Shown here: one piece after another, positions 1 to 32,000 of the stretch
How the letters are laid out: every line of letters begins with the position of its first letter
How positions within the stretch are numbered: the stretch's first letter is position 1
Assembly: GCF_018336915.1 (NCBI RefSeq)
Contig: NZ_CP064923.1
Location: forward strand, 4,050,001 to 4,082,000
Length of the DNA stretch: 32,000 bases
Origin: Acaryochloris marina S15
GTDB lineage: Bacteria > Cyanobacteriota > Cyanobacteriia > Thermosynechococcales > Thermosynechococcaceae
Direction: 5' to 3'
The notes under the pieces: generated by a model
What the model was told of the DNA's origin: nothing
Seen by the model: only the letters and a program-made list of their open reading frames with translations
The model's database searches: none
Translations under genes and position numbers: made by a program

Positions 1-1
1 T

Positions 2-1219
2 AAAGCGGGCAAATGGGAACGCAAAAAATTTACTGGCGTAGAAGTCTATAAAAAAACCCTGGGCGTTGTCGGACTCGGCAAGATCGGCTCCCACGTCGCC
101 ACAGTTGCCCGGGCAATGGGCATGAAGCTGCTAGCCTACGACCCATTTTTATCCCAAGAACGGGCAGAACAGATAGGCTGCCAGCTAGTGGAGTTAGATT
201 TCTTATTCCAAGAATCGGACTACATCACATTGCACCTTCCCAAAACACCAGAAACACAGAATTTAGTCAATGCTGAGACCCTCGGCAAAATGAAGTCCAC
301 CGCCCGCATTATCAACTGTGCTCGGGGCGGCATCATTGACGAGGAGGCTCTCGGCAAAGCCCTAGAATCTGGACAAATCGCCGCCGCCGCCTTGGATGTT
401 TATGCCAGTGAACCTTTAGGCGACTCTCCCCTTTGCCACCTAGAGCAAGACATCATCTTGACCCCACACCTAGGGGCATCGACTGAAGAGGCTCAAACCA
501 ATGTGGCAGTGGATGTAGCCGAACAAATTCGAGATGTCCTCTTGGGGCTACCCGCCCGTTCAGCCGTGAACATTCCCGGTTTACGTCCTGACGTATTGGA
601 AAAACTCAAGCCTTACATGCTCTTAGCAGAGACCCTGGGCAATCTAGTCGGTCAGCTGGCTGGCGGCCGGATTGAATCGTTAGACGTCCGTCTCCAAGGA
701 GAACTGGCTTCCAATGATAGTCAGCCGATTGTTGTTGCCGCCCTCAAAGGACTGCTATCTCCTGCCTTGAGAGAGCGTGTCAACTATGTGAACGCTGGAA
801 TTGAAGCCAAAGATCGCGGTATTCGTGTTGTAGAGACCCGCGATGCTTCAGTCCGAGACTATTCTGGGTCGATTCAACTCTCTGCCAAAGGTCCCTCTGA
901 AACTCGCTCGGTTACAGGCGCCATCTTGGGTGAAGATGAACTACGGATTACCAACATTGATGATTTCCCCATCAATGTTGTCCCTACTCGGCACATGCTG
1001 CTGACGGTACACCGGGATATGCCAGGCATTATCGGCCAAATTGGCTCTCAGTTAGGTAGCTTCAACGTCAACATCGCCAGTATGCAGGTGGGTCGTAAGT
1101 TGGTGCGAGGTTCTGCCGTCATGGTCCTCAGCCTAGATGATCCTTTACCAGAAGGGGTGCTGTCTGAAATCACGAATGTAGAAGGGATTCGGGATGCCTA
1201 TATTGTGAATTTGCAGTAA
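2..1219 (+). CDS. serA: D-3-phosphoglycerate dehydrogenase, long form with C-terminal regulatory (ACT-like) region; 5' end lies outside the window
   Basis: The frame is open from base 2 (KAGKWERKKFTGVEVYKKTLGVVGLGKIGSHVA...), upstream of the ORF-track ATG at 116. It shows the NAD-binding GLGKIG motif, NCARGGIIDE and LTPHLGASTEEAQ typical of D-isomer 2-hydroxyacid dehydrogenases, and a C-terminal HRDMPGIIGQIGSQLGSFNVNIASMQVGR ACT-like segment. Stop TAA is at 1217-1219. Confidence 0.9.
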   Translation, partial: KAGKWERKKFTGVEVYKKTLGVVGLGKIGSHVATVARAMGMKLLAYDPFLSQERAEQIGCQLVELDFLFQESDYITLHLPKTPETQNLVNAETLGKMKSTARIINCARGGIIDEEALGKALESGQIAAAALDVYASEPLGDSPLCHLEQDIILTPHLGASTEEAQTNVAVDVAEQIRDVLLGLPARSAVNIPGLRPDVLEKLKPYMLLAETLGNLVGQLAGGRIESLDVRLQGELASNDSQPIVVAALKGLLSPALRERVNYVNAGIEAKDRGIRVVETRDASVRDYSGSIQLSAKGPSETRSVTGAILGEDELRITNIDDFPINVVPTRHMLLTVHRDMPGIIGQIGSQLGSFNVNIASMQVGRKLVRGSAVMVLSLDDPLPEGVLSEITNVEGIRDAYIVNLQ

Positions 1220-2160
1220 TGCCTGATTCTCAAGGCAATCAAAATCAGTCGGTCACTCCTGCGACTTTACCTCCTAGCCAATGGTGGGAAATTAAAGTTG
1301 TGGGGGTGCCCCTGATAGATGATCTATTGTTTTGGCGACTACAAGAGGAAGGATGCCAAGGCACAGCGAGTCAAGTGGTCAATCAAGAGCTGACTGTTTG
1401 CGGATATCTGTCCCTGGACCGGGTCCAATCGATTGATCTGCAAAAAATTGCCACGCGCTTACATCAGGATGTTCAATCCGTGGGACATCCTGCCCCAGAC
1501 ATTAGCTGGCAGTTAATTACAGAGGAAGATTGGGCCCATAACTGGCGAAACTATTGGCACCCTCAAGAAGTCGGCCATCGGTTACTGATCTATCCAGCTT
1601 GGCTAGAAGTGCCAGAGCAGTGTGAACGTCTCTTGATTCGCCTCAATCCTGGAGTTGCCTTTGGCACAGGTGCTCATGCAACCACTCAGCTATGCTTACG
1701 AGCCCTAGAACAGCAGATTCAGGAACAATCTAATCCCCTCGCCATCGCTGATATTGGTTGTGGCACCGGTATTCTTTCCATTGCTGCTCTTCTTTTGGGA
1801 GCCAACAAAGCCTATGCAGTTGATCTAGATCCGCTCGCCATTGGTGCAACCCAGGCTAGCCGAAAGCTGAATGGCCTTACGTCAGACCAACTATGGGTTA
1901 CGGAAGGAAGTCTTGACCAAGTGGCACAGCATCTTCAGCATCCAGTCCAAGGGTTTTGCTGCAATATTTTGGCCCATATCATTCTTGACTTAATCCCTCA
2001 ATTTACTGATATCACTGGCCGGGACAGTTGGGGGATTCTTAGCGGTATTTTAGATACTCAAGCATCCATGATTATTGAGGCCCTACATGCTCATGGCTGG
2101 AAAGTTTGCGATATCCATCATGAACAAGACTGGTGCAGCTTGATCATTGAACGAAGCTGA
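1219..2160 (+). CDS. prmA: ribosomal protein L11 methyltransferase
   Basis: NPGVAFGTGAHATTQLCLRALE and the SAM-binding DIGCGTGILSIAA are hallmark PrmA motifs. The ATG shares one base with the serA stop (TAATG at 1217-1221). Confidence 0.88.
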   Translation: MPDSQGNQNQSVTPATLPPSQWWEIKVVGVPLIDDLLFWRLQEEGCQGTASQVVNQELTVCGYLSLDRVQSIDLQKIATRLHQDVQSVGHPAPDISWQLITEEDWAHNWRNYWHPQEVGHRLLIYPAWLEVPEQCERLLIRLNPGVAFGTGAHATTQLCLRALEQQIQEQSNPLAIADIGCGTGILSIAALLLGANKAYAVDLDPLAIGATQASRKLNGLTSDQLWVTEGSLDQVAQHLQHPVQGFCCNILAHIILDLIPQFTDITGRDSWGILSGILDTQASMIIEALHAHGWKVCDIHHEQDWCSLIIERS

Positions 2161-2188
2161 AATACTGACACCCTTATATTTTGTCTTT

Positions 2189-2215
2189 AAACGCAGCTTC
2201 ATCCGAGCTGCGTTT
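2189..2215 (+). terminator. putative intrinsic terminator of serA-prmA
   Basis: Perfect 10-bp inverted repeat AAACGCAGCT (2189-2198) / AGCTGCGTTT (2206-2215) with a 7-nt loop, 29 nt after the prmA stop. The T-tract is short (TTT, inside the stem end). Confidence 0.5.
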
Positions 2216-3488
2216 CCAATTCTTATCTATCACAGCCTGACTTAGTGGAAATTCGTGAAAAGTGGGACTAATCCTAACTATAGTTTACGAACTAAGGTGG
2301 GGCAGCTTGGAAAAATACCTATAGCTTGAGATGCCTCTTCCATTGAAAGGGTGCACTAGCAGATTCTCTTACAGAAACGATCTGGGACCTATTTGTAACT
2401 TTCCTCATAGTCTCCAGAAAACACTGTATTCACAACACTAAAAAACCAGACTGTATCGCAGCAAGAATACGGTCAACCTATCGTAGACAATCCTGACTAT
2501 GCATGACGGCATAAGTTGAATTGACTTGGCAAACCACAGAATCTGATTCTACAGCTACTCTCTCTACCAATGTCTCTCCATTCAAATCACAGGTATTGCT
2601 ATTACTAGTGGAGAATACAGCGATTTTCAGACACCTGATTTAGATTACTCACGATTTTTCAGATATTTATGTCTTTCTGAGCAATCAGCCACTTAGTATG
2701 GGCCTTAACCGACCTAGACAGGAAGTCTATTCCGTGCTCCCAAGCTTAGAGAATTTCGCATTATAAAAAAGCTAAGATCAATCTTTTTTATTTGAGCTAA
2801 CAGAAAATATTGGTAGTTCTCTTATCTATTTCAAAAGCAGCAAACCTGATTATTAGACTGTTTTTGGTGTACAATATTGCCTCAAACTTATCTTAGAAGG
2901 AGTTTAGACCAGAAAACGAGAAAACAAGCAGAAAAGAGATAGAAACTAGTCTTTGATTGGCCTTCCAGTATAATATTTAGACTTTCTCCAGGTCAATATC
3001 TAATGAGGTAAAGATAAAAACTTTTTTTCCAATGACTCATATTTTGCTTGAATAAAGAAAGTGATTTATTTTTTTAAGCATGAAGATTAATTAAAAAACA
3101 ATCAATTCTTATACTTCAAAAATCACTTATTTTACTCTCAATCAGCAATTTTTTACTTATTATCTGTGCAATTAGTCGATTTTCATAGTGATTTATTGGA
3201 ACATAGAAGCCTAATATCTCTTAGATCCACTAATCATTCTCTACTTGCTTATTTAAGGTAGTTTCTGTTATTTGTCAAATAGAACACAAAACACGAATTA
3301 TCAAATCCTTATTCTCTATGGCAATATTATAAGTATCATTTTAGATATTTTTCTACGAATCAATTGAGGGATAATATAGAAATGCCTAGTCACACTCTCT
3401 TAAAATTCAAAGATCTAAGCATGTAGCCCTCAACTCATAAAAATATCATCTATAAAATCTCCTGCTTGAGTTTAGTAAATTAGAACTG

Positions 3489-5657
3489 ATGTTAATTTTG
3501 CAGCCGTATATTCAACAGGCTTTCAATAAAGTAGCAATTACAAGTAGTAAAGTTAAGAAACTCACTCTTGTTAGTTTCTTTAAACACTATATTGGCTTAA
3601 CTTTATCGAACAAAAAGCTTGAGGGGAATCGACTAACATCAGTTGATGAGCTATGCCAAGAACATCCAAAGCTTATTGCCAATCTATTTGAAAACATTAA
3701 CCTTGAACATCCTGGCCTAGAGGAAGTCAGAGAATATATCAATAATGGTGACTATACTCAAGCTAGCCATTCATTAATTAAATATTTCCGGAAGAAGCCG
3801 GATAAAATAGGCTGGAAGAATTTACTTCCAGAACAAAAATTTAACAAGGATTTAGATGCAGATCACATCTTAAACAATGAATTTATCTTCCAACGTATTA
3901 GTGGCATCGTTCCCCAAGACAATGACAGTTTTAACTGGTCTTATCTAGGTTCTAAAGAGGATTCTGAGTGGGCGTGGTTTTTGAACAGGCATTACCATGT
4001 TGTCGACCTTTTTCATGCTTATCTAAGAAGTGGAAACTCAGATTATGTTCAATATATTTACCTCAGTATCAGAGATTGGATATTAACTAGCATTGCAGCC
4101 CCCAATACACACTACTGGGCTCAATGGCGAGGTCGGGAAGTCGCTTGCCGTATCCTGCACTGGGCTCCCATATTTTATGGTTTGCTGGAGAGTCCAAGCT
4201 TTTCAGAAGTCGATCATCTGCTGATGCTCGCGATCTTGCCGGTACATGGCAATTTTCTGCGGCATTGCCACACCTGGGGAGCAAACTGGCTTGCTCGTGA
4301 GATGAACGGATTAGCCACTCTAGCAATATGCTGGCCTGAGTTTAAATTCTCCCAATCTTGGTTGACTTACGCCCAATTTCACATGTCCCGTGAGATCAAC
4401 TTGCAAGTCTATCCGGATGGGAGTCATAAAGAATTAACGAGTCACTACCATCGAGTGACCCTGCTAGATTTCAATAATTTCGCAAAATTAATACAGCTTT
4501 CTGGCCACAACTTACCTATTTCTTTTGCCAAAACATTGGAGAGGATGTGGAACTATCTTGCATTTACGATGCGGCCAGATGGCAGTGCCCCCCTCAATAA
4601 TGATTCGGATCGAGATGAGATCCAAACAGCTGTCCAGAACGAGGGAAAGCTATATAACCGCTCTGATTGGCAATATATTGCATCCAATGGACAAGAAGGA
4701 GAATGTCCTCTCTCCCCCTCTATTATCTTTCCTTGGGCAGGCCAAGTGATTATGCGGAGTAGTTGGAAAAAAGATGCCCATTGGGGATTTTTTGATGTGG
4801 GTCCCCACGGCATTAATTACCATACCCACAACGATAAATTACACCTTTCTATTGCCGCATTTGGTCGAGATCTCTTAGTAGATAGCGGACGCTATCACTA
4901 CAAACGAGATCCCTTCTGGCATTATTTTAGGAACTCAGCTAGCCACAATACAATTCTCGTTGATGGTCAGAGCCAAAATCCGGACATCGGTGAAGCACTA
5001 AGTCCCGTCGAACAGCAATTTTATTCAACATCAGAGTTTGATTTTGCTTATGGCAAGTTTGATCAAGGGTATCAAGGCGTTGCAGACAAAGTCATACATT
5101 CACGATTTCTAGTCTATCTGCGCCATAAGTATTGGATTGTGATTGATCGTGTGTCTGCTAGCTCTGCTCATCAAATTCAAGCACTCTGGCACTTTCATCC
5201 TGATTGTGATGTTGAAGTTCAAGGTCCCTCTATCGTCACCACTAATGCTAATTGCGGCAATTTACGAATTGTCCCGACTGATAATCTGTCATGGGATATC
5301 GATATTGCCAAAGGTCGTATGCAACCTGTTCAAGGATGGTGGAGTAAAGAATATAACCATAAACAACCTAATCCAACAGTGATCTATTCATCCAATATTT
5401 CTACAACAGCAACGTTTGCCTGGATTTTGTGCCCTGCGCTGGGTGTTGTATCGCAACTTGATGTTCAGTATCAATCCATTTCTGAAGATCGGATACAGCT
5501 AGAAGTAAAAAATGCGTCTAATCGGATTCAGGTCTCTTTATGTCTAGATGAACAACAAATTCTAAATTCTTTGCCTACCCACCCAGAGGCCATCATTCAA
5601 GTTGAAGGCTTGCCCCCTCAAGGGTACTCTCAACATTCAGTAGGCCATATAAAATAA
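3489..5657 (+). CDS. heparinase II/III-family (polysaccharide lyase-like) protein
   Basis: 722 aa. The C-terminal half has GPHGINYHTHNDKLHLSIAAFGRDLLVDSGRYHY ... NSASHNTILVDGQSQ, which I recognise as the heparinase II/III-like domain signature. The N-terminal half is helical with WAWFLNRHYH, NWLAREMNGLA and DGSHKELTSHYH, resembling the alginate-lyase/heparinase N-domain. No obvious signal peptide. G+C is lower than in flanking genes. Confidence 0.75.
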   Translation: MLILQPYIQQAFNKVAITSSKVKKLTLVSFFKHYIGLTLSNKKLEGNRLTSVDELCQEHPKLIANLFENINLEHPGLEEVREYINNGDYTQASHSLIKYFRKKPDKIGWKNLLPEQKFNKDLDADHILNNEFIFQRISGIVPQDNDSFNWSYLGSKEDSEWAWFLNRHYHVVDLFHAYLRSGNSDYVQYIYLSIRDWILTSIAAPNTHYWAQWRGREVACRILHWAPIFYGLLESPSFSEVDHLLMLAILPVHGNFLRHCHTWGANWLAREMNGLATLAICWPEFKFSQSWLTYAQFHMSREINLQVYPDGSHKELTSHYHRVTLLDFNNFAKLIQLSGHNLPISFAKTLERMWNYLAFTMRPDGSAPLNNDSDRDEIQTAVQNEGKLYNRSDWQYIASNGQEGECPLSPSIIFPWAGQVIMRSSWKKDAHWGFFDVGPHGINYHTHNDKLHLSIAAFGRDLLVDSGRYHYKRDPFWHYFRNSASHNTILVDGQSQNPDIGEALSPVEQQFYSTSEFDFAYGKFDQGYQGVADKVIHSRFLVYLRHKYWIVIDRVSASSAHQIQALWHFHPDCDVEVQGPSIVTTNANCGNLRIVPTDNLSWDIDIAKGRMQPVQGWWSKEYNHKQPNPTVIYSSNISTTATFAWILCPALGVVSQLDVQYQSISEDRIQLEVKNASNRIQVSLCLDEQQILNSLPTHPEAIIQVEGLPPQGYSQHSVGHIK

Positions 5658-5711
5658 ATCTGCTTGATGGCGGCAGGTTCTTCATTCAAACGCTTTTGAG
5701 GGCATTGCAAC

Positions 5712-6779
5712 TTATAGACCAGAGGCATGAATTTGGTAGGATATCTCCTCTATCGGCAGGTTATTGATGTCATGGTCATCATACGTTAGTTGTAGCCGAC
5801 GTTCACCTGCGTAATCTACTAATTTTCCCCCATAAAGTTCTGCTTTTGAGCCAAGGCTCTGGATATGAACTTTCCCTTGAAAAACCGTTGCCCGAGCAAG
5901 ATAGATCACGAGATCATCTCTTGAAGGCCTATTAACGGTGGTGCTAGCTGTTAAGTGTGCCAGCCCTCTCTCATCCATCTCTTGGGTCAAGGCCATGGAG
6001 GTATTGCGAATCCCACGAATGGCTACGATAGCGGATGCAACAGCTAAGGTAATATCTACGCCTTCTTCTGTATAAATTTTTTGGGTGGAAAGGTACTGGA
6101 AATTTTTTTCGCCTAAGTCATCCCGAATGCGTCTATGAATCAAGTTATGGGGATGATAGTGACTTAAGGCATCTGCAATGGCTCCACAGGCTGCCCGAGG
6201 TTCCCGCCAGGGAGACTCACGGGTTTTACCATAGACTCGTTGCCCGTCTTCTCGTAATCGCCCTACATGGGTTTTGAGATCAATGGCAACTAGCACCATG
6301 GATTGAGGATTACCTGCATATAGACGACGGCGGAGGGATTCATCAATTTGATGAGCAACAGTGACATGGGCAAGGGTTGCCCCATTATCCGTCCCTCCAC
6401 CTGCGGGGAAAAAAGCTTCTAGTTTCAGCTCTCCAATTTCCGATAGGGTTGCAAACCTTGAGGCGACAACGTCTCGATATCGCTTTGTCGCTTCACCTTG
6501 ATGAATCCGATCACCACAATTGGTATAGGCCAAGGTTGTGACGACACTCGGTAAGCTTAAATCGGCACCGCACACGTTGATATCAGTTTTGCTAGCCGCC
6601 GCAAATTGTAGTTCATCTCGGAGTAGCTGCAGCCCATTGATCAGAGCATACCGATCACTGACAATTTCGTTGAGGTAATTGTGATAGGCATTCCTTTCCA
6701 TGCCAAAATTGGCAGACAGTTGCCAAAATTTTTCTAGTCGCTTTTGAGCAAAACTCGGATCAAATGGCATAGACATCAA
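5712..6779 (-). CDS. conserved-looking hypothetical protein, function not recognised
   Basis: Long clean ORF (355 aa) with host-like composition and no strong competing frame. No motif I can name with confidence (FPAGGGTDNGATLAH, HYHPHNLIH). Three candidate ATG starts at 6779, 6776 and 6770. Confidence 0.6.
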   Translation of the reverse strand: MMSMPFDPSFAQKRLEKFWQLSANFGMERNAYHNYLNEIVSDRYALINGLQLLRDELQFAAASKTDINVCGADLSLPSVVTTLAYTNCGDRIHQGEATKRYRDVVASRFATLSEIGELKLEAFFPAGGGTDNGATLAHVTVAHQIDESLRRRLYAGNPQSMVLVAIDLKTHVGRLREDGQRVYGKTRESPWREPRAACGAIADALSHYHPHNLIHRRIRDDLGEKNFQYLSTQKIYTEEGVDITLAVASAIVAIRGIRNTSMALTQEMDERGLAHLTASTTVNRPSRDDLVIYLARATVFQGKVHIQSLGSKAELYGGKLVDYAGERRLQLTYDDHDINNLPIEEISYQIHASGL

Positions 6780-7013
6780 TGGTTACTTGGCCGTAGTCAC
6801 AGAAATTAAAGCACCCATATTGTTGACAAATCTGTCAATGGCTCTCCTTGTCTTAGTAGGACTTAATATCTGCATTCTATTTTGGACAGAAGCTTCCCCT
6901 GCAGTCATCATGGGAAAGGCAAAAAAAATTAGGGTTTAAGTGGGCTACTCCAGGTTTACCCGAAGGATGGGAAACCTAGGCAAGCCCCCTGAAAAGTTGG
7001 AGTGATCAATGTG

Positions 7014-7445
7014 ATGGATAATTGTCCTTTTTGTGCGATCGCACAAGGTGATGCGCCCGTCAGCACCGTCTATGAAGATGAAGCGGTGATGGCCTTTATC
7101 CCATTACATCCGGTCTATCCGGGGGCCTGTTTGGTCATTCCTAAAGCTCATATTGACCATTTCACAGATATTCCTGATCCACTCGCGGCAAAAGTGATGG
7201 TCGCTGCCCAACAGGTGGGGCGGAGGATCATGGCCGTTTATAAACCGCTACGGATTGGCATGCTAGTACATGGCTTTACAGTAGCCCACGCTCATCTCCA
7301 TCTCATTCCCCAATATGGCCCCCTAGATATTATGCATAAACACTATGCCTACTGTGAGGGTGGAGAAGCCAAATTCGGTGATAAAGATATTCCCACCCCA
7401 TCTCGCCAAGAACTAGATCAGATGGCAGCATCCTTAAGACTCTGA
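7014..7445 (+). CDS. HIT (histidine triad) family nucleotide hydrolase/transferase
   Basis: Histidine triad HAHLHLIP near the C-terminus and N-terminal CPFCAI, typical of HIT/Hint proteins. The ORF track starts at GTG 7002. ATG 7014 is 11 nt after GGAG (6999-7002) and is my preferred start. Confidence 0.85.
   Translation: MDNCPFCAIAQGDAPVSTVYEDEAVMAFIPLHPVYPGACLVIPKAHIDHFTDIPDPLAAKVMVAAQQVGRRIMAVYKPLRIGMLVHGFTVAHAHLHLIPQYGPLDIMHKHYAYCEGGEAKFGDKDIPTPSRQELDQMAASLRL
7035..7042. repeat. HIP1 palindrome GCGATCGC
   Basis: Exact octamer read in the sequence (inside the HIT gene). Confidence 0.95.
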
Positions 7446-7461
7446 GCTCAGGTTTAGCCAC

Positions 7462-7495
7462 AAAAAAATCTGCTAGCTTCAAGAGCTAGCAGATT
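7462..7495. terminator. bidirectional intrinsic terminator between the convergent HIT and isiA/pcb-like genes
   Basis: Perfect 12-bp stem AATCTGCTAGCT (7467-7478) / AGCTAGCAGATT (7484-7495) with a 5-nt loop. It is preceded on the + strand by A7 (7462-7468), which gives a U7 tail for the minus-strand transcript. The + strand tail TTCTCAATT is weaker. Confidence 0.7.
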
Positions 7496-7522
7496 CTCAA
7501 TTATCAGACAATAGGTGATGGT

Positions 7523-8596
7523 TTATGCAGGAGCATTACCTGTATCACGAGCAATAACAGCAGGGATATTCTCGAACTTGAAGCCCATTGCTCTCAAGGA
7601 ATGGAAAAGGTGTCCTTGTAGGCAATAGAAAGCAACATAATAGGTAACGTTAGCCAACCACGCACGAGACGTGTAAAAACCTTCAGCTAAATCAGCAGTG
7701 TCTTTGAAGTAAGGGGCAATACCGAACTTAACTTCGCAAGCAGCGCCGTAGAATTCAACAGGATAAACAAAGGTGTTCACTGCACAGAAGTAGGCAGAGA
7801 TGAAACCCATGATGGCAACACCACCAAGGGAAGTTCCGATCAAACCATCAGGAGTGTAGATACTGATGCGAGATCCGAGGTCTTGCTCCCACTTGAAAGG
7901 AGCAACGTTGATGTGCCAGATTCCACCAGCCATATCAAACAAACCAATGAACAGGTGACCAGAAGCTAGGTCATCAAGGTTGTCAACGAAGAAAGGATTG
8001 TATCCAGGAGTAGACCAACCATACTTAAAGACGTTAGCGATGGTAGAACCAGGAGCAGCAACTTTAACCACTTCACCAACTGTTGGATCGTAAAGACCGT
8101 GGAACTTCATCCAACCGACAAAGATCAAGGAAGCGAATCCAATGAAGAGTAAGTGGTTACCAAGGATATAACCGAGTTGCTTGGGATCATCCCATTCAAA
8201 GGAAAATCGCTCAGTATTTCCACGACCGCCATCTGATAGAGCGGAAGGACCAAGCTTGGCATGGAAGTAAGCACCTGCAAACAGCACTAAGCTAGCCACC
8301 ATGTGGATAGCACCAACTTGTGTGTAAACGAAAGTGTTAGTAACAACACCACCAGGCCCAATACCAAAGCCTTCTGCAGCAAGGTGGGGAATTAAAACCA
8401 ACCCTTGGTCAAACATGGGAAGGTTGGGGTCAAACACTTGATTTTCAGAAAAAGTATTAAACCCAACCCAAAACATGATCAAACCAATCTGCAGGATGTG
8501 AGCTGCTAACCATTTGCCCTGCGCGCTGGTGTCTACTAACCGGCTATTACCCTGATACCAGGGATATTCAGGAGAAGTATCGACTTTTGTTGCCAT
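7523..8596 (-). CDS. chlorophyll-binding light-harvesting protein of the CP43/IsiA/Pcb six-helix family
   Basis: At 357 aa it is too short for CP43 (it lacks the large lumenal loop). It has conserved His-bearing helices (AAHILQ, GAIHMVAS, AGAYFHA, LGNHLLF, ASGHLF, GGIWHI) and the family-typical C-terminus YCLQGHLFHSLRAMGF. I cannot separate IsiA from Pcb by eye. Confidence 0.88.
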   Translation of the reverse strand: MATKVDTSPEYPWYQGNSRLVDTSAQGKWLAAHILQIGLIMFWVGFNTFSENQVFDPNLPMFDQGLVLIPHLAAEGFGIGPGGVVTNTFVYTQVGAIHMVASLVLFAGAYFHAKLGPSALSDGGRGNTERFSFEWDDPKQLGYILGNHLLFIGFASLIFVGWMKFHGLYDPTVGEVVKVAAPGSTIANVFKYGWSTPGYNPFFVDNLDDLASGHLFIGLFDMAGGIWHINVAPFKWEQDLGSRISIYTPDGLIGTSLGGVAIMGFISAYFCAVNTFVYPVEFYGAACEVKFGIAPYFKDTADLAEGFYTSRAWLANVTYYVAFYCLQGHLFHSLRAMGFKFENIPAVIARDTGNAPA

Positions 8597-9253
8597 TTTC
8601 TTTATTCCAAAAGGATAATGTTTTGAGGAAAAACGACTCTATAAAATTTCGCCTGATAAAACTTATGTCACAGGAAAATGCAATTATCTTAAACAGGCGG
8701 ATGAAATAATGTTACGACGCCATGCCCTGTACAACAAGCGGTTCTGGTATTTATCCATTAGCGCTCTATTGTTAAGGCGACTCGTAAGGAACCAGCAAAT
8801 GCGGGAAACCCACTATCTGACCAGCCAATTGAAGCTCAAGTATACCTTGCAGAATGCATTCAATCCGTTATCCATACTCAGTATTAGACCGAATATCCAG
8901 ATCAACAGGCCTTCACCTCCAAACTGTTGTTGATGAAAGGAATCGGGATAACACTTAAGACTACTTAATCTTTAGCATTTCCAGCACTAAGATCCTGTAC
9001 TGAAAGTAACAAAATGTAATGTTTTATGAAGTACTCTCAGGTACGCAAAGCCTTTCAAGTAGCGGGATCCATTTATACAGGGGTTGGGATAATATCACTG
9101 CCCTCTTATTCATAAGATTTCCAGAGCGCGATTACGGGTAAAGATGTAGGTGATTTTCCAGCCATCCCCGTAGGTTATCTAGCAGGCATGGGATCCGCTC
9201 CTCTATCTCAACTGATGTAGACAGACCACAGCCTCCAATGATTACTTCAAGAA

Positions 9254-10462
9254 GTGGCGCTGATGGGTATGCAGACCTCTCCATATAGAAAAGGTCAACT
9301 ACTAGTCATTAGTAATGGCCATGGCGAAGACCAAGTTGCGGTTCGTATTCTGCAAGCATTAATTCAAGCCCAGCCAAAACTCCAGATTGCCGCATTACCG
9401 ATGGTGGGCCAAGGCCTGGCTTATCAAACGCAGCATGTCTCCTATTTGGTGAAGGGCAAGGTCTTTTTATCGGGAGGTTTTTGGGGGCGTGAATTTGGCC
9501 AAGATCTACAGGATGGCTTCATGGGCTTCACTCTGCAGCAAATCAGGGCGATGCAGCAGTGGTCTCGCAAGGGCGGGGCAGTACTAGCCGTTGGGGATAT
9601 TGTGCCTTTGATGTTGGCATGGTGGAGTGGTTTGCCCTATGCCTTCGTGGGTACTGCCAAGTCTGAATATTACAGAGGCAGTCATCCGCCCTATTTAAGG
9701 TCTTCTATTTATTGGCCTTGGGAACGGTGGCTCATGACCCATAAGCAATGTCGGGGAGTATTTCCTCGCGATCGCATCACGGCAACAACCTTACAACGCT
9801 GGTCCATCCCCGTTTTCGACTGCGGCAACCCAATGATGGACGACTTAGAGCCTCAAGGTCATTTACCTGAGTTGCCCCCTGGCTGCAAAATCTTGCTGTT
9901 ACCGGGATCGCATACTTCTGAAGTCTTTAGGAATTGGGAGTTAATGATCTCGGCAATTGCAGACTTACATCAGATGCAACAGAAGTACGTATTTTTAGGT
10001 GCGATCTCACCCGGTATTGATGGGCTACCCCTTCAAGAAACCCTGGTGAAATATGGATGGACTCCTCAGGAAGACACCGCATTTCCTTATTATCAGCACC
10101 AGCACCATTCCTTACTACTGGTTCCCAATGGTTTTAGAGATTGTTTGTCTGCTGCCAATATCGTGGTGGGGATGGCTGGCACCGCTACAGAGCAAGCAGT
10201 TGGCCTCGGTAAACCCGTGATCACGATGCCGGGTCATGGACCGCAGTTCACTGCTCAGTTTGCAGCAGCCCAAGCCCAGTTACTGGGCCCCTCTATTTAT
10301 CAAATCAAAACACCGGAAGAGTTGCCTCATATGCTGTCGGTCGTTCAGGAACAAGGCCGACATCCACAAGGTTGGATTGAGAATGGTCGCCACCGCATGG
10401 GATTACCCGGTGCCTCTGCCAAGATTGCTCAAACACTTCACCAGTATTTGTTAAATCCCTAA
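9254..10462 (+). CDS. lipid-A-disaccharide synthase-related protein (LpxB-like glycosyltransferase fold, cyanobacterial family)
   Basis: N-terminal LLVISNGHGEDQVAVRILQAL and C-terminal GMAGTATEQAVGLGKPVITMPG resemble the cyanobacterial LpxB-related family as I remember it. The start is ambiguous: GTG 9254, ATG 9263 or ATG 9269. Confidence 0.65.
   Translation: MALMGMQTSPYRKGQLLVISNGHGEDQVAVRILQALIQAQPKLQIAALPMVGQGLAYQTQHVSYLVKGKVFLSGGFWGREFGQDLQDGFMGFTLQQIRAMQQWSRKGGAVLAVGDIVPLMLAWWSGLPYAFVGTAKSEYYRGSHPPYLRSSIYWPWERWLMTHKQCRGVFPRDRITATTLQRWSIPVFDCGNPMMDDLEPQGHLPELPPGCKILLLPGSHTSEVFRNWELMISAIADLHQMQQKYVFLGAISPGIDGLPLQETLVKYGWTPQEDTAFPYYQHQHHSLLLVPNGFRDCLSAANIVVGMAGTATEQAVGLGKPVITMPGHGPQFTAQFAAAQAQLLGPSIYQIKTPEELPHMLSVVQEQGRHPQGWIENGRHRMGLPGASAKIAQTLHQYLLNP
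9768..9775. repeat. HIP1 palindrome GCGATCGC
   Basis: Exact octamer read in the sequence. Confidence 0.95.
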
Positions 10463-10625
10463 CGCTCACGATGACTGCTATGCAGCGGGTTCATAGCAAT
10501 AACAGATTTATTTTTGCAAATAAAATAAAATAAATCCCAGGCTTTCTGGTTTCTAAACCAATTTCTTCGATACTCAAGGGAAAGAAAAATACATTTTACA
10601 TCATTTACCTGGAGGGTCTTTTTGC

Positions 10626-11891
10626 ATGCTGCGTGTTTCCCCACAACTTCCTAGAATTGCTCTGGCCTGGGGAGTCTCCCTCAGTGCCATGGCTCCCCTT
10701 TTCTCTACACTCCCGGCATCAGCCCAAACCAATTTTTCTGATGTCAGCCTTGGCTATTGGGCGCGCCCATTTATCGAAAAACTAGCTGAAAAGAATGTCA
10801 TTAAAGGATTCCCTGATGGGACCTTCAAACCTGATCAGCCCGTAACCCGCGCTCAATTTGCGGCAATTGTTCGCCAAGCCTTTGATCGTGAGTCTACTCG
10901 CCAGTATCGCGGCTTCGCTGATGTTCCCACCAATCATTGGGCTCAGCCTGCCATTGATAAGGCTTATAGCACTCGCTTTTTATCAGGCTACCCTGGAAAT
11001 TTGTTTCAGCCCAATCAAAGAATCCCCAAGGTCCAAGCGCTAGTAGCCTTAGCCAGTGGTCTAGAGTTAGAACCCGATGCCCCCACCGATGAAGTATTAG
11101 CCACCTTTCGTGATGCAGCAGATATCCCTGGCTATGCCGATAAAGGCGTCACGGCATCAACAGAAGCGGGGTTAGTCGTGAACTATCCCAATGCCAACTT
11201 TCTAAATCCAAACCAGCAAGCTACCCGAGCCGAAATTGCAGCCTTTGTCTACCAAGCATTGGTCGACCAAGGGGATTTAGAGCCGATCCCTGACAAGGCT
11301 CGTGCCAATAATTACATTGTCAAACTAGATGGCACCTCCTCCCCTGGGAAACCCAGCACACCGATCAATACGGGTAGTATCATTGCCTCTGGCTCAAAGA
11401 TTCCCGTTCGGTATCCAGGTCCCAACAAAGTTAATTTAATTGTTGCCCCAGGCGAGACGGTGGAAACTACGCTGGAAGTCGCAGAGGACATTGCCAATGC
11501 TGCAGGGACGGTGCTCATTCCTAAAGGCAGTCTAATCGAAGGAACGCTAGTGCCAGTGAATGTCGGCACAACCCCTGGAACACAGTTTGTGGCTAAAACC
11601 CTTAAAGTCGGGACTCGCACTTACGATATGAGGGCCAGCTCTGATCCACAGGTGGCGGTTTCTCGTCAATCCGTCAAACCCAATGATATTAAGGGTGCCA
11701 TTAGCACAGCAGCCGGTCGAACCATCCTCAACTCCGTCCTAGGAAGTGGGTTTAACTTAGGCAGTTTACTTACTGGCGCTTTGCTGAGCGGTGTGGGCAC
11801 CAGTCCCTCTGCCCCCAAAGACAGCGTGATCGTGGTCGATCCAGCATCCTTAGAGTTAACCATCCAAGCGGGCTTGGATCTAACCACCTAG
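10626..11891 (+). CDS. secreted S-layer-homology (SLH) domain protein
   Basis: Signal peptide ending ...LPASAQT. Three SLH repeats follow: FSDVSLGYWARPFIEKLAEKNVIKGFPDGTFKPDQPVTRAQFAAIV, FADVPTNHWAQPAIDKAYSTRFLSGYPGNLFQPNQRIPKVQALVALA and FRDAADIPGYADKGVTASTEAGLVVNYPNANFLNPNQQATRAEIAAFV. The last ~190 aa form a Gly/Ser/Thr/Val-rich C-terminal region. Confidence 0.85.
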   Translation: MLRVSPQLPRIALAWGVSLSAMAPLFSTLPASAQTNFSDVSLGYWARPFIEKLAEKNVIKGFPDGTFKPDQPVTRAQFAAIVRQAFDRESTRQYRGFADVPTNHWAQPAIDKAYSTRFLSGYPGNLFQPNQRIPKVQALVALASGLELEPDAPTDEVLATFRDAADIPGYADKGVTASTEAGLVVNYPNANFLNPNQQATRAEIAAFVYQALVDQGDLEPIPDKARANNYIVKLDGTSSPGKPSTPINTGSIIASGSKIPVRYPGPNKVNLIVAPGETVETTLEVAEDIANAAGTVLIPKGSLIEGTLVPVNVGTTPGTQFVAKTLKVGTRTYDMRASSDPQVAVSRQSVKPNDIKGAISTAAGRTILNSVLGSGFNLGSLLTGALLSGVGTSPSAPKDSVIVVDPASLELTIQAGLDLTT

Positions 11892-11952
11892 ATCGCCAAT
11901 GTTCCACCCGCTCTTGCACAAAATCTCCAATCGCCAGGGCTGATGGAACAAC

Positions 11953-13176
11953 CTATGGATCTAATGCTTGCCAGATCGTTGTGAGAATAGTGTTGGAAAA
12001 CAAGAAACCATCCGGGTCCGTTAAACAAATGACATCTTCTTGATGGTGAGGCAATCGCACCCAGCCCTGCTCCTGGTAGGGCACTAAGCACCCTAGTAAA
12101 AGATCTACTGACTCAGGACTGGCAATATCTTGCAATGTGGCGAGGGAGACACCCGTTGCCAATCTGAGTCCCATCATTAATGTTTCCAACAGAATGTCCA
12201 GGTCAGTACTCACTTCATCGTCCATCTGCCCTTGAGCAGCAATCAACCGATTCACCCAGTCGGCGTAATCTTTACGGGTCCGAGGACGGCTGACCCTTTG
12301 CCCATGAACATAGCTGGTCGCCCCCATGCCAAAACCATAGTAGGGACCGTTTTGCCAATAGACTTGATTATGCCGACAGGTATGACCTGGGTGGGCATAG
12401 TTAGAGATTTCGTAATGGTCATAGCCGGCAGCGGTGAGGGCGGTAGCAGCGAGACGATACATCTGAGCTGCGGTTTCATCTGATGGTAGGGGCTGCATCC
12501 CTGGCTGATATTTTTTTCCAAATACCGTCGTCGGCTCAATCACCAAGTCATAGGTTGAAAGATGGGTCGGTTCCAAGGCGATGGCTGCCTCTAAACTAGC
12601 CTGCCATTGGTCCAGGGTCTGGTTAGGTAAACCAGAGATCAAATCCAGACCAAAATTGGTGATACCAGCTTGGTGGAGAATTGCGATCGCATCATCGATA
12701 TCCGCCACCGTATGGGAACGCCCGCAAGCCTGCAACAGCTCCTCCGTAAAAGCTTGAACCCCTAAACTGACTCTGTTAACCCCCAAAGCTTTGAACTGCT
12801 GCATTAGCAGCAAAGAAAAGGTTCCTGGATCCATTTCAATCGAAATTTCTATGTCCGGTTCAAAGCCAAATTGTTGTTCTAAAACCTGCAACACCTGCCC
12901 TAACTGCTGAGCAGATAACAGAGAAGGCGTCCCACCCCCGAAAAAGATGGTTTTTATCGGGTGTGGCCCCGTGGAAGTGACCTCAATTTCCTGGCATAAA
13001 AGATCGACATAATGGGCAATGGCAAGGGAAGTCTCTCCCCGCTTTCGATCCCCAATCACCGAGATGGGAAAATCACAATAAAAACATCGCCGCCGACAAA
13101 ACGGAATGTGAATATAAGCCGACGTTGGCCAAGGGCGAACAATCCGTGAAGAACGTGAGGGTTGAACTATTTTCAC
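11953..13176 (-). CDS. hemW: radical SAM heme chaperone HemW (HemN-like, oxygen-independent coproporphyrinogen oxidase family)
   Basis: Radical-SAM cluster motif YIHIPFCRRRCFYCDF (CxxxCxxC), GGGTPS, and a length and C-terminal region typical of HemW/HemN-like proteins. GTG start at 13176. Confidence 0.85.
   Translation of the reverse strand: MKIVQPSRSSRIVRPWPTSAYIHIPFCRRRCFYCDFPISVIGDRKRGETSLAIAHYVDLLCQEIEVTSTGPHPIKTIFFGGGTPSLLSAQQLGQVLQVLEQQFGFEPDIEISIEMDPGTFSLLLMQQFKALGVNRVSLGVQAFTEELLQACGRSHTVADIDDAIAILHQAGITNFGLDLISGLPNQTLDQWQASLEAAIALEPTHLSTYDLVIEPTTVFGKKYQPGMQPLPSDETAAQMYRLAATALTAAGYDHYEISNYAHPGHTCRHNQVYWQNGPYYGFGMGATSYVHGQRVSRPRTRKDYADWVNRLIAAQGQMDDEVSTDLDILLETLMMGLRLATGVSLATLQDIASPESVDLLLGCLVPYQEQGWVRLPHHQEDVICLTDPDGFLFSNTILTTIWQALDP
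12683..12690. repeat. HIP1 palindrome GCGATCGC
   Basis: Exact octamer read in the sequence. Confidence 0.95.
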
Positions 13177-13408
13177 AAACTGGATTGCCTCAGGATTAAA
13201 TCAGACCGTTGACCGCCAACGTTGATCTAGATCTATGTATTTTAATAGAATCTTTTTGGCCAAGGGAAAAAACGCCGTAAGGTCCTGAATTAAGGACACT
13301 ATAATAATTATTAGAGGTATTTTCCTCTGAGAAAATAACAAGTCCGATGACGTGTCCTTATTATCTCCGAAAAAGTGTGCCCCTCCTATTAAACGGTAAG
13401 CTAGGACA

Positions 13409-14494
13409 ATGCTAGACCTATTTATCATCTTGACCTTCATTGCTGTGGGTGCAGCAGTGGGTTTTCGGGGCGTCGATATCTTACCCGACCTGTTGACCCC
13501 CAGTGAATTAGAAGGGGTTAACATTGATGGTCTGCGGTGGGTGGCCACGGGCTTTGGGGCCCTTCTCAGCTTGGGCATTGGGTTTGCCGCTCAGGTCTCT
13601 TGCCGACGGATTGAGAAAAGGATTAAAGCCTTACCCACGGATGTCTTACTCAGCCGATCAGCCGGTCTATTTTTAGGGCTTTTAGTGGCCAATCTGATGT
13701 TGGCCCCCATCTTTCTATTTCCTTTACCCAAAGAGTTTGCGTTTATTAAACCCACTGCAGCGGTTTTGGGCAGCCTCATTTTTGCATTTTTGGGATTAAC
13801 CCTAGCCGATATTCATGGCCAAACCATTTTGCGGTTGATCAATCCCAACTCCCTTGAAACCATGCTACTGGCGGAAGGAACGCTACAACCCTCCCCAACG
13901 AAGGTTTTGGATACTAGCTGCATTATTGATGGCCGGATTGAGGGTCTATTACTGACGGGATTTTTGGATGGCCAAATTTTAGTTCCTCGTTTTATTTTGC
14001 AAGAACTACAAACTTTAGCCGATGCAGGCAATGACCAAAAACGAGCTCGAGGGCGGCGAGGGTTGGATATTCTCAACCGCCTACGAATGGAATACCCAGA
14101 TCGCATCACCATACATCCTGCTGATTACGAGGATGTCTCTACCGTAGACGCTAAGTTAGTGCGACTGGCCCAAGATATCAATGCATCCATGGTCACCAAT
14201 GACTACAATCTCAACAAAGTGGCGAGTGTCCAAAGTATCCAGGTTCTCAATGTCAATGATTTGGCGAAATCACTACGGCCGGTTTATCTGCCTGGAGATA
14301 GCTTAGATCTCAAAATCATCAAGGTCGGTAAGGAACCCGCCCAAGGAGTAGGTTATTTAGAGGACGGCACGATGGTGGTGGTAGAAGAAGCCAGCAACCA
14401 TATCGGTGATAAGGTGCCAGTCGTGGTGACCAGTGCCTTACAAACCTCAGCAGGTCGCATGATTTTTGCCCGTCCGCAAACAGCTTGGGCCTAA
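13409..14494 (+). CDS. membrane-anchored PIN/TRAM domain protein (YacL-like)
   Basis: Four hydrophobic N-terminal helices. PIN-like VLDTSCIIDGRI ... MVTNDYNLNKVA. C-terminal TRAM-like GDSLDLKIIKVGKEPAQGVGYLEDGTMVVVEE...VVVTSALQTSAGRMIFARP. Confidence 0.8.
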   Translation: MLDLFIILTFIAVGAAVGFRGVDILPDLLTPSELEGVNIDGLRWVATGFGALLSLGIGFAAQVSCRRIEKRIKALPTDVLLSRSAGLFLGLLVANLMLAPIFLFPLPKEFAFIKPTAAVLGSLIFAFLGLTLADIHGQTILRLINPNSLETMLLAEGTLQPSPTKVLDTSCIIDGRIEGLLLTGFLDGQILVPRFILQELQTLADAGNDQKRARGRRGLDILNRLRMEYPDRITIHPADYEDVSTVDAKLVRLAQDINASMVTNDYNLNKVASVQSIQVLNVNDLAKSLRPVYLPGDSLDLKIIKVGKEPAQGVGYLEDGTMVVVEEASNHIGDKVPVVVTSALQTSAGRMIFARPQTAWA

Positions 14495-14553
14495 TTCTCC
14501 AGAACCTGTTACTGGCAATGAACAACCTGATATACTGGGTTTTCAAATTTCAT

Positions 14554-14625
14554 GCCGATGTAGCTCAGTGGTAGAGCACTCGATTCGTAATCGAGCGGCC
14601 GTGCGTTCAAATCGCATCATCGGCT
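14554..14625 (+). tRNA. tRNA-Thr (anticodon CGT, reads ACG)
   Basis: Hand-folded cloverleaf. Acceptor stem GCCGATG (14554-14560) / CATCGGC (14618-14624). D-arm GCTC-AGTGGTA-GAGC. Anticodon stem CTCGA/TCGAG with loop TTCGTAA (anticodon CGT at 14586-14588). 5-nt variable loop. T-arm GTGCG-TTCAAAT-CGCAT. Discriminator T. CCA is not encoded. Confidence 0.9.
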
Positions 14626-14675
14626 TTTGGGTTAATCGCTTTCTGGGGAGTGGAAATTGCTTTCCCCTTGGCAAT

Positions 14676-15479
14676 TTATACTTCCATCAGTAGTGAAGAC
14701 TTGAGGGATCGGCAAAAAGTACTGATCGCTGATAGCCCTTGACTGGAGCTACCCTCACTCAAACGATTCACAAACGCACTACCCACAATAGCGGCATCTG
14801 CTCCCCATTCCATCATCTGACGAGCATGTTCCGTTCGCGAAATACCGAAGCCAACACCGATCGGCTTATCTGTCACTTGTCGCAAATCTGCAATTAAATC
14901 TTGAACGCGATTTTCCACCTTGGTACGCATCCCCGTGACGCCAGTAGTGCTCACTAGGTAAATAAAGCCTTGGGAACACAAGGCAATTTTCTCAATTCGT
15001 TCTTTTGAGCTAGTCGGTGCGACCAACAGCGTCACTTCAATCCCCAAGTCAGTCGCTTGCTGCAATAGATACTCTGATTCTTCTAAAGGTAAATCAGGAA
15101 CCACTAAACCCCGCACCCCAGCTTTGGCAATCTGCTGCAGATATTCAGTAACCCCTCGATGGTAAATGGGGTTGTAGTAGGTAAATAAAATAATGGGGGC
15201 TCGAATTTCAGGAGATAGCTCTGTCACCATCCCTAAAACATGATCCAGACGGGTCCCTCGCTGCAATGCCCGAGTCGCTGCGGCCTGGATGACGGGTCCA
15301 TCTGCCAAGGGATCAGAATAGGGCACTCCTAGCTCAATTAAATCTGCACCACTCGCGTCTAACTGACGTAGAGCACTGGCTGTGGTTTCTAAATCTGGAT
15401 CTCCAGCCGTTAAGAACGGAATCAGTGCGCATTGGCCACGGTTGCGCAGCTGAGCAAAACAATCAGAAACAGAGGTCAT
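14676..15479 (-). CDS. trpA: tryptophan synthase alpha subunit
   Basis: [41 protein letters not shown] and GFGIS are classical TrpA motifs. 267 aa. Confidence 0.93.
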
Positions 15480-15784
15480 TACGAATCAGTCTCATCGTCA
15501 ATAGAAGCTTGTAAGGCCTCAAGTTCTTCTGGAGTCATTTCTTTCAAACGCTTTTCCAGCATGGCATCTTCATAGTCTTCTCGCTGCTGGTTATAGGTCA
15601 TATTACCTGTGACCACCCGCAGAAAGTAAGAGGCTACCCAGCCCAGCAGCCCTGCAGCAAAAACAACTTGGCTCCAGACTCCTGCACTTTGGGGTTCGAT
15701 ACCGGCGTATCGCAGTCCTCCATAAATGAGTCCCCCGGCCAAAAACACACCGATACCAATTGCGATCGCATCTATTCGGCGCAT
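15479..15784 (-). CDS. small two-helix membrane protein (DUF3007-like, cyanobacterial)
   Basis: Two hydrophobic helices ([19 protein letters not shown]; [16 protein letters not shown]) followed by an acidic helical tail. Its stop overlaps the trpA start (TAATG read on the minus strand, 15481-15477). The family name is from memory. Confidence 0.6.
15762..15769. repeat. HIP1 palindrome GCGATCGC
   Basis: Exact octamer read in the sequence. Confidence 0.95.
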
Positions 15785-15788
15785 GGGC

Positions 15789-16025
15789 TCAAATTTTGCG
15801 AGGTTGGGGACGGAAATTCAAGAAAGGGCTGAGCAACAGCAAACTGGGGAAGAAAAAGAACACCATAAAGTACATAAATCCACGCTCAAAAGAGCTAGCA
15901 ACATACCAGCGCTTTTGGAGATAGAAATAGGTAATGGCGGGCATCACCAGCAGATAGCCACCCAACAGTCCCAATAAGAGGATTAAATTAACAACCATAG
16001 AAATTGGATATTTAGTCAAGTCCAA
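15789..16025 (-). CDS. ndhL: NAD(P)H-quinone oxidoreductase (NDH-1) subunit L
   Basis: The core [42 protein letters not shown] matches the conserved NdhL sequence as I remember it from Synechocystis/Thermosynechococcus. The track start 16025 is TTG. ATG at 15998 ([10 protein letters not shown]...) is the more likely start. Confidence 0.8.
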
Positions 16026-16155
16026 GGGGTTTAGAACATGCTGGCATACAGCCTCAAGGACGAAGTCCTATGCATTTCGTCCTCCTATTCTACCTTGCAG
16101 GTTGCCCTCCCCCCAGAATTAACAGCAGGTCTCTGACATCCATGCAAATTGCAGG

Positions 16156-17214
16156 TTAATGAGACCCTAACAGCTTGGCAATTTTCTGTTCTAGCACCCT
16201 CACTCGCTGGGCCAGATGGGGTAACCTTTTGACCACCGCCATTGCCCGTAGCCATAGCCGGTGATTAATTGCTGGATAGCCCGCTACCTTCGAATCTGGC
16301 ATTAAAGACTGGTGAACCCCACTCTGGGCAGCAACGGTCGTTCGATCCCCCAAGGTGACTTGCCCCGAGATACCCACTTGTCCCGCCAAAATCACCTGCT
16401 GCCCTAACTTCGTTGCTCCCGCCAAACCGACCTGAGCGCAAATTAGACTATCTGCTCCAATCTGGCTGCCATGGCCAATCTGGACGAGATTATCAATTTT
16501 CGTCCCTGCACCAATACGAGTCTCGCCCACAGCTGGCCGATCAATAGTCGTATTACAGCCCACCACAACCTGATCTTCAAGAATCGTCTGACCCGATTGG
16601 GGCATTGGATACCAACGACGAGCTTGATCCACGATAGGGACAAACCCAAATCCTTCTGCCCCGATCACTGCTCCACTATGAATGACACAATCAGCCCCAA
16701 TACTCGTATGCTCATGAATCACACAATTGGCATGGAGAAGGGTGCGATCGCCAATCGTTACCCCTGGATAAATCACCACATTAGGGAAAATTTGCACATC
16801 ATTTCCTAACCTGACATCCCCATGGATCACCACATGAGCTCCAACCCCCACACCTTCTCCTATTTGGACTTCAGCATCAATAACAGCGGTGGTATGACAG
16901 TTCGACGGCAATCGCCAAGGTTGATAAAAACAGGTCAGGGCTCGGGCAAACCAATATCGCGGATGTTCTACCGCAAACCAAGCCATCCCCCTAGAAGTGG
17001 CCAGAGCCTGTAAGTCAGCATCAGGGGGCAAAATCAAGACACTGGCTTGATTTTTTTCAATCAGGTGAGCCCGGTGTGCTCCTTCAACAAAGCTAAGGAT
17101 TCCAGGGCCAGCCTGATCCAGCGCGGCACATCCATGCAAAGTTGGATCGGTTAAGGGAGAACTCATTGCTACAGGCGTGATAGCAAGCCGCTCAATCAGC
17201 TCACTCAACTTCAT
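16156..17214 (-). CDS. lpxD: UDP-3-O-acylglucosamine N-acyltransferase
   Basis: N-terminal MKLSELIERL... LpxD-type domain, followed by a long run of hexapeptide repeats (left-handed beta-helix: IGEGVGVGAHVVIHGDVRLGNDVQIFPNVVIYPGVTIGDRT...) and a C-terminal helix. 352 aa. Confidence 0.88.
   Translation of the reverse strand: MKLSELIERLAITPVAMSSPLTDPTLHGCAALDQAGPGILSFVEGAHRAHLIEKNQASVLILPPDADLQALATSRGMAWFAVEHPRYWFARALTCFYQPWRLPSNCHTTAVIDAEVQIGEGVGVGAHVVIHGDVRLGNDVQIFPNVVIYPGVTIGDRTLLHANCVIHEHTSIGADCVIHSGAVIGAEGFGFVPIVDQARRWYPMPQSGQTILEDQVVVGCNTTIDRPAVGETRIGAGTKIDNLVQIGHGSQIGADSLICAQVGLAGATKLGQQVILAGQVGISGQVTLGDRTTVAAQSGVHQSLMPDSKVAGYPAINHRLWLRAMAVVKRLPHLAQRVRVLEQKIAKLLGSH
16744..16751. repeat. 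HIP1 palindrome GCGATCGC
   Basis: Exact octamer read in the sequence. Confidence 0.95.
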
Positions 17215-17260
17215 AATTGAGGTAATCCCTCCACTCCCGTCTGACTCAGACTTCTAACCC

Positions 17261-19405
17261 TTAATTCAGCACCTTCATTTGCTTGATCTTCCACTGCTCC
17301 TGTTCCCGAACAAGCTGATAGCGGACACGATAGGTATCACCCGTATAAGCATCGGTTGTCTGTTGCCCCCCTTCAAAAACCTTCGCCGTCTCGGTCACCG
17401 TTGCCTCGACAGTAGCTTCAGTAGGGCTCTGCTGCTTAATCGCATTAATTTTCAGATCATCAAAGGTATATTCCAAATGAATCCGATTCGCTTGATCCGA
17501 TTGAGCACCCGTCTTCCATTCCGATAAGCTGGGCTCTGCCAAAATTTTGTCCAAGGAAGCCAGTTGGTGATCCTTACCCATTGCCTCAGCTTTAGCCGAT
17601 TGCCAAGACTGAATAATTTGCCGAGCACTCGTTGTCGTGATTTCTTCACTAGTAGCTGGCGCAGGAGAAGGCGTTGGAATGGCGATTGGCGGACTGGCCG
17701 TCGGGCTTACACTAGGACTCGCGGGAGTAGGAATGGGGTCAGGGCTGGCCGGTTCAGGAGATAGATTCTCTACATCTGGCACAGGGTCTTCTTCGCGAGA
17801 GCACTGACTGATGAGGCCAAATAAGGCTAATAAAACCAGTGCTACAGCCCCTGCTGCAAAAAACCAGCGGCGGTATTGCAGTTGCGATCGCTGGCGTCGA
17901 GCTTTAGAGACACCTTCATTCCGTCGGCCATCATCACTCGACTCAACCTTTGGTGCAGAGGCAGGTGTTATTGGCGTGATAGGTCGTTTTTGAGTGCCGT
18001 CTAGCCCCTTCACAGCAGTCAAAGGAGTAACATTTTGAGTCGGTACTGGCTGTTTCCCTTGAGATCTTGAGCGTTTTACATCCTGGCGATGGGCAGCCTG
18101 GGTAGAAAGACGTCCTTCTCGAGCAGAACTAAGCGTGTCGCTCCCTTGATTGGCCAATAGAGGTAAATCTGCAGATGTTGTTGCTGCGGGCATCCGAGGC
18201 GACACAGGCTCCGGTGCTAATCCATTCAGATAAGCCTGAATATGCTCATCATTAAAATAACTCTGCAAAGAAACTTGGGTATCAGCAAGATCCCTAAAGT
18301 AGGGATAAACTTCTTGCTGTAACCAGCGCTCTGTATATAGGAACAAGCCTGGAACTAAATCTTCAGACCCTTCAGAGTACTGATGAATAAACTCTAATGA
18401 TTCTTGGTCTCGACTCAAGGGAAGAGTCTGAATTGCGGCCCCCGGCTGGCCTAGCAACAAATAGCACATAGACTTTTCGACTTGAATATCTTGCCGATCA
18501 GCCAACTCTGTCAACGCTAACTTTGCCTGCTGAATAAACTCCGGCTTTCCCTGGGAACAGCCTTTAGCAACTAGTGCATAAACCAATAGATAGCTTGCCA
18601 CCGCAGACGGGCGTTCACTCTCTTTTGTAAAAAGGTCTTGCTGTTCTTTTACCGTTAAATGACATCGTAACTGCTGAATAAATCGCAGAAAATCGTCAAC
18701 GCTCAATCCTGACAGATCATCTTGCGGCCCATCAATTCCTCCCCGTTCATCCAACATAACTTGGAGAAGAGAAAAGCCTTGCTGTCGCTTATTTATATCC
18801 CCTTCAGGCTCAGCCAGCAATTCCAAAATTCGATAGGGGCGAAGCTTATATAAATCCAATTCAATTTCTCGTTGTACCGCAGAAAACAATTGCTCTTGAG
18901 TCAACAACTTCAAACCAGACTGCAAAACATCCGAAGCTTTTTCAAACTGCTTTTGCTGCCAACATTCTCGTCCTGCTTCTAAATTCGCTAACGCCATCGC
19001 TAAGATGACATCTTCATCAGAACCATTGTTCGCAGATGGTAAACGATTGAGATCAATAGAACGCTTTAGATATTCTGCTCCTAAGTGAGCAATTCGCTCA
19101 TAATCACTTTGCTCTTGCAAAAGCAATAAAGCACCGACCAACTGAGATTCTTGCAGCTCCATGCTCCCTATATCTGGAGGGGCAGATTCCGCTAAAATAG
19201 ACTGGTCATAGGCAGTGCGTGCATCGGAATTAGACAGCACAGCATGGGCATCTTGCAATAGCTGTGTTCGAGCTGCAATTGCTGATTTAGAGTACTCTTG
19301 ACGGGGGAGCTGCTGACACCGATCGGCAAATGCCTGTTCAACTTGCTCTGGTGTCGCTTGAATTGGCACACCCAATATTTGATATAAATCTAAAGGAATA
19401 CGCAC
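17261..19405 (-). CDS. zipN: cell-division protein Ftn2/ZipN (ARC6 homologue) with N-terminal J-like domain
   Basis: N-terminus MRIPLDLYQILGVPIQATPEQVEQAFADR (J-like, no HPD). Long helical middle region. One TM helix (WFFAAGAVALVLLALFGLI). Pro/Ser/Thr-rich linker. C-terminal globular domain (SWQSAKAEAMG...YRVRYQLVREQEQWKIKQMKVL), as in cyanobacterial Ftn2/ZipN and plant ARC6. Confidence 0.82.
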   Translation of the reverse strand: MRIPLDLYQILGVPIQATPEQVEQAFADRCQQLPRQEYSKSAIAARTQLLQDAHAVLSNSDARTAYDQSILAESAPPDIGSMELQESQLVGALLLLQEQSDYERIAHLGAEYLKRSIDLNRLPSANNGSDEDVILAMALANLEAGRECWQQKQFEKASDVLQSGLKLLTQEQLFSAVQREIELDLYKLRPYRILELLAEPEGDINKRQQGFSLLQVMLDERGGIDGPQDDLSGLSVDDFLRFIQQLRCHLTVKEQQDLFTKESERPSAVASYLLVYALVAKGCSQGKPEFIQQAKLALTELADRQDIQVEKSMCYLLLGQPGAAIQTLPLSRDQESLEFIHQYSEGSEDLVPGLFLYTERWLQQEVYPYFRDLADTQVSLQSYFNDEHIQAYLNGLAPEPVSPRMPAATTSADLPLLANQGSDTLSSAREGRLSTQAAHRQDVKRSRSQGKQPVPTQNVTPLTAVKGLDGTQKRPITPITPASAPKVESSDDGRRNEGVSKARRQRSQLQYRRWFFAAGAVALVLLALFGLISQCSREEDPVPDVENLSPEPASPDPIPTPASPSVSPTASPPIAIPTPSPAPATSEEITTTSARQIIQSWQSAKAEAMGKDHQLASLDKILAEPSLSEWKTGAQSDQANRIHLEYTFDDLKINAIKQQSPTEATVEATVTETAKVFEGGQQTTDAYTGDTYRVRYQLVREQEQWKIKQMKVLN
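17884..17891. repeat. HIP1 palindrome GCGATCGC
   Basis: Exact octamer read in the sequence. Confidence 0.95.
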
Positions 19406-19703
19406 AATTCAGTATCCTTGTGAGCCATTTACCGGACGTGAACAACAGATGAGTGATGAAAATACAAGACAGCAAAGCACTTGAAAATATCATAACCTGC
19501 TGCTTGTAAACGTATACTCTATAGAGGTTCAGCAACGTACATTCATAGCAGCTTAACAAGAAGGTTGACAAATATCAGCTACTCCTTGTTAGTTATGATG
19601 TTGGATTATTGAAATCTAAGCATCCCCAAATACTAGACCCTGACAGGTGGCTCAATTAACTAAGCCTTGGCAACATCACCCCAACTGAGGACACTATACA
19701 TCA

Positions 19704-20732
19704 ATGGTTCAAGAAAGAGTTCTACCCCAATTTCCCACCCCTACCATCAACATTACTCATGATGAGGGGCTTATCCTTTATGAGGATATGGTTTTGGGAC
19801 GGGCTTTTGAAGATAAATGTGCCGAGATGTATTACCGGGGCAAGATGTTTGGCTTTGTCCATCTCTATAACGGTCAAGAGGCTGTTTCTACAGGCATTGC
19901 CAAGGCCATGCGCCCAGATGACTTCATTTGCAGTACCTATCGGGATCACGTTCATGCCCTGAGTGCAGGTGTCCCAGCTCGACAAGTCATGGCTGAACTA
20001 TTCGGCAAAGAGACTGGCTGCAGCAAAGGCCGGGGAGGATCCATGCACCTATTCTCCTCAGAGCATAACCTGATCGGTGGCTTCGCCTTTGTCGCAGAAG
20101 GGATTCCCGTTGCCACTGGAGTGGCATTTCAAAGCCGCTATCGTCGAGAAGCGATGGGGGATGCAGCGTCCGATCACGTCACAGCCTGTTTCTTTGGGGA
20201 TGGCGCTAGTAATAATGGCCAGTTCTTTGAGTGCCTAAATATGGCCTCTCTCTGGAAATTGCCTATCTTGTTCGTCGTGGAAAATAATAAGTGGGCAATT
20301 GGTATGGCCCATGAACGTGCTAGCTCAGAGACTGAGATTTACAAAAAAGCAAAAGTCTTTGGCATGGCAGGGGTTGAAGTTGATGGCATGGATGTATTGG
20401 CTGTCCATGAAGTAGCCCAAGCAGCCATTGCTAGAGCCCGTGCAGGTGAAGGTCCAACCTTAATCGAAGCATTGACCTATCGTTTTAGAGGTCACTCCCT
20501 TGCCGATCCAGATGAACTGAGATCTGCAACAGAGAAAGAAGAATGGTTAGCCCGCGACCCGATCACAAAATTTAAGTCTTACTTAGTCGATCAAAAACTT
20601 GTTAAAGAGCAAGAGTTACTCGACATTGACAAGAAAATTCAAACCTTGATAGAAGAAGCCGTTCAATTCGCTGAGGAAAGTCCTGATCCTAAGCCTGAAG
20701 ATCTCTACAAATATATTTTCGTAGATGATTAG
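19704..20732 (+). CDS. pdhA: pyruvate dehydrogenase E1 component, alpha subunit
   Basis: TPP-binding region [36 protein letters not shown]. Phosphorylation-loop-like [15 protein letters not shown]. 342 aa, typical E1-alpha. Confidence 0.9.
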
Positions 20733-20854
20733 ATTACTTTTTTACCTGGTGACACACCCAATTTATCCAAGCATCTGAAATATAAGGTGTGATTTCAACC
20801 AGGGGCCTCCTATCAAAAACTATTGCAGTAAAGCAAAGAATTAGGTGTCATTGA

Positions 20855-21298
20855 GTGCCTCCTCGCAACCCTATCCCTACAGTCGATATCATCATTGAAA
20901 TGTGGGATAGACCACATCGCCCTATTGTCTTAATCGAGCGCAAAAACCCACCCTATGGTTGGGCATTGCCAGGAGGGTTCGTTGACTATGGAGAATCTGT
21001 GGAGTCAGCGGCGATCAGAGAAGCCCAAGAAGAAACAAGTCTATCAGTCAATTTGCTAGAACAGTTTCATGTATATTCATCTCCCAAGCGTGACTCACGC
21101 CAACATACTCTCAGTATCGTGTTTATTGCCAAAGCAATCGGCGAACCAAAAGCAGCAGATGATGCCCAGACCTTAAAGCTATTTGAGATATGGAAACTTC
21201 CCAAAAAACTGTGTTTTGACCATCTTCAGATTCTGAATGACTATCAGCAATATCGTTATCACAATAGAAAACCAAATTTACCGCTGATAACAAGTTGA
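20855..21298 (+). CDS. Nudix hydrolase
   Basis: Nudix box [23 protein letters not shown] fits GX5EX7REUXEEXGU, with Ser at the last Gly position. GTG start. Confidence 0.85.
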
Positions 21299-21309
21299 AT
21301 ATTTATCAC

Positions 21310-22125
21310 TTAGTCTTCTTCAGGAAATTGAATCTTAAGTGTGTTCTGTTCAGTAACCTTGATCTGACCACCTAGAGCTTGTATTTCTGATATGGAGCGC
21401 TGGCGAGTCTCCTCGTCAGGGGCACTATTTAATATCATTAGCCAAGCACTAACTCGTGCTTTCTTACTATCAGGATTGTCTTTCAGAAATTCAGCAGTTT
21501 TTGCAACAATGGCTCCAATTCGTTGAGCTTCAGGCTCTGAACTATCTTGGGCCCATTGGGCAGCTTTTAGGTACGAATTTCTGGCAGCTTGGTTATCACC
21601 CAGAAACAAAATCTCATCTGAAGCTTTAGAAACCCAAAGTGAATATGCATCAGGCGAGATCTTTGGAGAGAGTGATTTTAGGCCTTTTTCTATCAAAGTT
21701 ACTGACTGGTCTGGTCGTCCCGCAAAGATTGAAGTTGCAGGAGACATAAATTTATAGGGCTGTGTAAATTTTGGGTTGCGGTCTACGAAAATTTCAAAGT
21801 ACTTAGGGGTCAATGCATAGCCTATTTTTTGGCGAGCATCTTTCTCTCCAAAATATTGAAGAAATCGTAAGAACGTCCAATCTGCAACAAGGTTATCGAA
21901 ACCAAAGCTGGGTAAATTTTTAATAAAAGCTAAATTCGCTTTTTCTTGTTCTGATTCTAATAGATATACCGTTGTAGGTTTAGTTGCTTCAGTTTTCGCT
22001 TGAATCTCTGTAACCTTAGTCAGTTGTAATGTAGCAATACTACCAGAACAAACAAGGGCGAGTAATGGCGCCAACAATTTCGTTAGAGAAAGCGTATAAG
22101 ACATATCTAACACTGTTGTCTTCAA
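21310..22125 (-). CDS. hypothetical exported/membrane-anchored protein, co-directional with and 30 nt downstream of the second pilin gene
   Basis: 271-aa ORF with an N-terminal hydrophobic segment (LLAPLLALVCSGSIATL). The rest is helical and repeat-like. No recognisable motif. Alternative start ATG 22104 (MSYTL...). Its position after two pilin genes recalls the Synechocystis pilA1-pilA2-sll1696 arrangement (from memory, unverified). Confidence 0.55.
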   Translation of the reverse strand: MKTTVLDMSYTLSLTKLLAPLLALVCSGSIATLQLTKVTEIQAKTEATKPTTVYLLESEQEKANLAFIKNLPSFGFDNLVADWTFLRFLQYFGEKDARQKIGYALTPKYFEIFVDRNPKFTQPYKFMSPATSIFAGRPDQSVTLIEKGLKSLSPKISPDAYSLWVSKASDEILFLGDNQAARNSYLKAAQWAQDSSEPEAQRIGAIVAKTAEFLKDNPDSKKARVSAWLMILNSAPDEETRQRSISEIQALGGQIKVTEQNTLKIQFPEED

Positions 22126-22155
22126 GACACTATCAAAATTTTATCTTTTATTGAC

Positions 22156-22632
22156 TTAGCAACTAGGAGGAGTGGCAATAGTTCCAGCACCTGGTGCTGG
22201 TTGTTCCTCAAGTGTAACGCTAGTAGTTGCTAAACTTCCAGAAATGATATCAGCATTAGTACATCCTGTAATAGCACTCAATAAAGGATCGGTTGGAGTA
22301 GCTCTAAACTCAGCTACCGTTGAATTTACAGTGCCAAATGAATAAGTATATTTTTCAGTCGTTAAAGGGATGCCTACACCAAGCGAACCCATATCGCTAG
22401 CAAAGGTTCGTTCTTCTAAGCGATAGGCTTGCTGGGCACGATTGACAGCACCAATTTGGCTTTTAGCAGCAGATTGACGGGCTTTATTTGCCTGATTGAG
22501 CATGGAGGGTAATGCTACACCTGCTAGAATAGCCATAATCACAATAACAACCAACAATTCAATCAACGTAAATCCTCTTTGAGTCTTCGACTTAGGAATT
22601 GTTGATAATACTTTCAAGTAATAATGAGACAT
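22156..22632 (-). CDS. type IV pilin-like protein (PilA paralog, pilA2-like)
   Basis: Prepilin cleavage/methylation motif ...KTQRG|FTLIELLVVIVIMAILAGVALPSML, with Glu at +5. Two C-terminal Cys residues (GCTNAD...PPSC). The ORF track extends to 22710, but the first 26 codons look non-pilin. ATG 22632 (MSHYYLKVLSTIPKSKTQRG) gives a plausible leader. Confidence 0.8.
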   Translation of the reverse strand: MSHYYLKVLSTIPKSKTQRGFTLIELLVVIVIMAILAGVALPSMLNQANKARQSAAKSQIGAVNRAQQAYRLEERTFASDMGSLGVGIPLTTEKYTYSFGTVNSTVAEFRATPTDPLLSAITGCTNADIISGSLATTSVTLEEQPAPGAGTIATPPSC

Positions 22633-23445
22633 GAGTCCGTACGCTGTAAACTGTTGGTTAGTGAATGGATAAAATACATCAGTATCTTTACTTTTGACAA
22701 AAAATCTCATGAGTTAACCAGGCTTAGACCTTCGCTTAACCACTCAATTATCAAGTCAATTTTGTGCATCTACAGATAACTAAAAGCCACAAAAAATTCA
22801 ATCAAATCATGATTAACGAACTCGTTTTAGCTTATCTATCTGTCCTTAAAAGAACCTTTAATCCATAAACAGGATTTGAAAATTTTTATATCTCTAATTT
22901 ATCCATATATTTTTAAATTCGCCTCAGCAAAAATACGGTTTAGGATAAATTAGATTCTGGAATACATAGAATTAGAATGAGCTCAGGATAAGGTAAAATT
23001 TCTATTATTACGTAGACTGAAACCTAAATACTTCCATCAATCTTAAAATAGGCTTAATCAGAATCGAAGCTAATTCATTTTCTCTCAAGAAATTTCGATC
23101 AAAAGAAGAGTTTTATTTTTTATATAAAACCTTTGACTAAACTAGGCAGCACTGAAATAAGAATCAATCAGAAGCATCCCTCTCACAATCTATTTCAGAT
23201 CATGAGAGTGCTTAATCAAGGTTTATAAATCATTTGACAATGGCATTGAAATTCAACCATCTTTCTAAGTGCAACTTCACCTAGATTTCCTATAGAAAAG
23301 GGTTTTTTATCTCAAGTAGAGATCAAATATAGTTCACATTAGAAAGACTGATTTACTCAGCATGGAGGTTGATCAGAAAGCTTGTCGAATAGAAAAGTCT
23401 ATTGATATTAATAGCCTCTTCAATATATGGCTATAATTCGTTGAG

Positions 23446-23489
23446 ACAAAACAAGGCTTCTAGTAGTGATTTTTCACCACTAGAAGCCT
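23446..23489 (-). terminator. intrinsic terminator of the pilA1-like gene
   Basis: 15-bp stem (23454-23468 / 23475-23489) with a 6-nt loop. The single imperfect position is an A/C mismatch on the + strand but a G-U wobble in minus-strand RNA, and the minus-strand RNA continues UGUUUUGU. It sits ~95 nt after the pilA stop. Confidence 0.75.
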
Positions 23490-23582
23490 CATTTCGCACT
23501 ATATATCGTGGTTGTCTATAGATTTATGCGTGAACCAGTTTAGAGATTCATCAGACTATAAACATTCACAGAGTTGTCTAGA

Positions 23583-24035
23583 TTATGGGCAGGCAGGAGC
23601 TGCTGCACCTTCTTCAAGAGAAGAGTCCGTGGTACCAGTGGCAGCATCAACTGAAACACAACCACGGTAGAACTGTAGACCAGAACCAGTATCTATAGGA
23701 TTTGCTGAAGTTTCACCAGCAATAGCAGTAGAAGTAGCGATAGCAATTGTGTAATCTTCAGTGCTAGCGTCAGCGATTTGCAGGTCAGCGTAATCAGCAG
23801 CAAATGTAGGATTCTCTAAGCGATAGGCCTGCTGGGCACGGCTAACAGCACCCACTTGGCTTTGGGCAGCAGATTGTCTGGCTCTGTTTGCTTGGTTGAG
23901 CATGGAAGGCAGAGCTACAGCAGCCAAAATACCGATGATGATAACAACAACCAAAAGTTCAATTAGAGTGAAACCTTTGTTGCCTTTCTTGTTTACGAAG
24001 TGCTGGATGAGTTTGGCTTGTAGATTAGTCTTCAT
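23583..24035 (-). CDS. pilA: major type IV pilin (PilA1-like)
   Basis: Leader MKTNLQAKLIQHFVNKKGNKG|FTLIELLVVVIIIGILAAVALPSML (G|F cleavage site, Glu+5). C-terminal Cys pair (RGCVSVD...APACP). 150 aa. Own strong terminator. Confidence 0.88.
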   Translation of the reverse strand: MKTNLQAKLIQHFVNKKGNKGFTLIELLVVVIIIGILAAVALPSMLNQANRARQSAAQSQVGAVSRAQQAYRLENPTFAADYADLQIADASTEDYTIAIATSTAIAGETSANPIDTGSGLQFYRGCVSVDAATGTTDSSLEEGAAAPACP

Positions 24036-24292
24036 AGTTGTAAAGTCTCTCTTTGGGTATTGGATTCAAGTCTTTTTCGCTCCCAAATTTACATTACCCA
24101 TTCCTCAAACTTTTCATATCAAGTTGGAGGCCGTTTTAACAAAGTTCAGTGTATATACAGAGATATCTCATATGCAATTTCCCAAGGGAATGAAGTGCTT
24201 CCCAAAAAATACGGAATTTCTGCCTGATTAATCTCCAATACCTATTTCACCTCCAAAAATCCCCCCACAAAGGCGGCTATCAGAAAATTCGT

Positions 24293-24370
24293 CACTCTCG
24301 CTTAAGAGCTGACAAATCAGCCTCTGTCATTATGGTGACTACCATAATGACAGAGGTATAAGCTTGAGTG
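24293..24370. repeat. 78-nt nested palindrome in the pilA/comM divergent intergenic region
   Basis: Inner perfect 16-bp inverted repeat CCTCTGTCATTATGGT (24321-24336) / ACCATAATGACAGAGG (24341-24356) with 4-nt loop GACT. It is flanked by outer imperfect arms CACTCTCGCTTAA (24293-24305) and ATAAGCTTGAGTG (24358-24370), which match at 10 of 13 positions. Confidence 0.8.
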
Positions 24371-24450
24371 ATGTAAATACGAAATGTTGAAGACCAATCA
24401 GACACAACATTAAAATATATCGGAATACCAGGATTATAGGGACTCAACGT

Positions 24451-24531
24451 ATGTTGGCTCGAGTATGGAGTTCATCCTTAATTGGGATTGAAGCGATCAA
24501 AGTAGGAGTGGAAGTAGATGTAAGCACTTAA
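24451..24531 (+). pseudogene. comM: detached 5' fragment (25 codons) of the comM/yifB gene, ending in a premature stop created by an insertion
   Basis: ATG 24451 is preceded by a GGGA-type RBS. It encodes MLARVWSSSLIGIEAIKVGVEVDVS, then T and TAA (24529-24531). This is the canonical YifB/ComM N-terminus (compare E. coli YifB ...VEVHISKGLPG...). It lies in a different frame from the main ORF. Confidence 0.75.
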
Positions 24532-24616
24532 GCAGAAGTAATTACAATCTATTTCCTTGCTAAGCCAGGGTTTTAGCAAAAATGTTGTGAAATTAATTAT
24601 GTCCTACTGCTTATCT
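24526..24616. mobile_element. ~91-nt MITE-like insertion with terminal inverted repeats interrupting comM/yifB (boundaries +/- 3 nt)
   Basis: Starts ACTTAAGCAGAAGTA and ends TCCTACTGCTTATCT. TAAGCAG (24529-24535) and CTGCTTA (24607-24613) form a perfect 7-bp terminal inverted repeat, 10 of 12 when extended. Internal hairpin TTGCTAA (24557-24563)-N9-TTAGCAA (24573-24579), followed by an A-run. Removing 91 nt (3n+1) restores DVS-GGLPG in one frame. Confidence 0.65.
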
Positions 24617-26068
24617 GGTGGACTACCAGGCATCGTGATTGTGGGTCTACCCGATACAGCAGTGCAAGAATCTAGGGAAAGGGTAAAAGCGGCATTGCGT
24701 AATTCTGGCTTAGCATTTCCCATACGCCGAATTGTGATTAACTTAACCCCTGCCGATTTACGTAAAGAAGGCCCAAGCTTCGATTTACCAATTAGCATCG
24801 GCATCCTAGCAGCCTCTGATCAGATTAATCCCCAGCTCTTAGGGGATTTCTTGTTTCTCGGGGAGGTTTCGCTAGACGGTGCCCTCAGACCGGTTACGGG
24901 TGTGTTACCCATAGCTGCTGCTGCCAAACAAATGGGATTTGTGGGTTTAGTTGTACCTTACAAAAATGCAAAAGAAGCGGCTGTTGTTAAGGGCTTATCC
25001 GTCTATGGCTTTGAGTCTTTATCCGAGGTGAGTAATTTTTTGAACGATCCTGATGCGGTTCAGCCCTTTCAGGAGGAAGACACAGCGAATGATGTGCAGC
25101 GTCTGCATCATCTTGATTTGAAGGATGTAAAAGGGCAGGCCCATGCCCGGCGAGCCTTGGAAATTGCAGCTGCAGGCGGGCATAACGTTATTTTCGTTGG
25201 ACCGCCAGGAAGTGGAAAAACAATGCTGGCTCGGAGATTACCAGGTATTCTTCCTCCTCTAGAATTCAACGAAGCTTTAGAGGTTACTAAGATTCATTCG
25301 GTGGCAGGCTTATTGAGAGATCAAGGTCAGTTACTTCGCCAACGGCCATTCCGATCTCCCCATCATTCCGCATCTGGACCAGCACTAGTGGGGGGAGGCA
25401 GTTTCCCCAAACCAGGGGAAATCTCTTTAGCCCATCGGGGAGTGCTATTTCTGGATGAATTAACGGAATTCAAAAGAGATGTATTGGAATTTTTACGTCA
25501 GCCCTTGGAGGATGGTTTTGTCAGCATTTCCAGAGCAAGGCAGTCGGTTACCTTCCCTGCTCAGTTCACCTTGGTAGCCAGTACGAATCCTTGTCCTTGT
25601 GGGTATTATGCAGATCCAATACAGGCCTGTACCTGCTCACCTCGTCAACGGGAAACCTATTGGGCTAAATTATCAGGGCCTTTAATGGATCGCATTGATT
25701 TACAAGTGGCTGTCAATCGTCTTAAACCTGAAGAAATCACCCGGCAAAGCAAGGGAGAAGAATCGGCTCCCATTCGAGAGCGGGTCAGAGCAGCTCGTCA
25801 CTTGGCGACTCATCGGTTTGAAGCTGAATCAAATTTACACAGTAATGCTCAGATGAATAGCCAACAGTTGCGCCAGTGGTGCCAGCTTAATGATGCAACA
25901 CGGCAATTACTAGAAACTGCGATTAGTCGACTAGGACTATCAGCAAGGGCAACCGATCGGATCCTCAAGGTGGGGCGAACTATTGCCGATTTAGCAAATT
26001 CTCCTAATTTAGAAGCAACTCATGTTGCCGAGGCTATTCAATATCGGACCATTGATCGACTTCAATAG
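24557..26068 (+). CDS. comM: YifB/ComM family Mg-chelatase-like AAA+ ATPase; main body, N-terminus disrupted
   Basis: GGLPGIVIVGLPDTAVQESRERVKAAL (Lon-protease-like N-domain). Walker A FVGPPGSGKTMLARRL. Walker B VLFLDEL. Cys cluster NPCPCGYYADPIQACTCS. C-terminal Mg-chelatase_C-like SARATDRILKVGRTIADL. The first 20 codons of the track ORF (TTG 24557, ATG 24599) lie inside the inserted element. Confidence 0.88.
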   Translation: MLSQGFSKNVVKLIMSYCLSGGLPGIVIVGLPDTAVQESRERVKAALRNSGLAFPIRRIVINLTPADLRKEGPSFDLPISIGILAASDQINPQLLGDFLFLGEVSLDGALRPVTGVLPIAAAAKQMGFVGLVVPYKNAKEAAVVKGLSVYGFESLSEVSNFLNDPDAVQPFQEEDTANDVQRLHHLDLKDVKGQAHARRALEIAAAGGHNVIFVGPPGSGKTMLARRLPGILPPLEFNEALEVTKIHSVAGLLRDQGQLLRQRPFRSPHHSASGPALVGGGSFPKPGEISLAHRGVLFLDELTEFKRDVLEFLRQPLEDGFVSISRARQSVTFPAQFTLVASTNPCPCGYYADPIQACTCSPRQRETYWAKLSGPLMDRIDLQVAVNRLKPEEITRQSKGEESAPIRERVRAARHLATHRFEAESNLHSNAQMNSQQLRQWCQLNDATRQLLETAISRLGLSARATDRILKVGRTIADLANSPNLEATHVAEAIQYRTIDRLQ

Positions 26069-26168
26069 GGGAGAAGTACCAAATTGTCTACTTACAACCG
26101 AGAGGGAGGAGTTCCAGGGGCTTAGTACCTGGCAAGCAACCTTAGCTGTTGTGTAATAAACACCAGAG

Positions 26169-27362
26169 CTAGTCTGGGGTATCCATCTCTAACCAATCTG
26201 GTAAATCGTCTAGATTGAGTTTGTCGTGAGTTGCTAATGTTTCGCGATCATGTATCGATGGCAAACGATTTGATGATGAGTGATTGACGTCAGCTTGATG
26301 ATTTTTACGCGAGGGGGATGGTTTAGGCACAGCCTGAGCTGAGATAGGATCGTTGAGAATAGACTGCTGTAATTCAACCTTGGGGGTTTGAGGTATTATC
26401 GGTTGAGTCGATTGTGGTGGTTTGTGTTTTGACTTTACAGGTTTAGATAGATGGTTGGCATTGTTTTGTCTTAAATGATCCACGGCATCTTTACGTGCTG
26501 TCTCGACAGCTTTCTTAGCCAAGGTGCGATGAGGCAAGATTACATTTTGAAATAAAAATTCAATCGTTTTGGATTTCAACCAGCCCCGAGAAACTAGAAT
26601 TTCTCCAAATCGCATTCCTGTTAATTCTTGATCGGATAAAACAACTTCAACTTGAGCTGGAGACAATAATCCAGCTTCAATTAAGTACCCTCCAATCCGT
26701 TTAATATCTGGTGAGTGAGATGCTACAGCACGTCGGTGATTCGCATGATATTTTTCTGATTTCTCAGGGTTATGGCCAGATTTGAGCGCCTGGCTTTTAT
26801 CCCTTTTCAAGACAGAGGAGACAGGAGTGGGTTGCTCTACTTTCTGCAGCCAAACTAACATATCAAGGGGATAAATCTCTGTTTGATAACCAGAGGTTTG
26901 AATGGTTAAGGTACCATGCTCACAATGAACATCTCGGATAGGATACCAAATACCACGGTGGAGGATTAGCAAGCTCATTAATGCCAGTTGCTTATCGCTC
27001 TTTTTGTAGCTCCACCATGTTTGCAACAAGTCTAAAGAATCAGTGAAGCGGACATGATAATGTTCAGGAATTTCAACCGGCTCATACTCATAAAAACCAG
27101 CGATTTTTGACTGACGAATTGGCAAGCATTTTTGCGCAATCATGGCTTCATGCAGTTGAGGCCAGAAGCTTGATTTATAGCGAATCGAAGTAAAAGGCTT
27201 TTCACCATCTAGTTTGGCTGTTGCGACAAGGCCTTCCGTTTTAGCTAGGAGTTGTAGAGTGTCGCTAATCGGCTCAACTCTGAGGTCTGAGTTCGAAAGT
27301 AATGTGGACTGACCTGATAAATAACTGGATACAAATGCTTGTAGTAGTTCGAGGTCATCCAT
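26169..27362 (-). CDS. hypothetical protein with a tandem MshEN-type (T2SSE N-terminal-like) putative c-di-GMP-binding motif and a basic/Pro-rich tail
   Basis: Residues 222-274 read RIGGYLIEAGLLSPAQVEVVLSDQ-ELTGM-RFGEILVSRGWLKSKTIEFLFQNV. These fit the tandem 24-residue motif RLGxx(L/V/I)(L/V/I)xxG(L/V/I)(L/V/I)xxxxLxxxLxxQ with a 5-residue spacer; the first copy fits at every fixed position with I for L, the second is degenerate. I do not recognise the N-terminal ~180 aa. Confidence 0.6.
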   Translation of the reverse strand: MDDLELLQAFVSSYLSGQSTLLSNSDLRVEPISDTLQLLAKTEGLVATAKLDGEKPFTSIRYKSSFWPQLHEAMIAQKCLPIRQSKIAGFYEYEPVEIPEHYHVRFTDSLDLLQTWWSYKKSDKQLALMSLLILHRGIWYPIRDVHCEHGTLTIQTSGYQTEIYPLDMLVWLQKVEQPTPVSSVLKRDKSQALKSGHNPEKSEKYHANHRRAVASHSPDIKRIGGYLIEAGLLSPAQVEVVLSDQELTGMRFGEILVSRGWLKSKTIEFLFQNVILPHRTLAKKAVETARKDAVDHLRQNNANHLSKPVKSKHKPPQSTQPIIPQTPKVELQQSILNDPISAQAVPKPSPSRKNHQADVNHSSSNRLPSIHDRETLATHDKLNLDDLPDWLEMDTPD

Positions 27363-27450
27363 AAAAATGAGGTGCTGAACTTTGAATAGAATGGCGATCT
27401 TATTGTCATCATAATCGTTCGTTCACCCCCCTCGCCATAGGCCAAGAAAT

Positions 27451-29373
27451 TTAGGCGGATTTTCGTTGGGTGGGAAGTCCGACTGGAATGGAAGCGATTA
27501 GTTTACGAGTATATTCAGCGTCAGGATGATGGTAGATCTGGTCGGCTGGGCCAATTTCTTCGAGTTTGCCACGATTCATCACCATAATGCGATCGCTCAT
27601 AAATTTCACCACACTCAAATCATGAGAAATGAAAATATAGGTCAGATCAAATTCCCGTTGGAGCTCTTTCAGTAAGTTAAGCACCTGAGCCTGGACTGAA
27701 ACATCCAATGCTGAAACGGATTCATCACAAATAACAAATTTGGGGTTTAACGCCAATGCCCGAGCAATACAGATACGCTGTCGTTGCCCACCAGAGAATT
27801 CATGGGGATAGCGGTTCATGTCACTGGATTTAAGACCGACCCGTTCTAGGAGATACGCTGTGCGATCGCGCGGTGTATTGCCCCCTTGTTGAGCAGAAAT
27901 CCGCTCCGTGAGCCCCCCCGCAATTCGCATAGGCTCCATAATCGCCGCCCCTACATTCATACGTGGATCCAAAGAGCTATAAGGATCTTGGAAAATAATT
28001 TGCAAATTTTGTCGCAGTTTTCGCAGGTTGCGACCCTTGAGGTGGGTAATATCTCGATCTGCAAACTGGATACTGCCGCTAGTGGGCTTAATCAGCCGCA
28101 CTAGCGTGCGACCTAGCGTGGTCTTGCCACATCCAGACTCTCCAACCAATCCCAAGGTTTCCCCTGGATAGACATCAAAAGAAACATCATTAACGGCTGT
28201 GACATAGCGAGCTGTTTTACCAAACATCCCCTTCACAGGGAAAAACACCTGAAGATTTTTGACACTCAGTAAGGGTTTTTGTTGAGTCAAGGTTTCTAGT
28301 CGTCCCTGCATCTCCAATGCAGAAATTTCTGGAGCAGCATCAGCCAGAGAAACAGGTGAATCTTCAATCGTTTGATCTATTGATGGAGAAATTCCAGCCT
28401 CTGGAGTTTCAGCTGCCATAAAATCAGCAACGGTTGGCAAACGTTTCAGTCTCTGATCGGGGCGAGGGCGACAAGCAAGAAGTCCCCGAGTATAAGGATG
28501 CTGGGGATTATTGAAGATCTCTTGAGCAGACCCTGTTTCCACCACCTTGCCTTGATACATAACAGCCACCGTATCAGCCAGTTCAGCCACAATTCCTAAG
28601 TCATGGGTGACGAAAATAATCGACATTTGTCTGCGATCGCGAAGTTCTCGCAGCAAATCCAAAATCGTCGCCTGTACCGTTACATCCAAAGCCGTTGTGG
28701 GTTCATCCGCAATCAGAATTGCTGGGTTAGACGCAATGGCCATGGCAATCATCACTCGCTGAATTTGTCCTCCTGACATTTGATGAGGATACCGATCCAA
28801 ATAAGAGCGCTTTTGGCGGTTGATCTGCTTCTGTATCTCTGCATCGTCGGGAGAAGCATTCTCTGGGTTAGCTGAATCCAATACGATGTGCTGCAATTCT
28901 TGATCAGACGGAATAAGCTTCACCTCTTGAAGAAGAGAAATAGCTCGTCGCCGTGCCGCTGATACGGACAAATCTTCATGCAAGCGCAAGGCTTCTACAA
29001 TCTGAAACCCGCAGGTATACACCGGATTGAGGGAGCTCATGGGCTCTTGAAAAATCATAGAAATTTGACTACCCCGATAGGCCTGCATGGCATTCATGGG
29101 GAGTTGCAGCAAATCCACTGATTTAACGTCATTCTCGGAAGATGAGGAGTCATGGAACCGAATTTCACCTTGGACTATCTTGCCTGGCGGAGTGGGGACT
29201 AACCGCATCACTGACAACGAAGTGACTGACTTGCCTGAACCCGATTCTCCAACAATCCCTAGGGTTTGGCCTCGATGCACCGTCAAGGAGACGTTATTCA
29301 CTGCATTGACAGTTTGTCCTTCGGTCTGGAATTGTACCTGCAGATTCCGGATCTCAAGAATTGGGTCAGTCAT
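27451..29373 (-). CDS. fused double-NBD ABC transporter ATP-binding protein, oligopeptide/dipeptide/nickel (DppD/F, YejF/GsiA-like) family
   Basis: Two complete nucleotide-binding domains. NBD1: GESGSGKS ... MSGGQIQR ... [12 protein letters not shown] ... [14 protein letters not shown]2: GESGCGKTT ... FSGGQRQR ... [12 protein letters not shown] ... [13 protein letters not shown] long linker lies between them. Confidence 0.88.
27589..27596. repeat. HIP1 palindrome GCGATCGC
   Basis: Exact octamer read in the sequence. Confidence 0.95.
27862..27869. repeat. HIP1 palindrome GCGATCGC
   Basis: Exact octamer read in the sequence. Confidence 0.95.
28633..28640. repeat. HIP1 palindrome GCGATCGC
   Basis: Exact octamer read in the sequence. 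Confidence 0.95.
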
Positions 29374-29571
29374 AAAGAAGCCATTCTAAATATTGGGAAG
29401 GAATTAACCGTGATTTTAGCAAGCTGTTTCGGAAAGCAGAAATCTATCAATCAGGCTGGAAAGAGAAGCTATTAGCGCCTAGAGAAGCAAGGTGTGTTCC
29501 TTCTGAATTCCTGTTACCCTGATAACACATTTACTTCGGCAAGTATTTTATATCGAGGGAGAACATCGATC

Positions 29572-29799
29572 GTGGCTCATACTATTGTTACTGACGTTTG
29601 TGAAGGCATTGCGGATTGCGTCGATGCCTGTCCTGTGGCATGTATCCACGAAGGTCCAGGGAAAAACGTGATTGGTACAGACTGGTATTGGATTGATTTC
29701 TCAACCTGTATTGATTGTGGAATTTGTCAGCAAGTTTGCCCTGTAGATGGTGCCATCCTGGCTGAAGAACGGTCTGATCTGCAAAAAACCCCTTCTTAA
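29572..29799 (+). CDS. small 2-cluster ferredoxin (7Fe-type pattern: 3Fe-4S plus 4Fe-4S)
   Basis: (M)AHTIVTDVCEGIADCVDACPVACIHEGP...CIDCGICQQVCPVDGAI aligns with the Azotobacter FdI-type N-terminus [29 protein letters not shown]...CIDCALCEPECP, but lacks the second Cys of the first motif. GTG 29572 is preceded by GAGGGAG about 10 nt upstream. The track ORF starts further upstream, at 29494. Confidence 0.75.
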   Translation: MAHTIVTDVCEGIADCVDACPVACIHEGPGKNVIGTDWYWIDFSTCIDCGICQQVCPVDGAILAEERSDLQKTPS

Positions 29800-29811
29800 G
29801 GCTTGAACACG

Positions 29812-30570
29812 ATGATGGATTCTGTGACGCCAGCTTCAAATCGAGAGTTGCTGTTGCAAGTTGAGAATGTTTTTGCCGGGTATGTTCCTGGCTTAGATAT
29901 TTTGCAGGGGATCAATCTCAAGCTGTTTGCCGGAGAAATCATTGCGATTATTGGCCCAAATGGTGCAGGAAAATCAACCTTAGCCAAGGCAATCTGTGGT
30001 TTGTTATCCCCGAATACCGGCTCTATTCTATGGCGTGGGGAAAATATTGGTGGGCGTAAACCGAATGAAATTGTTACCCAAGGAGTTTGCTATGTTCCAC
30101 AGCTAGCCAATGTTTTCCGCTCGCTTACGGTAGAAGAGAACCTAGAGATGGGGGCTTTTATTCGAGATGTTCCTTTAGGGGAACTGAAGTCCAAAATCTA
30201 TACCACCTTCCCGAAATTAGCTGACCGTCGTCGTCAACAAGCTGGGACTCTTTCAGGAGGAGAACGACAAATGCTGGCCATGGGCAGAGCAATGATGCTG
30301 GAACCAGGGTTATTAATTCTAGATGAGCCTTCGGCTGCCCTTTCACCCATTTTAGTGGATGACATCTTAGCCAAAATTCGTGAGATTAATGCCGAAGGAA
30401 CTTCAGTTATTTTAGTTGAACAGAATGCCCGTAAGGCCCTAGCGATGGCTGATCGAGGTTATGTCCTTGATTCAGGCCGAGATCGCTTTGAAGGGCCAGG
30501 TCCACAACTATTAGATGATCCAAAAGTAGGTGCACTGTATCTAGGCGGACATTCATCTACCGAAAGTTAG
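29812..30570 (+). CDS. branched-chain amino acid/neutral amino acid-type ABC transporter ATP-binding protein (LivF-like)
   Basis: Walker A GPNGAGKST, signature LSGGERQML, Walker B LLILDEPSAALSP, and C-terminal DDPKVGALYLGG typical of LivF/BraG-type ATPases. The track start is TTG 29803. ATG 29812 or 29815 is more likely. Confidence 0.82.
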   Translation: MMDSVTPASNRELLLQVENVFAGYVPGLDILQGINLKLFAGEIIAIIGPNGAGKSTLAKAICGLLSPNTGSILWRGENIGGRKPNEIVTQGVCYVPQLANVFRSLTVEENLEMGAFIRDVPLGELKSKIYTTFPKLADRRRQQAGTLSGGERQMLAMGRAMMLEPGLLILDEPSAALSPILVDDILAKIREINAEGTSVILVEQNARKALAMADRGYVLDSGRDRFEGPGPQLLDDPKVGALYLGGHSSTES

Positions 30571-30592
30571 GTCTTGGCTCAACCTAACATCA

Positions 30593-31282
30593 TCATTCTT
30601 CTGGCACAGTGTCTTGCATTCCTCTTAAGGCTTCACCAAAGAAGGTTTGATCTGCTGAAGGGGATGGCGAAAATAAAGGACGATCTAAAACAAGAGGCTC
30701 TGTTCTAGGTTCTAATTCCAATAAATCTCTAATCGGCTCATCCAATGATTCAAATTTCATCTTGCCATTTTGGTTCAAGATAGTCTGGCCGGTCGCATCG
30801 ACCAGCACAAATTGAGGAACAAATTGCCCGTTGTAATAATACTGAGCCTCAGTAGGCTCGTAGTCCCGTCGAGTATTAATGGCATCTACCATCATGGGCA
30901 TAAAGTTGAGTTGACGTCTATATTCGGCCTGTAGCTGGGTCAACACCAAGGCATTTTGTTTGCATTCCTGACTATCGTCTGAATAAAACATGATTAGGGT
31001 GGGCATTTCCTTCTTCATTGCCGCTGCTAAGTTTACTTTTGGTGGAACCAATGCAGCATTACTGGCATACAGGATAAAGATATTGCCATCGAATTCATCG
31101 TCGTTAATACCTGCGATCGCATCTTGAGACATTCCCATCCCAAATCCAAACAGGAACAAAACTAGGACCAACCCACTCATAAAACGTTGACCGATACGAC
31201 GCCAGCTTGGACGAATACCTACGCCAAAAATCATGATTACAATTCCTCCAACAGCAAACGTACTAACCCGCCCAAGCACCAT
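30593..31282 (-). CDS. membrane-anchored thioredoxin-fold protein without a CxxC motif; possibly the cyanobacterial 'thylakoid membrane photosystem I accumulation factor' family (name from memory)
   Basis: N-terminal hydrophobic anchor(s), then a thioredoxin-like layout (PTLIMFYSDDSQECKQNALVLTQLQAEY ... VPQFVLVDATGQ) with a single Cys where thioredoxins have WCGPC. The start is uncertain: ATG 31282 or ATG 31180 (MSGLVLVLFLF...). Confidence 0.5.
   Translation of the reverse strand: MVLGRVSTFAVGGIVIMIFGVGIRPSWRRIGQRFMSGLVLVLFLFGFGMGMSQDAIAGINDDEFDGNIFILYASNAALVPPKVNLAAAMKKEMPTLIMFYSDDSQECKQNALVLTQLQAEYRRQLNFMPMMVDAINTRRDYEPTEAQYYYNGQFVPQFVLVDATGQTILNQNGKMKFESLDEPIRDLLELEPRTEPLVLDRPLFSPSPSADQTFFGEALRGMQDTVPEE
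31112..31119. repeat. HIP1 palindrome GCGATCGC
   Basis: Exact octamer read in the sequence. Confidence 0.95.
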
Positions 31283-31437
31283 AGCTTAAAACTGCACTCT
31301 ACAGTACTTGTAGCATTGCAGCACAAGACAGTGCTGGATAATAATCTTCCAAACACACCTGCTAGTTGAAGTACTAGCCATTTAGATAGCAATAGAATTG
31401 ACTGAAGTCAGATTATCAAACGACTAACCATCTTTTC

Positions 31438-32000
31438 TTACTGATCTTTTTTAGTCGGGATGCGCTCATACCCAGGCTTAGTCTTCGTCATTTTTCCCCA
31501 TAGACCCTTCACATCATTGAGCAGTGCTTCCCCCTTCTCTGCTATCTCCTTGGAGTCAACCTTGGGTGTCTTTGGTGTTGTCGAGTCTGCAGATTTAGAT
31601 GCCTTATCTTCAGGATTCTCTACTTTAGGCTCAGAAGTTGCTGTAGATGTATCTGGCTCTTTAACTTGTTCCTTCGGCTTATCCTCACCGCCCTTCGACT
31701 CTACCTTAGCCACAGGTGTAGACTTCTCACCCACTGCCTTTGTATCGACCTTCGGTGCTGGTGCTGGTGCTGACGTGATTTTAGGAGCAGGAGTCGTTGG
31801 GGCTTTAGATTCTGGCTTTGCCTGAGAAGCTGCTGCCTTAGGTGTGGGCTTCACCTCTGCTTTAGCTTTTGGCTTCGCTTCTGTCTTAGGTTTTGCCTTA
31901 GATGTCCCAGCCGTGAGAGACTTTGCCGCAGGTCCCTTGGCTTTGGGCTTGGCCTCTGCTTTCGGCGCTGGCTTATCCTTACCCTTGGCTTTAACGTCTG
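31438..32000 (-). CDS. Lys/Pro/Ala/Thr-rich low-complexity protein, 5' end outside the window
   Basis: The minus-strand frame is open from the window edge (DVKAKGKDKPAPKAEAKPKAKGPAAK...KAEVKPTPKAAASQAKPESKAPTTPAPK...). The track's 'M' at 31854 is an internal GTG (Val). It ends in a short non-repetitive tail LLNDVKGLWGKMTKTKPGYERIPTKKDQ. Confidence 0.6.
   Translation of the reverse strand, partial: DVKAKGKDKPAPKAEAKPKAKGPAAKSLTAGTSKAKPKTEAKPKAKAEVKPTPKAAASQAKPESKAPTTPAPKITSAPAPAPKVDTKAVGEKSTPVAKVESKGGEDKPKEQVKEPDTSTATSEPKVENPEDKASKSADSTTPKTPKVDSKEIAEKGEALLNDVKGLWGKMTKTKPGYERIPTKKDQ

Follow-up and report, generated by a model that had tools for sequence, protein, structure and literature searches.

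To explain why comM (yifB) of Acaryochloris marina S15 breaks off shortly after its start codon, and what form of ComM the locus might still supply, we analyzed a 32,000-nt stretch of the genome (hereafter the window; contig NZ_CP064923.1, positions 4,050,001 to 4,082,000). Reading from the ATG at 24451 on the forward strand, the first 24 codons (24451–24522, MLARVWSSSLIGIEAIKVGVEVDV) encode an N-terminus identical to that of uninterrupted alleles (P0001 and P0122), after which the frame runs into inserted DNA (Ser, Thr) and ends as MLARVWSSSLIGIEAIKVGVEVDVS-T-stop, the stop being the TAA at 24529–24531. Coding sequence resumes in another frame at GGT 24617 (GGLPGIVIVGLPD...), and the 3′ part of the gene (24614–26068, forward strand; codons 25–508 plus stop) is otherwise intact, with no frameshift or stop and with the Pfam domains ChlI, Mg_chelatase and Mg_chelatase_C. 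Deletion of 91 nt restores a 508-aa ComM that is 99% identical to the uninterrupted P0001 of a related assembly; together with the reading frames, this upholds the proposal of an initial annotation that a small element bearing terminal inverted repeats (TIRs) interrupts comM. The same annotation had pointed to two element-borne starts in frame with downstream comM, TTG 24557 and ATG 24599, and the former is indeed the start used in GenBank (QUY41284.1, 503 aa, “YifB family Mg chelatase-like AAA ATPase” of A. marina S15; 24557–26068, forward strand; P0124, identical to the window ORF), so that residues 1–19 of the deposited protein are encoded by the element. It had also placed pilin genes beside comM, and two type IV prepilin genes are present on the reverse strand: a 150-aa gene divergent from comM (23583–24035; PF07963 N_methyl and PF16734 Pilin_GH) and a 184-aa paralog (22156–22710; Pfam N_methyl/Pilin_GH).

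The exact boundaries of the insert were set by sister strains, in which the initial annotation had expected an uninterrupted allele. Three related assemblies (L001, SRR17348476; L032, SRR12447967; L037, SRR17348483) lack any counterpart of the element and carry the empty site GA[T/C]G-TA-TCTGG (junction sequence GATGTATCTGG), compared to TA-[89 nt]-TA in the window. Because the empty alleles contain a single TA, the insert consists of 89 nt (24523–24611) plus one extra TA, the target site being duplicated at 24521–24522 on the left and 24612–24613 on the right. The bounds first given, 24526–24616, are thereby corrected, both they and the TIRs having been off by 3–8 nt. On these coordinates the AGC at 24523–24525 is element DNA that encodes Ser by chance, and the native Ser25 codon is TCT 24614–24616. 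Furthermore, comM is 100% identical to the empty-site relative L032 over the 356 nt that immediately follow the insertion point, and the repaired gene differs from that of L001 by 46 nucleotides in synonymous and 3 in non-synonymous codons, with no other lesion. Judged by this identity the insertion is very recent, and judged by the empty alleles it is polymorphic among close relatives.

The element has the anatomy of a non-autonomous transposon (an IS630-family MITE). Its TIRs are ~27 nt long and imperfect: when the two 32-nt ends are aligned with gaps, 24 positions agree. The left one lies at 24523–24549 (AGCACTTAAGCAGAAGTAATTACAATC) and the right one at 24584–24611 (GTTGTGAAATTAATTATGTCCTACTGCT). 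The inverted repeat TAAGCAGAAG/CTACTGCTTA by which the insert was initially delimited is present, but its left arm, TAAGCAG (24529–24535), lies inside the element, whose left terminus is in fact TA-AGCAC (24521–24527). Likewise, the 7-bp hairpin TTGCTAA-N9-TTAGCAA noted earlier exists at 24557–24579 (arms 24557–24563 and 24573–24579), but it occurs in the comM copy only, is not conserved in other copies of the family, and belongs to a region whose predicted RNA fold is no better than that of shuffled sequence (z = 0.13). The element has no coding capacity, with early stops in all three forward frames and only outward read-through ORFs, and a consensus scan found no sigma-70-like promoter site within it.

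Searches for relatives showed that the comM insert belongs to a dispersed family of cyanobacterial repeats of 85–105 nt with ~27-nt TIRs and TA flanks. Scanning GTDB genomes with a two-block pattern returned 21 matches, 12 of them cyanobacterial, and the non-cyanobacterial matches scored at most 8 bits against a profile of the family. This profile was derived from an alignment of 13 copies (11 cyanobacterial scan matches, the window copy and a copy on a Nostoc plasmid), which are collinear end to end within unrelated flanks and have TA at both ends in 11 of 13 cases. The comM copy scores 65 bits (E 7e-19) against the profile, a value to be read with the comM copy itself being among the 13 training copies; independently of the profile, blastn with the window sequence recovered the related copy on the Nostoc plasmid (E 2e-3), and a 92-nt blastn query recovered eight further full-length copies on Nostocales plasmids. 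The family ranges over Nostocales, Chamaesiphon, Allocoleopsis, Plectonema, Stanieria and Acaryochloris, where its copies are mostly intergenic and lie in unrelated contexts. In the literature searched, which did not cover ISfinder, the family has no published name, and it may already be catalogued.

The ends of the element also identify its probable source. Full-length insertion sequences of 1086–1089 bp including TA flanks were found on plasmids of Anabaena cylindrica (pANACY.04), A. marina MBIC11017 (pREB5) and Acaryochloris “Moss Beach” (pMB01), all three flanked by TA and with ends of the form TAAG[T/C]A...AATTAATTACA. The ends of the comM element match those of the Moss Beach sequence at 27 of 32 and 25 of 32 positions and have the termini TAAGCA/TGCTTA in common with it, and ends of the broader family match those of the A. 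cylindrica and A. marina MBIC11017 sequences. The comM copy sits in the opposite orientation to the transposase gene of its closest full-length relative: its left TIR is the equivalent of that element's right end, where the transposase C-terminus is encoded, and its right TIR that of the left end. The pREB5 and pANACY.04 transposases contain HTH_28/29/32 and DDE_3 domains (Pfam; E 2e-40 and 1.6e-28) and are labeled “IS630 family transposase” in RefSeq. In the Moss Beach copy the transposase is divided between two ORFs, so that this copy may be defective. An internally deleted intermediate of 534 bp, whose TIRs are the same but enclose an ORF for the HTH alone, occurs in Stanieria pSTA7437.01. 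Since its ends match these ~1.09-kb IS630-family sequences with an HTH plus DDE_3 transposase, we interpret the comM insert as an IS630-derived MITE.

Collectively, these results strongly favor (probability about 0.9) a recent insertion of a non-coding IS630/Tc1-mariner-type MITE at a TA near the start of comM, with duplication of that TA. As the 89 nt encode nothing, the element was, by analogy with its family, presumably mobilized in trans: a DDE_3 transposase supplied by a related full-length insertion sequence would bind the ~27-nt TIRs, excise the element and integrate it at TA. With 91 bases added, the reading frame changes, and therefore translation from the native ATG stops after 26 codons; a protein restarted at TTG 24557 or ATG 24599 would lack residues 1–24 of the Lon-like hexamerization domain. 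Such an insertion is an ordinary kind of mutation and mechanistically nothing new. It resembles the IS630/Tc1-mariner class, including ISY100 (ISTcSa, 947 bp) of Synechocystis PCC 6803 (PMC6400869), in its TA duplication and imperfect TIRs of ~24–28 bp, and its ~1.09-kb relatives resemble ISY100 in domain architecture, their one transposase combining a paired HTH at the N-terminus with a DDE_3 catalytic domain. Unlike the 947-bp ISY100, these full-length relatives measure ~1086 bp, and the comM element is 89 nt and non-coding. It is similarly close to Nezha of Anabaena/Nostoc (partner ISNpu3), the Microcystis MaeMITEs and the MITEs of Anabaena sp. 90, which are short, TIR-bounded and non-autonomous, occur at empty and filled sites in close relatives, have TIRs in common with full-length insertion sequences, and inactivate genes by insertion, those of Anabaena sp. 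90 creating pseudogenes (PMC3184786, PMC3542288, PMC10969869). The present family (85–105 nt) is, however, shorter than Nezha (130–170 nt).

We also considered whether further copies accompany the one in comM. An independent Logan assembly of SRR12447961 reproduces both insertion junctions at 100% identity, and two of its contigs end inside the element, 100% identical to the window: one breaks off at 24550, exactly 30 nt past the T that opens the left TA, and the other begins at 24586. We take these breaks to be the k=31 (k-1) signature of sequence present more than once in the sample, and on that reading the S15 genome would contain more than one copy of the MITE. Within the 32-kb window no other copy was detected with the full 91 nt, with three sub-patterns at up to 3 mismatches, or with the nhmmer family profile. 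No second copy of the comM-MITE subfamily was found on PLSDB plasmids or in JGI metagenomes; a metagenome scan with the two-block subfamily pattern gave no match, and one with the TIR pattern gave a single short copy in an unrelated context (L036). A protein search for an S15 transposase partner with the Moss Beach HTH domain returned no close relative: its matches were of 39–64% identity, the best at 52–64%, and none of them was an S15 record.

Could the 91 nt instead be removed or bypassed after transcription, or simply be an error? A stop directly after the break, and coding sequence collinear on both sides of it, are what a small intron, a programmed bypass or frameshift, or an assembly artefact would also produce, yet we assign these explanations a negligible probability. 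An intron or riboregulator was rejected on the RNA fold noted above and on Rfam, which gave no match at the gathering threshold or at E ≤ 1. Translational bypassing fails because there is no matched in-frame pair of take-off and landing codons, the sole matching ACT “landing” codon (24606–24608) being out of frame with GGT 24617. The recurrence of the family with TA flanks, at unrelated and mostly intergenic sites in many cyanobacteria, is likewise at odds with an RNA-level function, and the reproduction of both junctions in the independent assembly disposes of the concern, raised with the initial annotation, that the insert is an artefact.

A second suggestion, that the element acts as a reversible competence switch, toggling ComM and with it the recombination of transforming DNA through precise excision or through gene conversion among chromosome copies, draws on the polymorphism of the site among very close relatives and on the cut-and-paste nature of the family. 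Cyanobacteria are, moreover, often polyploid, and recombination can restore an inactivated comM in Acinetobacter (PMC11472951). A single recent insertion explains the polymorphism equally well, however, and the SRR12447961 assembly runs unbranched through the left TA junction, so that no abundant empty allele appears to coexist with the filled one (the assembler removes low-frequency variants). In addition, the 2-bp TA duplication offers a poor substrate for slippage-type or other homology-driven precise excision, and we know of no case in which IS630/Tc1-mariner excision restores its target exactly. Finally, nothing ties the family to comM, given that its copies elsewhere are mostly intergenic. 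We therefore regard a switch as highly improbable.

If the MITE insertion is accepted, its consequence for ComM depends on the severed N-terminus. The repaired protein matches PF13541, PF01078 and PF13335 above their cut-offs (Lon-like, Mg_chelatase and Mg_chelatase_C) and aligns with Legionella pneumophila ComM (8RXD) over residues 6–502 at 424 bits. Among 24 diverse cyanobacterial ComM proteins, most positions of codons 1–24 show no or almost no variation (invariant: M1, L2, A3, R4, W6, S7, G12, I13, V18–E21, D23 and V24), contrary to the possibility raised at the outset that homologs naturally lack this segment. In L. pneumophila the Lon-like domain is the hexamer scaffold, within which E22 pairs with R117 across subunits (PMC11612176), and E21 of A. 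marina ComM is the counterpart of this E22 at the Lon-ring subunit interface. An AlphaFold2 model derived from the 24 aligned sequences was of low quality (mean pLDDT 52.9; below 50 for residues 1–52) and was disregarded.

The initial annotation had offered a truncated but functional ComM as one outcome, and the GenBank record implies the same: an N-terminally remodeled protein that keeps helicase function and measures 503 aa if translation starts at TTG 24557, or 489 aa if it starts at ATG 24599. The two in-frame starts within the element and the fully intact downstream ORF are compatible with this, as is the retention, in products of 489–503 aa, of 117 of 121 PF13541 ChlI positions (5–121) and of all ATPase and C-terminal domains, the last of which harbors the DprA-binding surface (PMC12012524). 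We nevertheless judge it unlikely, as the lost residues 1–24 are near-invariant at most positions in cyanobacteria and form part of the Lon-like hexamerization module, including the E22 counterpart, and as the consensus scan revealed no promoter-like site in the element. The intactness of the ORF, for its part, is fully explained by recency, in view of the complete identity to the empty-site relative over 356 nt. With the frame shifted and the restart products deprived of Lon-like residues 1–24, S15 comM is most likely a fresh loss-of-function allele, as predicted from its sequence. QUY41284.1 would accordingly be better annotated as a MITE-disrupted comM than as a genuine YifB variant, the insertion having been missed in the public annotation, and one would predict that S15 integrates heterologous DNA less efficiently by the ComM-dependent route, which is relevant to genetics in this strain. 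The family itself, documented here as a recently active ~90-nt IS630-type MITE with full-length partners and a deletion intermediate, should aid repeat annotation and strain typing.

Loss of comM to mobile DNA has a precedent in Acinetobacter baumannii, where AbaR/Tn7-like islands, IS elements and defence islands insert into the gene, as also happens in Pasteurellaceae, and less heterologous transforming DNA is integrated as a result (PMC11472951). The gene and the expected phenotype are the same in S15. In Acinetobacter the main agents, Tn7-like transposons, possess a target selector dedicated to comM (PMC10293859), whereas the MITE in S15 targets TA, shows no sign of being specific for comM, and lies at codon 24 instead of in the ATPase domain. 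That selection has made comM a repeated target for mobile elements in the A. marina clade, with the S15 MITE as one instance, is a tentative idea that we consider doubtful; if it were true, mobile elements or IS-rich hosts would gain by disabling ComM-dependent curing through transformation, and Acaryochloris would be the cyanobacterial counterpart of the comM conflict in Acinetobacter. Taken with two other independent disruptions of the gene in the clade, the S15 allele gives a small, testable hint of recurring comM loss in IS-rich Acaryochloris.

One of these disruptions is a repeat-type insertion in comM after nt 426 in SRR12447967, whose 30-nt foreign end gave nothing relevant in a plasmid blastn search. 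In other Acaryochloris samples, comM is interrupted at nt 724/725 by a Tn554-like element carrying two tyrosine recombinases, which, alongside the Acinetobacter cases, bears out the earlier remark that comM is hit by mobile elements elsewhere.

In A. marina S15, comM (yifB), a recombination-helicase gene, has recently been interrupted by an IS630-derived MITE; the insertion is genuine and polymorphic, and the gene is mis-annotated as intact. Read from the window, the native frame runs from ATG 24451 to GAT GTA AGC ACT TAA (MLARVWSSSLIGIEAIKVGVEVDVS-T-stop), an ORF now 26 codons long; the ComM coding sequence picks up in another frame at GGT 24617. Joining the two parts restores a 508-aa protein that matches thousands of cyanobacterial YifB/ComM sequences, the closest being an uninterrupted ComM from a related assembly (P0001, 99% identical), which bears out the split, with its stop and frame change, noted in the initial annotation. 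The sister-strain alignment revealed an uninterrupted site in three related Logan assemblies: L001 (SRR17348476, 98.7% identical downstream), L032 (SRR12447967, 99.3% upstream and 100% over 356 nt downstream) and L037 (SRR17348483, 99.1% identical). Comparison of their empty sites (...GTAGA[T/C]G-TA-TCTGGTGG...) with the filled S15 site (TA-AGCACTTAAGCAG...CCTACTGCT-TA) places an 89-nt element at 24523–24611, flanked by a duplicated TA (24521–24522 and 24612–24613). The native Ser25 codon is TCT at 24614–24616; the AGC previously assigned to it is the element's first three bases. The repeat arm once taken as the left end lies inside the element and nearly repeats its actual terminus. The outer ends read TAAGCA.../...TGCTTA, and the terminal inverted repeats (TIRs) are imperfect and ~27 nt long (24 identical positions when the two 32-nt ends are aligned with gaps).

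To place the element, we searched for related copies. Plasmid blastn gave one weak match, intergenic on a Nostoc plasmid, which has two blocks in common with the window copy. Scanning GTDB representative genomes with the two-block pattern TAATTACA-N28-50-TTGTGNAATTAATTA returned 21 matches, 12 of them cyanobacterial (Nostoc, Plectonema, Chamaesiphon x4, Allocoleopsis x3, Brunnivagina, a marine MAG and others). Eleven cyanobacterial scan copies, the window copy and the Nostoc plasmid copy (n = 13) match end to end within unrelated flanks, have the ends TAAG[T/C]A...ACAGAATTAATTACA and TGTGTAATTAATTATGTC.AACT[A/G]CTTA, and are bordered by TA at both sides in 11/13 cases. The family profile scores 46–80 bits on its own training copies, among them the window copy (65 bits), and at most 8 bits on the non-cyanobacterial scan matches. 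A second plasmid search yielded eight further full-length copies on Nostocales plasmids and several matches to one TIR only, one of which is the end of a 534-bp IS630-family element on Stanieria cyanosphaera pSTA7437.01 (L026, 1993–2526) that keeps both TIRs. Its ORF fuses an HTH domain to the transposase's last residues, and because this HTH-only ORF stands alone between the same TIRs, the element is an internally deleted IS, plausibly a step on the way from the ~1.09-kb IS to the ~90-nt MITEs.

Using the Stanieria ORF, tblastn recovered plasmid-borne genes for a full-length "IS630 family transposase" in A. cylindrica, Nostoc, Calothrix, A. marina MBIC11017 and Acaryochloris "Moss Beach". The three full-length copies examined each measure 1086–1089 bp including TA flanks and are alike in TIR architecture; the A. 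cylindrica and MBIC11017 transposases contain HTH_28/29/32 and DDE_3 domains. Ends best matching the S15 element belong to the copy on "Moss Beach" pMB01 (L031, 1492–2492), which has the same TAAGCA/TGCTTA termini and matches the two S15 ends at 27/32 and 25/32 positions, the S15 element being inverted with respect to the transposase direction. The "Moss Beach" transposase lies in two ORFs (157 and 159 aa) within an annotated CDS of a length not divisible by three; the copy may be frameshifted or defective, or its translation may rely on programmed slippage. This correspondence of TIRs and termini to full-length IS630 elements identifies the S15 element as a MITE of IS630/Tc1-mariner type. Mechanistically, its best characterised relative in cyanobacteria is ISY100, which targets TA and has imperfect inverted repeats of 24 bp (PMC6400869).

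Other explanations of the interrupted frame were weighed against this assignment. An assembly artefact is ruled out: two Logan contigs of SRR12447961, which match the window at 100% identity over 6.9 and 11.0 kb, include both junctions. Both contigs terminate within the element, the left one ending at 24550, exactly 30 nt past the T of the left TA, and the right one starting at 24586. At the Logan k of 31, such breaks are expected of a TA-initial sequence that has two or more loci in the sample, which we take as indirect evidence for at least one further copy in that genome. The insert has the inverted repeat TAAGCAGAAG/CTACTGCTTA and an internal 7-bp hairpin (24557–24579). An intron, bypass or recoding was rejected, as Rfam gave no family for the insert at the gathering threshold or at E <= 1, the region folded no better than shuffled sequence, the comM break offered no in-frame take-off/landing codon pair, and the family occupies unrelated, mostly intergenic contexts. 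A competence switch operating by excision, as initially proposed, found nothing in its support: no branch at TA was seen in the filled-site assembly (SRR12447961; at assembly level, as rare excision would show in reads only), the duplication is 2 bp only, and no association of the family with comM was seen elsewhere.

The MITE insertion bears directly on ComM function. Repaired comM has no other lesion, differs from L001 at 46 nucleotides in synonymous codons versus 3 in non-synonymous codons, and equals the empty-site L032 allele over the comparable 356 nt, so purifying selection acted on the gene up to the insertion, which is very recent. A protein restarted at TTG 24557 or ATG 24599 would have residues 1–24 replaced; in 24 ComM proteins representing diverse cyanobacterial orders, most positions of this stretch vary little or not at all. 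The alignment of repaired ComM with L. pneumophila ComM (8RXD, 424 bits) starts at residue 6. In the latter protein, cryo-EM identified the N-terminal Lon-like domain as the hexamer scaffold and E22 and S26 as inter-subunit contacts (PMC11612176); these correspond to E21, lost in a restarted S15 protein, and S25, which is kept. Given this conservation, the scaffold role of the domain and the loss of E21, loss of function is the most likely consequence of the insertion (probability about 0.75). Our own structure prediction of ComM was too poor in quality to serve as evidence. The S15 case belongs to a known phenomenon, MITE inactivation of cyanobacterial genes being well documented (PMC3542288, PMC10969869).

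The longest ORF across the remainder of comM starts at TTG 24557 (24557–26068, 503 aa) and is identical to GenBank QUY41284.1 (A. marina S15, YifB family ATPase), whose first 19 residues are MITE-encoded. This is the single 503-aa entry in the 90% cluster of P0001; ComM of A. marina MBIC11017, CCMEE 5410, NIES-2412 and "Moss Beach" in that cluster are all 508 aa. Public annotation takes the interrupted gene for an intact YifB whose N-terminus comes from the element, and the entry needs a flag marking the gene as disrupted.

Further comM disruptions were observed in Acaryochloris. In SRR29694076 (L034, 903–4819) and SRR12447954 (L035, 3900–4067), comM is split at nt 724/725 (..GILPPLE/FNEALE..), with 3–4 contigs for each half (P0127, P0126). 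The first genes of this element encode two tyrosine recombinases (371 and 624 aa) and a DUF6262 protein, an order similar to that of Tn554. The element has short inverted ends (ATCTCTAGC/GCTAGAGAT); its termini read AAATCTCTAGC... and ...GCTAGAGATAATCC, for which a 2-bp TT overlap is possible. SRR12447967 comM (L032 1–30, just past window 24967), has an empty MITE site, but past nt 426 (codon 142) the contig runs on for exactly 30 nt of foreign sequence (CAGCATTTTGGACATCTCAATTTACTCACT) and then ends; this 30-mer is absent from PLSDB plasmids and from all loci retrieved, and the break shows the k-1 pattern again, here from a different repeated element inserted in comM. Taken with the S15 MITE and the nt 724/725 element, comM has thus been struck independently two or three times in the Acaryochloris clade, whose genomes are IS-rich, echoing Acinetobacter, where comM is often inactivated by mobile elements (PMC11472951).

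Upstream of comM, on the opposite strand, lie two prepilin genes that share a 178-nt stretch of 77% identity (22399–22576 and 23799–23976), covering the N-terminal methylation and transmembrane region, and are therefore tandem paralogs. Between strains, the prepilin side is 88–93% identical versus about 99% on the comM side. The divergent prepilin/comM intergenic region holds a perfect 16-bp stem with a 4-nt loop at 24321–24356 (CCTCTGTCATTATGGT-AGTC-ACCATAATGACAGAGG), a candidate terminator-like structure on the minus strand according to a terminator scan.
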